Positions 1 through 64,000 of a DNA stretch of 64,000 nt are shown here, piece after piece. The DNA is taken from assembly GCA_964437185.1 (NCBI GenBank), contig CAYTFU010000005.1, forward strand, positions 2,528-66,527, given 5' to 3'. This DNA comes from an uncultured Candidatus Saccharibacteria bacterium (GTDB lineage Bacteria > Patescibacteriota > Minisyncoccia > Phycocordibacterales > UBA2100). Each line of letters opens with the position of its first letter. Position 1 is the first letter of the stretch. A model generated the notes under the pieces. The model had not been told where the DNA came from, ran no database searches, and saw nothing but the letters and a program-made list of their open reading frames with translations. Made by a program: the position numbers and the translations under genes.

Positions 1-96
1 AAACGTTACGTTTCTCAACTCCTCTATTAAAACAGTGGTACCACTCGCCATATTCGAACGGGGCACGGTTTGCCATTCACTGAATTGTACCCGAAT

Positions 97-128
97 GCGA
101 TGAGATGACATCTCATCGCATTTTTATT
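97..128 (+). terminator. hairpin plus T-tract, Rho-independent terminator candidate
   Basis: gcgatgagatg/catctcatcgc inverted repeat followed by atttttatt; overlaps dcd stop region. Confidence 0.4.
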
Positions 129-759
129 GGTGGGCAGGGAAATCCTTTTTGAGCTTTTTGAGTTCGCCGCTGAATACGAGCTTCATCTCTGCGCCTTTTT
201 CTTTCTTTCCCTTATCCACCACATCCTTCTGGTGCCACCGGCTCTTGCGCGGCTCTACCTTGTGCTTCAACTCTTCAAATACAAGCTGACAAAATCGCTC
301 GCCCGGATGGAGTTGTATGACCTGCGAGCGCGTGTTGTTGCGTATCGGAAGCGTAAGCGGCCCTTCATAACCCGAATCAATAATGCCGGTGAGGTCTACC
401 GAGAGCCCCTTACGATTGACCGAGGAGCGCGGATAAAGCACTGCCATGAGATCGTCGGGCACTTTGATCGTCTCAAACGTCGAAACGAGCACATACTCTT
501 GCGGCAAGAGCTCAAAGCACTGCCCCTGCTCTAGTTCGATGACGTCGAAATATTCGGGCCCATGATCGCGTAGCGGATCGATCGAGAGTGCCTGCCGACC
601 CTTCGCGGTCATGCGCCACACCTTGGGAATGAGAAAGGTGAATCCGAGGCGAAGGTCGACCGCATGCATCTGAAGCTGAAACCGATCCAAGCCGGGCTTA
701 AACTCAATGTTCCCCGCCTGCACGCGTTCGAGTATTTCTTGCTTAGTAAGAATAGCCAT
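124..759 (-). CDS. dcd: dCTP deaminase
   Basis: 211-aa ORF, N-terminus MAILTKQEILERV and overall similarity to dCTP deaminase/dUTPase-fold family. Confidence 0.85.
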   Translation of the reverse strand: MAILTKQEILERVQAGNIEFKPGLDRFQLQMHAVDLRLGFTFLIPKVWRMTAKGRQALSIDPLRDHGPEYFDVIELEQGQCFELLPQEYVLVSTFETIKVPDDLMAVLYPRSSVNRKGLSVDLTGIIDSGYEGPLTLPIRNNTRSQVIQLHPGERFCQLVFEELKHKVEPRKSRWHQKDVVDKGKKEKGAEMKLVFSGELKKLKKDFPAHQ

Positions 760-762
760 GGT

Positions 763-1599
763 TTAGAGGACGATTTGCAAGCCGGTGATTGCGGCGTGAG
801 GCTTGTATTGTAACGTAAATTGCGAAACGATGCCCTCGACAAGTCTGTGATCGCGCTTCTCCGCCTTTTCGAAGGAACCTTTGGGCAATACGATCGAAAT
901 GGGGGCGTGAGCGGTGTCGCGCCGGAGAAGCTCTTCCACCGCCTCATATTGGTTATCGTAGATGTGCGCATTTGAAATCGAATGCGAGTATACACCAGGC
1001 TTCACGCCAAGTTTTTGCGCGAGGATCATTTGCAGAAGAGCGAATCCCGCGACATCCGAAGGAAAACCGAGCACCATGTCGTTGGACCGAACGATGTTGT
1101 GAAAGTGTAGTCGCCCACCAATAATGTTGACGGTAAACGAATACGGGCACGGCACATTTGCGCGCGCCGTCCCGCCCAAGCCATCGCTCCCCGGATCCCA
1201 TGTCACGACGACCGCGTGGCGCGATGTCGGATCTTTCTTCAACAAATCGACGAGGAGCTTGAGCTGATCGCGCCCGAAGTGCTTGCGCCACCGATATCCG
1301 TACGCCACCGTCACCACGTCGGCGGGATTGGTAAAACTGTCCCAGATTTTTGTAAAGTCGCGCAAGAAATCCGCAGGCTTGCGTCCACCTGCTATAAACC
1401 ACACTTGTTCGGCGACAAACATTTTCACCGGAATTTTGCGCAAGGTGAGGAGTGGAAAGCCATCGCGCTCGATATCGTGTGAGAAGTGGAGACCTGGCAC
1501 TGCTTGTACCTCGTGCCCTGTCCTCGCATTTTTCTCGCGCTCCCCTCGCCCGACGATTTCCCGAAGTAGCCCCTGATACGTCTCGTCGAAGCGCGCCAT
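763..1599 (-). CDS. thyA: thymidylate synthase (folate-dependent ThyA)
   Basis: ThyA-like blocks (FHNIVRSNDMVLGFPSDVAGFALLQMILAQ); start placed at MARFDETYQ inside the longer 763..1665 ORF. Confidence 0.9.
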   Translation of the reverse strand: MARFDETYQGLLREIVGRGEREKNARTGHEVQAVPGLHFSHDIERDGFPLLTLRKIPVKMFVAEQVWFIAGGRKPADFLRDFTKIWDSFTNPADVVTVAYGYRWRKHFGRDQLKLLVDLLKKDPTSRHAVVVTWDPGSDGLGGTARANVPCPYSFTVNIIGGRLHFHNIVRSNDMVLGFPSDVAGFALLQMILAQKLGVKPGVYSHSISNAHIYDNQYEAVEELLRRDTAHAPISIVLPKGSFEKAEKRDHRLVEGIVSQFTLQYKPHAAITGLQIVL

Positions 1600-1655
1600 G
1601 GAGGTATTGTACGCGCCGTCCGCAGGCCCGCAAACACGTGGTACATTTCGGGCAT

Positions 1656-2144
1656 ATGGTGGCAATAGAGTATCCCTACCTCCCTACTGGCCGAACAATC
1701 GAGTACGTCGGCGAACAACATGCATGTATGCGGGAGGCGCGCGAGTACGCGCGCCTCCACTCCCTCGACCACGCGGTACCGACCGGCTCCATCGTTGTAA
1801 AAGACGAGCTCATTCTCGGTCGCGGCGCGAACGGCAGTTCGTACCACGCCGAGCACGGTTGCGAGCGAGTACGGCGCGGCGTCCCCACCGGCCACGGCTA
1901 TGAACTGTGCGAAGGATGCAGCCCCGTAAACCACTGCGAGCCACGCGCAATCGCCGACGCAATCGCACGCGGCGGAGCAACAGTTGGCGCGGATCTCTAT
2001 CTCTGGGGCCACTGGTGGTGCTGCGAGCCCTGCTGGCGAGCCATCATAGAAGCTGGCATTGATCACGTATACCTACTCGAAGGGAGCGAGAGACTGTTTA
2101 ACAAGGCGAATCCCGCCAATATTATCGGACGGCAGTTTTCATAG
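1656..2144 (+). CDS. dCMP (deoxycytidylate) deaminase, cytidine-deaminase-fold zinc enzyme
   Basis: HAEHGCE and PCEPC zinc-ligand motifs; start placed at MVAIEY within the 1452..2144 ORF; divergent from thyA. Confidence 0.8.
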   Translation: MVAIEYPYLPTGRTIEYVGEQHACMREAREYARLHSLDHAVPTGSIVVKDELILGRGANGSSYHAEHGCERVRRGVPTGHGYELCEGCSPVNHCEPRAIADAIARGGATVGADLYLWGHWWCCEPCWRAIIEAGIDHVYLLEGSERLFNKANPANIIGRQFS

Positions 2145-2158
2145 TACAATGGCCTCTC

Positions 2159-2791
2159 ATGCAGCGCGGGAAATTCATAGTTTTCGAAGGCGGTGATGGA
2201 TCCGGAAAAGATACCTTCATCGCGCGTCTTAAGGAAAAGTACGCTTCGCGCACAGACCTCGTCTTTACCCGCGACCCAGGCGGCACCGAGCTCGGCGAAG
2301 CGATCCGCAACCTCATACTTTCGCACTCCACAAAATCGATCAGCGTCCGTGCCGAAATTCTCGCATTTCACACCGCACGCGCGGAGCTCGTCGCGAGCGT
2401 GATCGCGCCCGCCCTCGCCGCAGGTAAAAGCGTTATTTCGAATCGATTTGAACTTTCAGCTTTCGCATACCAAATCTACGGACGAGAACACCCCGAGCTC
2501 TTGCCATTTGTGAAGCAGTTGAGTGAGTTTGTAATACAAGATTGCACACCCGATATGTGCATCTTTCTCGACGTGCCCCCGCGTCTTGCCCTGGAGCGCA
2601 CGCGACAGCGGCCCGAAGAGCCGAGCCGCTTCGACGAGGAGAGCGTTGCATTCCACGAACGCGTCAACGGCGGTTACAAAAAGCACCTAGCCGATTTCGG
2701 CCAGCCCGTGATTGTTGATTCCGGCCGCACCATCGACGAGGCGTGGCCAATCGTCGAGAAGGCAGTAGAATCAATTTTGCCAACGCTATGA
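2159..2791 (+). CDS. tmk: thymidylate kinase
   Basis: FIVFEGGDGSGK P-loop, 210 aa. Confidence 0.9.
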   Translation: MQRGKFIVFEGGDGSGKDTFIARLKEKYASRTDLVFTRDPGGTELGEAIRNLILSHSTKSISVRAEILAFHTARAELVASVIAPALAAGKSVISNRFELSAFAYQIYGREHPELLPFVKQLSEFVIQDCTPDMCIFLDVPPRLALERTRQRPEEPSRFDEESVAFHERVNGGYKKHLADFGQPVIVDSGRTIDEAWPIVEKAVESILPTL

Positions 2792-2831
2792 TTTAGCGTT
2801 CCAACATTTTAATAGCATCATTTATTTTTTT

Positions 2832-4100
2832 ATGAATGACTACGCACACATTCAAAAGCAAGATCCGGATGTTTTTAAAGTATTAGAGGGCGAAGAAACG
2901 CGCGAGGCCGAGGGGCTCGAGCTCATTCCGTCGGAAAATTACGTCTCAAAAGCCGTGCGCGAGGCCAACGGCTCGTGCTTTACCAACAAATATTCCGAAG
3001 GCTACCCGGGCAAGCGATACTACGGCGGCCAGACCTACACCGACGAGGTAGAGACAATTGCGATTGAGCGCGCGAAGAAGCTCTTCAACTGTCAATTCGC
3101 AAACGTGCAAACGCACGCAGGCGCGCCTGCGAACGTCGCAATGTACTTTGCTCTCCTTCAGCCAGGCGACACTGTGCTCGGCATGGATCTCTCGCACGGC
3201 GGCCACCTTACGCACGGACACCCTGTCACGTACCTAACGAAGATTTTCAACTTCGTCCGCTACAAGATGAAGGATCCCAACACGGGAGAAATTGATTACG
3301 ATGAGATGCGCAAAGTCGCTCTCGAACACAAGCCCAAAATCGTCCTCGCAGGTTTTTCCGCATACCCACGCGAGCTCAACTACGCGAAGTTTGTCGAGAT
3401 TGCCCGCGAAGTCGGTGCATACGCAATCATGGACGTCGCCCACATCGCAGGCCTTATCGCTGGCAAGGCGGTGAAAAGCCCGTTTGACTTTGGCTTCGAC
3501 GTGATGACATCGACTACGCACAAAACCCTTCGCGGCCCACGCGGCGGCCTCATCCTCACGCGCGAGAATGAAGAAATCGCGAAGAAAATCGACAAATCCG
3601 TCTTTCCCGGCCTCCAAGGCGGCCCCATCATGAACACCGTCGCAGCCAAAGCTGTGTGCTTCGGCGAAGCGCTCCTGCCATCGTTCCAGACCTACGCATC
3701 GCAAATCCTTAAAAACGCTAAGGCTATGGAAGAAGTCTTTCGCTCCAATAACATCCGCATGCTCACTGGCGGCACGAGCAACCACCTTATCCTCGCCGAC
3801 GTCTTCGGCAGCCTCGGTATGCCCGGCCAAGAAGCCGAGACGCTGCTCGACAAAGCGGGCATCACGCTCAACAAAAACTCGATTGCAGACGACACGCGCA
3901 AACCGATGGATCCTTCCGGCATCCGCTTCGGCACGCCCGCAATCACGACACGCGGATTCAAGGAAGCGGAGTGCAAACGCGTGGCTGAATTGATGGTGGA
4001 CGTCATGAAAAATAAAGACGACGCAAAAAAGCAGTCAGAAATCCGCGAAGAAATCCGCACCCTCTGCCTCAAATTTCCCATCCCCGAGTCGTTTGTGTAA
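2832..4100 (+). CDS. glyA: serine hydroxymethyltransferase
   Basis: 422 aa, SHMT blocks (PSENYVS, YSEGYPGKRYYGG, TTHKTLRGPRGG). Confidence 0.95.
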   Translation: MNDYAHIQKQDPDVFKVLEGEETREAEGLELIPSENYVSKAVREANGSCFTNKYSEGYPGKRYYGGQTYTDEVETIAIERAKKLFNCQFANVQTHAGAPANVAMYFALLQPGDTVLGMDLSHGGHLTHGHPVTYLTKIFNFVRYKMKDPNTGEIDYDEMRKVALEHKPKIVLAGFSAYPRELNYAKFVEIAREVGAYAIMDVAHIAGLIAGKAVKSPFDFGFDVMTSTTHKTLRGPRGGLILTRENEEIAKKIDKSVFPGLQGGPIMNTVAAKAVCFGEALLPSFQTYASQILKNAKAMEEVFRSNNIRMLTGGTSNHLILADVFGSLGMPGQEAETLLDKAGITLNKNSIADDTRKPMDPSGIRFGTPAITTRGFKEAECKRVAELMVDVMKNKDDAKKQSEIREEIRTLCLKFPIPESFV

Positions 4101-4223
4101 AGACGGATGAGGTGACCCTCTCTCGTGTCCGCGACTTGAGAAAAAAGTGTTTGCCAACAGTCGCGCTTAAGGCACTTTCTCATCTATTCGTTTCTGGCAG
4201 CTCTCCGGCGATCTAACGACCTA

Positions 4224-4321
4224 TTGTTTATCTCTGACGGCCGTCAAAGATAAACAATACTTCTCCGCAAGGAGATGAGAGGGCTTTTTAAAAATAACGA
4301 TTTCGTAAATCGTTATTTTTT
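4224..4321. terminator. two adjacent palindromes (17-bp arms 4224..4257; 14-bp arms 4291..4319 with flanking A/T tracts), bidirectional terminator candidate
   Basis: ttgtttatctctgacgg/ccgtcaaagataaacaa and aaaaataacgattt/aaatcgttattttt inverted repeats between convergent genes. Confidence 0.45.
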
Positions 4322-4466
4322 ATGAAAACCTCACACTCCTTTGTCTCTTTTGAATTCACCATTCGACTTCGCTCATGGTAAACCTGAATGATGCGCTCAA
4401 AAGAGTGGGGCATTTTTACGTGTTGCCCCAAGTCCACGGCGGGTTTCGGACCCGCAAAGATCAACC

Positions 4467-4955
4467 CTAGGACGCAGCGCGTGCCGCCGCGGCCCTTAAG
4501 GCCTCGGCGATCGCCGGTCCGCGGGCGTTTATTCGGTTTATCCAATCAACGCCCGCGATTGCGCCGTGGATCGCGGAATAGCCCTCCCAGCCATCGGCAA
4601 GCCGATGGACTGGCGCAGGTTTGTCGAGGAATTTGGCCGCCCTGTCCACGGCCTCCCGGAACTCCGGGAGGTACTCGAGGGCATTTTGCCCCCTCTTGGG
4701 CAGGGAGTCGTCATACTCCCCAAGGTCGACGAGGTCGACCCTCCGAATCGAGAGAGCGGGGTCGTCGGGCACAAAGACCCAACTTCCCCGAAGATACGAG
4801 CGATTTTGCTCGTCGTTAAATTTTTTCGCGCCCGAAATTTCAATCGCCCAGCCAGCTGGCCTGGGCGGGAGTGTTCCGCAGGCGTAGGTCGGCCAAACCT
4901 TGGCCGGCACTCTCGCGATCAAAAGAAATTTTCCCATGTCGTACATGTCAGTCAT
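4467..4955 (-). CDS. hypothetical protein in GC-rich island
   Basis: ORF 4467..4985, start placed at MTDMYDMG; region 4400..5090 visibly GC-richer than flanks; no recognisable motif. Confidence 0.4.
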   Translation of the reverse strand: MTDMYDMGKFLLIARVPAKVWPTYACGTLPPRPAGWAIEISGAKKFNDEQNRSYLRGSWVFVPDDPALSIRRVDLVDLGEYDDSLPKRGQNALEYLPEFREAVDRAAKFLDKPAPVHRLADGWEGYSAIHGAIAGVDWINRINARGPAIAEALRAAAARAAS

Positions 4956-5335
4956 TTCTCTGCCCTCCTTAAGGGCGTCTCGCACAATCCGTGTGCGAAT
5001 TCGGTTGGCCAGTGCTGTGCGCTGGCCGATGAACGTATCCCAGCAAGACCACCTTGATGGGCAATGAGCCCGCCCGAAGGCGGCAATTTAAGGATGCATT
5101 ACCATGCGATCCCTCTTTCCTGCACTAGGCGCACAGCCTACTGCGGGAGAAGAGGAATAACAGCGTGTACCTGAAGTACGCATGATTCCAGTTCTACCTA
5201 TTTATCTGTCAGAGAGCGCATCGGCGAGGCAATTTGGGCACAATGCCGAATGGCTTGTAAGTTTAACATGCTAACATGTGTTTGTCAAGTGAAATATGGC
5301 GAATTGTGGACATTTTTGGGGGTATAATCCTCCAA

Positions 5336-5956
5336 ATGCCTGAAATATCACTTACCGTCCTCGTCCAATTCTTCGGCTACCCCGGCCTCTTCACCGCAGT
5401 ATTTCTGGAATCGGGCCTCCCGATCGGTTTTTTCCTTCCCGGCGCCTCGATGCTTTTTACGGCCGGACTTCTCGCATCGCAGGGATTTTTCAATATTTGG
5501 ATTCTCATTCCCCTCCTCACGCTCGGCGCGATTTTGGGAGACAACGCGGGCTACTGGCTTGGAGCAAAGCTCGGCGTGCGACTTTTCCTTCGTCCTGATT
5601 CTCGATTTTTTCATCACGCGCATTTGGCGCGCGCGAAGGAATTTTACGAGAAGCACGGCATGCTCGCGATAGTGCTTGCGCGCTTTGTGCCTATCGTGCG
5701 CACCTTTACTCCGATTGTCGCGGGCATTGTGCGAATGAATTACCGCACTTTCATCATGTACAACATCGTGGGCGCGCTCTCGTGGGCTTCGGGCGTTACG
5801 TACATTGGGTACCTGCTCGGCGAAAAGATTCCCGGCGTAGAAAAATATCTCTCCCCCATTCTTCTCGGCATCATCGTGCTCACCTGCATCCCGCTCGGTG
5901 TGCAATTGTGGAAAAATTGGAAATCTCCCACACCGCCCACTACACCACTTGCCTAA
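5336..5956 (+). CDS. DedA / SNARE-associated (TVP38) family membrane protein
   Basis: VFLESGLPIGFFLPG DedA signature, multiple TM segments; start placed at MPEISLTV. Confidence 0.75.
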   Translation: MPEISLTVLVQFFGYPGLFTAVFLESGLPIGFFLPGASMLFTAGLLASQGFFNIWILIPLLTLGAILGDNAGYWLGAKLGVRLFLRPDSRFFHHAHLARAKEFYEKHGMLAIVLARFVPIVRTFTPIVAGIVRMNYRTFIMYNIVGALSWASGVTYIGYLLGEKIPGVEKYLSPILLGIIVLTCIPLGVQLWKNWKSPTPPTTPLA

Positions 5957-5963
5957 GACGCGT

Positions 5964-6779
5964 TTACCCTTTGAAGCCTTGGCGTAAGAGGGCGAGGCCA
6001 CCCCAGAGTCCGCCTTCGTCTTTGAGTGTCGAGTGAACGATCTCAGGTACCGAGGAAAATTTCTTCATAATGCGCTTCACGTGCGTCGCCACGCTCTCGA
6101 CGGGAATTCCTATTTCGTTGAACATAGAACCTCCGAGCACTACGCGGTCGGGCGACCAGTGGAGAATGCTGTTGTGCACACCGACCGCAGTTATTTTGGC
6201 GAGTTCCTCCCACACAGGATCATCTTTTGCGACTTCTTTTGGCGGCTTGCCAAATCTTTTTGAGATCACGGTACCCGAAATCAAATCTTCAAGCGTTTGC
6301 ACGCCATCTGCATCAAGGTATTGCCCTCCCATTTCTGCGCGACCGCGGTCAATCGCCCCGCCGATGATTCGGACGCCGTTTACACCCGTCGAGACTGTCA
6401 TATAGAAAACGACCGGAGCGCCCATGCCCGCACCATACACGGCCTCGCCAAGTCCCACCTGCGCCGTATCGTTTTCAAGAAAGACCCGCGTCGATAGCGC
6501 TTTTTCGATATCACCGGCAAGTTCGTGGCCTACCCATTGCGGAAGGTGTCGCGCCTCGCCAATGGTGCGTTTGTTGTCGGAAAGTGGGCCGGGGACGCCG
6601 ATTGCGATAGCCTCAATCGCACGATTACCGGCCGTCTGCCGCACCGCGTCGCAAAAGCGCGTAATGCCTTCGCGGTAATCTTGCGACGTATCAAATTTGC
6701 TCGGCGCATCGTACTGTTCGAGACTCGCACAACCTGCGATGCGCGTCTTGCTGCCCCCTATGTCGGCGACGATATACAT
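5964..6779 (-). CDS. ROK family sugar kinase (glucokinase-like)
   Basis: IGGSKTRIA N-terminus, ENDTAQVGLGE ROK signature. Confidence 0.8.
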   Translation of the reverse strand: MYIVADIGGSKTRIAGCASLEQYDAPSKFDTSQDYREGITRFCDAVRQTAGNRAIEAIAIGVPGPLSDNKRTIGEARHLPQWVGHELAGDIEKALSTRVFLENDTAQVGLGEAVYGAGMGAPVVFYMTVSTGVNGVRIIGGAIDRGRAEMGGQYLDADGVQTLEDLISGTVISKRFGKPPKEVAKDDPVWEELAKITAVGVHNSILHWSPDRVVLGGSMFNEIGIPVESVATHVKRIMKKFSSVPEIVHSTLKDEGGLWGGLALLRQGFKG

Positions 6780-6782
6780 GAC

Positions 6783-7763
6783 TCACTGCGCAATGCGCTT
6801 CTTAAATTCCGCAACCAACGGCGTCTCAGGATTCGGAACGCCGTAATCATTTGCGAGCGTGAAAGACACCCAATCGGCGAGAATTGCAGAATTGAGCGCT
6901 TTTTCAAATCCCGTTTTCCCCGCAAGCGCAATTTTCTCCACCGGAATCCCGCGCTCACCGAGAATTTCCGCCGCCACCTTCATCCGTTCAACAACGCGCG
7001 GGTGGTCACTAAAATCCTGCAAGAAAAGCGCGTGCATATTGCCCGAAATGGAGCGCGTGGAATCCGCGACATCAAAGCCCGAAAGCTCATTGTGGCAGAG
7101 CTCGGGGAAGACGTTGCAAAATGCGGGAATCTTCGATGTCTCGTTGAACTTTATTTTCCAAATGTAGGAGATCGGCACGTTCGCCGCCGATGAATAAATG
7201 AGGGGTACTTTGCCGCGAAGCGCTGCCGCGAGGCGCTCCCCCTCCGCCTTTCCGACCGTCGGATCGACGCGCTTGCCGGACGCGCGAATCGAATCTTCGA
7301 GCATAGGATTACTCATGAGGCGCGCCATAGCGATCATGGAGTAGCCGACCGCCATGCGCGGCTGAAGGCCCGTCTGCGGAATAAGGATGAGCGGCGCGCG
7401 ATGTTCGCGAGCAAATTCCGCGAGCTTCCCTCCCGTCGTCGCGGCAACGACCGGCAATCTCCGCTCAAGCGCAGTGCGCGCCGCATCGAGCGTTTCCTCC
7501 GTCGTCCCTGAATAAGAACTCAAAATCACGAGCGTATCCCGCGCCTGATCGGGCGCCACATCGGGAAGACTGTAGTCTCGATGAATCTCAATATTTGAAA
7601 CCGCTCCAAAACGCTTGATGAGCCACGCACCCAAGTGCGACCCACCCATTCCTGCAACAATATAATGTTTAAATGGCCGGAGCGTTTCTCCCCTCTCGAC
7701 CTCCGGTACCCAATCAAACTGCGCGCTGAATTTTGCAAGCGTATCTCCAATCATGACCGGCAT
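6783..7763 (-). CDS. bifunctional phosphoglucose/phosphomannose isomerase (SIS domain, archaeal type)
   Basis: GMGGSHLGA and SYSGTTEET SIS motifs, about 325 aa. Confidence 0.75.
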   Translation of the reverse strand: MPVMIGDTLAKFSAQFDWVPEVERGETLRPFKHYIVAGMGGSHLGAWLIKRFGAVSNIEIHRDYSLPDVAPDQARDTLVILSSYSGTTEETLDAARTALERRLPVVAATTGGKLAEFAREHRAPLILIPQTGLQPRMAVGYSMIAMARLMSNPMLEDSIRASGKRVDPTVGKAEGERLAAALRGKVPLIYSSAANVPISYIWKIKFNETSKIPAFCNVFPELCHNELSGFDVADSTRSISGNMHALFLQDFSDHPRVVERMKVAAEILGERGIPVEKIALAGKTGFEKALNSAILADWVSFTLANDYGVPNPETPLVAEFKKRIAQ

Positions 7764-7862
7764 TGTAACATCTCTCCGCCGCATCGATGAATGCGCTATT
7801 GTATCGATGCGGCATAAGGGGCCGTAGTCCCAAATAACTATCTTGTTATTTGTGAACGGACC

Positions 7863-9848
7863 CTAAGGCGTAGGGTTGCAGTTGGCGCTAATACCCAACT
7901 CCTCAACCCGATCTAAATACTTAACGACCGCGGCCACATATGAGGCATGCGCCCATGTGAGCGGCGCCGCGCACACCTGCTCGCCAGTATTTGGGTTGAG
8001 CTGCTCGGAAAGCACGCCAGAAGGTTGTGCGTGCCGGACAACCCAGCTAAATATTTCGCGCACACGATCAAGATCGGATTCTGTTCGCGCATTCGCGATG
8101 AGGTACTCTGCATAAAAGAGCGTTGTGAGTACCCACGGATTGCCCGTCGATGCACCCGGCACACGATAATAGTCGTCGTTTTCAAAACGCGCGATGCCGC
8201 CGATCGACACGCCGTGACTCAAAACCTCAACGCTTTTTTCAAACGCACGGGCAAGTTTTGGGTCGCCGGGCGGGAGCAGGCCGAAGGCGAAGACTCCGTA
8301 AACGCTCGAAATGTCGATAGTTTTGTCGTACACGAGCGATCCGTCTTTCCAATTGACGAGCTTCACAAACGTGCCGAGTTGATCATCCCAAAGATATTTT
8401 AGGACAGCATCCCGTATTTCTGAGGCAGCGTGGCGATATCGAGTCTCGTGCGACTCTTTACCTAATATTTTTGACATCTCGGCTGCGGCGATAAGCGCGC
8501 CATACACCGTCGCGGCTGTAAAGGTGGAACATCCGCGCAGTCGCTCCCACAAATCGTACGACGGACGAGGCAGCTTCGTCTGCGGATCGCGATAGTCGAC
8601 AAGAAAATCCGCCGGACGTTCGACCAGAAGGTTGTAGTTGGATTCTAGAAATTCGAGGTTGCGGCTGTGCTTGTAGTGTTCCAAGAGCGCGTAGACGACG
8701 AGTGCCGTTTCATCTTCTTGGATCGGCAATTGCGGATGACCGTCGCGAATCCAGGGGTGCCACGACGAACCGAGCGATTTGTCCGGCAAATACTTGTGCA
8801 TGAGGTACCCCTCTTTTGTTATGACGTCTTTGCAAAATTCGAAAAAGCGTTTTGCGACGGCGCCCTCCCCGGCCATGTCGAGCGACATCGCCACGTACGC
8901 GCCGTCGCGCGGCCACACATAACTATACGTATCGAGCCCATACTGCATCATGTCTGAATCGGTGGACGCGATGATGCCACCGTCTTTGTCGACGTGCGCG
9001 CGGATGTACATGAGCGAGCGGCGGAAAAGCGCTACGTGCTCTTTTGAGAGTCCGTAAAATTTCCAATCGTACGCATGCACCCACGCACGCCAAAACGCGG
9101 TCGTGGTGCGAAGCAAATGCTCCGGCATCTTTTTTACGACCACCTGATTGAGCTCATGCGCCTCAGGGATTGACTGCGCTGCGACCATCCAGTAATGACA
9201 CGTGCGCGATTGCCCGCCTGCGTAGCGAGCATAGAGACCGATGATGGAATCCGCCGGGCCGTGTTCTATCGGATTTTTGGAGAGCACGCCATCATCCCCA
9301 TCGCGATACGTCCCTTCGAGACCAGCGAAATTTACGCGCCCCGTCGCATAATCTTCAAACGGCACGCCGTCGAGGAGTGCGCGTATGAGAAACACCCGAT
9401 GCCCCTTGTAGTGGATCAGTGAGTGCGACCCGGGGTCGAAATATGCCGTATCGCTGCCGTGCGATTTGTAAATCTCAAACTCATGCCCGAAATACAGTTT
9501 GATATCCCTCGATTCCTCCGAAGTATTGGTGACAACGACACGGCGTACAAATACGGGCCGCTCGTTGTATACGGTGTCGGTAAGCGCGAGATCGACGCCG
9601 AGTTTTCTATTTCGCGCAATGACCGAGCTCACAAGCGCTTCCTCCTCGCAAGAAATATTGATCTCCCAATCGGCATCTTGCGACAGCCAACTAATTTTTC
9701 CGTCGACCCACACACCGAGACGATGAAGGTAGTGTCCTCGCACGTGATCCTCGAGTCCGACATGCGGATAGTAAATGTCTCGCACCTCGGCATGCTTATC
9801 GAGCGCGATGCACAGCTCGCCGTTTGATAAGACAATTGAGCGCGACAT
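7863..9848 (-). CDS. glycoside hydrolase family 15 (glucoamylase / glucodextranase-like)
   Basis: 661 aa with GH15 N-terminal beta-sandwich plus (alpha/alpha)6 catalytic-region blocks (WPRDGAY, LWEE-like, TWAHASYV). Confidence 0.85.
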   Translation of the reverse strand: MSRSIVLSNGELCIALDKHAEVRDIYYPHVGLEDHVRGHYLHRLGVWVDGKISWLSQDADWEINISCEEEALVSSVIARNRKLGVDLALTDTVYNERPVFVRRVVVTNTSEESRDIKLYFGHEFEIYKSHGSDTAYFDPGSHSLIHYKGHRVFLIRALLDGVPFEDYATGRVNFAGLEGTYRDGDDGVLSKNPIEHGPADSIIGLYARYAGGQSRTCHYWMVAAQSIPEAHELNQVVVKKMPEHLLRTTTAFWRAWVHAYDWKFYGLSKEHVALFRRSLMYIRAHVDKDGGIIASTDSDMMQYGLDTYSYVWPRDGAYVAMSLDMAGEGAVAKRFFEFCKDVITKEGYLMHKYLPDKSLGSSWHPWIRDGHPQLPIQEDETALVVYALLEHYKHSRNLEFLESNYNLLVERPADFLVDYRDPQTKLPRPSYDLWERLRGCSTFTAATVYGALIAAAEMSKILGKESHETRYRHAASEIRDAVLKYLWDDQLGTFVKLVNWKDGSLVYDKTIDISSVYGVFAFGLLPPGDPKLARAFEKSVEVLSHGVSIGGIARFENDDYYRVPGASTGNPWVLTTLFYAEYLIANARTESDLDRVREIFSWVVRHAQPSGVLSEQLNPNTGEQVCAAPLTWAHASYVAAVVKYLDRVEELGISANCNPTP

Positions 9849-9849
9849 A

Positions 9850-11046
9850 TCACCCTGCCGGCTTCGCCACGCGAAGGCGGAGGTCGGAAAGCGCGTTCAT
9901 GTACGCGATGTACGCATCGTAGGGCGATTCATACGGAGAAAAATACGCATGCACGTCGCCATCGGCAAACCACTTCGTACACATGTAGTAGAAGTGATCG
10001 GAGGTCTGAAGCTTGCGCCAGTCATCGAGCAATTTGTGATCGTTGGCGCGCAAAACGTCGTTTTCGAGCGCGTACACATTTTCGATTGCCGCGCGCTGCA
10101 TCGGATTGCCTACCCACGCCGTCAAATCGCGATCGGTGTCTGCCCACGTAAGAATGTGCGGCACATCCACCTCATCGCGCGGATCGTACGAAGCGATGAC
10201 CTCTGATGGGGTTTTGAAATCGATGCCAGGATTATACGAAAGTTGTCGAGGCAGATTTTCAAGAAAGTGAAAAATCCCCGTGTCTTCCCACTGATGCTCG
10301 CCAAACGTTTCGTAATCCATGAAGAGGTTGACCGTATCGCCATCGGCCTCACCCAGCCACGCACCAAACTTTTCGGTCGTAAGCGGCCACTCGGCCCAAT
10401 CGCGCGAAGAAAAACGGAACGCGACGTCGTCGGACAACCTATAATTTTTGAGGAGGAGCCGCGTGTTCTCTGCACCACTCGGCTTGTATACATAATTCGG
10501 ACTTCTCCACCCAAGTACCGGATCCCATCCCTCCGCGATGACACCCGCGTATCCGCTGCGATCCGCCCACTGCCCCAAATCATTTCTGTATGAGAGCTCG
10601 GTGTTGCGAAACACGCGCGGGCGAACACCGAAAAGTCGGCGGATAATATCACGGTGCTTGGTGACCTGCTGTTCAAACTCAAGAGGAGAGTAAAAAAACG
10701 CGAGACTGTGGTAATAGGTCTCGCCCAACACCTCCGCCCTCCCGGTGTCTACCACTTTTTTGAATAGCTCGATAACCTCGGGAGTGTGACGCTCCATCTG
10801 TTCAAGCGCGATACCCGAAAAGGAGAAACTCACCTTAAACTCCGGATGGCGATTCAATAGATCGAGTATGAGCCGTGTCGCCGGAATGTACGATTTTCGG
10901 GCAACCTTTTCCAAAACCTTCCGATTATTGAGATCGCTTTCGCCGCGATCATTGAAATACTCGGCATCGTTGCCGACGTCAAAAATGCGGTACCGCTTTA
11001 CGCGATACGGTTGGTGCACTTGAAAATAAAAACAAACTGACTTCAT
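9850..11046 (-). CDS. glycoside hydrolase family 57 (alpha-amylase / 4-alpha-glucanotransferase-like)
   Basis: FYFQVHQPYR GH57 N-terminal signature, 398 aa. Confidence 0.85.
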   Translation of the reverse strand: MKSVCFYFQVHQPYRVKRYRIFDVGNDAEYFNDRGESDLNNRKVLEKVARKSYIPATRLILDLLNRHPEFKVSFSFSGIALEQMERHTPEVIELFKKVVDTGRAEVLGETYYHSLAFFYSPLEFEQQVTKHRDIIRRLFGVRPRVFRNTELSYRNDLGQWADRSGYAGVIAEGWDPVLGWRSPNYVYKPSGAENTRLLLKNYRLSDDVAFRFSSRDWAEWPLTTEKFGAWLGEADGDTVNLFMDYETFGEHQWEDTGIFHFLENLPRQLSYNPGIDFKTPSEVIASYDPRDEVDVPHILTWADTDRDLTAWVGNPMQRAAIENVYALENDVLRANDHKLLDDWRKLQTSDHFYYMCTKWFADGDVHAYFSPYESPYDAYIAYMNALSDLRLRVAKPAG

Positions 11047-11112
11047 GATTTTTCAGTTTTTGACTCCGCCCAATGTTGTGCGAACATAGACATTCTACCA
11101 CCTCCAATCATC

Positions 11113-12333
11113 TCATTGGGTGAGGTCTTGCACAATGGTGTTGACTTTGAGAGCCGCGTCGGTCCAGGTGAGCCGATCTGCCTCGCGCGATGCGTTTTCG
11201 GAGAGCGTTTGGCGCAACCCAGGGTGGCCGACAACCGAAAGGATTTGATTTGCCATTTCTTCGACATCCCAGAAATCGACTTTAAGCGCGTGCTTTACGA
11301 CTTCAGAAACTCCAGACTGCTTCGACATCAACACTGGCGTGCCGAGCTTCATGGCTTCCAGCGCCGTGAGACCAAAGGGCTCCGATACCGAAGGCATCAC
11401 GAAAAGATCCGCGACAGAATATACTTCGTGCCTCTCCTCGCCTTCAAGAAAACCGGTAAAAAAGACCTGCCCTGCAATGCCGAGCTCTGCCGCAAGGTTC
11501 ATCATTTGATTTTCCATATCTCCCGAACCGGAAAGAATGAACAGCACCTTGGGGTCGTGTTCGGCCACACGCTTGGCGACTCGCAAGAAATAATCCGGCC
11601 CTTTCTGCAGCGTCACACGGCCGATGAAAAGCACCATTTTGTACCCGCGCGCTTTGAGCGCCCGCAAGCGCGGCAGCGCGCCACTTCCTTTTGCGGGGGT
11701 GGTGGATTCATCGATTCCGTTGTAAATGACGCGCACTTTTTCTTCCGGTATGCCGTACTCGCGCACAATAATTCCTTTCGTTAATTCTGATACAGCAATC
11801 ACGCGATCTGCATACTCCATTCCTTCCTTTTCGATTCGGTAGACGTCGGGATTTACGCCCGCAGAGCCTCCGCATCTGTCAAACTCGGTTGCGTGCACAT
11901 GCACGATGAGTGGCTTGCCGGAAACGCGCTTGGCCTCCATTCCAGCTCCAAAAGATAGCCAGTCGTGCGCGTGGATCACATCAAACTGCTCACGCCGCGC
12001 GATCCCCGCACCAAGGCTCGCGTACCGCAGCACCTCGCTCATCAAATCCTGGCCGTAAATTGAAATTACCGATCGATCACCTCGTACCACATAGCTCTTA
12101 GAGGTCACGTAGGGCCGCAAAATGGAGTTTATCGCCACCGATTCGACGCCCTCGATATCGGCAAAAATCATCCGCGCCCACTGGGTCTGGATATCGAGCT
12201 TCTTTGGCATGACGAAAAGCACATCGAGTCCGATGTTCGAGAGTGCGCGCGTGAGACCGAGGCATGCGACACCGAGCCCACCGCTATGGTAGGGCGGAAA
12301 CTCCCATCCGAACATGAGGACACGCTTTTTCAT
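11113..12333 (-). CDS. GT4-family glycosyltransferase (alpha-glucan / glycogen-synthase-like)
   Basis: 406 aa, GT-B fold blocks, C-terminal E-x7-E-like GT4 region (FVMPSVSEPFGLTALEAM). Confidence 0.75.
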   Translation of the reverse strand: MKKRVLMFGWEFPPYHSGGLGVACLGLTRALSNIGLDVLFVMPKKLDIQTQWARMIFADIEGVESVAINSILRPYVTSKSYVVRGDRSVISIYGQDLMSEVLRYASLGAGIARREQFDVIHAHDWLSFGAGMEAKRVSGKPLIVHVHATEFDRCGGSAGVNPDVYRIEKEGMEYADRVIAVSELTKGIIVREYGIPEEKVRVIYNGIDESTTPAKGSGALPRLRALKARGYKMVLFIGRVTLQKGPDYFLRVAKRVAEHDPKVLFILSGSGDMENQMMNLAAELGIAGQVFFTGFLEGEERHEVYSVADLFVMPSVSEPFGLTALEAMKLGTPVLMSKQSGVSEVVKHALKVDFWDVEEMANQILSVVGHPGLRQTLSENASREADRLTWTDAALKVNTIVQDLTQ

Positions 12334-12390
12334 TGTTAAAAATTGTTGATGACTGTAGAGATTTTACCATGCGCATGCTACGCTCCACAC

Positions 12391-13152
12391 ATGATTTGTC
12401 CTCGTGTGGTGATATTCGATCTCGACGACACACTCGCAGAGAGTTTTCAGCCGCCGACCGCGCAGATGGTAGAGAAATTGCATGCATTACTCGATCGAGT
12501 GCCCATCGGACTCATGACGGCGGCCGGCCTGCCCCGCATTCGCGAGCAATTTATCGATCATTTGAAAGATTCCGAGCACATATCGCGCTTCTACATTTTC
12601 CCCAATAGCACTGCAGAATGTTATGTATTCAAGGACGGCGAGTGGGGTGTCGCCTACAGCCTCGGCCTTACGCAAGAGGACCGCGAATTGATCAAAAGAG
12701 CCATTACCGATGCCCTCGCTGAGACGGGCATTCTGGGTGAGAGCCCGAAACATGAGCCGCTCATCATCGATCGCGATGCGCAAATCGCTTTTGCCGCCCT
12801 TGGACTTGGCGCTTCCTACGAAGATAAAGCATCCTGGGATCCCGATAGAAAGAAGCGGCTGGCGCTTATTGATGTGCTTCTCAAGAAGATTCCGCAATTT
12901 GAAATTTTGATGGGCGGCATGACGACTATCGACATCACACACAAAGGGATCAACAAAGCATACGGCGTGAAGTGGCTTTCGGAAAATCTCGGCATCCCCA
13001 CGGGCGAAATGATCTTCGTCGGCGACGCACTCTACCCGGGCGGCAACGACAACGTCGTGATCCCGACCGGAATCCAAACCCGCGCCGTCACCAACCCGAG
13101 CGAAACTCTCCTCGTCATCGACGAACTCCTCACCATCTGCCCGAGCACCTAG
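12391..13152 (+). CDS. HAD-IIB family sugar-phosphate phosphatase
   Basis: VVIFDLDDTL motif I, later GGMTTIDITHKGINKA and FVGDALYPGGNDN motifs; start placed at MICPRV. Confidence 0.65.
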   Translation: MICPRVVIFDLDDTLAESFQPPTAQMVEKLHALLDRVPIGLMTAAGLPRIREQFIDHLKDSEHISRFYIFPNSTAECYVFKDGEWGVAYSLGLTQEDRELIKRAITDALAETGILGESPKHEPLIIDRDAQIAFAALGLGASYEDKASWDPDRKKRLALIDVLLKKIPQFEILMGGMTTIDITHKGINKAYGVKWLSENLGIPTGEMIFVGDALYPGGNDNVVIPTGIQTRAVTNPSETLLVIDELLTICPST

Positions 13153-13180
13153 CCAACGGTCGCAGCTATCGCTGCGCTCG

Positions 13181-13201
13181 GTATGTGCCGGAGGAGAGAC
13201 T
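13181..13201. repeat. 21-bp direct duplicate of the 3' end of tRNA-Leu(CAA)
   Basis: atgtgccggaggagagactcg also at 13225..13245 (tRNA 3' acceptor/T-arm), copies 44 bp apart. Confidence 0.6.
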
Positions 13202-13227
13202 CGGTCACGAATCCTGTATTTGTTGTG

Positions 13228-13308
13228 TGCCGGAGGAGAGACTCGAACTCTCATGGGTTGCCCCACACGATTTTGAGTCGTGCGCGTATACCATTTCGCC
13301 ACTCCGGC
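13228..13308 (-). tRNA. tRNA-Leu(CAA)
   Basis: manual cloverleaf: acceptor GCCGGAG/CTCCGGC, anticodon loop CTCAAAA, long variable arm, T-loop TTCGAGT; 81 nt, CCA not encoded. Confidence 0.85.
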
Positions 13309-13430
13309 ATAGAGTCCGTTCGCAAATAACCGAAGAGTTATTTGTGATTACGGAATCTTGTGCCGTATCCACTAAGAGCCCGTGGATACGGTACTCGCCC
13401 TACGCTTCTTAAGCAGAGGACTGCGAGAAA

Positions 13431-13790
13431 TCATACGCGTTTTCTGCCGAATATCCAATATCGTGTTTTCTCCACAATCCGATACACGATTCCTGCCAGC
13501 TGACGAAACCCGGGCAAGCGCCCGAGCCGCGCGACCACGCGCCACTGAGGGTACTGTTCAAGAATTTTGAGAACCCCATCGGCGCCCTTGTACATCTCGC
13601 CATGTTCGTCCACCACATGAACATCACACATGGCTTCCTCCTCAGACACTCCCTCCGGCAAAACCCCCTTAGAAATATCCGCGTGGGCAAAGGAACGACC
13701 GCGCGAAGATTTTTCTACCGAATCCATGAGACCCGAACACAAATTGCACACCCCGTCGTAGTACACCGTGATTTTCGACTGACTCTCCAT
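13431..13790 (-). CDS. thiol-disulfide oxidoreductase DCC family (DUF393)
   Basis: VYYDGVCNLCS motif near N-terminus; start placed at MESQSK. Confidence 0.7.
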   Translation of the reverse strand: MESQSKITVYYDGVCNLCSGLMDSVEKSSRGRSFAHADISKGVLPEGVSEEEAMCDVHVVDEHGEMYKGADGVLKILEQYPQWRVVARLGRLPGFRQLAGIVYRIVEKTRYWIFGRKRV

Positions 13791-13875
13791 GGTGGATATT
13801 GTACCCCGTGAGATATTCACCGTGAACATCCGCACTCTGTGAGAAATATCTAACGGGGTGTACTATTGCGTCGCC

Positions 13876-14793
13876 ATGAGCGCAAAAACGAAAGTCTTGA
13901 TTGTCGTCGGCCCTACTTCCTCTGGAAAGAGCGCGCTCGCCGCGGAGCTCGCGCGCCGATTTCACGGAGAGATTATCTCTGCAGACTCACGACAGGTGTA
14001 TCGCGGGCTCGACATCGGCACCGGCAAAGTCACCAAGCGCGAGATGCGCGGCGTTCGGCATCACTTGCTCGATGTGGCATCGCCGCGCACGGTGTTTACC
14101 GCAAATGACTTCGTGGAGCGTGCGCGCCGAGCAATAGAAGATATCGCCGCCCGAGGAAAGTTGCCCATAGTCTCGGGCGGCACGGGATTCTATATCGACT
14201 CGCTTCTCGGCCGCGTCATACTGCCTGCCGTGCCTCCCAATTTGAAGCTGAGAGCGCGGCTGCATACCAAATCCGCAGCCAAGCTTTACCGTATGCTTGA
14301 ACAGCGCGACTCTGCCCGAGCACTAAGCATGGACACGCCGAGCGAGCGCAACAACAAAGTCCGCCTCATTCGTGCACTTGAAATCGCGGAGAGTCGCGAG
14401 AGCGCAAAACATATCGATTTACGAAATTGTTATGAATCGCTGTGGATTGGTATTGCGCCGCCGCTTCAATTGCTCGAGAAAAAGATCGCCGCTCGACTAG
14501 CGGCGCGCATGAAAAAAGGCATGGTCGCCGAAGCGAAGCGCCTGCACTTAGCGGGTCTTTCGTACAAGCGAATGCATACGCTTGGCCTTGAGTACCGCGC
14601 GCTCGCTTCCCTATTACAAGGTCGCATTTCGCGCGCAGAAATGGCAACACAACTGCAATCCGCGATCAGAAAATACGCCAAACGACAAATTGCCTATTGG
14701 AAACGCAACAAAGAAATCGCATGGTTCGAAGCTCCTAATGCACCGCGCATCTGGAAAATGGTTGCGAAGTGGGATGCAAGGCGGGCGATGTAG
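13876..14793 (+). CDS. miaA: tRNA dimethylallyltransferase
   Basis: VGPTSSGKS P-loop, MiaA blocks; 3' end overlaps tRNA-Trp by about 12 nt. Confidence 0.9.
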   Translation: MSAKTKVLIVVGPTSSGKSALAAELARRFHGEIISADSRQVYRGLDIGTGKVTKREMRGVRHHLLDVASPRTVFTANDFVERARRAIEDIAARGKLPIVSGGTGFYIDSLLGRVILPAVPPNLKLRARLHTKSAAKLYRMLEQRDSARALSMDTPSERNNKVRLIRALEIAESRESAKHIDLRNCYESLWIGIAPPLQLLEKKIAARLAARMKKGMVAEAKRLHLAGLSYKRMHTLGLEYRALASLLQGRISRAEMATQLQSAIRKYAKRQIAYWKRNKEIAWFEAPNAPRIWKMVAKWDARRAM

Positions 14794-14852
14794 GAATCGA
14801 ACCTACGACGTCGGTTTTGGAGACCGAAGTTATACCATTTAACTAATCGCCC
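14782..14852 (-). tRNA. tRNA-Trp(CCA)
   Basis: manual cloverleaf: acceptor GGGCGAT/ATCGCCC, D-stem GTTA/TAAC, anticodon stem TCGGT/ACCGA, loop CTCCAAA, T-loop TTCGATT; 71 nt. Confidence 0.85.
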
Positions 14853-14915
14853 AATTTTGGCTTGCGTAAGGTCTGCAGCCGTTGAGAGAGTATAACGCAC
14901 CTCACTTCAGCCGAC

Positions 14916-14964
14916 TACTTCTTAGACTCCTTGTGCTTCGTGTGCGCTTTGCACCACTAGCAGT
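14916..14964. repeat. 49-bp direct duplicate of the 3' end of rpmG (degenerate, in-frame TAG)
   Basis: near-identical to 15083..15131 (last codons plus stop of rpmG); 3 mismatches. Confidence 0.7.
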
Positions 14965-15081
14965 TCTGGGAAACCCACTCCGCTTGCTGACGGATTCCCA
15001 TACCTTCCTCCACGGGGAACCGGCAGGTTCCCCGACCCCCTCCTTCTGCAAGTGGCTCGCAAAAGGCATTCGTAAACTCTC

Positions 15082-15240
15082 TTACTTCTTAGATTCCTTG
15101 TGCTTCGTGTGCGCTTTGCACCACTTGCAGTACTTTTTTAGTTCCACCTTGCGGGTTACGAGTTTGCGGTTTTTGCGTGACCAGTAGTTGATGCGGGCGC
15201 ACTTGCCACACGCCAATTTGAATAGTTGATCCTGAGACAT
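15082..15240 (-). CDS. rpmG: 50S ribosomal protein L33
   Basis: MSQDQLFKLACGKCARINYWSRKNRK...LKKYCKWCKAHTKHKESKK, zinc-ribbon L33 pattern; start placed inside the 15082..15354 ORF. Confidence 0.8.
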   Translation of the reverse strand: MSQDQLFKLACGKCARINYWSRKNRKLVTRKVELKKYCKWCKAHTKHKESKK

Positions 15241-15280
15241 GCGCGGCACTATACGGTAATTAGCCCCATTTTGCAAATTT

Positions 15281-16213
15281 TTAACTGCCTTCACCCGCCG
15301 GATGCTCCCTTTCATACTCCTCGACCATCCTGAAGAATGCTGACGTAGGCCCACGGGGCATAAGCACCTTTGCTGGGAACGCCTCAGTCAAGTCCTCCTC
15401 TGTTTTCGCCCTCGCAACCCGCTCTGAAAATACTTTCCACATTTCCTGGTTCACTGAGCCGTCGGCTTTCACAAACTGCATCCAGAGCGCAGGCGCGGCT
15501 AAAAATTTTTTGGTGTCACCAATCGCCTCGACGGCCTCTAAGGACTCTTGATACTCGATGGGAAACAATTCGCGGTAACGGGGCAAATTATATAGCCAGG
15601 ATTGTCCGTTCACCATCTTGTTTTCGTCTGGATATAACGTGCGAATTTCTTTAAACATCTCGTACAATTCGCGCTTTCTTCTTTCCAGTTTGTCGAGTGA
15701 CAAGGGACCTCCTCCGACATTATCTCGATTGTCAAAGTGTACGTTGATTTCTCCGGGGCGAGAACTATCCATCGGTTGAACATCGTAATGAAAACAACCG
15801 AATCGGTGCTCGGTTCGCATATTACGCCCTTCCTTCAAGCTGTTATATTTTTCGTACGCAATTTGGGCCACGTCCTGAAGTTTATTAGCAGAGACAAGGG
15901 GTGTCGCTTGCTCTATAAAATCTTCCCAAATTTTCCAGAGCGCATCGTATGTAGCCTTATCTCGACCGGGCAACTCATGCCCAAGCACATTAAAAAACGG
16001 CGTGTGAGACGACAAAGCTTCTCTAAACGGTATTTCCTTCAATCTTGAAGCTGCGTCGGCGTACTCCACCATTACCTGAAAAACTTCCCTACTGTATCGA
16101 ACTTCCTCGTTAAGATCATCAGAAAGCTGAGACGGTGCTTGGGGTCCCTCAAGCGAACCATTCTTACGATCGCCCGCCGTTTTCCCCACTGCTCTTATGG
16201 GCGTCTCGCGCAT
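15281..16213 (-). CDS. hypothetical protein
   Basis: long ORF 15281..16300 trimmed to avoid overlap with 16248..16670; no recognised motif. Confidence 0.4.
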   Translation of the reverse strand: MRETPIRAVGKTAGDRKNGSLEGPQAPSQLSDDLNEEVRYSREVFQVMVEYADAASRLKEIPFREALSSHTPFFNVLGHELPGRDKATYDALWKIWEDFIEQATPLVSANKLQDVAQIAYEKYNSLKEGRNMRTEHRFGCFHYDVQPMDSSRPGEINVHFDNRDNVGGGPLSLDKLERRKRELYEMFKEIRTLYPDENKMVNGQSWLYNLPRYRELFPIEYQESLEAVEAIGDTKKFLAAPALWMQFVKADGSVNQEMWKVFSERVARAKTEEDLTEAFPAKVLMPRGPTSAFFRMVEEYEREHPAGEGS

Positions 16214-16247
16214 ATCAATAGAAACGATTTCTATCCTACGTAGCGAC

Positions 16248-16670
16248 CTAGGCCCGAGGACAGATGCTGTTCCACGGTCCAAATTCGGTATTTCCCCCAA
16301 CGAGCGTCCGCATGATTGTGTCCACCACTAGCCAACCCATGAGGATAATGACAAGACCAATCGCAACATTGGTAAAGACCTTTTTTGCCTTTGTCGTCTT
16401 ATTCATATTGCCCATAGCGGTCATGTAGACCCAGCCCGCCCAGGCGAACAGAATGGCCGAGAGAAATACCGCAATATAGATAGCTGTGTTGAGAATGTTT
16501 TGCGCAAGCGTCGCAAGATGACACACAGTACACTCCGTGCCACTGAGAGAAGTACCGTCGCAGGGCACCACCTTGTTCAAGACGTTCTGCTGCGCCGTGG
16601 CGAGAGATGGAAGTGCAGTAGAAATGAGGAGCATCAACAGCAGGATCGTCGCTGCTCTCGTCCGAATCAT
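16248..16670 (-). CDS. VirB2/TrbC-like pilin-type small membrane protein
   Basis: signal peptide (ALPSLATAQQ), Cys-containing hydrophilic segment, two hydrophobic helices; same architecture as the 24862..26810 array. Confidence 0.55.
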   Translation of the reverse strand: MIRTRAATILLLMLLISTALPSLATAQQNVLNKVVPCDGTSLSGTECTVCHLATLAQNILNTAIYIAVFLSAILFAWAGWVYMTAMGNMNKTTKAKKVFTNVAIGLVIILMGWLVVDTIMRTLVGGNTEFGPWNSICPRA

Positions 16671-16700
16671 CGCACCATTGTAGCACGGGTATGTGTTTTG

Positions 16701-16783
16701 TGCGCCGGGCAGGATTCGAACCTGCGGAGACCGAAGTCGCGTGGTTTACAGCCACGTGCATTTGACCACTCTGCCACCGACGC
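16701..16783 (-). tRNA. tRNA-Tyr(GTA)
   Basis: manual cloverleaf: acceptor GCGTCGG/CCGGCGC (one GU), anticodon stem CGTGG/CCACG, loop CTGTAAA, long variable arm CGACTTCGG, T-loop TTCGAAT; 83 nt. Confidence 0.85.
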
Positions 16784-16793
16784 AGTGCGGATA

Positions 16794-19505
16794 TTATGCA
16801 CCAACAGAGCTCTTTGCGCGAGCGCGAGCGCCACGCTGGCGCTCGGGGCCTTTGCGAATGTCGAAGGTGAAATCACCCTTGCCGTCCACCCCGCCGTCCG
16901 CGTTGTAGTCCACCGTCACGGATCCGCCCTCAAGAATGCCGCGCGCGACCATCAGATTCGCGACAGTCGTGAGAATTTTGGTCTGAATGAGCCGCTTGAG
17001 CGGGCGGGCGCCGTACTGCGGGTTGTAGCCTTCTTTTGCGAGGTGAGAGAGCGCCGCATCGGTAAGCGAAAGCGCGATTTGCTTTTCTTCCAAACGCTTC
17101 GCCACAAGCTCGATCTGCATTTTCACTATTTCGGAAATCGAAGCGTTCGAGAGAATGTTGAACAGCACGATCTCGTCGAGGCGGTTCAAAAACTCTGGTC
17201 GAAAGAAATCTTTGAGCGATCCCATCACCTTGTCTTTCACTTGTTCATACCGCTGATCCTCGGTTCGCGAAAGACCGCTTCCAAATCCGAGGCCCGACAT
17301 TTTGTCGATGTGCTCGGATCCGATATTGGAGGTCATGATGATGACGCAATTTTTGAAGTTGACGGTGCGACCCTTGGCATCAGTGAGTCTGCCGTCGTCC
17401 AAGACTTGGAGCAGCACGTTGAATACCTCGGGATGCGCCTTTTCGATTTCGTCGAACAGAATGACAGAGTATGGGCGATGGCGGACAAGCTCGGTAAGTC
17501 CCCCTCCCTCGTCGTGGCCGATGTAGCCTGGGGGCGAGCCGATCATCTTCGACACGGAGTGCTTCTCCATGTATTCAGACATATCGACACGAATGAGCGA
17601 CTTATCACTATTGAAGAGAAACTCGGCGAGCGCGCGCGTGAGCTCGGTCTTTCCGACGCCTGTGGGACCAAGAAAGAGAAACGACCCTACAGGCCGATTT
17701 GGATCGGCAATCCCCGCGCGCGAGCGCTTGATCGCATCTGCGACTTTTTGCACCGCCTCATCCTGCCCCACGATGCGCTTCTTGAGCTCGGTCTCCATGC
17801 GCGAGAGCTTCTCCGCCTCCTCCTCAAGCATGCGGAACACGGGGACTCCCGTCCATCGTGAGACGACAGCAGCGATGTCTTCTTCGGTCACCTCCTCTTT
17901 GAGTACGCGGCGAGTCTGTTGCAATTTTTTCAAACGCTTTTGAGCGACGTCAATTTCTCGTTCAAGCATCGGGATTTTGCCGTACCGAAGCTCGGCGGTC
18001 TTCGTAAAGTCTGCAGAGTTCTCTGCGGAATCTGCTTCGAGACGATACTTTTCAAGCTCGCCCTTCGCGCGCTTAATCTCCGTGAGCGTCTCTTTTTCAT
18101 TTTTCCATTTCATCTCGAGCTCGCGAGTAGAATCTCGAAGATCTGCGATTTCCTTCTCAATTGACTTCACTCTCGTGCGAGCCTTTCCTTCGGAGGCTTC
18201 GGCCTCCTTCTTCAGAGCTTCGCGCTCAATTTCAAGCCGAGCGACTTTGCGGTGCGCGTCTTCGAGCACGGGAGGTTTATTTTCGAGTGAGATGCGGAGT
18301 GCGGAGGATGCCTCGTCGATGAGGTCAATCGCCTTATCGGGGAGAAATCGCTCCGTAATATAGCGAGACGAAAGCTGCACCGCAGCGACCATTGCCGTGT
18401 CAGTGATGTGAACGCCGTGGTAGAGCTCGTAGCGCTCCTTTAGGCCGCGCAAAATCGCGATCGCATCTTCGACTGACGGCTCATTCACATATACCGGCTG
18501 AAAGCGGCGAGTGAGCGCGGCATCGTGCTCAATGTGCTTTTGGTATTCCTTGAGAGTCGTGGCTCCCACAACGCGGATCTCCCCGCGCGCGAGTGCGGGC
18601 TTCAACATATTTGATGCGTCCATTGAACCTTCAGCGGCGCCGGCGCCAACGAGCGTGTGAATCTCGTCGATGAAAAGAATGATCTTGCCCTCCGAGCGCT
18701 CCACCTCTTTCATGACCGACTTCAGACGCTCTTCAAATTCTCCGCGGTATTTGGTGCCCGCGATGAGGAGTCCGAGGTCGAGCTGGATCAGCTCCTTGTC
18801 GCGGAGCGATTCCGGCACGTCTCCGCTCGCCATACGCTGCGCGAGGCCCTCGGCGACCGCCGTCTTCCCCACGCCCGCCTCTCCAATGAGGACGGGATTG
18901 TTTTTTGTCCGACGAGAAAGGATTTGAATCACACGCGTAATTTCGGTATCGCGACCGATAACAGGGTCGAGCTTGTTTTCGCGCGCGCGGTCGGTCAGTG
19001 ATCGGGCGAAGCGCGTGAGCGCGCGCGATTTGGTCGTCGTCTCACTCTCTCGAATCTTGCCCTCTTTAATATCAGTAAGGACACGTGCGAGCGCCGCGCG
19101 ATCAATTTTAAATCGCGAGAAAACCTCCGCAGCAGGCCCCGGGTGCTCTGCAATACCGAGGAGCAAATGCTCTGGCGAGACGAATTGATCGTTGAACGAC
19201 GCAGCGATGCGCGGCGCAGCTTCAAACACGCGGACGAGCTCGGGGGTCAGGTACAGTTGAAATGATGGCGAAACAGCAGTGTTACCTCCTCCGCCCTCGA
19301 TCATCTCCAAGATAGAGTCGCTGAGGTGCGTGATATCCACTTCGATCTGTTCAAGCATGGGAAGCACCATCGTCTCCTCTTGCATGAGGAGCGCCGCAAA
19401 GAGGTGAAGCGTCGAGACTTGATTGTGTCCGCGCTCTACCGCGAGCTGATGCGAGCGATGTATCGCTTCCTTCGCCTTTGTCGTGTAGTTGTTGAATGGA
19501 GCCAT
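16794..19505 (-). CDS. clpB: ATP-dependent chaperone ClpB
   Basis: 903 aa, two AAA+ modules (GEAGVGKTA; GPTGVGKTE), middle coiled-coil, Clp N domain. Confidence 0.95.
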
Positions 19506-19568
19506 AATGTATATATGAAATACTAAATGTATTATACTATATTTGCCAAAAAAGGCCAGCCCCGACTC

Positions 19569-20384
19569 CTAGGGCCCGGTGGACGTTTCCGCTTTTTTTA
19601 CGAGCACGCGGGCCGATACGAAACTTGATGGCTCGGCAGCGCGCGAGACGGCAGTACTCAGACCGCGCAAATTTCCATCGGTATCAAAAAGCGGCGATCC
19701 CGGAAGAATTGAGCCTTCTGCAATGTCCGTCTCGATAATCTGCGGCGCCGATTCGTCTACCCCCGGCACGAGCGCGGTTACAATTCCTGCGGCGATACGC
19801 GCGACAGACCTTCCGGCAACAGCGATCAAGCTTTCGCCGAGCATCGGATCTTTCGGCGAGAGCGTGACGGGTTTCCACGTCACTGGCTTTCCGTCTGCGG
19901 TTGTCGTTGCTGTCGTGAAGTAAGAGAGACCGTAGACAGCATCCTTTGAAGAAATAAATCCTCGTACGCGCGTATTGTCATTACGCTCCACCATCGTGCT
20001 CACAGAATCTCCGATATCAGCACCGCTCACGATCATTCCTGTACCATCGGAAACTACGCCAAGGCCAAGGAATTGCGGATTTTCGACGTCGCTCGTATAC
20101 AAACGAACCACCGAGGGCTCGATCCGGCTCACCATCTCGGATATGAGCGTCGACTCCTTTACTACAACGGTTTTCTCCTGCGTGATCACCGTGGCCGCGG
20201 ATTGCCCTGCTGGTACCACCTTTTCTACCGTACGCTCAATGATTCTATTAACCGTTTGCGCTATCGCAGGAGGCGCCTGATCCATGAGCGAGACGGTGAC
20301 GATGCCTGTCGCAATCGATGTTACAAAAGAGACGAGGAGCGTGAGGAGAACTATCTGAGATTTGGAGAGTTGCTCTATATCCAT
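19569..20384 (-). CDS. trypsin-like serine protease (S1 family), membrane-anchored
   Basis: N-terminal TM helix, TDIAEGSILPGSPLFDTDGNLRGL resembling the GxSGxP catalytic-Ser region. Confidence 0.6.
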   Translation of the reverse strand: MDIEQLSKSQIVLLTLLVSFVTSIATGIVTVSLMDQAPPAIAQTVNRIIERTVEKVVPAGQSAATVITQEKTVVVKESTLISEMVSRIEPSVVRLYTSDVENPQFLGLGVVSDGTGMIVSGADIGDSVSTMVERNDNTRVRGFISSKDAVYGLSYFTTATTTADGKPVTWKPVTLSPKDPMLGESLIAVAGRSVARIAAGIVTALVPGVDESAPQIIETDIAEGSILPGSPLFDTDGNLRGLSTAVSRAAEPSSFVSARVLVKKAETSTGP

Positions 20385-20413
20385 AGACGCATCGTATCAC
20401 AACCAAGAAAAAA

Positions 20414-21652
20414 TCAACGGGGAAAAAGCTGCTTGAGCGCGCTGAGAGCTCGCGCGAGATCTCTCTTGGTAGTAGAGCGGCCGAGGGAGAATCGGATGGT
20501 GTTGGTGGCGCGCCACTCCTCCCCTCCGAGCGAAGCGAGTGCAGCTACGACGTGTGATTTTGCCTCCCCCGACCTGCATGCGCTCTTTGTGGAAACGGAG
20601 ATTCCTGCGTGATCGAGCTGCAATACAAGGTATTCGCCCGTGCGCTCACCGGGAATAGAAATGTTGAGCATGTGGGGCAGCGCATGTCTTACATCCCCAT
20701 TCATGTACATACCTGGTATGTACATGGCTAGGTTGCGGACGAAATGATCGCGGAGATCGCGGAGGCGTTTGGTCTCTTCAACACGCTCACGCCTGAGTAC
20801 TTCGAGCGCCTTGGCGCATCCGACGGCTGCCGCCACCTTCTCTGTCCCCGCCCGAAGGCCTTTTTCTTGTCCACCTCCTACTATCATTGGCGCGATCGAC
20901 AATGGATCGCGCACGAAGAGCGCACCCGACGTACGCGGACCATACAATTTCCCCGCGCCGAGAGACAGCATGTTGACGCCGAGCGTATGCACCTGTGGCG
21001 AGAGATAGAGCGGTGCCTGTCCTGCGTCGCTGTGAAAAATTATCCGCTTCCCGTTGGCCGCGCCTCCGGGATGGGAGTGTTCAAATGCTCGAATCGCGCT
21101 CGCAATTTTTGAAAGCGGCGCCACCGTTCCGATCTCGTTGTTCGCCCACCCTACGGAAACGAACACGGTGTCCGCTCGAAGTGCGTTTGCAATAGATTCC
21201 GGTGTCACGATGCCGCCTTTATTTGGATCGACAAACGTCACCCTTCCGCCCAATCGTTCGATCTCTCCAAAACACTCCAGCACCGAATCGTGCTCTATAG
21301 AGCTCGTGATCCAATGCGTGCCGCTAAGAGAAACACCCGCAAGCGTGAGCTTGCGCCCATACCCAAGAATTGCAAGATTATTGCTCTCGGTAAGACCCGA
21401 AGTGAAAATGATTTGACGGGCCTTGCAGCCAAGCTCTGCGGCGACGCGATCGCGAGCCCTCTCCAAAACACGCGCCGCTGCCACACCCTCCGCATGTATG
21501 GAACCAGGATTACCGATGAGCGCCTCTGCCGCATGCATCTCTCTCAGAACCGAAGGAAGCAGTGGGGTCGCGCTCGCAAAATCGAGATAAATGCGCGACG
21601 CCTTAGATAGAGCCCTTCGCTTAACGGATCGTTTCGCAGTCATGTGTGCCAT
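20414..21652 (-). CDS. cysteine desulfurase (class V aminotransferase, IscS/NifS-like)
   Basis: YLDFASATP N-terminal block, SGHK-like PLP region (SLGAGKLYGPRTSGALF), SACRSGE active-site Cys loop. Confidence 0.85.
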   Translation of the reverse strand: MAHMTAKRSVKRRALSKASRIYLDFASATPLLPSVLREMHAAEALIGNPGSIHAEGVAAARVLERARDRVAAELGCKARQIIFTSGLTESNNLAILGYGRKLTLAGVSLSGTHWITSSIEHDSVLECFGEIERLGGRVTFVDPNKGGIVTPESIANALRADTVFVSVGWANNEIGTVAPLSKIASAIRAFEHSHPGGAANGKRIIFHSDAGQAPLYLSPQVHTLGVNMLSLGAGKLYGPRTSGALFVRDPLSIAPMIVGGGQEKGLRAGTEKVAAAVGCAKALEVLRRERVEETKRLRDLRDHFVRNLAMYIPGMYMNGDVRHALPHMLNISIPGERTGEYLVLQLDHAGISVSTKSACRSGEAKSHVVAALASLGGEEWRATNTIRFSLGRSTTKRDLARALSALKQLFPR

Positions 21653-21743
21653 TCTGCACTCACGAAGATTCTTTTACAAATCTCTATTTTAGTTGTACAC
21701 TTGCGCTTTCGCTTCGGCCCTCGCGCACCTATGACCCTTCAGT

Positions 21744-23249
21744 ATGAAAAACACAGCCACACACACGATCGAGCGACCTCCCATTGTGGCGGTTTTGGGG
21801 CACGTCGACCACGGTAAATCAACGCTACTCGATTTTATCCGCAAGTCCAACACCGTCGCCAAAGAATCTGGCGGCATCACGCAACACGTGGCGGCGTACG
21901 AAGTTGTGCGAGAGAAGGGCGGTACAGAGAAGCGCATTACATTCATCGACACACCCGGACACGCTGCGTTTGGCGCCATCCGCGAGCGAGGCGCGACTGC
22001 CGCCGATATCGCCATTCTCGTCGTCGCTGCCGACGACGGGGTAAAGGCGCAAACGCTTGAAGCACTTCAGAGCATTCGCGATGCCAAGACGCCATTCATT
22101 GTCGCGATCAACAAAATTGACAAACCCAACGCTGATCGAGAGAAAACGATTCGCACGCTTCTCGATCAGGATGTGTTCCTCGAAAAATATGGAGGCGACG
22201 TGCCGTGGGCTGCGATATCTGCAAAAACTGGCGAGGGCGTGGAGGAGCTTCTCGATTTAATTTTGCTCGTCGCAGAAATCGAGACGTTTACGGGAGATGA
22301 ATCAGCACGCGCGAAGGGTTACGTAATTGAAGCGCACCGAGACCAGAAACGCGGGCTCGCCGCAACACTCATCATTACCGACGGAGTGCTCCGCAGCGGC
22401 ATGGCGGTACTCGCGGGCTCCGCGCTCGCGCCCGTCCGCCTCATGGAAAACCATGCGGGCAAGGCTATTTCAGAGGCGAGTTTCTCAAGCCCGGTGCAGT
22501 TAATCGGGTTTGACGCCTTGCCCGAGGTGGGCGCAGAGTTTCACTCATTCAATAATAAGAAAGAGGCCGAGCTCGCGCGACCTGCTCCGCGCGCGGCTGC
22601 GCAGCGTGCGACACTTCCCCCATCCGAGGGCGAAACGGGCCCCTTCCTGCTGCCCGCCATTATTCGCGCTGATGCATCTGGATCTCTCGAAGCGATTGCA
22701 CACGAGGTTGCAAAAGTTGGCGATGAGTACGCGCGTATTTCGATCGTTCAGTCCGGCATTGGCGCGATATCGGAAAACGACGTAAAGGCTGCGATCGCGA
22801 GCGACACTCCTGCGGTCGTTGTCGGCTTCCACGTCTCAACAGACCCAATCGCCTCCGCACTTGCGCTCCAGCACGGCATTCAAATCTCTACTTTTAATAT
22901 TATCTATAAGCTTACTGAGTACCTGGAAGAACGCCTTGCCGCGCAGGCACCGAAAAGAGCGGTCGAGGATGTCACAGGCCGCGCGCGCGTACTCAAATAC
23001 TTTTCAAGCCGAAAGGACGAGCACGTCCTCGGAGGTAAGGTACTTGACGGTTATCTCGCAAAAGGTGGATCGGTCCGCGTCGTGCGGCGCGATACCACGG
23101 TCGGCGTGGGCAAAATTCGGAACATCCAGTCCAATAAAGAAGACGTGAGCCGAATCGAGGTCGACCGAGAGTTTGGCGCGCAGATCGTCGCGGATTTTGA
23201 AATCATGCAAGGTGACGTACTCCAGGGTTTTACGACATCAATGAAATAG
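21744..23249 (+). CDS. infB: translation initiation factor IF-2 (short form lacking N-terminal extension)
   Basis: VLGHVDHGKSTLLD G1, DTPGH G3, NKIDK G4, IF-2 C-terminal beta-barrels. Confidence 0.9.
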   Translation: MKNTATHTIERPPIVAVLGHVDHGKSTLLDFIRKSNTVAKESGGITQHVAAYEVVREKGGTEKRITFIDTPGHAAFGAIRERGATAADIAILVVAADDGVKAQTLEALQSIRDAKTPFIVAINKIDKPNADREKTIRTLLDQDVFLEKYGGDVPWAAISAKTGEGVEELLDLILLVAEIETFTGDESARAKGYVIEAHRDQKRGLAATLIITDGVLRSGMAVLAGSALAPVRLMENHAGKAISEASFSSPVQLIGFDALPEVGAEFHSFNNKKEAELARPAPRAAAQRATLPPSEGETGPFLLPAIIRADASGSLEAIAHEVAKVGDEYARISIVQSGIGAISENDVKAAIASDTPAVVVGFHVSTDPIASALALQHGIQISTFNIIYKLTEYLEERLAAQAPKRAVEDVTGRARVLKYFSSRKDEHVLGGKVLDGYLAKGGSVRVVRRDTTVGVGKIRNIQSNKEDVSRIEVDREFGAQIVADFEIMQGDVLQGFTTSMK

Positions 23250-23255
23250 ATTTGT

Positions 23256-23579
23256 ATGTCCGATCACCGAAAGACCAAAGTCGAGGAGTCGATCGCTCAC
23301 ATGGCGATGGATTTTTTTGCGCGCGAATCGGCGGTGAAGGCCCTCATCACCGTGACGCACGCGCAGGTAGGGCAGACGTTTAAGAACGTGACTGTATATT
23401 TCACAGTTCTCCCCGTATCGATGGAGGCACAAGCTTTAAAGTTTGCAAAGCGAAGCCGCACCGACTTCAGAGCGTATGTAAAAAAGAATTCTTACCTCCA
23501 TCCAATTCCGGTCGTTGACTTCGCAATTGATCTCGGTGAAAAAAACCGCCAGCGCATCGATGAGCTCACACGTTCGTAA
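23256..23579 (+). CDS. rbfA: ribosome-binding factor A
   Basis: 107 aa KH-like RbfA pattern, immediately downstream of infB as usual. Confidence 0.75.
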   Translation: MSDHRKTKVEESIAHMAMDFFARESAVKALITVTHAQVGQTFKNVTVYFTVLPVSMEAQALKFAKRSRTDFRAYVKKNSYLHPIPVVDFAIDLGEKNRQRIDELTRS

Positions 23580-23585
23580 CCTCTG

Positions 23586-23657
23586 AGGCCTGGGCGAGAC
23601 TCGAACTCGCGCATAAGAGTTTTGCAGACTCCCGTGTTACCCCTTCACCACCAGGCC
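23586..23657 (-). tRNA. tRNA-Cys(GCA)
   Basis: manual cloverleaf: acceptor GGCCTGG/CCAGGCC, anticodon stem GGAGT/ACTCT, loop CTGCAAA, T-loop TTCGAGT. Confidence 0.85.
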
Positions 23658-23707
23658 AACAATAAACTGACGCGTGTACTGTAACATACAAAAATTATGG
23701 GATACAG

Positions 23708-24253
23708 ATGTGCACAGCTTACATCGTGCGTATACCCTTCTGTTACAATCTATTAATGCGAAAGCGAAGCTGGTCTCTGCAACAGCTAAAGAAGGCCGCA
23801 GAACAGTCGCATAGTATTCGTCAGGTTCTTATCAATTTGAAGCTTGTGCCGGCGGGAGGAAACTACGTACAAATAAAGCGAGAGCTAGAGATTCAAGAAA
23901 TCGATACGCTGCATTTTCGGGGAAAAACCTGGAATCGCGGACTCAAAACACCTAGACCACCTCTCATAGCTACTGCTGACATACTAGTGAAAAAAAGCGG
24001 CTACCAGAGTTTTAAATTAAAGAAGCGTCTCTTTGCCGAGGGTTTGAAAAAAGCCCAATGCGAAATCTGCGGTTGGGCGGAACGATCAATCGACGGTCGT
24101 CTTCCCCTTGAACTCGATCACGTAAACGGCGATCGCTACGACAATCGAATCGAAAACTTACGAATACTTTGTCCCAACTGCCATAGCCTTCAACCCACAC
24201 ATCGTGGTAGAAATAAGGGACGTCGGGGTGGCGTAATTGGTAGCCGCATTTGA
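23708..24253 (+). CDS. HNH endonuclease
   Basis: CEICGW...LELDHVNGDRYDNRIENLRILCPNCH HNH/zinc motif; alternative start ATG 23756; lower GC than surroundings; 3' end overlaps tRNA-Leu by about 30 nt. Confidence 0.7.
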   Translation: MCTAYIVRIPFCYNLLMRKRSWSLQQLKKAAEQSHSIRQVLINLKLVPAGGNYVQIKRELEIQEIDTLHFRGKTWNRGLKTPRPPLIATADILVKKSGYQSFKLKKRLFAEGLKKAQCEICGWAERSIDGRLPLELDHVNGDRYDNRIENLRILCPNCHSLQPTHRGRNKGRRGGVIGSRI

Positions 24254-24305
24254 CTTAAGATCAAATGCTCGAAAGAGCGTGTGGGTTCGAGTCCCACCCC
24301 CGGCA
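24222..24305 (+). tRNA. tRNA-Leu(TAA)
   Basis: manual cloverleaf: acceptor GTCGGGG/CCCCGGC (one GU), anticodon stem TTTGA/TCAAA, loop CTTAAGA, long variable arm, T-loop TTCGAGT; 84 nt. Confidence 0.85.
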
Positions 24306-24307
24306 CA

Positions 24308-24485
24308 GACTGAGCGGAGCGAGTGCTGTGCTGGGGAGCACAGCGCCTGCGCGCTGTGCGTGTGGGACTCGAAAGGCGCAGGCATGTCGCACGAGTACGT
24401 GCGACGCCGAGCCGGGGTCGCGGAAATTCAATCGTGTCGACGATTGAATTATTCGTGACCGAGTTTACCCCCCACCCCCGGCACA
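24308..24485. repeat. hairpin-rich GC-rich insert ending in a 15-bp duplicate (cccacccccggcaca, 24471..24485) of the tRNA-Leu(TAA) 3' end
   Basis: perfect hairpins gtcgcacg/cgtgcgac and aattcaatcg/cgattgaatt; duplicate of 24293..24307. Confidence 0.6.
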
Positions 24486-24598
24486 TTTTTGTGTTTCAAA
24501 ACTTGAGAATTTGTGTACAATCTCACTACCGCCTATATATTCATATAGACGGGTCAGTCGGAGAACATGAAAGCTCGCTTTCATGTTTCCCCTCCTTA

Positions 24599-24671
24599 CC
24601 GCCTATAGCTCAGCTGGTAGAGCAACTGCCTCTTAAGCAGTGGGTCCCAGGTTCGATCCCTGGTGGGCGGA
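24599..24671 (+). tRNA. tRNA-Lys(CTT)
   Basis: D-arm TAGCTCAGCTGGTAGAGC, anticodon loop CTCTTAA, T-loop TTCGATC, acceptor CCGCCTA/TGGGCGG; the 5' boundary (C1) is uncertain by 1-2 nt. Confidence 0.75.
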
Positions 24672-24702
24672 AAAATGTTTTGAGTGTTAGGATACCGGGG
24701 AA

Positions 24703-24784
24703 GGGCAGATGGCGAAATTGGTAGACGCACCAGCCTTAGGAGCTGGCCCCGCAAGGGATGGGAGTTCGAGTCTCCCTCTGCCCA
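24703..24784 (+). tRNA. tRNA-Leu(TAG)
   Basis: acceptor GGGCAGA/TCTGCCC, anticodon stem CCAGC/GCTGG, loop CTTAGGA, long variable arm, T-loop TTCGAGT; 82 nt. Confidence 0.85.
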
Positions 24785-24861
24785 CGAGTGAAGCGAGTGG
24801 AGACAAGTCCCTGCGAAGCAGAGGGGCTCTGCCCACAGGCAAAAGCGCGAAGAATTCGAAT

Positions 24862-25146
24862 CTATCGAACGATGTTTTTTTCAACGCTCTTGTTACCCGA
24901 GCCAAGATTAAACGTGCTGTCGATGATTCGAATAATGCCCCACGAGGAAACCATGATCGTCATGCCGATGACGCCCCAGAGCATATGCTCCTTACCTTTT
25001 TCATCCACCTTGCCCGTGCGCATTCCCCACATCATCTCTACCAGTCCGTACATGAAGACGAGCAGACCAATACCGAACAGGAGCGCAAGCGTGGGATTGA
25101 TGATGAGTGTCGTGATGCGACCCATTATTTCTCCAATTGTGTTCAT
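24862..25146 (-). CDS. pilin-like small membrane protein (VirB2/TrbC-like), paralog 1
   Basis: 94 aa, two hydrophobic helices separated by a charged loop (RTGKVDEKGKEH). Confidence 0.5.
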   Translation of the reverse strand: MNTIGEIMGRITTLIINPTLALLFGIGLLVFMYGLVEMMWGMRTGKVDEKGKEHMLWGVIGMTIMVSSWGIIRIIDSTFNLGSGNKSVEKNIVR

Positions 25147-25206
25147 ACTAAATTCACCTCGTAAAGAGTTACCGATCCCAAGAGCGAACGATCACCGATG
25201 TAAAAA

Positions 25207-25581
25207 CTAAAAGTTGGTCAACTGAATACCCTGCGGCACCTGTGCTGCCCCACCGCCAACAGAGAAGGTCGTCTGAAGCAAGCGTACGAGACCCCAAACC
25301 GAAACCATAACGAAGATTGTGACGACGCCGTAAAACATCACCTTGAGACCCTCTGATTTTCCCTCTGCGCCACCCTGAAAGAGATATTTTACTAAGCCCC
25401 AGAAGAAAACCACTACCGCGAGCGTTACGGCGACCCCGATGAGCCCATTTAGAAATCTGCTGATGAGCTGCAACACGCCAAACAGTCCTCCAACGGTCTG
25501 GGTGGGCGTTTGGGCCATGGTAATGAGCGGCAGTGCAGCCACAGAAAGCGCGGGGATCAGAGTGTTTATAAATTTACGCAT
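25207..25581 (-). CDS. pilin-like small membrane protein (VirB2/TrbC-like), paralog 2
   Basis: signal peptide ending ITMAQTPTQT, two TM helices with charged loop GGAEGKSEGLK. Confidence 0.55.
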   Translation of the reverse strand: MRKFINTLIPALSVAALPLITMAQTPTQTVGGLFGVLQLISRFLNGLIGVAVTLAVVVFFWGLVKYLFQGGAEGKSEGLKVMFYGVVTIFVMVSVWGLVRLLQTTFSVGGGAAQVPQGIQLTNF

Positions 25582-25689
25582 AGATTATTTAGCAGTTACT
25601 GCTCCTAATAGGTAGCTCAATCGTATCTTTGGGGGGCGAAAACACAATGCTTTTTCCCTATGAAATGTGGATAACCCCTAGGTCAGTTG

Positions 25690-26118
25690 CTATGCATGCT
25701 CCTCCGGTGAGGGGGGTTTGGCGGACGCTCCCGATTGAGCAACAACCACCACCCCTACCCCGATCGCAATAAGTACGGCGAGAACAGAGAGCACATACCG
25801 AGCCGATTCCGCGTTGTTCTGAATAAACTGGACGATGGTGAGAAGCACCACAAGCACAAAAAGTATGACCACTGCCCACTCCATTACCTTGATTGCGACT
25901 GTGCGATACGAAGGCCAACTCCCAAGGCGGCACGCCCACTGAATTAATCCAACCGCATACGTAACGATTGCGGTCGTCAGCATAAGTCCGACGAAGATAT
26001 TAAAGATGCCTACCGCTTTAGAGAGAATCTCCGCGTGCGCTGGAAATGGCACGGCGAGCGCAAGTAAGAGAAGACCGGCGCAATGTGTCGACACATTTTT
26101 CAGATACGATACCAACAT
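25690..26118 (-). CDS. pilin-like membrane protein, longer paralog (extra C-terminal helix)
   Basis: signal peptide (AVPFPAHAEI), then three hydrophobic helices; start placed at MLVSYLK to avoid overlap. Confidence 0.45.
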   Translation of the reverse strand: MLVSYLKNVSTHCAGLLLLALAVPFPAHAEILSKAVGIFNIFVGLMLTTAIVTYAVGLIQWACRLGSWPSYRTVAIKVMEWAVVILFVLVVLLTIVQFIQNNAESARYVLSVLAVLIAIGVGVVVVAQSGASAKPPSPEEHA

Positions 26119-26119
26119 A

Positions 26120-26446
26120 CTAGAGAGGTGTTGCGGCTCCGCCACCCGGGAAAAATGTGGCTTGAATCAGACCCACTATCCCCCAGAGAGAAACCATGAC
26201 GAACAAAATGATAATTCCCCAAAAGAAAAGATTTTTCATATTCTCGCGTCCGCTCTCAGACGACTTAGACATGTTGAGGACAAAAAGAAACATGTAGGTG
26301 GTAAGTGCCGCAAGGGTCAGCATCTCGATAGCCACCTTGATGATGTTGAGTAGAAGCTGCACGAGCTGCGCGTACGTTTGCGGGGCAGCGAGCGCCACGC
26401 CGGGGACGAGCGCGAGCAGAGCGAGAAGTGCGGCGGGCTTCCGCAT
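26120..26446 (-). CDS. pilin-like small membrane protein (VirB2/TrbC-like), paralog 4
   Basis: signal peptide ending VALAAPQTYAQ, two TM helices, charged loop SKSSESGRENMK. Confidence 0.55.
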   Translation of the reverse strand: MRKPAALLALLALVPGVALAAPQTYAQLVQLLLNIIKVAIEMLTLAALTTYMFLFVLNMSKSSESGRENMKNLFFWGIIILFVMVSLWGIVGLIQATFFPGGGAATPL

Positions 26447-26447
26447 A

Positions 26448-26810
26448 CTAAGTTCCGAGCACGGCGCTTACGGTGCCCCCGATCATTTGCGCAAGTACCC
26501 ACGCCCCGAGGATAAGGAGTGCTCCGAGGATTACGTAGAGAAAATTCTTTTTTGCAGTTTCAAGTTGGCCAGGACGACCTCGCGCGAGCACAAACATAAA
26601 TCCCGAAATTACCACAAAGAGAGATATGATCGGCAGAGCGATAATAACAACGATCTTCAACACACCAGCAATAAACCCCGGAATAGTACTGAATTGTGCG
26701 CTCAGCGGATTTTTGATCACGAAGTCCTGTGCTGCTATGACCATGGCGGCCGGGAAAAAAAGCAACATGCCTCCCAATATCCCTAGGTATTTTGCTAATT
26801 GCCGTTTCAT
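26448..26810 (-). CDS. pilin-like small membrane protein (VirB2/TrbC-like), paralog 5
   Basis: signal peptide ending AMVIAAQDF, two TM helices, charged loop ARGRPGQLETAKK. Confidence 0.55.
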   Translation of the reverse strand: MKRQLAKYLGILGGMLLFFPAAMVIAAQDFVIKNPLSAQFSTIPGFIAGVLKIVVIIALPIISLFVVISGFMFVLARGRPGQLETAKKNFLYVILGALLILGAWVLAQMIGGTVSAVLGT

Positions 26811-28105
26811 ATGGCAAGAATTTGTGTGAGCTCAAGGTCGGCGCGCTGGACCGCTTCATTAATGAGGACAGCCCCACTCGTCGTGTTTTCAATCATAGCT
26901 CGAAATATCTCGGCTGTCGCCTCGGGGTCGGGATCTGTCCACGAGCGCGCGATGATTGTTTGTTTATTGAAAATATCTGCATTTCCGGTGCCCGGCGTGC
27001 TGAGGAGCTCGCGCCGCGCGCTCGTCATGCCAAGCCCTTGCGCAAGCGGCCCCGCAAAATCAGCGCCTGCGAGGAGCGTTGCGGCGGTCACTGCCCCTTG
27101 AAGATTGGTGCTCGTACGCGAAACAGCGATACCGTACACGCGCGCCGTATTTAACGAGGTAGAGTTCGAGCGTATCTGCGGAAGAGGAGCGACGCCATAA
27201 TTTAAATTCGCATTCGTGCGCCGTATGGCCGATTCTTCACTCGCATACCCTATGTACAGCGCCACGTCGCCGCCAGCAAACGCACGCTGCGATTCCAAGA
27301 GCGAACGATTCCACGTGTAAATTTCCTTAGACGGATTTGCAAACTCGGTGTAAAAGCGGAGTGCGGACACTGCGGCCTGACTTTCCGACCCGCTCTGCGG
27401 AGCAAGCGCCGCCCTGAGCGCACGCTGCTCGTCGAAAGCGGTAATGCGCCCCCCTGCCTGAAGAATCAAAGTCGCGAGAATTTCTTTTGCATTTGTGACA
27501 TTGCGATATTCCCCCATCGCAATAGCAGATCGTTTGATCGTACCAGTCTCGTCCTTGACGGTAATCTTCTGCGCCATACCTATGAGCTCGTCCCAAAAAC
27601 TCGGCGGCTTTGCGTATCCCGCGGTAGCGAGCATGTCTTTGTTCCAGTACAAAACGAGTGGATCTACGAGGATCGGTATCCCCGCAATGCCCTTGTCGTT
27701 CGTAAAGGGAGATACTACATCCACAAACGTACTCTCGAATTTAGACAGAGGGTGCGTCTCTGGCGGAAGCACGTAGATTTTTCCGAGGTTACGGAAAACC
27801 TGATTTTCTCGAAGAATAAACAGATCTGGGCCTTCGCCGTTTGCGAGCGCATTGGTGAGGGCTTTTTCATATGTTGCTGGATCTTTTTTTTCATACACGA
27901 CTCCCGAAAGCGGACCCCCATTCTCCAAGCTTTTGGTAAGCACTTCGCCAAATGCCGCGTCATCGATAGTGCCCCATATTCGCACGGTACCGAGCGACCC
28001 TCCCTCATCTTTCCCCACGAACATTGCAAAAACCATCACCCCCGCGACTGCAAATGCCCCAAAGACCGCGAGGAGCACGACCCGAAACATTGAGGGCGAT
28101 TTCAT
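26807..28105 (-). CDS. extracellular solute-binding protein-like (family 1 SBP fold), N-terminal membrane anchor
   Basis: TM anchor then SBP-like blocks (GEGPDLFIL, IPILVDPLVLYWNKDML, PPSFWDEL); no permease or ATPase adjacent. Confidence 0.55.
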   Translation of the reverse strand: MKSPSMFRVVLLAVFGAFAVAGVMVFAMFVGKDEGGSLGTVRIWGTIDDAAFGEVLTKSLENGGPLSGVVYEKKDPATYEKALTNALANGEGPDLFILRENQVFRNLGKIYVLPPETHPLSKFESTFVDVVSPFTNDKGIAGIPILVDPLVLYWNKDMLATAGYAKPPSFWDELIGMAQKITVKDETGTIKRSAIAMGEYRNVTNAKEILATLILQAGGRITAFDEQRALRAALAPQSGSESQAAVSALRFYTEFANPSKEIYTWNRSLLESQRAFAGGDVALYIGYASEESAIRRTNANLNYGVAPLPQIRSNSTSLNTARVYGIAVSRTSTNLQGAVTAATLLAGADFAGPLAQGLGMTSARRELLSTPGTGNADIFNKQTIIARSWTDPDPEATAEIFRAMIENTTSGAVLINEAVQRADLELTQILAI

Positions 28106-28106
28106 A

Positions 28107-28679
28107 TTATTTTTTTGCGGGTGAGAAAACGATCCCGTAGTGGTGCGCCCCTGCCGCAAAATCACGAACAAGTGTAAAGCCCGAATCGCGCGCGAGGGTC
28201 TCCGCATTCTCCCTCGTCACCACATCCTCCCCCTGCGGGCCGAGGCCTCCGAAGGAATCGCTCCAATCAATAACGATGAGCGAGCCCTCGGGCCGAAGGA
28301 TGCGCGAAGCCTCTTCAAAAAGCGCTTTTTTATTTTGCACCTGAAAAAGAAGGTTTGATATGAGTACGGTGTCGACGCTTCCATCGGCGAGCTTGGACGC
28401 CCCGGGACGCTCGAGATCCGCCCAAATAACTTCGACGTTTTTAAAACCTCTCCGGTTCGCTTCATTTTTTAGACGGCGCAAAAGATCACGCTGAATGTCG
28501 ATTGCGAAAACATGGCCTTTGTGGTTCAACTCCTCAGCAATATGAAGGACATAGATGCCGCTCCCCGAGCCGAAATCGACGACGGTCATTCCCGGCTGTA
28601 CGCCCAGCGCTTCCACGTTGCGTTTCGGATGCGCAAAACCCGCCGTTGGTAACGGAGTGCCAGTCAACATTGTGCACAT
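28107..28679 (-). CDS. class I SAM-dependent methyltransferase
   Basis: VVDFGSGSGIY motif I, acidic motif II (FAIDIQRD). Confidence 0.8.
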   Translation of the reverse strand: MCTMLTGTPLPTAGFAHPKRNVEALGVQPGMTVVDFGSGSGIYVLHIAEELNHKGHVFAIDIQRDLLRRLKNEANRRGFKNVEVIWADLERPGASKLADGSVDTVLISNLLFQVQNKKALFEEASRILRPEGSLIVIDWSDSFGGLGPQGEDVVTRENAETLARDSGFTLVRDFAAGAHHYGIVFSPAKK

Positions 28680-28730
28680 TATATACTGCCAAAAATGGCC
28701 TTTTGCCTCTTTGGCGGTTGGTGGGGAAAG

Positions 28731-31235
28731 TTATTCGACTGTCCCCGCTTCAAACACAACAAACGAAGCGACGGAATCGCCCTCGCGCATTTTCATGATT
28801 CGGACTCCCTGAGTTGCACGAGAGAGCGTGGGGATTTCGTCGAGCCCTGTTCGGATCGTCTGACTCTTCTTCGACATCGCGACAAGCTCACCACCCGGAG
28901 CAAGGACGACTTCTCCTCCTACGAGCTGCTTCGTTTTCGCTGTAATAGACATGGTCTTCATTCCGCCTCCCCCGCGTCCCTGAGTCTTGTATTCGGTCAG
29001 CTTGGTCTTTTTTCCGTATCCTGTAGAAGACAATACGAGAAGTTCAGCGTCCTTCGCACCTTTCGGAACGATGCCCGAGCCGACGATTGAATCGCCGGAC
29101 TTCAGCTTCATCCCGCGCACGCCCGCCGCCTGTCTTCCCATCTCACGTACGTCTTTTGCCGCAAAACGAATCGCCTGCCCCTTCGAGGTCGCAAGCACGA
29201 CGTCGTCGCCAGGGTACACAAACTGCGCGGAAATGAGCGCGTCGCCCTTGTCGAGATTAATCGCGATGAGTCCACTCCGGCGCACCTCGTGGAATTGAGA
29301 CGCGGCAACGCGCTTCACGGTGCCATTCTGTGTCGCCATAAGGAGTGAGAGTCCTTCGACCACTTTTTTCTCTTTTGGCATCGCAAGAATTGAGGTGATC
29401 CGCTCCCCCTGTTCGAGTGAGATAAAATTCATGATCGACTTCCCCTTCGTGGCACGCTTCCCTTCGGGCAAATCGTACATCTTGAGCTGGTAGACCTTTC
29501 CACGGTCAGAGAAGAAAAGGAGGTCGCTATGCGCGCTCGCCGTCAAAAATTGCGTGACGAAATCTTCTTCTTTCGTATCCAAATCGACGACACCAACCCC
29601 TCCGCGCTTCTGTCGACGATACTCTCCGGGGTTGGTGCGCTTGATGTATCCACCTTGCGTGAGAACGAGTACTGATTCTTCATCGGCAATCAAATCTTCC
29701 GCCGAGAGGATGGTTGCGCCGCGCTTCACGATCTTCGTGCGGCGGTCGTCTCCGAATTTCTCGACGACGTCGGTAATCTCTTTCTTGATAAGCGCCATGA
29801 GCTTCTTTTCGCTCTTCAAAAGCGCGGTCAATTCTTCTATGAGCGCTTGTACTTCCTTCAATTCATCTTCGATCTTTTTGCGTTCGAGGCTCGCGAGCTT
29901 CTGGAGTCGCATGTCGAGAATCGCCTGCGCTTGAATCTCAGAAAATTTAAACACCTTGATGAGGCCCGCGCGCGCTTCGTCTACATCCTTCGATTTCTTG
30001 ATGAGCTTGATGATTTCATCAATGTGATCGAGCGCTTTTTTGAGGCCGAGCAATATGTGCTCGCGCGCCTCCGCAACTTTCAGATCGTAACGCGTGCGCT
30101 TGGTGACCACGTCTTTGCGGTGCGCGACGAAGTATTCGAGGAGTGCCTTCAGCGAGAGCGTCTGTGGGACGCCGTCGACGAGCGCGACGACGTTGTAATG
30201 GAACGTTTCTTCGATCTGCGTGTGCTTGTAGAGATAATTTAAAACCGTCTGCGCATTCGCGTTGTTTTTGAGCTCAACCACGATTCGAATATCCTTGGTG
30301 GATTCATCGCGGAGATCGCGGATGCCCTCGAGCTTCTTTTCGTGCACGAGATCGGCGATTTTCGTGAGAAGGTCGGACTTATTTACGCGAAAGGGAATCG
30401 ACGTGATGACGATCTGATAGTCTCCCTTCTTCCCTTCCACAATTTCGGCCTGTCCGCGCACCACGACGCCGCCGCGACCCGTCGCATACGCGTGGGCGAT
30501 GTCCTTCTGATTAAACGCGAGACATCCGGTCGGAAAATCCGGACCCTGCACAAACTGCAAAAGGTCTTCCGTCGTCGCCTCAGGATTGTCGATGAGATGA
30601 ATCGCAGCCCCGCAGACTTCGCGTAAATTGTGCGGTGGAATGTTGGTCGCCATACCGACCGCGATGCCGAGCGTGCCATTCAAAAGCAAATTGGGGACAG
30701 CGGCGGGAAGTACGAGCGGCTCTTGCTTCGTGTTGTCGTAGTTGGGACCAAACGCGACAGTCTCCTTCTCAATGTCGCGCAACATCTCTCCCGCGAGACG
30801 CGACATCTTCGCTTCCGTGTAGCGCATCGCAGCGGCATTATCGCCGTCGATCGATCCGAAGTTACCTTGCCCTACGATAAGCGGATATCGCATGGTGAAA
30901 TCTTGCGCCATTTTCACCATCGCGTCATAGACTGAGGCATCGCCGTGCGGGTGATATTTACCGAGCACTTCTCCCACCACCGTCGCCGATTTGCGCGTCT
31001 TTGCTGATGCGGTGAGGCCGATATCTTGCATCGCGTAAAGAATGCGGCGGTGCACTGGCTTGAGCCCATCGCGCACATCGGGGAGGGCGCGCGCAGTGAT
31101 CACTGACATCGCGTAGTCGAGATACGACTCGCGCATCTCGGTCGTAATGCTTCGCGCGATCACACCACTCGTTCGCACTGGCGCGCTCTCTGCGGGCTCC
31201 TTCTCGTCTTTGCGGCGTGCCATAAGTGACGACAA
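28731..31235 (-). CDS. gyrA: DNA gyrase subunit A
   Basis: 834 aa, [33 protein letters not shown] including the active-site Tyr region, C-terminal beta-pinwheel repeats. Confidence 0.95.
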
Positions 31236-31287
31236 TTATAGCAGAAAGCGCCTCTCCCCGCCAGCAAAAAAACGGCCAATGAAAGGC

Positions 31288-31719
31288 CTAAAATGAGGTC
31301 GAACTTGATGCAGATGGCGCTGAATCGCCTCGCAGCGCGCGCATTGCCGCCGCCTCATCACTCTGAAGCTGATCGAAATCGACGGCTGGACTCGTCACTA
31401 CATCAAAGGTTAGCTCAGCAGACCCCTCATCAACAGATGAGGTGGCTGCGGGAAGTACAAACATCGAGGGAAGCGAGGAATCGGCCGGCGGCACACTTCG
31501 CGCAGGAGCGCCAATCGCATCAAAAATCTCCGCGCTCACGGGCCCCAACTCGAGCGAAGACTCCGATGACTGATTCTGAATGCTTCTAAAAAATAAAATT
31601 CCCCACACCAGAATTAATATTCCAATCACTGCAAACGCCGTCGCGCTCGCGACCGCGTGCTTATCTTCGTCGGGCCTCTGCCGCATGTGATGGATTACTC
31701 GACGGACAACCATACACAA
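31288..31719 (-). CDS. hypothetical membrane-anchored protein
   Basis: one TM helix (FAVIGILILVWGILFF), Ser/Ala-rich tail. Confidence 0.35.
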   Translation of the reverse strand: MCMVVRRVIHHMRQRPDEDKHAVASATAFAVIGILILVWGILFFRSIQNQSSESSLELGPVSAEIFDAIGAPARSVPPADSSLPSMFVLPAATSSVDEGSAELTFDVVTSPAVDFDQLQSDEAAAMRALRGDSAPSASSSTSF

Positions 31720-31801
31720 TAGCTTATCAGCTTTTAACCGTCAGTTGAGAGTTATGCAGTGCACATCTTTTCGCGCACTAAAAACTACAAACTATAAACT
31801 C

Positions 31802-32422
31802 CTAACTGCTCAATACAACCACATCATTTTCCTTGCCGGCAAGGTCCCGCGGCTTGATCGTAAGCTTGTCGACGGGCTTTACACTTTCTTCTCCCGCTTC
31901 TTTCTGAAATTGCTTCAGTGATTTGTCGTCGAAGAGAATCGGTATCACGATTTTTGCTTCAAGCTTCACCGCAAGCTTCTGCGCCTCCGCAGGATTCAAT
32001 ACTCCATTGCCACCGATTGGCACGATGAGCACATCGGGCGCATCCATTTCGAGCACATCGCCAGGCAAATCAAGATCGCCGAGCGCGCCGAGGTAGAGAA
32101 TCGACATGCCGTCGAACTTTACTGAGTAAACTGTGTTGATGCGCGGAGTGCCGCCAAAATTTGAGCCTGTGCCAAACCCCGCGACCGTCGATTCTTTAAT
32201 CTCATATTCACCTGGGCCAGAAACGATAAATGGTTGACGCTCGCCTCTCGCCGCCTCATCACTCCCGTTCATATCGGGATGATTAAATGAAATGAATGCA
32301 ACGTCCGCACCAAAGTTGGTTGGCTTAAAATTCTTGGACGCTTTAGAAATCGGCCCAAACACGAGCGTCGTATCCCCCGCACTCGCGCGTATGCATGCAC
32401 CTTCGTGATACGACAATATCAT
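31802..32422 (-). CDS. MBL-fold metallo-hydrolase
   Basis: 206 aa, beta-lactamase-fold blocks (ISFNHPDMNGSD, VLIVPIGG). Confidence 0.6.
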   Translation of the reverse strand: MILSYHEGACIRASAGDTTLVFGPISKASKNFKPTNFGADVAFISFNHPDMNGSDEAARGERQPFIVSGPGEYEIKESTVAGFGTGSNFGGTPRINTVYSVKFDGMSILYLGALGDLDLPGDVLEMDAPDVLIVPIGGNGVLNPAEAQKLAVKLEAKIVIPILFDDKSLKQFQKEAGEESVKPVDKLTIKPRDLAGKENDVVVLSS

Positions 32423-32552
32423 AATGAATTTTACCTAGTGTCGACCAGTATAGCAGAAAGCCTATCCACCGCGAAAACATTGACGGATGAATAGAGAGAG
32501 TAGTTTAGCTGCACGGCGGAACAACTTCCTCCGTCGTAAAAGGAGGGTCGCC

Positions 32553-32600
32553 ATGGCTGAGGGGGCCATTAAGCGACAGTCGAAGAATCACCACAACTGA
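32553..32600 (+). CDS. 15-codon mini-ORF (MAEGAIKRQSKNHHN) with consensus SD, candidate leader peptide
   Basis: AGGAGGG 5 nt upstream of the ATG; followed by a second SD-led mini-ORF and alternative hairpins. Confidence 0.3.
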   Translation: MAEGAIKRQSKNHHN

Positions 32601-32612
32601 AAGGAGGTCACA

Positions 32613-32627
32613 ATGACCTGGACCTAG
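32613..32627 (+). CDS. 4-codon mini-ORF (MTWT) with consensus SD
   Basis: AGGAGG 5 nt upstream of the ATG; Trp codon; embedded in hairpin ggtcacaatgacc. Confidence 0.25.
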   Translation: MTWT

Positions 32628-32668
32628 GTACGATCTTTTCGAGAACAAGTCCCGTTTAATCCGCCCGA

Positions 32669-32720
32669 ACGGGCACTGGGCGGCATCTGTGGGATCCACG
32701 ATGCCGCCTTGAGCTTTTTT
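32669..32720 (+). terminator. Rho-independent terminator
   Basis: ggcggcatc/gatgccgcc 9-bp perfect stem followed by ttgagctttttt; the upstream segment ccgccc (32651..32656) can alternatively pair with gggcgg (32668..32673). Confidence 0.7.
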
Positions 32721-32814
32721 ATATACACAGAAAATCGCAAATCATCATTGACCGCGCGATTCGCCGTTCTAAACTTCTACGAGCTATCTGATCTTTCCAC
32801 AGGTGGCTGATGGT

Positions 32815-32838
32815 GCCGACCTGGGGTCGGCATTTTTT
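32815..32838 (+). terminator. second hairpin plus T-tract terminator
   Basis: gccgacc tgggg tcggc followed by atttttt. Confidence 0.5.
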
Positions 32839-33156
32839 AATTGGAAAGACGGCACCGGAAACCGCAATGGCAAAGAAACAGCCCGAGAAGGAACCTCCTC
32901 GCAAAACCATTTCTCTCTCTACTGGATTTTTTTTCGCGGGCAATGGTGGATTACTTTCGCAATCCATCAAGCGGCGTCCGAAAAAGCCGCCCAAAAAGAA
33001 ATCTTGAGACCGCGCCCGGAAGAGTTGCTAGCCACCGTGCGTAGTGGCGACTCTTCCGGGATTTCGTTTTTTACTCTCCCCCGCATCCCCACTTCACATT
33101 TAAATTCTCCTTGACCAAAAATCACAAAGGACATACGCTCGACTGTGGCAACCTGG

Positions 33157-33168
33157 TCTTTGAATATT
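33157..33168. repeat. 12-bp direct repeat tctttgaatatt, left flank of GC-rich island
   Basis: identical copy at 33818..33829, 661 bp away, at the other edge of the 66% GC segment. Confidence 0.5.
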
Positions 33169-33235
33169 GAAGTCAGGTCGCGGACGTTGGGGGATGTCTC
33201 TCAGCGTTCACTACTCAACCCGCATGGAGGAAAAC

Positions 33236-33724
33236 ATGCGAAAACTTGGATTGGCTACCGTGGCAGGGGCGATGATGCTCGCCTTCGCCATGACGCACGC
33301 GCCCCCTTCGATGGCGCAGTGCATCACCGGCACCAATGCCGGACTTTCCGCGATCAATCCCGGCCCGCCAGTGTTGCCGGAAGCGATCGCGCTGGCTGAC
33401 CAAGCTCCGGTCGGCCAGGCTACCGCGACGGAGTCAACCTTCCTGGGGCAGATTCCGTGGGCGTCCGAAGCCATCGCTCCCCTCGCCGGCAACATGGCGA
33501 AAAGCGCGGTGGTGCCGACTTCCATCACCACCCCGCGCGGTGGCGCGACGGGCCAGGTGATGGTGCGCCTCCCGACAACCACGCAGGCCGATTCGGCTGT
33601 GCATCAACTCGGCGCGGAGGGCTTTATCGGGCCGCCCTCGGCGTTGCAACACGGCGCGGCGATCGTCGGCAACGCGCCGTTCACCAAGATCGCCCTGGTC
33701 GGCCAGATGGCCTATGCTGGCTGA
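33236..33724 (+). CDS. secreted hypothetical protein in 66%-GC island
   Basis: signal peptide MRKLGLATVAGAMMLAFAMTHAPPSMA; GC3-rich codon usage unlike neighbours; start placed at the internal ATG of the 33167..33724 ORF. Confidence 0.5.
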   Translation: MRKLGLATVAGAMMLAFAMTHAPPSMAQCITGTNAGLSAINPGPPVLPEAIALADQAPVGQATATESTFLGQIPWASEAIAPLAGNMAKSAVVPTSITTPRGGATGQVMVRLPTTTQADSAVHQLGAEGFIGPPSALQHGAAIVGNAPFTKIALVGQMAYAG

Positions 33725-33817
33725 TGCAAGTCGCCACCGGTCAGGCACTGATCGCCTGACCAAATAAGGGGGTGCGGCATCGAAAACTATGCTACTCGAT
33801 GTCGCACCTTCCCCCTT

Positions 33818-33829
33818 TCTTTGAATATT
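33818..33829. repeat. 12-bp direct repeat tctttgaatatt, right flank of GC-rich island
   Basis: see 33157..33168. Confidence 0.5.
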
Positions 33830-33989
33830 TTGAGAAATATTTTTCTTGCGCTCACGCAACTCATCATATATAGTATGCGAAGTCCCGATAGGGACTTTAT
33901 TAATTAATAGAGCGTTCGGTAAAGCTTCCTCGCAGACAGTCACGGTAGCGCAACGGTAGCGCAGGCGGGATAGTCCGAACCAAATTACA

Positions 33990-35114
33990 ATGGTAAAAGA
34001 AAAAGAGGAGAAGAAGGTTATTTTAACGGAAGAGAACGAAGTGGAAGTGGCGGCGGTCAAGCAAGGGCCGATGGCGGAGTTGCTTGAGAAATCAGCGACG
34101 CCACCGTCGATGGATGACGTCGTAGAAGGCCCGGTGGTCGCTATCGGCCGCGCGCGAGTTTTCATCGATCTTGCGCCGTTTGGTACGGGAATTATTTATG
34201 GTCGCGAATACCTCTCGGCACGAGAAGCACTCAAAAATGTAAACATCGGCGATACGGTAACCGCGAAGGTCGTCGGATTCGACAATGCAGAAGGGTACAT
34301 CGAAGTCTCGCTGCGCGAAGCACGCCAAGCAGTCATTTGGAATGAGGCTGAGCAGGCGATGCAGAAGAAGACGGTGTTTGAGCTTCCTGTCACCGATGCA
34401 AATAAAGGCGGACTCATCATTACGTGGAACGGCCTTGCAGGATTCCTTCCCGCTTCACAGCTCGCACCAGCGCACTACCCGCGCGTGCCGGACGGAGACA
34501 AAGACAAGATTTTTGTTGAGCTCAAAAAGATGATCGGCACGAAGATCGAGGTCATGGTCATCACCGCAAGCCCGAAAGAGCAGAAGCTTATCTTCAGCGA
34601 GCGTGGCGCAGGTACGACGGAGCGTTCATCACTCGTGGAGAAATATCACATTGGCGATGCGCTCGATGGCGTGGTCACGGGCGCTACGGAATTCGGAGTC
34701 TTCGTGAAGCTCGAAGAAGGACTTGAAGGACTCGTGCACATTTCTGAAATGGATTGGGCTCTCGTCGAGAATCCAAAGACGCGCTATCGCGCAGGTGAGC
34801 ACGTGAAGGTGAAGGTGATCGAGATCAAGGAGGGCAAAATCTCACTTTCGATCAAGGCGCTCATGGATGACCCGTGGAAAGCAGCTGCGGCGAAATACAA
34901 AAAGGATCAGCGTGTCGAGGCAGTTGTCATCAAGTACAACAAGCACGGAGCACTCGCATCGATCGAAGAAGGAGTCGCTGGCCTCGTCCACGTCTCGGAA
35001 TTTGCAAACGAAGAAGATCTTCGCGCGAAGCTCGAGCTCGGCAAGGTGTATCCGTTTACCATCACATTCTTCGAGCCGAAGGATCGTCGGATGACATTGA
35101 AGCCGATCGTATAA
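33990..35114 (+). CDS. rpsA: 30S ribosomal protein S1 (four S1 domains)
   Basis: 374 aa, repeated S1 OB-fold blocks (GxV.G.V..I..FGxFV). Confidence 0.9.
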   Translation: MVKEKEEKKVILTEENEVEVAAVKQGPMAELLEKSATPPSMDDVVEGPVVAIGRARVFIDLAPFGTGIIYGREYLSAREALKNVNIGDTVTAKVVGFDNAEGYIEVSLREARQAVIWNEAEQAMQKKTVFELPVTDANKGGLIITWNGLAGFLPASQLAPAHYPRVPDGDKDKIFVELKKMIGTKIEVMVITASPKEQKLIFSERGAGTTERSSLVEKYHIGDALDGVVTGATEFGVFVKLEEGLEGLVHISEMDWALVENPKTRYRAGEHVKVKVIEIKEGKISLSIKALMDDPWKAAAAKYKKDQRVEAVVIKYNKHGALASIEEGVAGLVHVSEFANEEDLRAKLELGKVYPFTITFFEPKDRRMTLKPIV

Positions 35115-35133
35115 ACGGATCAGAGAAGCAGAA

Positions 35134-35165
35134 AGAGGCCGCCCCCTTGGGGGCGGCCTCTTTTA
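35134..35165 (+). terminator. Rho-independent terminator after rpsA
   Basis: agaggccgccccc/gggggcggcctct 13-bp stem followed by tttt. Confidence 0.7.
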
Positions 35166-35180
35166 ATTGAGGGAGTTGAT

Positions 35181-35194
35181 CTGATTCATCGCGC
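35181..35194. repeat. 14-bp direct repeat ctgattcatcgcgc (degenerate copy of pth 3' end), outer left boundary of cassette
   Basis: identical to 35983..35996, which lies inside the last codons of pth (...RAMNQ); the left copy would encode ...GAMNQ. Confidence 0.65.
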
Positions 35195-35202
35195 CCTCTA
35201 TA

Positions 35203-35242
35203 GTGTTGTTTATAAATTGCTATAGCGTTAAACAAACAACAT
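35203..35242. repeat. hairpin repeat A1 (24-nt core gtgttgtttataaattgctatagc plus imperfect palindromic arms)
   Basis: core identical to 35848..35871; arms tgttgtttat / taaacaaacaaca. Confidence 0.7.
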
Positions 35243-35839
35243 TTAATCGAGAGGCAGTCTGAAATGCCGACGCAGCGGCGCATCAAATTCAATAGCATCT
35301 GCGATGATATAGATAAGCTCTCTACCGATTTTGAGATCGAGCTTTAATAGCGCGACTACCTCCTCACAGTCATACGGAAGAACCCACACGCTATCCTGAA
35401 GCCGAAAAAAACCCATTCTTGAGACGAGTAGTCGAACGCGTTCCCGCAACCCCTTTCTTTTTTCCTCAATATCGAAAATCACGATGCGCCATTTGCGGTC
35501 CCATCGACGAGGCTTTTTGATCTGAGTTTTACCGAGAGAGGCGCGTCGAGCCTCCTGCTCGCCTTTTTGCGTAAGTCGGGGAACATTTCTGCCGTTGAGA
35601 TTTCTGAATTCGATCAGTCCCTTGCGCTTCATTCGAGAGAGGGTCTCCCGCAATCGGCGACGCGGATCTCGCTTACTCATCCAATCGGGATCGCAGTGCT
35701 TCAAAAGCTGGAGCGCATTTGGCGCAGCCATTGCAACAACTGCGATACCCGTCGCCGAGAAGGCGGCAAGTAACATATTTTCTATGTTCACCCGCCTCGT
35801 CCTTTTCTTGGATTCTGATTCCATCCGCCCCACAAGCAC
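35243..35839 (-). CDS. winged-helix-like N-terminal domain fused to a Cas2/VapD-like C-terminal domain (PaaX-like architecture), paralog A
   Basis: 198 aa, GTG start; N-terminal segment NMLLAAFSATGIAVVAMAAPNALQLLKH; C-terminal WRIVIFDIEEKRKGLRERVRLLVSRMGFFRLQDSVWVLPYDCEEV matches the Cas2 core pattern (beta1 hydrophobic-x-x-FD, basic helix, Q-x-SV-F/W); paralog at 57452..58039. Confidence 0.55.
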   Translation of the reverse strand: MLVGRMESESKKRTRRVNIENMLLAAFSATGIAVVAMAAPNALQLLKHCDPDWMSKRDPRRRLRETLSRMKRKGLIEFRNLNGRNVPRLTQKGEQEARRASLGKTQIKKPRRWDRKWRIVIFDIEEKRKGLRERVRLLVSRMGFFRLQDSVWVLPYDCEEVVALLKLDLKIGRELIYIIADAIEFDAPLRRHFRLPLD

Positions 35840-35845
35840 ATCTTA

Positions 35846-35889
35846 ACGTGTTGTTTATAAATTGCTATAGCATGGAATAAACAACACGT
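35846..35889. repeat. hairpin repeat A2, perfect 13-bp-stem palindrome acgtgttgtttat...ataaacaacacgt with 18-nt loop
   Basis: core identical to A1; begins 7 nt upstream of the GTG start of the Cas2-like ORF, so an operator/5'-UTR position. Confidence 0.7.
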
Positions 35890-35973
35890 GAGAAATGGAA
35901 CCGATTATGTGATATGAGAAGGCGGCACTTGGAACGCACTATTGCGAAAGACCGCGTCTCGCCGACTCTGCCT

Positions 35974-36564
35974 TCAATTAAACTGATTCATCGCGCGTTC
36001 GGGGCCTTCGGTCGCAATGATCGCGAGCGCTTTTGAAATTTGTTGGAAAACTTTCTTTAGTTCGATCAGTTCGTTCGCCTTAAACTTTGCGAGAATAAAT
36101 TTTACGACCTCCTGTTCGCCATGAGGTTTATGAATCGCGCCGCCTGCCGTCTTCGGTGAGACGCCGATGCGCACGCGGGTGAACTTTTTGGTCTTCACTG
36201 CACGCATGATTGACTCTACGCCTTTATGTCCGCCGCTTCCGCGATTAAAAGAAAGCTTGATTGTCCCGAATGGCAGGTCGAGATCGTCGTAGAGCACCAC
36301 CATACGCTCGGCCGCCTTCGCACTTTTCACGTACTTCAACACCGCAGAGCCAGATTTGTTCATAAACGTATCGGGAGCGACCAATGTAACGCTCGTTTTT
36401 CCCACAGTACCGCGCGCCACGTGAGCTTTGGACTTCTTATCTTCCCTCCACTCGTCGAATTTTTGCTCATCTGCAAAAAAATCGAGCGCCATGCGGCCGG
36501 CATTGTGCCGTGTCGACTCATATTCCTCACCTGGATTACCGAGACCGACAAATACCCATGCCAT
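35974..36564 (-). CDS. pth: peptidyl-tRNA hydrolase
   Basis: MAWVFVGLGNPGEEYESTRHNAGRMALDFFA N-terminal Pth signature; start placed inside the longer 35974..36687 ORF. Confidence 0.9.
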   Translation of the reverse strand: MAWVFVGLGNPGEEYESTRHNAGRMALDFFADEQKFDEWREDKKSKAHVARGTVGKTSVTLVAPDTFMNKSGSAVLKYVKSAKAAERMVVLYDDLDLPFGTIKLSFNRGSGGHKGVESIMRAVKTKKFTRVRIGVSPKTAGGAIHKPHGEQEVVKFILAKFKANELIELKKVFQQISKALAIIATEGPERAMNQFN

Positions 36565-36794
36565 ATCGAGTAGTTTATAGTTAGTAGTGAAGAGTGGATA
36601 GAAGGAAATTGCAAAAATGCAACGTTCGGTAACTATAAACCAAAAAAAATCTTCTACAAACCACCAATCGCTTTGTGTCAATCCCAAAGGAGATGTAGAA
36701 TGTCGCTCATGACTGATGCAGTGATGTTCGAAAGCTCATCACGAATCGCATTCTCCGTTTTTATTCAGCCCTCCGGCTCTCTCACACGTCGTAT

Positions 36795-37424
36795 ATGAAC
36801 GACGATCGCGCATATGATCAGGCACATCCTGTCCCGCCCGTGGAGGAGTCGACGAAACGCACCGATAGATCGCTCATTGGGTACACTGTCGTCGCCCTCG
36901 GCCTCGCGCTTTTCGTTCGATTCTTCATTGCCGCGCCGTATGTGGTCTCGGGCGCCTCGATGGAGCCCAATTTTCATGACTGGGAGTACTTGATCGTCGA
37001 CAGAATAACCTACGATTTCAGCGAACCCGTGCGCGGTGATGTGGTGATCTTCGATTTACCGCAAAATTCGAGCCGCGCGCTCATCAAGCGCGTCATTGGA
37101 CTCCCGGGAGAGACCGTCACGCTCACCGACAGCAACGTGAGCATCACAAATACTGAGCACCCGGGCGGATTTACGCTCAGCGAACCGTACCTTCGCGCAG
37201 AAAATCTTGGTGGATCCACCGATCAGCAGATCACACTCGGATCGGGAGAATATTTTGTACTCGGAGACAACCGCCGCGTATCCGCTGACTCGCGCTTGTG
37301 GGGCGTTCTTCCCGAGAGCGAAATCGTCGGGCGCGTGCTCTTGCGCTTGTACCCATTCAACGCGATTGATCTTCTTCCCGAGCAAGCACGATACGATCAA
37401 GACGCGCCGCGCGCACAACAGTGA
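36795..37424 (+). CDS. lepB: signal peptidase I
   Basis: VVSGASMEPNF (catalytic Ser region), KRVIGLPGETV, VLGDNRRVSADSRLWG boxes. Confidence 0.85.
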   Translation: MNDDRAYDQAHPVPPVEESTKRTDRSLIGYTVVALGLALFVRFFIAAPYVVSGASMEPNFHDWEYLIVDRITYDFSEPVRGDVVIFDLPQNSSRALIKRVIGLPGETVTLTDSNVSITNTEHPGGFTLSEPYLRAENLGGSTDQQITLGSGEYFVLGDNRRVSADSRLWGVLPESEIVGRVLLRLYPFNAIDLLPEQARYDQDAPRAQQ

Positions 37425-37431
37425 TACTCAT

Positions 37432-38652
37432 ATGATCCGACTCAAAGACACACAGCACATAAACACCGCCGCGTTTCTCGGCTCTGCGATCAAGGTCGCC
37501 GAGTACTATGGATTCTCTCCTCTCGATCAGGCAGCGCGCATCGCGCCTTCGACCGGTGGCGTGGCGCGACAACCCATTCTCTCCCTTTCACAAATCGAAT
37601 CGGAAATTGCGTTTGCGCGACGCGACGAGCGCCCGCTTCTCTCATCGGCTCGCAAGTGTCTCAATTCGGCGCAAAAAAACGGCGCGCTCCTCGCGTGGCG
37701 CGTGGTCGAGAGTGCAGGCAGCATGCCCTCCGCATCTCTTGAACTTCACATCGTCGGACCTTCGAGCGCGATTGCAGAGGCGCTTCTCGTCGTCGTCGCA
37801 AACGCGATTGCTGAAGAAGCAGGAATCGCCCAGCGCGTGCTTTCGGTCAACAACATCGGATCATCCGAATCATCCAATCGTTTCGTGCGCGATGTAGGGC
37901 ACTACTTGCGAAAGCACATCGAATCGATTAGCCCTACGCTGCGCCCGCGCGCAGCGACCGATCCCTTGGGCACGCTCGTGCAGCTCATCGAGCGCGGTCA
38001 CCCAGCCACTCCGCGCGCACCGCAAGCGATGGAATATCTTACCGAAGAAGAGCGCAAGCGTTTTTGGGAATTTCTCGAATACCTCGAAATGTTTGGCTTG
38101 CCATACGAACTCAACGCGCACATCCTCGGGAGCCGCGATTGCTGGTCGCACTCGCTTTTTGAAATCTCTACCCCCGATGCTGAGAGCGGCGCACGCGTAC
38201 CGCTCGCCTTTGGAGGTCGTTACGATCCGCTCGCAAGTCGTTTTGCCCGTACGCCCGCCTCCGCCGCGATGATATCGATCACGTGCGAAGTTCGCGGCAA
38301 GACGCGTGTCCCGCAAGAAAAGAAGGTGACGCGCAGCGAAGTGCAGCCCGCGATTTATTTTGCGCACTTAGGCAACGAAGCCCGCAGACGCGCTCTCTCC
38401 GTTATCGAAAACCTCCGTCGAGCGGCAATCCCCGTACACCAAGGCCTCTGGCACGAGCGCATCGCGGAGCAAATGAGCACGGCACAAGAGCTGAGCGTCC
38501 CCTATATTCTCATCATGGGTCACAAAGAGGCAGTGGAAGGCACGATTCTCGTGCGCGAAGTCTCCACGAATTCACAAGAAGCAATTCCGCTCCCCGATCT
38601 CACCGGATACTTGAAGCGCCGCCGCATCGGCCGCACCGAAGCGCTCGCCTAA
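37432..38652 (+). CDS. divergent histidyl-tRNA-synthetase-like class II aaRS paralog (HisS or HisZ-like)
   Basis: FGGRYDPL (HisRS motif-3-like GGRYD), N-terminal AIKVAEYYGFSPLDQ resembling the HisRS motif 1 region, C-terminal anticodon-binding-like alpha/beta region; canonical motif 2 not recognisable. Confidence 0.5.
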   Translation: MIRLKDTQHINTAAFLGSAIKVAEYYGFSPLDQAARIAPSTGGVARQPILSLSQIESEIAFARRDERPLLSSARKCLNSAQKNGALLAWRVVESAGSMPSASLELHIVGPSSAIAEALLVVVANAIAEEAGIAQRVLSVNNIGSSESSNRFVRDVGHYLRKHIESISPTLRPRAATDPLGTLVQLIERGHPATPRAPQAMEYLTEEERKRFWEFLEYLEMFGLPYELNAHILGSRDCWSHSLFEISTPDAESGARVPLAFGGRYDPLASRFARTPASAAMISITCEVRGKTRVPQEKKVTRSEVQPAIYFAHLGNEARRRALSVIENLRRAAIPVHQGLWHERIAEQMSTAQELSVPYILIMGHKEAVEGTILVREVSTNSQEAIPLPDLTGYLKRRRIGRTEALA

Positions 38653-38660
38653 CGCTGCAC

Positions 38661-39032
38661 CTATTCTAAGCACTGTCCCTCGGGCAAGCCCCAACACGCG
38701 CCGTTTTTCTCTACGAGTGATTGATTGAGTGATTCGACGTGCGAATTTTTGAGTCCGCGCGAAGCATACTCATGAAAGTACTGCGACATCCGAAGCCCGA
38801 GCTGCGCTTCGTAGCTGCTGTCGAGCGCTTTCATACCCGAGAGAAGTTCTGATATAAGATTTTCGTTTGAAAGTTCACGCACATCGACAGGCTGCGCGGG
38901 AGGCTGCGCCATCCCCGTATTGATTTCAGGAACGAAAAGATTGTTTTGCCACGCAAAAAATCCAATACTCAACGCGATCAAAAATGCGACCACCGCGCTC
39001 ACCACAAAATACACCTTCCTCATCCTCAACAT
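38661..39032 (-). CDS. hypothetical membrane-anchored protein
   Basis: N-terminal TM helix VVSAVVAFLIALSIGFFAW, C-terminal Cys pair. Confidence 0.35.
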   Translation of the reverse strand: MLRMRKVYFVVSAVVAFLIALSIGFFAWQNNLFVPEINTGMAQPPAQPVDVRELSNENLISELLSGMKALDSSYEAQLGLRMSQYFHEYASRGLKNSHVESLNQSLVEKNGACWGLPEGQCLE

Positions 39033-39119
39033 GCATCCAGTATATATCTAAAAAGTAGGCGACCCCCAGCAGCAAATCATTGCCACCGAGGGTCCGTAGT
39101 CAGGCCCGCGCCCGAATTG

Positions 39120-39932
39120 TTACGCGGTGGTTCGCAGGATCAGGGCAAGGTCCTCGTCCAGCGAGCAAGCATCGAGTCGGACGAATCCTTGCTGACCGGA
39201 ATAGTATCCGACCATGTGCCCGTTCCCTGGATCGAGCACGACGACCGGCGCCCCGAAGTATCCACCCTGATGCCACTTGTCGTCGTAGACGACCGTGATT
39301 TTCTCGGGCAGTCCCCGAAGTTCCCAGCCGAAATGCGCGACAAGCACCCGCTCCCCGTTTGCGGTCTTCGTGTTGTAGCGCAGGAACCGGAAGTCGCCCC
39401 ACACTTTCAACTTGTCGAGGGAATTGATGGCGAGGCAGGGAACACCTGGCGCGGCACTCACGCCCCCCGGGACATATTGGTATTCGCGGTCCATCGAGAA
39501 GACGATGACCTCCTCCGCACATTCCCGGCGCACCGTGGCCAATAGATCCGGGCCGTCCTCGAAGTCCGCCCAACCCATCGGGACGGGCTTGAAGCCCCTC
39601 AGCCGATCGTCGTAAACGGCAAGGATGCCGTCGCGAGTGCGCAACGCGCCCGTGGCACCAGAGAGCCAAAGGCCTGGCGGCGCTTCCGCGCTGAATTTCT
39701 TGCGATCGGCGAGGTTGACATAGGCGTCCTTGATAAACGCGAACAGCCCCGTATCGTACTCAACCCGAAGTGCGATCCTCTGCTTCGAGGGCGGTTTGTG
39801 ATATGCAGTATTCTCCTCCATCAGACGCCTGAGATAGTCGCGCTGCTCGTTGAGGCGCAGGTCCGCGATTTCAACCGTGTGATAATGTGACAAAGAGCCA
39901 TCCTCCTGTTCGATTGCGCCGCAGTGGCGCAA
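39120..39932 (-). CDS. hypothetical protein in GC-rich island (weak Nudix-box-like segment)
   Basis: 270 aa; segment GWADFEDGPDLLATVRRECAEEV loosely resembles the Nudix box; GC clearly above flanks. Confidence 0.4.
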   Translation of the reverse strand: MRHCGAIEQEDGSLSHYHTVEIADLRLNEQRDYLRRLMEENTAYHKPPSKQRIALRVEYDTGLFAFIKDAYVNLADRKKFSAEAPPGLWLSGATGALRTRDGILAVYDDRLRGFKPVPMGWADFEDGPDLLATVRRECAEEVIVFSMDREYQYVPGGVSAAPGVPCLAINSLDKLKVWGDFRFLRYNTKTANGERVLVAHFGWELRGLPEKITVVYDDKWHQGGYFGAPVVVLDPGNGHMVGYYSGQQGFVRLDACSLDEDLALILRTTA

Positions 39933-40033
39933 TGCGGTGACAAGACTCTACATCATTTTTGTATGTCCGTCAATGGCGATTTTGGCGCACAGAAGTTGGA
40001 CAGAATGGTGTCTGTCTGCTATTCTCCTCGGAC

Positions 40034-40357
40034 ATGTCGATCAACGCAGAAGTTACAAAAAGCGGCAATGAGAGCACGCTTTCTACCATTCGCAAATTCA
40101 GCCGCCGCGTGCAAGGCACTGGCCTCATTCGCACCGTCCGCGGTCAGCGATATTTTCTACGCGATTCGTCGAAAGTGGTGAAAAAGAAGCGCGCTCTCAA
40201 GCTCATCAAGCGCCGCGCGGAGTTTAAGAAGCTCGTGAAAGAGGGCAAGATTTCCGATGAACCCGTCCGAGGCCGTGGCCGCCCATCGTTCAACCGCCCT
40301 TCTACTACGCAGACCGAGGCGCAAAAGCCTGCCGACACTACCCCGATTCTTCGATAA
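40034..40357 (+). CDS. rpsU: 30S ribosomal protein S21 (with C-terminal basic extension)
   Basis: RKFSRRVQGTGLIRTVRGQRYFLRDSSKVVKKKRAL resembles the S21 core; start placed at MSINAEV. Confidence 0.65.
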   Translation: MSINAEVTKSGNESTLSTIRKFSRRVQGTGLIRTVRGQRYFLRDSSKVVKKKRALKLIKRRAEFKKLVKEGKISDEPVRGRGRPSFNRPSTTQTEAQKPADTTPILR

Positions 40358-40360
40358 GCA

Positions 40361-40801
40361 ATGACTGAGGTCGTTGCCATCCGATCCACACTGCGCACGA
40401 AAGTGCCGGTCTTGCCGTATGAGAAAATAGCGCGCGCCGTACTCGGCGCGCGCTATGAACTATCTCTCGTGATCTGCGGAGACTCACTCGCGAAGCGAAT
40501 GAATATCGAATATCGTCCTACTTCGCCAAGGCTTCGAAGGACAAAAAAGAAAAGTTATTCCCCAAATGTACTATCATTCCCCCTCTCAAAGACTGAGGGA
40601 GAAATATTTTTGAATGTCCGTAAGGCTGAGCGCGAGGCGCGACTCTTTGGCGTCTCTACGAGAGAGCGACTCGCGCTCTTATTTGTCCACGGCTGCTACC
40701 ATTTGAGGGGGCTCCAACATGGGCGTACAATGGAGGGCAAGGAGCGCGACACGCTGCGCGCTTTCTCATTCTCATGGCACGGCAATTCTACACGGGCATA
40801 G
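40361..40801 (+). CDS. ybeY: rRNA maturation endoribonuclease YbeY
   Basis: VHGCYHLRGLQHG zinc-binding H-x-x-x-H-x5-H-like motif. Confidence 0.8.
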   Translation: MTEVVAIRSTLRTKVPVLPYEKIARAVLGARYELSLVICGDSLAKRMNIEYRPTSPRLRRTKKKSYSPNVLSFPLSKTEGEIFLNVRKAEREARLFGVSTRERLALLFVHGCYHLRGLQHGRTMEGKERDTLRAFSFSWHGNSTRA

Positions 40802-41958
40802 ACATCGGCACGTACCACGTCAAGGTTGTCATTGCGGCTCCTAGCGATGCGCAGACGGGCGGATCGGAATTCCCGCTCACCATTATTGGCTCTGGCACAT
40901 CTTCTTCGCGGGGCCTCCGACACGGCTATATCATAGACAAAAAAGAGGCGACAAAAGCTATTCGCGAAGCTCTCGGTCGGGCGGTCGTATCGGCGAAGGT
41001 GCGCGTGCGCAGCGCGCGCATTGGCCTCGGCGGAATCGGACTCGATGAGATTCGCAGCACGGGCGAGATTCCTCTCACGCCATCGGGCGGAATCGTCACC
41101 GATCGCGAAATTGAGCGCGCGCTGCGCGAGGCCGAGAAGCGCGCGTCTTCGAAACTCACCAACCGATCCATCATTCACGCGATACCCCTCGAATACCGCA
41201 TCGATGGTGCCAAGGTTTTCGGCAACCCCCAAGGGCTTCAGGGCACGCGTCTCGCGATCGACGCGCTTCTCATCACCATGCTCTCACAGCACCAGGAAGA
41301 TATTGTGGAGGCGGTGGAGGCAGCGGGAGTAGAGGTGGATGGCGTGATGGCCTCCCCGCTCGCCGCAAGCCTCGTCACGCTCACAAAGGCGCAAAAGACT
41401 GCGGGTGTGGTACTCGCAAATATTGGCGCAGAAACGCTCTCCGTCGCGGTGTTTGAAAACGACACGCCGATATCTCTCAAAATATTTCCCACGGGCTCGT
41501 CGCAGATCACCGAATCGATCGCGCTTTCATTTAAAATTCCACTACCGGAAGCAGAGAGCCTGAAGCGCGGCGGTGTGACGGGAAGCGACGTTCCTGAGAA
41601 AAAAATATATACGCTTGTGAGCGCTCGCCTCAAAGAAATGTACACGCTGGTCAACGCGCACCTCAAATCAATCGATCGTCATCGGCTATTGCCTGCGGGC
41701 GTCGTGATCACGGGCGGCGGTTCGGGTATCTCTTCGGCCTCTGATATCGCGAAAGCGGTGCTGCAAATACCCTCGCAAGTTTCTCAGATCGGACACCTGC
41801 CCCGATCGGCGGGAATCGACGCTACATGGGCGGTCGCGTTTGGCCTGTGCCGATGGGGATATGCCGAGGATATGAGCGGATCGAGCCGTGCATTTGGCGG
41901 AATACTCCGCGACGCCTGGGACTCGCTTCTTCAATCCATCCGCTCGCTCTTGCCGTAG
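40774..41958 (+). CDS. ftsA: cell division protein FtsA
   Basis: FYTGIDIGTYHVKVVIA actin-fold phosphate-1 block, 394 aa, directly upstream of ftsZ. Confidence 0.9.
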   Translation: MARQFYTGIDIGTYHVKVVIAAPSDAQTGGSEFPLTIIGSGTSSSRGLRHGYIIDKKEATKAIREALGRAVVSAKVRVRSARIGLGGIGLDEIRSTGEIPLTPSGGIVTDREIERALREAEKRASSKLTNRSIIHAIPLEYRIDGAKVFGNPQGLQGTRLAIDALLITMLSQHQEDIVEAVEAAGVEVDGVMASPLAASLVTLTKAQKTAGVVLANIGAETLSVAVFENDTPISLKIFPTGSSQITESIALSFKIPLPEAESLKRGGVTGSDVPEKKIYTLVSARLKEMYTLVNAHLKSIDRHRLLPAGVVITGGGSGISSASDIAKAVLQIPSQVSQIGHLPRSAGIDATWAVAFGLCRWGYAEDMSGSSRAFGGILRDAWDSLLQSIRSLLP

Positions 41959-42072
41959 TCAAAAGTAGACATTTGTTGTCCTTCGTGGGGTGGATGCGTC
42001 ATCAAACTTGAACACTGAGCGCATCTTAGGTCAAGCTTGTGAGAATCCATAAAGTGCTATTATGTCCTCACT

Positions 42073-43275
42073 ATGAGCAAACAAGTGAAGCCTGATGTAG
42101 AGTCGTTTGCACGAATTCGAGTTATTGGAGTCGGAGGCTCAGGAGGCAACGCGGTCAATCACATGGTGAATTCTCATGTGATGGGCGTTGATTTCATTGC
42201 GATCAACACCGATGCGCAAGATCTCCACAAATCAAAGGCAAAGCGCAAAATTCACATCGGAAAAAATATTACGCGCGGCCTCGGAGCGGGGATGAATGCA
42301 GAGATCGGCAAGCAGGCTGCAGAAGAAACGCGCGACGACATTCAAGAAGCGATCAAAGGTTCTGACATGGTTTTCATCACGTGCGGAATGGGTGGCGGCA
42401 CAGGTACCGGTGCCGCTCCAGCCGTTGCAAAAGTCGCACGCGAGCTTGGTGCTCTCACTGTCGGAGTCGTGACGCGTCCGTTTTCTTTCGAGGGTCAGCA
42501 GCGCATGCGCCTTGCAGAAGCGGGACTCGCAGAACTCCGCAAAGCGGTAGACGCGCTCATCATCATTCCCAACGACAAATTGCTCGCTATCGTTTCCCGC
42601 GAGACAGGCATTCGCAACGCTTTTGCAATGTGCGATGACATACTGAAGCAGGCGGTTGAGGGAATTTCGGACCTCATTACGACCACAGGAATCATCAATG
42701 TCGACTTCGCCGACGTTCGAGCAATCATGCAGAATGCTGGCTCGGCGCTTATGGGTATTGGCACCGCAATCGGCGAGCACCGAGCAGAGATGGCCGCGCG
42801 CGCCGCTATCAATTCTCCGCTCCTCGAAGTATCGATCACGGGCGCGAAGGGCGTGCTCTTCTCGGTCGCTGGTGGCGAAGACTTGGGAATGCTCGAAGTG
42901 CAAGATGCCGCCAACGTCATCACCGAGGCAATCGACCCCGACGCGAAGGTTATCTTCGGCGCCGTTACGGACGATTCGCTCAAGAAGGGCCAGATCCGTG
43001 TTACCGTCATCGCGACCGGTTTCCCGGAGCCGGGTGTCAAATCGTCACTCTTTGTTGGCTCACAGCGACTTGTTGCAAAAAAGGATCATGATGTGCCGCC
43101 CGTGAGTGCTCGCGCTCGCGAAGAAATGAAGCGCGATGAGATAACAGTGGAAAAATTTGATCGACCTGTAAAAGAAATGCCGAGGGTCGAGCCGCCTAAA
43201 CCAACAAAACCTGAGCCTCGGGCAGACGAAGAAGATAACTGGGGTGGCCTTCCATCGTTTTTGCGCAGAAAGTAA
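42073..43275 (+). CDS. ftsZ: cell division protein FtsZ
   Basis: [11 protein letters not shown] and GGGTGTG tubulin signature, 400 aa. Confidence 0.95.
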
Positions 43276-43339
43276 GAACCTGGGCGTGTCCAAATCCAAA
43301 GGAGAAAGTTTCAACTATTTTGCGCTATAATTGTTCGTC

Positions 43340-44284
43340 ATGACTGACACGTACGAACTTGCAATAGTAGGCGGCGGCCCCGCAGGGGCCGCCGCAGCTG
43401 TGTATGCCGCGCGAAAGCGCATCAAAACCATCTTCATCACCGCCGAGTGGGGCGGACAGAGCATCACATCGCTCGAAATTCAAAACTGGATCGGCACTCC
43501 TCAGATATCAGGCGCAGAGCTCGCGGAAAATCTAAAGAAACACGTGGAGGCATACGTGGGTGAATGGCTCACGATCATTGCTCCCGCTTTTGCTGAATCG
43601 CTGGCGGCTCACGATGAGTCAGTCGAAATCGGACTACGGGACAAACGCGTCTTCAAAGCCAAAGTCGCGCTTATTACAACGGGCGCAAACCGCCGCAAGC
43701 TCGAAGTCCCCGGCGCAGCAGAATACGATCAAAAGGGCCTCACCTATTGCGCTTCGTGCGACGGCCCACTCTTTGCCGACAAGGATGTCGCGGTGATCGG
43801 CGGAGGCAACGCCGCATTCGAAACGGCCCTTCAGCTTCTCGCTTATTGCAAGACAGTCACGCTCTTCAATCGTGGAGAGACTTTCCGTGCGGATAAAATT
43901 AGCGTTGATGCGGCGCTCGCACATCCCAACATGCGCGTCATAAAGAATTCTGAGATCCTGGCCGTGGAGGGCACGCAATTTGTTACGGGCCTCAAATGGA
44001 AAGATGCGCAGAGCGGTAAAGAAGAAGTGCTTCCGGTAGAGGGTATTTTTGTGGAGATCGGCCTCATTCCCAATACCACGTGGATCGGGAATGCACTCGA
44101 TATGAATGAAGTAGGGCAAATCAAAGTCGATCCTCGTACACATCGCACCTCGCACCCGCGCATTTGGGCCGCGGGCGATTGCACCGACGGCATCTATCAT
44201 CAAAACAACATCGCCGCTGGCGATGCTGTGAAAGCTCTCGAAGACATCTACCTCTCGCTGCGCCACCAACCTCAAAATATATAA
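43340..44284 (+). CDS. trxB: thioredoxin-disulfide reductase
   Basis: AIVGGGPAGAAAAVYAAR FAD motif, CASCDG redox-active disulfide (CxxC), second NAD(P) Rossmann GGGNAA. Confidence 0.85.
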   Translation: MTDTYELAIVGGGPAGAAAAVYAARKRIKTIFITAEWGGQSITSLEIQNWIGTPQISGAELAENLKKHVEAYVGEWLTIIAPAFAESLAAHDESVEIGLRDKRVFKAKVALITTGANRRKLEVPGAAEYDQKGLTYCASCDGPLFADKDVAVIGGGNAAFETALQLLAYCKTVTLFNRGETFRADKISVDAALAHPNMRVIKNSEILAVEGTQFVTGLKWKDAQSGKEEVLPVEGIFVEIGLIPNTTWIGNALDMNEVGQIKVDPRTHRTSHPRIWAAGDCTDGIYHQNNIAAGDAVKALEDIYLSLRHQPQNI

Positions 44285-44391
44285 ACCCCGTTAGAAGCCC
44301 TAGTGATGAGTTTTTCTCACGCTAGACATCTGATGAAACCCAGCGCAAATAAACGTTGAAAGTGCTCACTTCTAACGGGGTAAAGTTTTGC

Positions 44392-44421
44392 GGGCCGGAC
44401 TCGTTAAGTCCGGCCCGTTTT
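44392..44421 (+). terminator. Rho-independent terminator after trxB
   Basis: gggccggac/gtccggccc 9-bp stem, loop tcgttaa, followed by gtttt. Confidence 0.65.
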
Positions 44422-45134
44422 CCGAGTAGTACAACGGGACCCTTAGGCTCCGTCTTCCACGGTTTGGCTCGGTGGAGGCACTGGTACCGGTGGGGGACCC
44501 AGGACTTGCGGAGGCGGTGGCACCACATCCGCCGCATCGACAAGGCTCTCGTCCCCAGGATCAGTATTCGCAAGATATCTCGTCGGGTCGGCCATGACTT
44601 GATCTCCATCACCCCCGTGGTGAATTTCATTGGAACAAAATAGGACTTGCGGGGGATACAAGTCTCTACATGAAAGTATTTCAAATCAGGCCCACGTGTC
44701 AACAAAAAACAAACGAGCCGGCCACAAGGGTCGGCTCGCTTCGTCGCATACTTAGCCACACGTCAGAGGCTACGAAACGCAACGTTGATGATCCGCAACA
44801 CGAGCAGATCATACGCATGACCTGGGCCGATCGCGGCTTTGATGTCGAGCCCCGCGCGTCGCCCGCAATCCGCCGCAGCGCGAGCGAGGTCGTCGAACGT
44901 TTGACCGGTCTCCTTCCTGGTCATGGCATTCAATGCCCGTGCTGCGCCCATGACGGCTCGCGTCACGTCATGCTCAGCCACCACTACACTAGTTTGCCCG
45001 AACATCTCATTCTCCCATTGGTGCCACTACTCTGTGCAGGGCGTTGTTTCTCCCGCAGACGTCGCGGGCCGAGGGGAATCAAACACTCTTTGGGCGACTC
45101 TGTCAACTTTTTCATCCATATGCTATGCTCGCCA

Positions 45135-46281
45135 CATGAAAAAATCGCTGGTAAATGCGACTGAAGCGAGGGCGTTAATTGCGAAGCATGGTTCCCCGCT
45201 CTACGTGTACAGGAAGAGTGTCGTGGAGCAACGCTACCAAGATTTGGTGAAATCGATCCAGTATCCAAAAACAAAGATTTATTACGCCTGCAAGGCCAAT
45301 TTCAATTCCGAAATTCTGCACACATTACTCAGGCTCGGTTCCTCGGTCGAGTGCGTGAGCAAGGGTGAAGTGGAGCGCGCGATTGCGGTGGGTTTTCCCC
45401 GCGAGCGAATTTCGTTTACCTGCTCCAATATGAGTAAGGATGAGCTTGCCTGGGTAACGGAGCGAGTAGGGTCAGTGCACCTCGATTCGCTTACGCAACT
45501 CACATGGTGGGGAGAAATGAAACCGCACTCAAAGGTATCACTGCGCGTGAATCGCGGGTTTGGCGCGGGCGCGACGAGCCACATCATCACGGGCGGCCCT
45601 GAGAGCAAATTTGGGATTTACTACACCGACCTTCCGAAAGCAAAAAACATTGCAAAAAAATATGGCCTCTCCGTCGTGGGTCTCGAACAGCACATCGGCT
45701 CCAGCATTCTCAATCCGAGCGCTTTTATCCGCGCGATGAAGCTGCTCACAGAGTCGGCGAAAGGATTTCCCGATCTGCAATTTATGGATTTCGGCGGGGG
45801 ACTCGGCATTCCCTACAAGCTCGAACAAAAGCCGCTCGACATCGCGGCGCTCGGGAAAAAACTTGGCGATACGTTTTCAAAGTTTTGCGCATCGTACGGT
45901 CGTAATCTCGAACTGCGCCTCGAACCGGGCCGCTACATCGTCGCAGAATCGGGCGCATTTCTTGCCACAGTTGTCGACATCAAGACGACTCCGAATCACA
46001 CATTCGTCGGCATCAACTCCGGATTCAACCATCTGATCCGTCCCGCCTTCTATGGCTCATACCATCACATCCTCAACCTCACCCGCCCGAATGCAAAAGT
46101 AGCCGCTGTTACGGTAGTCGGCAACATCTGCGAATCCTCCGACCGATTTGCTACAAACCGAAAAATTCCGATGCCACACATCGGCGACATTCTCCTCCTT
46201 GCGGATGCCGGTGCCTATGGATTTGTTATGGCATCCGATTACAACCTCCACCCGAAGCCGCCCGAAATTTTGATCGACTAA
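45135..46281 (+). CDS. lysA: diaminopimelate decarboxylase
   Basis: PLP fold-III decarboxylase blocks (YACKAN, HIGSSI, EPGRYIVAESG, CESSD); start placed at MKKSLV. Confidence 0.9.
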
Positions 46282-46932
46282 CTACGACGTAATACGCTTC
46301 AGTACCGAGAAGGCGCGATCCACATCGGCGTCTTCAAATATGAGGCTAAGCTCCGTCAGAACCGACATAACTTCCACGAAGCTGATCCCCTCCATAGCAA
46401 GCGCTTTCAGTACGGGGTAGTACAGGCCAGGGACATCGAGGCTTTCCTCGGGCAATCGAAGCGTGATCGCAGAGAGCTTCCCCCTTCGGCGAATATTTTT
46501 GTACTTCGACAACGCACCTGCCACACCCTTTTCAGAGCCCGCGTCGACAATGAGCAAAGATTCGTTGAGGCCGCGGGAGAAGTTGAGAAACGACCCCTTA
46601 CGATGACGAGATCCTTTGGATATTTCCTCAAGAATGCCGGAGAGCTCGTCAGAATTCGGGCACACAAATTGTACGAGATTGGACCGAACCGTTATGTCAT
46701 TGAGATGACGCAGAAAACGCATCCCAAAAAGTGGCGCTCGCATCTCCTTACTCATTCGGTGGAGCGCCATGCCGATGGCCGCATCCGAAACCTTTTCCAT
46801 CAGCCGTGACTCCACTTCGGGGCGAATCTTGCGCGCGATTTGTGCATGATTAGCAATTCCTTCCGCCAGCGCCTCCGCATAAAATGGCGACCGCCCAAGT
46901 ACTTCCTCCACGATCTGACTTATCGTTCTCAT
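46282..46932 (-). CDS. ACT-domain-containing protein (aspartokinase regulatory-domain-like)
   Basis: C-terminal tandem ACT-like beta-alpha-beta-beta-alpha-beta segments; sits between lysA and dapB. Confidence 0.45.
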   Translation of the reverse strand: MRTISQIVEEVLGRSPFYAEALAEGIANHAQIARKIRPEVESRLMEKVSDAAIGMALHRMSKEMRAPLFGMRFLRHLNDITVRSNLVQFVCPNSDELSGILEEISKGSRHRKGSFLNFSRGLNESLLIVDAGSEKGVAGALSKYKNIRRRGKLSAITLRLPEESLDVPGLYYPVLKALAMEGISFVEVMSVLTELSLIFEDADVDRAFSVLKRITS

Positions 46933-47044
46933 TGTTATATTTATAACAATTTGTCACATTAATGTAAATATCACCAAAAAACTTCCCTTTTCCGAGCGAA
47001 GGCGTAAGATGTGCTGACGAAACGGGCACAACCCCCTTCTACGC

Positions 47045-47782
47045 ATGAAAATATTGCTCTTGGGATATGGAAATATGGGGCGAGAAATTGAGGAACTCCT
47101 CATAGCGGGCGGCACTCACACATACGATATCGCGCTCAAGAAAGTGGGATCTGCACTTATACCCGCTCAGGTGCAGGGGGCAGATGTGGTGATCGATTTC
47201 ACATCGCCAGACGCGGTTTTGCGCAACATCAAGACCGTTCTTTCTTTGGGGAAACGCATGGTCGTGGGTACGACCGGCTGGTACGAGCACCTTCCGAAAG
47301 TCGCAGCACTGGTTAAAAAACACAAGACGGGGCTTCTATACGGTGCAAATTTCTCCATTGGAGCCAATATATTTTTTCGACTTGTCGCGGAGGCGACGCG
47401 TCTCACCTCCCGCGTGGGCGCGTACGATGCGTTTGGTTTTGAAATCCATCACGCGGGCAAAAAGGATAGCCCTTCGGGAACCGCGCTGCGCACCGCACAT
47501 GAAATACTCAAACACTCAAAGACTAAGAAAGCGCTTCAAACGCAACGGCTCGACCGTGCAATCAAGCCGCAGGAACTGCATTTTGCGTCTGTCCGCGGCG
47601 GCCACAACAGAGGCTTCCATCAAGTAGTCTTCGACAGCGCCGCCGACGCCATTACGGTAAGTCACGCCGCGCACAGCAGGCGCGGCTTTGCGGAAGGCGC
47701 TATTCTCGCCGCCGAGTTTATTCACCGAAAAAAAGGCCTGTACACATTTGACGACGTGATCGAACAAAAAATTTCCGTATGA
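47045..47782 (+). CDS. dapB: 4-hydroxy-tetrahydrodipicolinate reductase
   Basis: MKILLLGYGNMG Rossmann, EIHHAGKKDSPSGTAL signature. Confidence 0.9.
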   Translation: MKILLLGYGNMGREIEELLIAGGTHTYDIALKKVGSALIPAQVQGADVVIDFTSPDAVLRNIKTVLSLGKRMVVGTTGWYEHLPKVAALVKKHKTGLLYGANFSIGANIFFRLVAEATRLTSRVGAYDAFGFEIHHAGKKDSPSGTALRTAHEILKHSKTKKALQTQRLDRAIKPQELHFASVRGGHNRGFHQVVFDSAADAITVSHAAHSRRGFAEGAILAAEFIHRKKGLYTFDDVIEQKISV

Positions 47783-48684
47783 AAAAAATACTTTTTGAAG
47801 GTGCTTTTACCGCTATCGTCACACCGTTTACAAAACGTGGCGGTATTGACCTGCCAGCACTGCGCCGACTTCTTGCGTACCAGCTCGATGGCGGCATCAA
47901 CGGAATCGTGGTGTGCGGCTCTACAGGAGAGGCCGCGACACTTTCCGAAAAGGAGTACAGCCTCGTCGTTCGGCAAACAGTACGGACGGTAGCGGGCAGA
48001 GTTCCTGTCATTGCGGGCGCCGGTTCCAACAACACGCAGAGGGCGATTGCGTGGTCTCGCCTCGCGGCCAAGGCGGGAGCCGACGCACTTCTCCACGTAA
48101 CCCCTTTTTACAACAAACCCACGCCCGACGGCCTAGTCGCCCACTTCAAAGCCATCGCAAAAGCGGTCGACCTACCTATCATCATCTACAATGTTCCCAG
48201 CCGCACCGGACAAAACCTATCCCCCCGACTAGTAGCTCGCATAGGGAAAGAGGTGCCGCGGGTCATCGGCATCAAAGAGGCTGCGGGCAGCATCAATCAA
48301 TTTGGTGAGCTCATGCAGCTCGTTCCGAAACATTTTACGGTACTCTCGGGCGACGATTCGCTCACCATTCCGGCGATGGTGCTCGGAGCGAAGGGGTGTA
48401 TTAGCGTGGTCTCCAATGAAGCGCCGAGGGATTTTTCTCTCCTGTGCGCTGCGGCGCTCCGAGGAGATTGGGAGAATGCGCGAGCGCTTCATTTTCGGCT
48501 TCTTGATTTGATGAACATCAACTTCATCGAGTCCAACCCTTCGCCAGTCAAATGCGCCCTCGCGATGATGGGTATTATCGAAGAATCTTTGAGGCTCCCC
48601 CTCGCACCCCTCGAAAAGAAAAACAGACCGGCGGTGAGGCGGGCACTCCAACAGTTGAAATTGTTACGACATGGCACACATTAA
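47779..48684 (+). CDS. dapA: 4-hydroxy-tetrahydrodipicolinate synthase
   Basis: TAIVTPF, GSTGEAATLS, active-site Lys region GIKEAAG. Confidence 0.9.
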   Translation: MKKILFEGAFTAIVTPFTKRGGIDLPALRRLLAYQLDGGINGIVVCGSTGEAATLSEKEYSLVVRQTVRTVAGRVPVIAGAGSNNTQRAIAWSRLAAKAGADALLHVTPFYNKPTPDGLVAHFKAIAKAVDLPIIIYNVPSRTGQNLSPRLVARIGKEVPRVIGIKEAAGSINQFGELMQLVPKHFTVLSGDDSLTIPAMVLGAKGCISVVSNEAPRDFSLLCAAALRGDWENARALHFRLLDLMNINFIESNPSPVKCALAMMGIIEESLRLPLAPLEKKNRPAVRRALQQLKLLRHGTH

Positions 48685-49867
48685 TCCCAACTTCAGAAAT
48701 GTTGCAGAGGGTTACTTTTTCTCTGAGATCGGGAAACGAGTCGCAGCTTTTAGCGCGGAGAATCCCGGCGTTGAACTCTATCGACTCGGTATCGGCAATA
48801 CCACCGAGGCACTCACTCCCGCAATAATTCGTGGGCTCACGCACGGGGTGGAGAAACTGAGTCGACGCGAGACCTATGCCGGGTATGGAGACGAGCAAGG
48901 CGATGCGCGGCTTCGAAAAGCAGTCGTTGCGCTCTATGCAGAGCGTGGAATTTCATTTGCTCCAAACGAAGTGTTTATCAGCGACGGCGCCAAGTCCGAT
49001 TGCGCCAACATCATGTCGATTTTTTCGCCGAAGAGCGTGATTGCAGTGAGCGATCCGGTGTACCCAGTGTACCGTGACGCGGCCCTCCTCTCGGGGAAGA
49101 AAGTGACATACATGAACGCAACAGAAAAGAATTCTTTTTTTCCCGCGCCACCTTCGGAGCACGCTGATCTGATATTCCTCTGCAGCCCCAACAATCCGAC
49201 AGGAGCCGTCGCGACGAAGGCGCAATTGAAGCGATTTGTCGATTACGCGATCAAACATAAGGCGATCATACTTTTCGACGCAGCGTATTCCGAATTTATC
49301 CGCGATGCTTCGCTTCCAAAAAGTATTTACGAGATCAAGGGAGCAAAACGGTGCGCGATTGAGATTCAGAGTTTTTCGAAATCGGCGGGATTCACGGGCG
49401 TACGCTTGGGATGGACCGTCGTCCCCAATGATCTCGTGATCGCGGATGCTCCCCAAGGCGTCCTCAATCAAATGTGGAATAGACGACAAACCACCATGTT
49501 CAACGGCGCTTCAAACATCGCACAGGAGGGCGGGCTCGCGGCGCTTTCCGCCGCAGGACAGCAACAAACGCGTCGACAAATTGCCTTTTACATGGACAAC
49601 GCGCGAATAATCCGCGATGGCCTTCGGAAGTCCGGATTCACTATCTATGGAGGCGAGAATGCGCCCTATGTATGGCTCAAGTGCCCGAAGGGACGCACCT
49701 CATGGGAATTTTTTGACGACCTTCTCGCAGTTGCTCACGTGATCACGACCCCAGGCATCGGATTCGGATCACAGGGGGAAGGATACTTGAGGCTCTCAGC
49801 GTTTGGCAGCAGGAAAACCATCACCAAGGCTATCAATTCTATTCAAAAACATTTTGCACGCGTATGA
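48671..49867 (+). CDS. dapL: LL-diaminopimelate aminotransferase
   Basis: class I/II aminotransferase, [17 protein letters not shown]-Lys region, overall DapL-like layout. Confidence 0.8.
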
Positions 49868-50703
49868 AAATGCAATTTACAAAAATGCAGGGACTTGGCA
49901 ACGATTTCGTCGTCTTCGACGGTATCAACCAAAAGATACAGATGACGAGGAAGATTGCGCGCCGACTTGCGGATCGACATTTCGGCATTGGATGCGACCA
50001 GATACTAATCGTCGAGCGCCCCAAGAGTAAGGAGGCAGACTTTGGATACCGCATTTGGAATTCCGACGGTGGCGAAGTGGAGCAGTGCGGCAACGGAGCA
50101 CGATGCTTTGTACGATTCGTGATTGATAAGAAGCTTACGCTCAAAAAAGAAATTCGCGTCGAAACCAAGGGCGGTATCATAATCCCGCGTCTCGAATTAA
50201 ACGGTGAAATCACCGTGGATATGGGTATGCCAATCTTTGAGCCCAAACGCATTCCCTTTACGAGTGACTCCACGGAGATGGTGCAACCACTCGAAGTAGG
50301 CGGCGAAGTGATCGAAATCTCAGCCGTGTCGATGGGCAATCCTCACGCGGTGCAGGTGGTTCCCGATATCGATGCGGCTCCGGTGACGAGCCAGGGGCCG
50401 CTCATAGAAAATCACCCCTGCTTCCCCCTGCGCGTGAATGCGGGCTATATGCAAATTGTCGACCGAAAAAATATCCGACTACGGGTCTGGGAGCGCGGAG
50501 CGGGCGAAACACTCGCGTGCGGCACTGGCGCGTGTGCGGCCGTCGCCGCAGGCATCCGTCGCGGGCTACTCGAATCATCAGTAACAGTCGCAACGCGCGG
50601 GGGCAAACTCACCATCCGTTGGGAGGAGAAAAATAATCTTCCATCGCCAGTCAAAATGACGGGGCCGGCGGAAAGCGTTTTTGACGGAGAAATAGATCTG
50701 TAG
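49864..50703 (+). CDS. dapF: diaminopimelate epimerase
   Basis: [14 protein letters not shown]-terminus, two catalytic Cys regions ([18 protein letters not shown]). Confidence 0.9.
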
Positions 50704-50715
50704 GCTAGTTGTAGG

Positions 50716-51705
50716 TTAGTGCCGAAAATGGCGGATGCCGGTGAAAACCATGGCAATGCCTGCGGCGTTCGCAGCGCTAATTGAATCCTGATCTTTAAGA
50801 GAACCGCCCGGCTGGATAATCGCCGTAATCCCCTCCTGCGCAGCCACGTCCACGCAATCAGGAAACGGCATAAAAGCATCGGAGGCCATTACGGCGCCTT
50901 CGAGAGAAATTTTCTCGTCGGCCGCCTTAATCGCGGCAAGCCGCGCGGAGTATATGCGGCTCATCTGCCCCGCGCCTATTCCTACTGTCGCGCCATCTTT
51001 TGCATACACGATCGCGTTGGACTTTACGTGTTTGCATACGGTGAATGCAAAGAGTAGGTCAGCGAGTTCTTTTTCTGTTGGCACGCGCGTGGTGACTGTT
51101 TTTACCTCACCGTCAAACACCTTCGCATCGGCGGTCTGTACGAGTACGCCACCCGCGATTGATCGCATGGTCGTACGAGGTTCCGCAGGATCGGGCATTG
51201 ATCCCGTGAGGAGCACGCGCACATTCGGCTTCACCGAAAGAATCGTGAGCGCTTCTTCCTCGGCATCGGGAGCGATGATTACTTCGAGAAATATTTTGAC
51301 AAGCTCGCTCGCAAGATCGGCAGTGATTTTCGAATTGAGCGCGACGATACCGCCAAAGGCAGAGACGGTGTCGCACGCAAACGCTCGCATGTAGGCATCG
51401 TGAATCGTGTCCGCAACCGCCACTCCACACGGGTTCATGTGCTTCACGATCACAGCGGCTGGCTCCTCAAACTCGGCGACGCATTCAAAGGCCGCGTCGG
51501 CGTCCTGCAAATTGTTGAAGCTGAGTTCCTTCCCCTGCACCATGCGCGCAGACGCGACGCCCGGTCGGACGTCGCCTGGATTTCTGTACAAAGCCGCTGC
51601 TTGGTGAGGATTCTCACCGTAGCGAAGCGCGCTTATTTTCTCGAGCCTCAGCGAGAGAGGCGATGGAAGCTGTTCTTGCTCGTGATCCGCTTCGTTCATT
51701 GCCAC
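50716..51705 (-). CDS. purH: AICAR transformylase domain protein (PurH C-terminal domain only, no IMP-cyclohydrolase/MGS domain)
   Basis: [10 protein letters not shown] near the N-terminus corresponds to about residue 220 of bifunctional PurH; GTG start; 329 aa. Confidence 0.8.
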
Positions 51706-52648
51706 ATACTACTACGCCTCAGCTCATTTCTCCATCGCGAAACTACTCTACAACGATCACCTTGCCGTACACGCCGCCCTTCACGTGATTGTGGTACGGC
51801 CATGTACCCACCTTCTCAAACTTCGTAGTATACGTTGCTCCAACTGCACACTGGTCAAATGCAGTGTCAGTCGTGTCGGGACAGTGCTCTTTGAGTGTCG
51901 TACCCGCGTAGCCTTTGTGATCCGGGTGCATCGCGGTCGCTACCCACATATCGGGACCTGTGCTCGTGAAGGTAACGGTACTTCCCTTCTTAACCGTCAC
52001 TTCAGCGGGAGTAAACGCTGCACCATCGTACGAAACTCCACACGGGTTCATGTGCTTCACGATCACAGCGGCTGGCTCCTCAAACTCGGCGACGCATTCA
52101 AAGGCCGCGTCGGCGTCCTGCAAATTGTTGAAGCTGAGTTCCTTCCCCTGCACCATGCGCGCAGACGCGACGCCCGGTCGGACGTCGCCTGGATTTCTGT
52201 ACAAAGCCGCTGCTTGGTGAGGATTCTCACCGTAGCGAAGCGCGCTTATTTTCTCGAGCCTCAGCGAGAGAGGCGATGGAAGCTGTTCTTGCTCGTGATC
52301 CGCTTCGTTCATTGCCACATACTACTACGCCTCAGCTCATTTCTCCATCGCGAAACTACTCTACAACGATCACCTTGCCGTACACGCCGCCCTTCACGTG
52401 ATTGTGGTACGGCCATGTACCCACCTTCTCAAACTTCGTAGTATACGTTGCTCCAACTGCACACTGGTCAAATGCAGTGTCAGTCGTGTCGGGACAGTGC
52501 TCTTTGAGTGTCGTACCCGCGTAGCCTTTGTGATCCGGGTGCATCGCGGTCGCTACCCACATATCGGGACCTGTGCTCGTGAAGGTAACGGTACTTCCCT
52601 TCTTAACCGTCACTTCAGCGGGAGTAAACGCTGCACCATCGTACGAAA
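51423..52648. repeat. perfect tandem duplication, 2 x 613 bp
   Basis: 51423..52035 equals 52036..52648; junction gcaccatcgtacgaaac|tccacacggg. Confidence 0.85.
51743..52318 (-). pseudogene. chimeric ORF created by the duplication: PurH residues 1-95 fused to the C-terminal 96 residues of the cupredoxin-like protein
   Basis: first 95 aa identical to 50716..51705 product, remainder identical to the C-terminus of 52356..52820 product. Confidence 0.6.
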
Positions 52649-52820
52649 CAGTCGCTGTTGTCGCAGCTGCCGGAACCCCCGCATCAGTCGGCACAGCTGG
52701 GACGGTCGGAACTGCTGCAACCGGCGCTGGATTCTCCACCGAAGCCGCAGAACCCTTCATAAGCCAATATCCGCCACCAAGTACTACAATTATTATCACT
52801 ATCCACATCACTGGTTTCAT
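52356..52820 (-). CDS. cupredoxin-like (plastocyanin-fold) membrane-anchored protein
   Basis: N-terminal [15 protein letters not shown] ... HPDHKGYAG ... CPD ... [10 protein letters not shown]: His/Cys/His ligand-like pattern. Confidence 0.65.
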   Translation of the reverse strand: MKPVMWIVIIIVVLGGGYWLMKGSAASVENPAPVAAVPTVPAVPTDAGVPAAATTATVSYDGAAFTPAEVTVKKGSTVTFTSTGPDMWVATAMHPDHKGYAGTTLKEHCPDTTDTAFDQCAVGATYTTKFEKVGTWPYHNHVKGGVYGKVIVVE

Positions 52821-52915
52821 AAAATAAAGAAATAGAATCTAATATCGAGAAAGTATACTATGTGTGCTCTTGAATAAAACTTTCGCTGTGGAACAAAACG
52901 TGTCCTATTATGGCA

Positions 52916-53383
52916 CTACTGCACAATAATCAAACCTGTCTGATATCCATGCAAGTGATCGTGATAGCGCCACTCGCCCGCGTAATTAAACGTGTAGTCG
53001 AAAAACTGCCCCGGATTCAGCACGGCGCACGAATCGAAAGAACTTCCGAGACAATCGGATTCATTCTTCTCCGGATAGAGCGTGTGGGTGGGGTGGAGAG
53101 CGGAGGCTGGCCATACACTCTCTTTTGAGTCGTTGAGAAAACGGATCCGTTCGCCCTTCTTAATCGTTACCGACTCCGGTTCGAATCCCTTGTCCGTGTA
53201 TCGGATCATAACGTCAAATGAATCCGTGTCGACATCTGCACTTCCGACGACACCGAGCCCTGGCGCTTCTGTGTTTTGCTCATACTGATCGACGGAGCGC
53301 GTCGAGATATATTGATACACCAAACCTGCAACAGCCCCCGCAACCAATAACAACAAGAGTACCCATGTGCGGGGCATTCGCAT
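52916..53383 (-). CDS. cupredoxin-like membrane-anchored protein, paralog
   Basis: same architecture: TM anchor, VTIKKGERIRFLN, HPTHTLYPEKNESDC, WRYHDHLHG. Confidence 0.6.
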   Translation of the reverse strand: MRMPRTWVLLLLLVAGAVAGLVYQYISTRSVDQYEQNTEAPGLGVVGSADVDTDSFDVMIRYTDKGFEPESVTIKKGERIRFLNDSKESVWPASALHPTHTLYPEKNESDCLGSSFDSCAVLNPGQFFDYTFNYAGEWRYHDHLHGYQTGLIIVQ

Positions 53384-53385
53384 AC

Positions 53386-54060
53386 TTACGCCGATTTTGT
53401 ACGCGCCAAAAAGTCCTTCCCATGCCCGACGTCAGTGTTCACGGGAATTCCTCCCTTACAGAGATCGCAGTCAGCCTCCGGCCACTGACTCAGGTGGACG
53501 GTAAGAAGCGAGACAAACTCGTCGGGATTATCAACGACCTCCTTGGTCACACCTCCTCTATTACAAATTGCGACGGCACCCACCACCTCGGCGCCCGCGG
53601 CGCGCGTCGCGATGATGACCTTCTTGAGCGAGCCACCGGTCGTCACCAAATCTTCTACCACGAGCACCTTTTTGTCCTTAATGAGCGCATCGTACCCACG
53701 ACGAATTGCAAACCCTTGCGCCTCATCTTTATCCGCATAGGTACTGTATACCTCTTTACCCTCAAGTTCCGAAAGGTGGTATGCAACCCACTGAGAGAGA
53801 ATGATGCCCCCTGTCGACGGGCCGACGACAGCCTCTATACCCTTCCCCTTAAACGTCTCCGCAATGCTTCGACAGAGCGCGGACATTTCGCGTGTAAATG
53901 GATACATCGCGTTTTTGTTGACGTACGTATCCATATGAAGCCCCGACGCGCCGACGAAATGTCCGGCACGAAACGCGCCTACCCGTTGCAATAAATCTAA
54001 AACCTCTGCTTCACTCATCGACATACAAAGTATTCTATAGCGCTTTTGAAATTGCGCCAT
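53386..54060 (-). CDS. pyrE: orotate phosphoribosyltransferase-like (type I PRTase)
   Basis: VLVVEDLVTTGGSL PRPP-binding motif; adjacent to pyrF. Confidence 0.75.
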   Translation of the reverse strand: MAQFQKRYRILCMSMSEAEVLDLLQRVGAFRAGHFVGASGLHMDTYVNKNAMYPFTREMSALCRSIAETFKGKGIEAVVGPSTGGIILSQWVAYHLSELEGKEVYSTYADKDEAQGFAIRRGYDALIKDKKVLVVEDLVTTGGSLKKVIIATRAAGAEVVGAVAICNRGGVTKEVVDNPDEFVSLLTVHLSQWPEADCDLCKGGIPVNTDVGHGKDFLARTKSA

Positions 54061-54865
54061 TCAATTCTATAACCTTTTCGCGCGCTGCTTCTGCAAAATC
54101 CTTTTCGAGCGATGCAAAAATGACCGCGCGCGACGCGCAGATGATCATTCCCCTTCCGCGACTATCTTTGCCAGAGGCAACCGTTTTCTCAAGATCGCCA
54201 CCCTGCGCACCGATGCCCGGAATAAGAATTGGCATATCGACTACGATTCGCCGCACAGCGGCAAGATCGTCGGTGTTGGTCGCGCCGACCATGATCATCG
54301 TGTTGCCATTGCGATTCCACGCACCGGCCGTCATCGTGGCGACGGTCTGATAGAGCGGTACATCGCCCACCTGCAAACTTTGGATTTCACCAGCCCCGGG
54401 ATTGGAGGATCGACACAGCACGATAATGCCTTTGTCTTTCCTGTCGAAAAAAGGCTGAAGGGCATCTGAACCAAAGTACGGGTGCACGGTAATGGCGTCG
54501 GCGTGCAGGTGGTCAAATGCAAATTGCGCATACTGACTATTCGTGTTGCCAATGTCTCCACGCTTTGCGTCGAGCACCACCGGCACGTCAGGCGCTTGAT
54601 CGTTGATGTACTGAATCGTCTCGCGTAGCGCGCGGTACCCTTCGTCGCCCCACGCCTCGTAAAACGCGCTGTTGGGTTTGTATGAGCACACGAGATCTTT
54701 CGTCGCATCAACGATTCCTCGATTGAAAGCGACAATCGACTCACGCACGCTACCCTTTCGAATCCATTCTGGAATACTTTCAAAATCACTGTCGAGCCCA
54801 ACACACAAAAATTTTCCCTCGTCCCACTTTTTATCCAAAAGGGCCCTAAAATTCCTCTGGCTCAT
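54035..54865 (-). CDS. pyrF: orotidine 5'-phosphate decarboxylase (long type 2)
   Basis: VVLDAKRGDIGNT active-site Lys/Asp block; start placed at MSQRNF. Confidence 0.85.
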   Translation of the reverse strand: MSQRNFRALLDKKWDEGKFLCVGLDSDFESIPEWIRKGSVRESIVAFNRGIVDATKDLVCSYKPNSAFYEAWGDEGYRALRETIQYINDQAPDVPVVLDAKRGDIGNTNSQYAQFAFDHLHADAITVHPYFGSDALQPFFDRKDKGIIVLCRSSNPGAGEIQSLQVGDVPLYQTVATMTAGAWNRNGNTMIMVGATNTDDLAAVRRIVVDMPILIPGIGAQGGDLEKTVASGKDSRGRGMIICASRAVIFASLEKDFAEAAREKVIELNGAISKAL

Positions 54866-54922
54866 TAGGGGACATACTAACATAAAAGGGCAAAAAATTA
54901 TCCGGCGAGGGTTCAACATACT

Positions 54923-55342
54923 TCATGTTGAATCCCCCGCCGGCCTTTGCTGAAGCGACCAACGATACCGCCCGCCGCTCATTTCCAGAAAAAATACAGG
55001 AAATTGCGTAGTAGAACTCCCGTGAACTTCTTCGAGAGCCGCAACTTTCTCCCAAAGACTTTCCCGCGGAACATTTCGATGTTTCGCGACTTCTTGAGCA
55101 AAAAACCCATTTTTACAGGGCAGATCGACGATGTAAACGTCGAAACCTTCACGGATTGGATTTACCGCAACGACGCGAGTTTTACCGTTGAGCCCGAGCT
55201 TGGCTTTTGCAGCCGCCTGCAATTCGTTTCCGCAATTGGGAACGCGAAAAACCATTTGCGCCTCCTGTGTTAGGAACACTCGTTGTCCAGACCATCCCGG
55301 ACAACTTCGTATCCCCAACGCCTCAAAGAACAGTAAGAACAA
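54923..55342 (-). CDS. hypothetical protein
   Basis: 139-aa ORF co-directional with pyrF; competing 108-aa ORF on the + strand (54947..55273); neither has a recognisable motif. Confidence 0.3.
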   Translation of the reverse strand: MFLLFFEALGIRSCPGWSGQRVFLTQEAQMVFRVPNCGNELQAAAKAKLGLNGKTRVVAVNPIREGFDVYIVDLPCKNGFFAQEVAKHRNVPRESLWEKVAALEEVHGSSTTQFPVFFLEMSGGRYRWSLQQRPAGDST

Positions 55343-55373
55343 AACAAAAACCCTCCGAGCGGAGGGTTTTTGT
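55341..55373. terminator. bidirectional hairpin terminator
   Basis: ccctccg agc ggaggg flanked by aaaacaaaaa and tttttgt. Confidence 0.6.
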
Positions 55374-55499
55374 CTGAATGTCTAGTTTTTAGATATGCAG
55401 GCAAAACACCTCCGCTTTCGTGCGCATCGCCATCATCATATTTGCGGAGAACATTTGCATATCAATACGAGTGTAACCGACTCATACATCTTGTCAAAT

Positions 55500-55537
55500 A
55501 TTAAAACTTGGGGGAGGCTCGACGCTGTCGAGCCTCC
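55500..55537 (-). terminator. hairpin with 11-bp stem plus short U-tract on the minus strand
   Basis: ggaggctcgac/gtcgagcctcc, minus strand continues ccaagtttt. Confidence 0.45.
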
Positions 55538-56151
55538 ATCCCAATGCGCCATGAGGTCAGCTTCCCCCGGGTTCAGCGTAGGCTGATGGCCGCTCGCCAC
55601 CGATGACCGGCAAGGCGTGGATGTCGCAGCGAAATATACGCGGTGGGCTGCCTAGAGCACCAACTCCCGCTACGACTTTCGTAGCGAACTTACAACACTC
55701 GGAGCACTTCGTGCCCACAGGCACCGCCTCAGGAGTCGCCATTTTCGACACCCTCGCCCATGTCTCCCGTGCAAGGCAGCTCATCCCTCGGCACATGCCG
55801 AGTCGGACCACCGCCGTCCAAAGGGACACCACCGTACAATCCGACTGGCCTCTGTCGTGGCGTGTATTCAATCCGCCGAGACGTATTGCCGTTTGACTCT
55901 TCACGACTCATTTTCGCCTTACCTCCAAAAAGATCGGATTACGAACGCACGCGCGTCCGCCCGGGTTGATCGCTGTGATCATGATCCGGAATCGAGTCGC
56001 TGGACGAGCCGATTCCGAAACACGAAAAAGGCCCCCTTTCGGGAGCCTTCTGCATTTCGTTTTTTGTGAAATTAAATGCGCAAAGCTCCCGGGGTGCCGG
56101 TAATAATCGAAATAATGCTAATCGCGCGCATCTGCTTCATGTATCCATATA

Positions 56152-56733
56152 CTATTCCATGGCTTGTTTGTTGTCAATTTTGTGGAAAAGGTGAATGCTC
56201 GATATGAGTAGCGAAAAAGCGAAGGCCGCGGTTGGGAAAAAACTCTCTGCCATTGTCCATGTACCAAGCGTAAAGATGTTGGTACCCGACGCAAAGAGTC
56301 CCATGAGCCAAGGAGGCGCTTGGCGAGGTTCGGGGCGCTTATATGCAGCAATGGCATTGGGTGCTCCAGCGACAAGATATTTTCCGATTGTAAGACTTAC
56401 GAGAGCGAAGATTGGCCCTGCTATGTACCAAAGAACGAGACATACGAGCGTGACAATGGTGCAAATATTTTCCAACATCCCCCACTTCCAATTGCCTTTG
56501 AAAAAAAGTACAAACGTCAGCAGGAGCGTGCCTGTGAAAAGTCCGGCGGAAAGAAACGGCACGGTGGCCCCAGATGCGAGCGACGCAAGAAGAATCGAGC
56601 CGTCTATGATGGACCACAATGCCATCGTAGCCACGCTCAGGTGAAAACTACCCCGCGTGACGCCATAAATCAAAAGGAGACCCGAGAGAAAGGCAACTAT
56701 TCCACCCATCAGCGCAAGCACCTGCATGCCCAT
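56152..56733 (-). CDS. polytopic membrane protein, paralog family member 1
   Basis: 193 aa, about 6 hydrophobic helices; paralogous to 56736..57332 and 58102..58686. Confidence 0.5.
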   Translation of the reverse strand: MGMQVLALMGGIVAFLSGLLLIYGVTRGSFHLSVATMALWSIIDGSILLASLASGATVPFLSAGLFTGTLLLTFVLFFKGNWKWGMLENICTIVTLVCLVLWYIAGPIFALVSLTIGKYLVAGAPNAIAAYKRPEPRQAPPWLMGLFASGTNIFTLGTWTMAESFFPTAAFAFSLLISSIHLFHKIDNKQAME

Positions 56734-56735
56734 AA

Positions 56736-57332
56736 TTAATTACCCTTGATCTTAGTGGGGAGTTGCTTACGACGGATCACGAGCGTCGCGACGAGCACTC
56801 CATCGAGTACGCCGCACCAGAGAGGGTAGAGGAAGGTCGTGAGAGTGAGCGTTTCGAGCGCAGGAATCACTAAGAACCATCGCACCGAACTCATGGCAAA
56901 TTGCGAGATCGTCTCTTGGTAGGGCCTATTATAAGATTTTCGAAATGTTGGAAGGAATGCGAAGAAATCGGCGAGAATTATAAACAGCACGGCAAGCAAA
57001 GGCTGGTCTGCGCCCTGCCAAAGGACAATCGCCGCAATCGCGAGAAAGAGGCAGATCCAATCGGTAAACGGTATGATTTTTTCTCCCCGCGTGTATGCAA
57101 AAAGTGTTATCCCAAAGCAACACAACGACTCAATACCCGTAACAATTGCCCCTATTCCTCCCCCCTCCGCGAGCTGGATGAAAAAGGTGATGCCCACGAG
57201 CAGCGACCAAATGAGCCACGAGAAAACGTGAGGCTTGGTCGTCCCCTTTACGATGTCGCGATAGTACGGATAGAAACTCGCGAGTCCGATGATGGTGCCA
57301 ATTGTGACGAGCGCAACCTGATAATCGTACAT
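56736..57332 (-). CDS. polytopic membrane protein, paralog family member 2
   Basis: 198 aa; shared N-terminal motif YPYYRDIVKGTTKPHVFSW. Confidence 0.55.
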   Translation of the reverse strand: MYDYQVALVTIGTIIGLASFYPYYRDIVKGTTKPHVFSWLIWSLLVGITFFIQLAEGGGIGAIVTGIESLCCFGITLFAYTRGEKIIPFTDWICLFLAIAAIVLWQGADQPLLAVLFIILADFFAFLPTFRKSYNRPYQETISQFAMSSVRWFLVIPALETLTLTTFLYPLWCGVLDGVLVATLVIRRKQLPTKIKGN

Positions 57333-57387
57333 TGGGAACAGTGTACCTCACGTTCGTTGCAGGAACACATTACGTGAGTAAGCATTG

Positions 57388-57421
57388 TCTTATTATTCTA
57401 CGATCGGAGATTCATAAGATA
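57388..57421. repeat. hairpin-forming repeat B1 (tcttat...ataaga arms)
   Basis: gtcttattattctacgatcggagattcataagatat; direct repeat of 58039..58075. Confidence 0.6.
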
Positions 57422-57451
57422 TATTTAAATTGCCTCGTAACTGGAGAGAGT

Positions 57452-58039
57452 CTATTCCGCACGCGGAGGTAACTTAAAAAGACTCCGGAGCCACCGATCC
57501 CCTTCCACCTCATCCGTGACGATATACAGCACTTCCCTTCCCACAGAAAAGTCGGTCTTAATCATTGAAATGATATCTTCACAATCGTGCGGGAAAATCC
57601 AAACGCTATCTTGCAATTTGATGAATCCAATTTTGATAAGCAGGTGACGTAATCGATCACGTGCCAAACGGCGACGCTCGGTAATATCAAACATGACGAT
57701 TCGCCACTTACCGTCCCACTTTTTTGGTGACTTGTATTTTGCCGATCCGAGCTCAAGACGAAGTAGCAATTGCTCACCGCGTTTAGTGAGCTCTACGCCC
57801 CTTTTGGGGCCAGAACCTACCACACGAATGAGGCCCCTACTTTCCAACCTTCGGCGAGTTGCGGACACACGTGAGGCATAGCGTGATCGGGGACCATCAA
57901 TGTACTTCAATAGCCGCAGTGCATTTGGAGCCACCGCCGCCATAGCCAGAAATCCCACGACTTTAATCGATTCAAGAACTGCGCGTTGAATATTTTGCTT
58001 CCGTGCTCTCTTTTGAACTCTTGCCTCTACCTTACCCAT
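57452..58039 (-). CDS. winged-helix-like N-terminal domain fused to a Cas2/VapD-like C-terminal domain, paralog B
   Basis: 195 aa; N-terminal segment GFLAMAAVAPNALRLLKY; C-terminal WRIVMFDITERRRLARDRLRHLLIKIGFIKLQDSVWIFPHDCEDI; same architecture as 35243..35839. Confidence 0.55.
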   Translation of the reverse strand: MGKVEARVQKRARKQNIQRAVLESIKVVGFLAMAAVAPNALRLLKYIDGPRSRYASRVSATRRRLESRGLIRVVGSGPKRGVELTKRGEQLLLRLELGSAKYKSPKKWDGKWRIVMFDITERRRLARDRLRHLLIKIGFIKLQDSVWIFPHDCEDIISMIKTDFSVGREVLYIVTDEVEGDRWLRSLFKLPPRAE

Positions 58040-58075
58040 TATCTTATTCTACTACGATCGTATAATTATAAGATA
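58039..58075. repeat. hairpin-forming repeat B2 (atcttat...ataagat arms)
   Basis: atcttattctactacgatcgtataattataagatat; immediately upstream of the paralog B start. Confidence 0.6.
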
Positions 58076-58101
58076 TGGGGCTTGTGCAGAAGCTGGCCGA
58101 T

Positions 58102-58686
58102 CTACGTGTTTGAAATTTGCTTGCGGCGGTATACGAGCACGGATACCAATACGATATTGACCGCGATGATGAAACTTGGATAGAGCGTGTTGGTGAGTGT
58201 GAAAGACGCGAATGCGAAAAATCCGACGACGAACTTCGCGATCGAAAGAATGAAGAGGCTCATAGTTTCTTCGTACGGTTTGAGATAGGCCTTGCGCAGC
58301 ATGGGCCCCATCGCGACCATGTGCGTGGCAGTGACGATGAGTACCGCGTGCAAGGGATCGCTCGTCGCGCGCCAGAGCACGATTCCCATGAGCGCAGCGA
58401 CCAAGCAGATCCAATCAAAAAGCACGACCTCGACCCGTCCGTGAATCATCGCAAAAATCGCAATCGCAAGCACCGCCGCCGCGCTCACGCCCGTCACCCA
58501 TGCACCTGCCCCAGCGCCCGTCACGACTTGTGCGGCAAACGTAATTCCCATAAGAATTGCGAAGGCAACCCACGACACGGGGTGCGGCTTAGTCGTTCCC
58601 TTCAAGATATCTCGAATGTACGGCACATAGCTTACAAGCGCGATCACGACCGCGAGTGCACCTGCTACCGCCTGAATATTTCCCAT
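58102..58686 (-). CDS. polytopic membrane protein, paralog family member 3
   Basis: 194 aa; shared N-terminal motif YVPYIRDILKGTTKPHPVSW and C-terminal RRKQ. Confidence 0.55.
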   Translation of the reverse strand: MGNIQAVAGALAVVIALVSYVPYIRDILKGTTKPHPVSWVAFAILMGITFAAQVVTGAGAGAWVTGVSAAAVLAIAIFAMIHGRVEVVLFDWICLVAALMGIVLWRATSDPLHAVLIVTATHMVAMGPMLRKAYLKPYEETMSLFILSIAKFVVGFFAFASFTLTNTLYPSFIIAVNIVLVSVLVYRRKQISNT

Positions 58687-58739
58687 AAGAGGAGCATTCT
58701 AGCACCCGCGTGCGCCTCCTTTACACAGAACGCTGTGCA

Positions 58740-59747
58740 CTAGTTGATCTCGATGTCGATGTGGTACACACTTGGGAACTTTTTGCGGATGCGAGCTTCA
58801 ATCTCGTCGATCTTTTTTCCCATTAGACGAGGAATCCGATCAGCGTAGTCGACGCAAAAGCGCTTGAAAGATTCGTAGTCGCCCTTTACCTCCTCGTATT
58901 CATTGCGTAGGGCGGCTTGCTGATACGCACCACCGAATAGTGCCGCTCCATTAAACTCCACCTCACACTTAATTCTATACACTCCATAACCAAGCACGGC
59001 TGATTTAAAATCGATCACTTTTTCTATAGCTGGCTCCTTTTGCAATAGTTCAATAATTCCCTCCTCTACAGGCCCTGGTATGGCTTTGCCGAGGAGGTAC
59101 GCCCGATTTTTAATGATGAGGATAATGGCGACGACCGCGAGGAGCGAGGCGATGACAATCGAGCCGAGCGCATCCCACACAGCGCTTCCCGTGATGTATG
59201 CGAGTGAAATACAAATAAACGCAACACACACGCCGACCACCGCGACCGCGTCTTCGAGGAACACCGCGAGGGTGGAGGGATCTGCTTGAGCGAGGCGCTT
59301 ACTCCACCGTGCGCGCGGAAAAGCCTTTTTCAGTTGATCCGCGGCGACCCAGAGCGTCCAGGATTCGATCGCGAGTGAGACTGCGAGAACGCCGAATACG
59401 AGGAGCGATAGTTCGACGGGATGCGGGTGAAGTAGAGAGGAGACGCCATGATACGCTGTCACGCCAGCACCGACGAAGAAAATTCCGCACGCAGAGATCA
59501 GCGCCCAAAACGAAAGCTCGTTGCCATATCCGTAGTCAAAGTTGTCATCGGCTTTTCTCCGTGATCTCTTCAGCCCGATGAGTAGGAGCAACTGATTAAG
59601 CGTGTCGGCAAAACTGTGCACCGCTTCGGAAAACATGGAGCTCGATCCAGAAATAACCGCCGCCGCAAATTTGATCCCCGTAACAATCGTGTTGCCGACG
59701 AGCGCGGCAGCAACAGATGTAAATCCCGTCTGGCTTCGTGATGTCAC
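58740..59747 (-). CDS. cation diffusion facilitator (CDF) family metal efflux transporter
   Basis: six TM helices with HSFADTLNQ and HGVSSLLHPHP motifs, C-terminal cytoplasmic domain. Confidence 0.8.
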   Translation of the reverse strand: MTSRSQTGFTSVAAALVGNTIVTGIKFAAAVISGSSSMFSEAVHSFADTLNQLLLLIGLKRSRRKADDNFDYGYGNELSFWALISACGIFFVGAGVTAYHGVSSLLHPHPVELSLLVFGVLAVSLAIESWTLWVAADQLKKAFPRARWSKRLAQADPSTLAVFLEDAVAVVGVCVAFICISLAYITGSAVWDALGSIVIASLLAVVAIILIIKNRAYLLGKAIPGPVEEGIIELLQKEPAIEKVIDFKSAVLGYGVYRIKCEVEFNGAALFGGAYQQAALRNEYEEVKGDYESFKRFCVDYADRIPRLMGKKIDEIEARIRKKFPSVYHIDIEIN

Positions 59748-60223
59748 AGAGATCAGTGTATATCCTCACGAACAAAAACATAAACCTATATCCAAAAAAC
59801 ACTTATGCACCTTGATAAATTGACAGATTTTCGACGCGGGTGTGTAATCGTCGCACGTAATCGCGTGCGTACGCGATTACGGGGGAAGGCTGTACGGAGG
59901 CGGTCTCTGTACGGTATGTAAACGCTCATAAAGAGGAAGCGTGCCACATGAACCGAATCGACGGACTCACCGGCACTGCGCTGGCAGCCACGACGGGAAT
60001 AATTTCGCTGGCCCCGTCTATGGCCCTGGGTTTCAACGGCCACTTGGGAAAGGCGGCAATACTGGGCACCGCTAGCGCCCTCCTGCTCGTCGCCGCCAGC
60101 GTCGGGTGGCGAAAATACCATCGCTCCACACCCGGCTTGCTGCTGGGGATGTTCGTCCCCCGTTAAATAAACGGGGAAATATCCTAACAAGGGGTTGGTT
60201 GGCAGGATGATTTCTGCCAACCG

Positions 60224-60237
60224 CCTCCCCTTTCAAG
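60224..60237. repeat. 14-bp direct repeat cctcccctttcaag, left flank of GC-rich island
   Basis: identical copy at 60906..60919, 682 bp away; inverted partial copy ttgaaaggg at about 60961. Confidence 0.55.
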
Positions 60238-60386
60238 GGCTTAACCACGAGTTGAGTTCTAGAAAGAGGAGGCAGATTGACATATGTAGTTTTTTTGTTC
60301 ATAATTTTTCAACCCCGATTAGATTCGGAGGAGTTCTATGACACCGAGCCGCATCACGGTGAATTGATGCGGATATAGGAGAAAAC

Positions 60387-60818
60387 ATGCCAAAAATCCC
60401 CGACGATGGGAGCGCTTTGGCCCTCGCCATGAGGACCAACGTCATGGCCGGGCTCCCGCCCGCGACCGACCTCACCGACCTCAAAATTATTGAGGTTCGA
60501 TACCCGCTCACCGACTCCAATGCTCGCCAGCCAGTGTTCCGCATTGCCGTCGCCAACGATCGCGTTGTCGCTGTGCAACATGGAACGTACACGGCACGAC
60601 GCGACACCTGGGGATCTTGGGAAGCGTATTTTGGATTGACGCAACGGGGCCTGCGGGGCCTGAACGAAGCTCCGCTTGTGCCTATGCCTAATACTCTCCG
60701 CAAGATTTTGAATCGGGCGCGGCCGACACTTCCCCAAGAAGCCAAAGCAGTTTCGGCGGTCGTACGGGAGGCCCAGCAATCTTGGAACGATTGGAGAACG
60801 CGAGACACCGCTGCCTAA
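60387..60818 (+). CDS. hypothetical protein in GC-rich island
   Basis: 143 aa, GC3-rich codons, no recognisable motif. Confidence 0.4.
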   Translation: MPKIPDDGSALALAMRTNVMAGLPPATDLTDLKIIEVRYPLTDSNARQPVFRIAVANDRVVAVQHGTYTARRDTWGSWEAYFGLTQRGLRGLNEAPLVPMPNTLRKILNRARPTLPQEAKAVSAVVREAQQSWNDWRTRDTAA

Positions 60819-60905
60819 TCCCCCTAGGTATTTTTGCACTACGGGGCACCGTATCTACCTCGGGGAACTGAGGAGTGAGTCGTCTGGATGATTCCATACG
60901 ACCCT

Positions 60906-60919
60906 CCTCCCCTTTCAAG
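60906..60919. repeat. 14-bp direct repeat cctcccctttcaag, right flank of GC-rich island
   Basis: see 60224..60237. Confidence 0.55.
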
Positions 60920-60985
60920 CTCTTCAGCGCATTTGCTTGCCATGAGCACTGTCGAATGGAGCGTTTGAAAGGGGAAAAACAAAAT

Positions 60986-61849
60986 CTACAGCACTCGCTT
61001 GTTGTAACTGAGCTTGATGAATTCGCCGGGGACTATGGATCCCGCGTTACCATTGATCTGCACGGAGGGAAATATATAGGTAGGTAGATCAAGCGTCTTG
61101 TCGCGCGCCGTGCGCATCGTGATAAATTCTTCTTTACTCGTGCCATCGCGTACGTGAATATTTTTTTCTCTCTCTTCCCCCACCGTCGTGCTGAAGAGCA
61201 CACCGCGGCCTTTGCCCTCAGGATAATCGTGGCAGAGGTAGATCAATGTCTCTGGCGGGTAGCTCGTCAGAATTTTGCGTACTGATTCGTACATCGTATT
61301 TGCGCTTCCGCCTGGAAAATCGCATCTCGCAGTGCCCATATCCGGCGCAAAGATCGTGTCTCCGACGAAGAGCACGCCCCCGATTTCGTAGCACATGTCT
61401 GCTGGCGTGTGGCCCGGCGTATGCATAGCGCGCGCCGGAATGTTGCCGAGGGAGAAACTCTCGCCATCCGCAAACAGATGATCAAACTGCGATCCATCGG
61501 TCTTAAAATTGTCGTTAAGGTCAAAAACTTTTTTCAGATACTCCTGCACGACGGGGATTTTGTTGCCAATTCCCTTCTTTCCGCCGATTTTTTCTTTCAG
61601 GTACGACGCAGCCGATATGTGATCGGCATGCATGTGCGTCTCGAGAAGCCATTCATTTGTGAGCCCCTGCTCGCGTATATACGCAATCGCCGCATCGGCG
61701 AGTTCCGTGCTCGTCTCGACATTTTTGTGATTGTAGTCGAGCACCGAATCGATAATCGCCGAGCGTTTCGTCCCCTTGTCCCACACGACGTACGTCACGG
61801 TGTGCGAATCGGCGTCGAAAATTGGATGTATGACGAGATTGGGGTTCAT
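60986..61849 (-). CDS. MBL-fold metallo-hydrolase, persulfide-dioxygenase / glyoxalase-II-like
   Basis: ETHMHADHISAA (H-x-H-x-D-H), 287 aa; adjacent to rhodanese. Confidence 0.7.
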   Translation of the reverse strand: MNPNLVIHPIFDADSHTVTYVVWDKGTKRSAIIDSVLDYNHKNVETSTELADAAIAYIREQGLTNEWLLETHMHADHISAASYLKEKIGGKKGIGNKIPVVQEYLKKVFDLNDNFKTDGSQFDHLFADGESFSLGNIPARAMHTPGHTPADMCYEIGGVLFVGDTIFAPDMGTARCDFPGGSANTMYESVRKILTSYPPETLIYLCHDYPEGKGRGVLFSTTVGEEREKNIHVRDGTSKEEFITMRTARDKTLDLPTYIFPSVQINGNAGSIVPGEFIKLSYNKRVL

Positions 61850-61886
61850 GGAGCGTTTTTAATTGTACATGAATAATTGCTGTCGA

Positions 61887-62411
61887 TTATGGGCGATTCC
61901 ACGGCATCTTCGCGAGGAAAAACGCCATGCCGCACCAACCGCTTACACCCGCAAAGATAAGTCCGATGCCTGCGGCGATTGGAATGACGAGATACGAAGA
62001 GCCTGCGAAGAGCGCAAGTACGCTCCCGAAAACAATGAGAGACCCTGACGCGATGAAGACTTGCCGCATGAGAGGTAGTCGCGTTGTCGTAGCTTTCGTC
62101 TCGAGGCCCGCCTCCTCCCACGCCAAAGTGCCACCCTCCACGTTCACGAGTTCGGCAGTGACCCCGAGCGATTGAAGCTTCTCGATTGCTCGCCCGCCTC
62201 TGCGCCCTGATCGGCAGTGAATGTAGATAGTCTTTTTGCCATCAAATTCCCCCCTGCGCGCTTCAAGATCATCAAGCGGCACCGATCGGACGCCCGGAAT
62301 GTGCTTCTCCGCGTACTCCGCAGGCGTGCACACATTGACGAAATCGACGGATGGATTGTTTTCCTCCGCCTTTAGTACTTCTTTAAATGCTGCGATTGAA
62401 ATGGTTTTCAT
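61887..62411 (-). CDS. rhodanese domain fused to C-terminal DUF2892-like membrane domain (YgaP-like)
   Basis: IYIHCRSGRRG active-site Cys loop; two C-terminal TM helices. Confidence 0.7.
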   Translation of the reverse strand: MKTISIAAFKEVLKAEENNPSVDFVNVCTPAEYAEKHIPGVRSVPLDDLEARRGEFDGKKTIYIHCRSGRRGGRAIEKLQSLGVTAELVNVEGGTLAWEEAGLETKATTTRLPLMRQVFIASGSLIVFGSVLALFAGSSYLVIPIAAGIGLIFAGVSGWCGMAFFLAKMPWNRP

Positions 62412-62424
62412 ACTTAATTATTGG

Positions 62425-62670
62425 CTACGAATTAATGAGTGATAGTAAGGAGTCAATTTTCCTTTCTCCGCTCTTCTTCGAGAGCGTCGTGTGAACGAAG
62501 CACGTAATGAATGCCGCGCGCAGAGAGGAGAACGACCGTGAGGCCGCGCGCAGTGTCGCGGCCGCCTTCGTACAATCGGGCTCCTGCTGGGCTAGCTCGC
62601 GCTTCACCGATGCGAGCTGTCCTTCAAGGCGACTAATGTGATGGATAAGTGATGTTGGTGTGTTCTTCAT
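62425..62670 (-). CDS. CsoR/RcnR/CstR-family metal- or persulfide-sensing transcriptional repressor
   Basis: LIHHISRLEGQLASVKREL...DC...AFITCFVH: all-helical CsoR-family pattern with two Cys; start placed at MKNTPTS. Confidence 0.65.
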   Translation of the reverse strand: MKNTPTSLIHHISRLEGQLASVKRELAQQEPDCTKAAATLRAASRSFSSLRAAFITCFVHTTLSKKSGERKIDSLLSLINS

Positions 62671-62726
62671 GACCGCAGTATACACATACCCCCCAGGGTA
62701 TGCAAGAGGTGCGCGCCGCTCGCCCC

Positions 62727-63101
62727 TCAATTCCCGTTCTTTCGCAAAATCTTTTCCATCGCCCTCCCTTTTGCCAGTTCGTCGATGAGTTTGTCGAGAT
62801 AGCGCACTTCGCGCATCACAGGATCCTTAATCTCTTCCACGCGAACACCGCAAATGACGCCCGTGATCAACGTGCGTGAAGGATTGCGATGCGGCGCTTT
62901 CGCAAAAAAGTGTTCGAAATCAGTCCCCTTTTCAATCTGCGCGCGCATCTGCTTCTCGCTATACCCCGTCAGCCAACGAATAATTTCGTCGACCTCTTTT
63001 TTTGTACGACCCTTCCTCTCAGCTTTTTTCACATACATCGGATACACCATTCCGAAGCTCATTGTATACACGCGATTCAATGTCTTTGAGTCTTCTTTCA
63101 T
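62727..63101 (-). CDS. conserved hypothetical protein (DUF2200-like)
   Basis: 124 aa, [34 protein letters not shown]; family assignment from memory only. Confidence 0.35.
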
Positions 63102-63308
63102 ATCGTGATCTCATTATGCCTCATGCACATGCCCATGGAAATGTCTGCATGAATATGATATAATGCACCTATGAAAGTTGGTGGGAAAACAACCGTTTTG
63201 ACTCCACAGAAAAAGGCCGCCATCAAAGCCGGTAGCCTTAAGTCCGTGCTCACTTCGTTCAAAATTGAGGGCGTTACGTTCTCGCCTTCTCAAATCAATT
63301 CTATAAAA

Positions 63309-63899
63309 TCACGCATGCAGCTCTCGAAATAACTCCTGCATCAGGCCGTATTCCTTTTTCAAAGTCTGTTGGATGGCCGCGATATACCGTTCGAAGTTGT
63401 GATCTTTGGTGATTAGCTCAAAATCCAGATCGGCACCCGTCTTTGCGACATGGACAAGACGAGTGAAGAGACGAACGACTCTGCCGTTTCCTTCTCGAAA
63501 CGGATGTATATAGAGCAATTCCGCATGCAATGCTGCAAGATGGTCGAGTATTTCTGATTTCTGCCAATCACGGACATGGATCGGCGCGAGATATTCTTCC
63601 GCAAATGCGGCGAGCGTTTGTGGTAAAAATTGAGCTGAGGCGAACATAAAATCGCCCTTGGACATGTTTACCGTGCGCAGATTCCCCGCAAAATCGTACA
63701 TGGAGCCGAGAGCACTCTTATGTAGATCGTACAAATAATCGAGCGAGAATATTGTCTTTTCACTTAACGCATCGATAGCATCATGTTCAGCTCGCAGAAA
63801 CCCTGCCGCCTCCTCCTCATTAATAGCATCACGATCGATGAGGCCTAGTTTGTTCGGCAAAAACTCATCTTCGTTCGGATTCGTTGCGTACCGATCCAT
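63309..63899 (-). CDS. Fic family protein (AMPylation / Doc-like toxin domain)
   Basis: HPFREGNGRVVR Fic motif H-x-F-x-(D/E)-G-N-G-R-x-x-R. Confidence 0.8.
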   Translation of the reverse strand: MDRYATNPNEDEFLPNKLGLIDRDAINEEEAAGFLRAEHDAIDALSEKTIFSLDYLYDLHKSALGSMYDFAGNLRTVNMSKGDFMFASAQFLPQTLAAFAEEYLAPIHVRDWQKSEILDHLAALHAELLYIHPFREGNGRVVRLFTRLVHVAKTGADLDFELITKDHNFERYIAAIQQTLKKEYGLMQELFRELHA

Positions 63900-64000
63900 A
63901 GCTATATTCTACCCTGTCCCCCCACTTTTTGCGTGCATACATACAACTCCTACGATCCTAGGTCTTGTATGTGTGGGTGAACCACGCCGCCAAAACAACA

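Follow-up and report, generated by a model that had tools for sequence, protein, structure and literature searches.

Introduction

The locus described here raises a simple question: why does a small gene lie between two copies of the same palindromic repeat, and does its protein recognise those repeats? An earlier note on this DNA had suggested that it does, through autoregulation or through a role in moving the gene and its repeats as a cassette. We examined this gene, here called W57, and its paralog W35, both of which lie in the window (the whole 64-kb stretch of DNA that was analysed), together with related loci from other species. The reading we favour, with a probability of roughly 0.6, is that W57 encodes a mini-PaaX autorepressor and that a copy of the protein's own operator lies on either side of the gene, with both the binding and the repression being inferred.

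A truncated relative of PaaX

The two family genes of the window are as follows.

57452..58039, minus strand: W57 gene, mini-PaaX, a 195-aa ORF with a PF20803 match
35243..35833, minus strand: W35 gene, paralogous mini-PaaX, 40% identical to W57 (the mechanically called ORF runs to 35839)

The 195-aa ORF at 57452..58039 and the peptide that the earlier note quoted from it both held, and the gene is on the minus strand. The protein consists of an N-terminal winged helix followed by a Cas2-like ferredoxin-fold domain at residues 108-187. Its AF2 model (pLDDT 83.5) has a helix-helix-recognition helix-wing arrangement, with the recognition helix at about residues 51-67 and the wing at 71-84, and the secondary structure of the second domain is modelled as strand 112-117, helix 121-137, strands 140-143 and 146-149, helix 154-163 and strand 170-175. 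Two residues of this domain matter below: Asp118, which is invariant in the family (29/29 and 131/131 representatives), and residue 124, an Arg in W57 and a Lys at the equivalent position of W35. The paralogs align over their full length at 40% identity (E 2e-54), well beyond chance, and PF20803 is found in both, so the earlier claim that they have the same two-domain layout held and they are true paralogs. The start of W35 is probably GTG 35833, which gives MGRMESE... and resembles the family pattern MGxxE.

Profile searches place the proteins closest to PaaX. PF20803 PaaX_M, described as the 'central Cas2-like domain', scores 73.7 bits for W57 and 60.5 for W35 against a cutoff of 24. The Cas2 models match marginally: TIGR01573 cas2 gives 28.0 and 26.3 bits for the two paralogs (cutoff 24.5) over only about 36 residues, and PF09827 (Cas2) gives 19.6 and 16.4 bits, under its cutoff of 23.8. 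The model for full-length PaaX, TIGR02277, reaches 33.1 and 40.0 bits, where its cutoff is 264.55. The Pfam search gave no match to PF08223 PaaX_C, and W57 ends about 8 residues past the Cas2-like domain. PF07848, the PaaX N-terminal winged helix, was also unreported in that search, and a profile alignment pairs residues 58-148 with PaaX 56-143 and shows a WDGKW motif common to the W57 family and PaaX 8a39. The top Foldseek match for the W57 model is this same PaaX structure (8a39, E 6e-5, 135 aligned columns), followed by type II-A Cas2 with a probability of 0.97-1.0, and a likeness to the VapD fold was seen as well. From sequence and predicted structure we thus describe W57 as a mini-PaaX, a winged helix joined to a Cas2-like PaaX_M domain without the PaaX effector domain. 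Its codon usage is atypical, with a GC3 of 0.47 compared to 0.61-0.67 in its neighbours.

The family is large, with 1,178 clusters at 50% identity with E <= 1e-30, almost entirely from Patescibacteria, and a genome may hold several divergent copies. Members are labelled 'hypothetical' or, misleadingly, 'CRISPR-associated endonuclease Cas2', the latter name being common in databases because of the marginal matches to Cas2 models. The 149 proteins flanking family genes fall into 126 clusters of diverse housekeeping genes, and no conserved partner gene was found among them. A search of the full-text literature found no description of this family or of palindromes that bracket a gene, which is no proof that none exists.

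The flanking palindromes

The two sites around W57 are listed here.

58040..58076, no strand: site B, upstream palindrome and putative operator, with arms TCTTAT (58042-58047) and ATAAGA (58068-58073) and core CGATCG (58055-58060)
57387..57422, no strand: site A, downstream palindrome, with arms TCTTAT (57388-57393) and ATAAGA (57414-57419) and core CGATCG (57401-57406)

Each is an imperfect palindrome of the form TCTTAT-N7-CGATCG-N7-ATAAGA, and the two are 83% identical over 40 nt in register (57383-57422 and 58037-58076). The earlier note had a repeat pair flanking the gene, with one repeat abutting the start codon and the other following the stop, and this held, with true positions at 57387-57422 and 58041-58076 (1-2 nt from those first given). 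Since the gene runs on the minus strand, upstream and downstream copies are the reverse of what had been supposed: the copy at 58041-58076 is upstream, next to the ATG at 58039-58037, and site A lies 29 nt past the stop and 55 nt upstream of the start (57332) of the next gene, TM-B. A 19-nt pattern for the half-site has four matches in the 64 kb, all of them the four half-sites themselves, against 0.18 expected by chance.

The description of these repeats as hairpin-forming fared less well. As single-stranded DNA the W57 pair folds with -2.2 and -3.6 kcal/mol (z -0.3 and -1.9), which is about what shuffled sequence does, and we dropped a hairpin function for this pair. The sites are more likely to be bipartite inverted-repeat sites than hairpins. 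Rfam had nothing near threshold around either the W57 or the W35 cassette. No full sigma-70 promoter (-35/-10) and no intrinsic terminator was called at the sites; only -10 boxes are supported.

W35 carries a pair of its own, and an orphan palindrome of the same class occurs elsewhere in the window.

35846..35889, no strand: W35 upstream palindrome, GTGTTGTTTAT arms and GCTATAGC core at 35864-35871
35203..35241, no strand: W35 downstream palindrome, same arms and core as the upstream copy, core at 35219-35226
4222..4259, no strand: orphan palindrome, TATTGTTTATCTCTGACGG|CCGTCAAAGATAAACAATA, no family gene nearby

The W35 sites follow the pattern GTGTTGTTTAT-N5-GCTATAGC-N5-ATAAACAACAC and form a direct repeat that is 90% identical. 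The claim that each paralog has a different, private repeat pair with the same geometry therefore held. The upstream W35 palindrome is a strong DNA hairpin (-12.7 kcal/mol, z -7.2). The downstream one sits between the stop codon and a terminator that is common with the convergent rpsA, and so there is no promoter there to regulate. The orphan palindrome (folding at -10.3 kcal/mol) has the arm and core type of sites belonging to W35-clade members with Arg at position 124, and it lies inside about 1.15 kb (4101-5275), between glyA and a VTT/DedA gene, that is missing in three relatives.

The same layout recurs in most of the relatives examined across Patescibacteria. Of 77 loci from other species, 62 have the same palindrome of 36-44 bp shortly ahead of the start and again shortly behind the stop. 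This was judged by comparing the 150 nt upstream with the 150 nt downstream, where a common segment had to score above the 99th percentile of controls made of mismatched pairs (median score 22; controls with a mean of 8.2 and a maximum of 18). The segment common to both flanks is the palindrome, and 15 of the 77 loci have no clear one. In 594 kb of family loci there are 80 strong palindromes with family cores, of which 74 have a family gene no more than 250 nt away and six are solo. The earlier note would have been refuted by a REP-like element scattered through the genome without association to these genes; given these counts and the four half-site matches in the window, that case failed.

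Computed from 53 loci with four half-sites each, the site has two parts, a family-wide core (ACGR|YCGT or GCTA|TAGC) and private arms that lie 11-18 bp out from the dyad and give a total span of 36-40 bp. Counted from the dyad, positions 2-4 show conservation inside each locus as well as across loci, with C at position 3 in 52 of 53. Positions 11-18 agree within a locus (0.91-0.97), yet carry only 0.1-0.8 bit between loci, and past position 19 agreement drops to background. The downstream site is followed by a convergent gene at 33 of 58 loci and, since it mostly faces such a gene, it belongs to the cassette itself.

Covariation of protein and site

If the protein reads its own flanks, then the residues that contact DNA should change along with the repeats, and a check of this kind had been suggested in the earlier note. 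For the arms, the 20 residues with the strongest covariation include 10 in the range 51-72, and arm classes follow the motifs of the recognition helix. The correlation between arms and recognition helix is modest (Spearman 0.225) and partly confounded by shared ancestry. Where core position ±4 is G, residue 124 is Lys in 19 of 22 cases, and where it is A residue 124 is Arg in 21 of 25 (Fisher p 7e-7). Among 19 disjoint closest pairs that differ at ±4 there were 13 concordant Lys/Arg switches and none in the opposite direction. In an independent set of 25 loci, Lys goes with G in 13 of 14 half-sites and Arg with A or C in 68 of 73. Three syntenic orthologs (L063, L076 and L080) have unchanged arms, but pair G with Lys, A with Arg and C with His, respectively. 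Residue 124 of the Cas2-like domain thus covaries with core position ±4, repeatedly and in an independent set, and the arms track the recognition helix. This supports the idea that the protein recognises its own private flanks, by comparative evidence only; there are no binding data.

Position of the promoter

On the minus strand of site B a -10-like TAGAAT (58051-58046) stands 6 nt ahead of the ATG, and the site would thus contain a leaderless promoter. W35 has a -10-like TAAGAT 6 nt before its GTG. Across the family, hexamers matching TATAAT in at least 5 of 6 positions peak 6-7 nt before the start codon (32/77 loci), and a -10 at a spacing of 5-8 nt is found at 37 of 77 family loci as compared to 20 of 149 neighbouring ORF starts. 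Shine-Dalgarno-like motifs are rare (5/63). Of the four half-sites, only the upstream one nearer the gene shows the positional peak. The remaining three have no positional enrichment, and the idea that they hold an antisense or outward promoter was rejected.

A -10 box of a leaderless promoter inside the upstream site, or beside it, points to autorepression, and the suggestion of autoregulation in the earlier note is supported in this comparative sense, with repression itself being inferred. There is a precedent in E. coli PaaX, which represses its own promoter through steric hindrance and whose operator is TGATTC-N27-GAATCA, 39 bp in all (PMC9493321).

Neighbouring genes and movement of the cassette

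The cassette stands among membrane protein genes.

56152..56733, minus strand: TM-A, polytopic membrane protein, downstream of site A
56736..57332, minus strand: TM-B, polytopic membrane protein, downstream of site A
58102..58686, minus strand: TM-C, TM-B paralog, upstream of the W57 cassette

These had been taken for three paralogs, which held in part. TM-B and TM-C are clear paralogs (41% identity, E 1e-50), and TM-A is a distant relative only (19-27% identity, E 1e-5 to 2e-7). None has a Pfam match even at E 10, nor an NCBIfam match. TM-A and TM-B, which are on the same strand, could be co-regulated from site A. Only in this lineage does W57 stand among these genes: homologs with 55-58% identity are found in unrelated contexts (after rpsJ, near smc and beside a YcaO cluster). 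In the relative L081 the TM-C ortholog (72% identity) sits downstream of the cassette, so that the W57 ortholog is one gene over, and the TM-C and TM-B genes overlap there by 1 nt with no solo palindrome at the junction.

The W35 cassette is part of a larger inserted unit.

35181..35996, no strand: 802-bp inserted unit at the 3' end of pth, bounded by the 14-bp direct repeat CTGATTCATCGCGC

The W35 gene and its two palindromes make up the unit together with 95 nt outside the upstream palindrome and 8 nt past the downstream one. The copies of CTGATTCATCGCGC at 35181-35194 and 35983-35996 (17/19 when extended) correspond to the last codons of pth. A close relative, GCA_964424265.1, has the empty site, with pth followed directly by the terminator and the convergent rpsA. 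As seen in L085/L086, the empty pth-rpsA site holds the terminator only and no solo palindrome. This answers the check for presence or absence that the earlier note had proposed, as the cassette near 35 kb is present in some related genomes and absent from others. Two other loci (L057 and L037) show the pattern of the W35 unit, with ends outside the palindromes and an outer repeat, and a third (L046) has a comparable outer repeat. Outer repeats above the 95th percentile of controls (9 bp) were found at 4 of 51 loci, three of them over the control maximum of 11 bp, plus the W35 cassette; as a general signature they were rejected, as 47 of 51 cassettes lack them.

The rnhB-dnaE gap is occupied by two different cassette lineages in opposite orientations, and several cassettes are stably syntenic across species. 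No presence/absence was seen within a population, as all contigs with an identical pth or TM-C protein also carry the cassettes. As a possible trace of inversion, we compared the orientation of the asymmetric core (GACC or GGTC) in the upstream and downstream copies. It differs at about 9 loci and agrees at about 12, and mixed AT/GC states occur too; this fits free variation at the central R-Y step, and the idea was dropped. Comparison of genomes thus shows a turnover of cassettes among related Patescibacteria, by gain, loss and relocation. There is no evidence that the protein itself moves the cassette, as had been proposed; that the cassette itself is mobile between genomes is supported.

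Proposed mechanism and alternatives

Comparison establishes the architecture, the anatomy of the sites, the covariation of protein and DNA, the position of the promoter and the presence or absence of the cassette. On these we build a model in which mini-PaaX would be a sequence-specific, presumably homodimeric DNA binder. Its two winged helices would each read one private 8-bp arm, with the arm centres about 14 bp away from the dyad, and the Cas2-like domains, as a dimer, would cover the core that the family conserves (C at ±3). Base pair ±4 would be read by residue 124, which stands at the beginning of helix alpha-1, six residues past Asp118. Since the upstream site overlaps the -10 box of the leaderless promoter, its occupancy should switch the gene off, a negative autoregulation by steric exclusion of RNA polymerase like that of E. 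coli PaaX at its Px promoter. The downstream site would be part of the cassette and not the operator of a neighbour, most likely a second anchor for cooperative binding or looping, or alternatively a roadblock that insulates the gene from its neighbours. Site, gene and site would then make up a self-contained single-gene cassette, in which protein and sites co-evolve in place. The binding, the repression, the geometry of the dimer, the role of the downstream site and that of Asp118 are inferred from sequence alone, and cutting of DNA by the Cas2-like domain is no more than a possibility.

There are also shortcomings in this reading. All of the evidence is comparative, with no experimental data on binding or expression. 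An autoregulator without another target fails to explain why streamlined genomes hold several copies. A pure repressor has no obvious need for Asp118, which is at the Cas2 catalytic position and is missing in E. coli PaaX. The lack of a complete sigma-70 promoter, the 15 loci without a clear palindrome and the modest correlation of the arms also count against this reading.

One alternative is a self-mobilising element, which we consider unlikely. Here the Cas2-fold domain would be an active metal-dependent nuclease or strand-transferase, placed on the palindrome by the winged helices, that cuts the CGRYCG or CTATAG cores of both sites to excise, invert or re-insert the cassette, and autoregulation would be secondary. 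Besides the invariant Asp118 (131/131), it is favoured by the inferred reading of the core flank by residue 124, which would put the Asp pair near the dyad, by a site at both gene ends even where there is no promoter to regulate, and by cassettes that differ between relatives in presence and position. Orphan palindromes (4222-4259 and the six in family loci), the two lineages in one rnhB-dnaE gap and the several divergent copies per genome also fit. However, the two empty or alternative sites examined (pth-rpsA in L085 and TM-C/TM-B in L081) have no solo palindrome, and the 802-bp unit ends 95 nt outside the upstream palindrome, at the repeat of the pth end. With the outer-repeat boundaries of W35, L057 and L037, Campbell-type or homology-driven integration fits better than cutting at the palindromes. 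Most cassettes lack outer repeats altogether, several are stably syntenic, contigs of the same strain all carry both cassettes, and no cleavage chemistry has been shown. A bolder version, also unlikely, sees an unrecognised minimal self-specified DNA element, in which a Cas2-fold domain recognises the palindrome core base-specifically and possibly cleaves it; the winged helix would set a private address and the protein would act on the two repeats of its own gene to excise, re-insert or defend. If true, the unit would be a module of repeat, gene and repeat that is based on a Cas2 homolog with no Cas1, and could bear on how Cas2 came to palindromic repeats.

The remaining alternatives have less in their favour. 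A conventional local regulator, which would control TM-B and TM-A through site A so that the repeats are simply the operators of two neighbouring promoters, could account for the position of site A on the same strand 55 nt upstream of TM-B, for the TAGAAT that it contains, and for a 66%-identical relative in which the cassette is likewise directly upstream of co-directional TM paralogs. We hold it to be very improbable, as at 33 of 58 family loci the gene that follows the downstream site is convergent, the positioned -10 box is confined to the upstream gene-proximal half-site, the family's neighbours are unrelated housekeeping genes with the 55-58% identity homologs in other contexts, and the downstream site of W35 is between a stop codon and a shared terminator. 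Little more can be said for a single-chain addiction or defence module, an antitoxin-like DNA-binding autorepressor fused to a VapD/Cas2-like RNase or DNase, much as if a toxin-antitoxin pair had become one protein, in which tight self-repression would hold a toxic activity low until a trigger. The family is indeed nomadic, multi-copy, fast-evolving and found in unrelated contexts, its fold is like that of the VapD and Cas2 nucleases with an invariant acidic residue, its promoter is under the operator and the codon usage of W57 is atypical. Against this, PADLOC (defence) gave only a short Cas2 beta1-alpha1 match, PHROGs (phage) gave nothing, and viral contigs gave 1 match among 2.9 million; the downstream site and the core reading by the Cas2-like domain are also left unexplained, and we regard this as very unlikely too. 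That the repeats are generic intergenic hairpins (REP-like or terminators) or a chance similarity unrelated to the ORF can be almost ruled out. Some copies are foldable (the W35 upstream site and the orphan), but only two copies are found in the 64 kb, both flanking W57, where 0.18 half-site matches are expected, nearly all family palindromes (74/80) adjoin a family gene, the W57 pair folds like shuffled sequence, Rfam has no match, and the sites covary with the protein.

Significance

With the autorepressor reading, a large family gains a testable description, a truncated PaaX-type protein with two private operators, a recognition code and a leaderless self-repressed promoter, all of which can be put as predictions. 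The predicted code runs from recognition helix to arms and from Lys or Arg at 124 to G or A at ±4. If it is true, then a Cas2-fold domain reads DNA sequence in bacteria that mostly lack CRISPR. For Patescibacteria this is one of the few abundant multi-copy regulator-like families in reduced genomes, and its cassettes mark sites of gene gain and loss. With hundreds of orthogonal protein/operator pairs in nature and a code that is simple and modular, the family would, if the code is true, be an attractive source of parts for engineering. Should Asp118 prove catalytic, then the unit would count as a minimal mobile or selfish element of a new kind.

Comparison with known systems

The family shares with Cas2 (TIGR01573 / PF09827) the ferredoxin-like fold, the conserved Asp ending strand beta-1 and a QxSVW/F motif and, conceptually, the tie of a Cas2-fold protein to partly palindromic repeats that flank a unique segment. 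We found no array-like tandem repeats and no cas1 in the 64 kb, and no recurrent neighbour in the 149 flanking proteins. Unlike Cas2, mini-PaaX is fused to a winged helix and has only two repeats, around its own gene. In Cas1-Cas2 complexes Cas2 touches the DNA backbone and is not known to be sequence-specific, whereas the Cas2-like domain of mini-PaaX appears to read bases, as inferred from covariation.

Other systems share the arrangement of gene and repeats. In RAYT/REP systems a single gene is also flanked by its own cognate palindromes and each gene lineage has its own repeat, but REPs are dispersed in tens to hundreds of copies, whereas mini-PaaX palindromes are at gene flanks with rare orphans, and mini-PaaX is not an HUH/Y1 transposase. 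The sites resemble loxP/Cre, dif/Xer with pdif modules and integron attC in their inverted arms of 11-15 bp, centre of 6-8 bp and total of 34-40 bp, and in the bracketing of single genes that are present or absent as cassettes. Unlike these, the mini-PaaX cassette encodes no tyrosine or serine recombinase, and the empty sites examined keep no leftover solo site; a host enzyme cannot be excluded, but a shared one would hardly be able to read arms that are private to each gene. VapXD-type type II toxin-antitoxin systems and the C proteins of restriction-modification are likewise small, mobile and autoregulated, with a palindromic operator that overlaps the promoter, and VapD has the Cas2 fold. 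Mini-PaaX differs from them as a single polypeptide with a second operator past the stop, and it is not known to be toxic or to have a partner gene.

The closest comparison is with PaaX itself (E. coli; PDB 8a39; TIGR02277; PF07848 + PF20803 + PF08223), the repressor of phenylacetate catabolism, in which PaaX_C takes phenylacetyl-CoA as effector. Both proteins have PaaX_M with the WDGKW motif, preceded by a winged helix that in mini-PaaX rests on the predicted structure and alignments without a PF07848 match, and in both the site is a widely spaced inverted repeat (36-40 bp for the family, about 39 bp for PaaX) that overlaps the protein's own promoter, with no binding data for mini-PaaX. Unlike PaaX, mini-PaaX has about 190 aa in place of 316, without the C-terminal PaaX_C effector domain. 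It has no paa genes nearby (here the neighbours are membrane protein genes, pth and rpsA), and in the alignment it retains the Cas2-type Asp after strand beta-1 that E. coli PaaX lacks. Its operator adds a conserved core, which the Cas2-like domain would seem to read. Finally, unlike PaaX, the mini-PaaX gene stands between two copies of its operator and is nomadic and multi-copy, with named homologs that are nearly all from Patescibacteria.

The W57 and W35 genes and their repeats

Our follow-up concerned the mini-PaaX gene W57, its paralog W35 and the elements surrounding W57, which are the following:

35243..35839: W35 (mechanical ORF; probable true start GTG at 35833)
56152-57332: TM-A and TM-B, polytopic membrane-protein genes
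57387-57422: site A, downstream palindrome of W57, starting 29 nt past its stop codon and 55 nt upstream of TM-B
57452..58039, minus strand: W57
58041-58076: site B, upstream palindrome of W57, adjoining its ATG (58039-58037)
58102-58686: TM-C, polytopic membrane-protein gene

The earlier note had described W57 as a 195-aa ORF, quoted a peptide from it and called it a paralog of W35. All of this held, and the alignment of the two proteins, set beforehand as a check, gave 40% identity over the full length (E 2e-54), which is not chance. Both match the Pfam model PF20803, "PaaX protein central Cas2-like domain" (73.7 and 60.5 bits), narrowly exceed the cutoff of the NCBI cas2 model across only ~36 residues, and score far under that of the full-length PaaX model. 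An AlphaFold2 model of the W57 protein (pLDDT 83.5) has a winged helix with a recognition helix at 51-67 and a wing at 71-84, and its best structural match is E. coli PaaX (8a39), followed by type II-A Cas2, Rv0674 and VapD. The C-terminal effector domain of PaaX is missing, because the chain stops right after the Cas2-like domain. The Cas2-type Asp following strand beta-1, absent from E. coli PaaX in the alignment, is present in W57 (Asp118) and invariant in 29/29 and 131/131 family members. Third-position GC is 0.47 in W57 versus 0.61 in TM-B and 0.67 in TM-C, and 0.53 in W35 versus 0.57-0.62 in its neighbours; the low value of W57 fits foreign ancestry or an expression regime of its own.

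The two direct repeats reported to flank W57 are real, with 83% identity across 40 nt in register (57383-57422 and 58037-58076), though the coordinates given for them were slightly off, as the quoted strings are those of sites A and B. One repeat does abut the start codon and the other follows the stop; site B is the upstream copy, given that W57 is read from the minus strand. Each site is an imperfect palindrome, TCTTAT-N7-CGATCG-N7-ATAAGA, and a half-site pattern search of the 64 kb found only the four W57 half-sites (chance expectation 0.18). The claim that the repeats form hairpins is weak for this pair: single-strand folding (-2.2 and -3.6 kcal/mol) is no better than that of shuffled sequence, so the term is a poor one. 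That each paralog has a private pair of the same geometry held, the W35 pair being GTGTTGTTTAT-N5-GCTATAGC-N5-ATAAACAACAC. The claim of three paralogous membrane proteins held in part, since TM-B and TM-C are clear paralogs (41% identity) and TM-A is only distantly related to them. Neither Pfam nor NCBIfam assigned these ~195-aa proteins to a family, permissive thresholds included; they share a conserved N-terminal motif, PYIRDIxKGTTKPHxxSW. This motif is reminiscent of the PQ-loop or SWEET-type motif.

Two other repeats were seen in the window. One is a 33-bp tandem repeat at 41599-41667 (2.1 copies, 77% matches), seemingly unrelated to the cassettes. The other is a direct repeat, 51422-51721 and 52035-52334, with 100% identity over at least 300 nt and a start-to-start spacing of 613 bp, which may have arisen by recent duplication, belong to a repeated gene segment or come from faulty assembly.

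Recurrence of the layout

The mini-PaaX family comprises 1,178 cluster representatives (50% identity clusters, E <= 1e-30) and at least 584 loci in GTDB species representatives, nearly all of them Patescibacteria MAGs; a search of 2.9 million viral contigs returned a single match. For the window, the names borne by glyA and pth homologs suggest a Kaiserbacteria-like genome. We sampled 77 loci of other species, each with at least 150 nt of flank; gene starts outside the window were assigned mechanically. A segment common to both flanks, scoring higher than the 99th percentile of mismatched-pair controls, was present in 62 of them (median score 22; controls mean 8.2, maximum 18), and this segment is in every case a palindrome of 30-45 bp. 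Independent metagenome loci retrieved with W35 have an identical layout. A REP-like element scattered without association to these ORFs had been named as the outcome that would refute the idea; it was not borne out, and we reject a dispersed element because 74 of the 80 strong palindromes with family cores in 594 kb of loci have a family gene less than 250 nt away. As a separate observation, some loci carry the palindrome of the local cassette a third time, at 0.4-3.4 kb from the gene (L044 1002-1041 and L078 538-579), beside the 3' ends of other genes and not in promoter regions.

Site anatomy and covariation with the protein

We stacked half-sites, four per locus for 53 loci, by their distance from the palindrome dyad and obtained a bipartite profile, with a core of ACGR|YCGT or GCTA|TAGC.

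Half-site profile by distance from the dyad (bp)
2-4: conserved, both inside a locus and from locus to locus; position 3 is C in 52/53
5-10: loosely retained
11-18: private arms; within-locus agreement 0.91-0.97, but variable from locus to locus (0.1-0.8 bit)
Beyond 19: background

Whether residues predicted to contact DNA covary with the repeats was another check set beforehand, and covariation was seen in two places. The recognition helix follows the arm type, TTGTTTAT arms going with DPxQRLxETASRLKRKGLI and TACGTTA arms with KEYIsSSASKL, and residues 51-72 hold 10 of the 20 top covariers with arm positions. The strongest covariation is that of residue 124 of the Cas2-like domain, at the start of helix alpha-1 and six residues past Asp118, with position ±4: G goes with Lys in 19/22 and A with Arg in 21/25 (Fisher p 7e-7). 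When closest pairs differing at ±4 were compared (19 of them, disjoint), the Lys/Arg switch was concordant in 13 and opposite in 0. Half-sites of 25 further loci had Lys with G in 13/14 and Arg with A or C in 68/73, and the window cassettes have Arg with ACGA (W57) and Lys with GCTA (W35). At three loci, orthologous cassettes lie in synteny between rnhB and dnaE; their arms are the same, but the pairings are G/Lys, A/Arg and C/His respectively. We take this as protein and site co-evolving in place. These tests rest on pair contrasts and not on a full phylogenetic model. That winged helices read the arms and a Cas2-like dimer reads the core is our inference from comparison, without binding data or a dimer model.

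The promoter and the downstream site

A -10 hexamer (TATAAT, at least 5 of 6) peaks sharply 6-7 nt upstream of the start codon (32/77 loci), and at 5-8 nt spacing it is found at 37/77 family loci versus 20/149 neighbouring ORF starts. Shine-Dalgarno-like motifs are scarce there. At 27 loci the palindrome adjoins the ATG with the -10 box inside its gene-proximal half, and among the four half-sites only this one has the positional peak. W57 has TAGAAT 6 nt upstream of its ATG, within site B, and W35 has TAAGAT 6 nt upstream of GTG 35833. From the peak, the rarity of Shine-Dalgarno motifs and the box inside the palindrome, we infer that family genes are typically leaderless with an operator over the core promoter; this is comparative evidence, without expression or binding data.

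Beyond the downstream palindrome comes the 3' end of a convergent gene at 33/58 loci and a co-directional gene at 25/58. The neighbours are housekeeping genes of many kinds, gyrA, dnaE, rnhB and obg among them (126 clusters among 149 proteins), and the W35 copy comes after the stop codon and before the terminator shared with convergent rpsA. For these reasons regulation of neighbours cannot in general account for the downstream palindrome, which belongs to the cassette.

Gain, loss and relocation of cassettes

Presence or absence in other assemblies, also set beforehand as a check, gave a case: the W35 cassette is missing from the relative GCA_964424265.1, where pth (76% identical) is followed directly by the terminator and convergent rpsA. 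The window has 802 bp extra here (95 nt, palindrome, W35, palindrome, 8 nt), with the final pth codons directly repeated over 14 bp at its two ends; the right-hand copy of this repeat is followed by the terminator just as in the empty site. Outer repeats made from the duplicated 3' end of the upstream gene also occur at L057 (27 bp) and L037 (13 bp); that of L046 (15 bp) is of unresolved origin. Two other lineages have W35 orthologs (79-82% identity) in the pth-rpsA gap without the 14-bp repeat. In a third relative, GCA_947085915.1, the gap holds a 121-aa bAvd / 23S_rRNA_IVP-type gene (L087 4624-4989) in place of a mini-PaaX cassette. Genes seem to land repeatedly at this intergenic gap.

The W57 ortholog of GCA_964424265.1 (66% identical) sits one gene over, before TM-C and not after it, and its arms have changed symmetrically from TCTTAT to CCTTAT. 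In another genome the rnhB-dnaE gap holds a different cassette lineage in the opposite orientation. An orphan palindrome at 4222-4259, with the arm and core type of Arg124-type W35-clade members and not that of W35 itself, lies in a ~1.15-kb segment (4101-5275) between glyA and a VTT/DedA gene that is missing in three relatives (glyA proteins 89-92% identical). The segment further contains a perfect hairpin of 14 bp followed by an A/T tail (4290-4320), and an ORF of 172 aa (4467..4985, minus strand) that is GC-rich and has no Pfam match; a lost cassette or some other insertion may have left this segment behind. In the syntenic region of GCA_964424265.1 (L081 894-6054, L085 6895-7718) we saw genes that are likely cargo of a mobile or defence kind. 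They encode a Fic protein, two helicases (AEP-TOTE/DEAD and PIF1) and an MNT/HepT pair (NTP_transf_2 + HepT-like).

Interpretation and alternatives

The reading we favour, at a probability of roughly 0.6, is a self-repressing dimeric mini-PaaX in a nomadic single-gene cassette; the support is comparative only, with no binding, cleavage or expression data. The dimer would bind both palindromes, and at the upstream site it would occlude the leaderless promoter and so repress its own gene. The downstream site may be a second anchor for looping, or a roadblock. Site, gene and site would travel together, with protein and sites co-evolving.

The main rival, which we consider unlikely, gives the Cas2-fold domain a catalytic role: acting at the core, it would drive excision or insertion. 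In favour of this are the invariant Asp adjoining the base-reading residue, the orphan palindromes and the sites at ends without a promoter. Against it, no solo palindrome was found at any empty site examined, and insert boundaries fall outside the palindromes; cleavage data are lacking. A bolder version, a categorically new, self-addressed mobile unit with a Cas2 fold, is likewise doubtful. As a rival explanation, local regulation of the TM genes by W57 is very unlikely. Site A is 55 nt upstream of TM-B and contains TAGAAT, and the relative's cassette likewise precedes TM paralogs, but W57 homologs of 55-58% identity are found in unrelated contexts. Control of TM-B and TM-A by site A remains a possible addition in the W57 case. 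We give as little credence to a fused toxin-antitoxin-like module, and unrelated hairpins or chance repeats are all but excluded.

Comparison with known systems

We found no description of the mini-PaaX family or its architecture in the literature searched. With RAYT/REP systems it shares only the placing of cognate palindromes on both sides of a gene. Of the Cas2 features, the fold and the Asp are there; a cas1 gene and an array are not, and the Cas2 score is marginal and partial. It resembles PaaX in the order of its domains, in its widely spaced operator and, by inference, in repressing itself. It falls short of PaaX on three counts: there is no effector domain, the equivalog score is under the cutoff and paa genes are not nearby. 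The E. coli PaaX operator, TGATTC-N27-GAATCA (39 bp in total), lies over its own Px promoter, which is repressed by steric hindrance (review PMC9493321), and the operator inferred to lie over the family's own promoter matches this arrangement.
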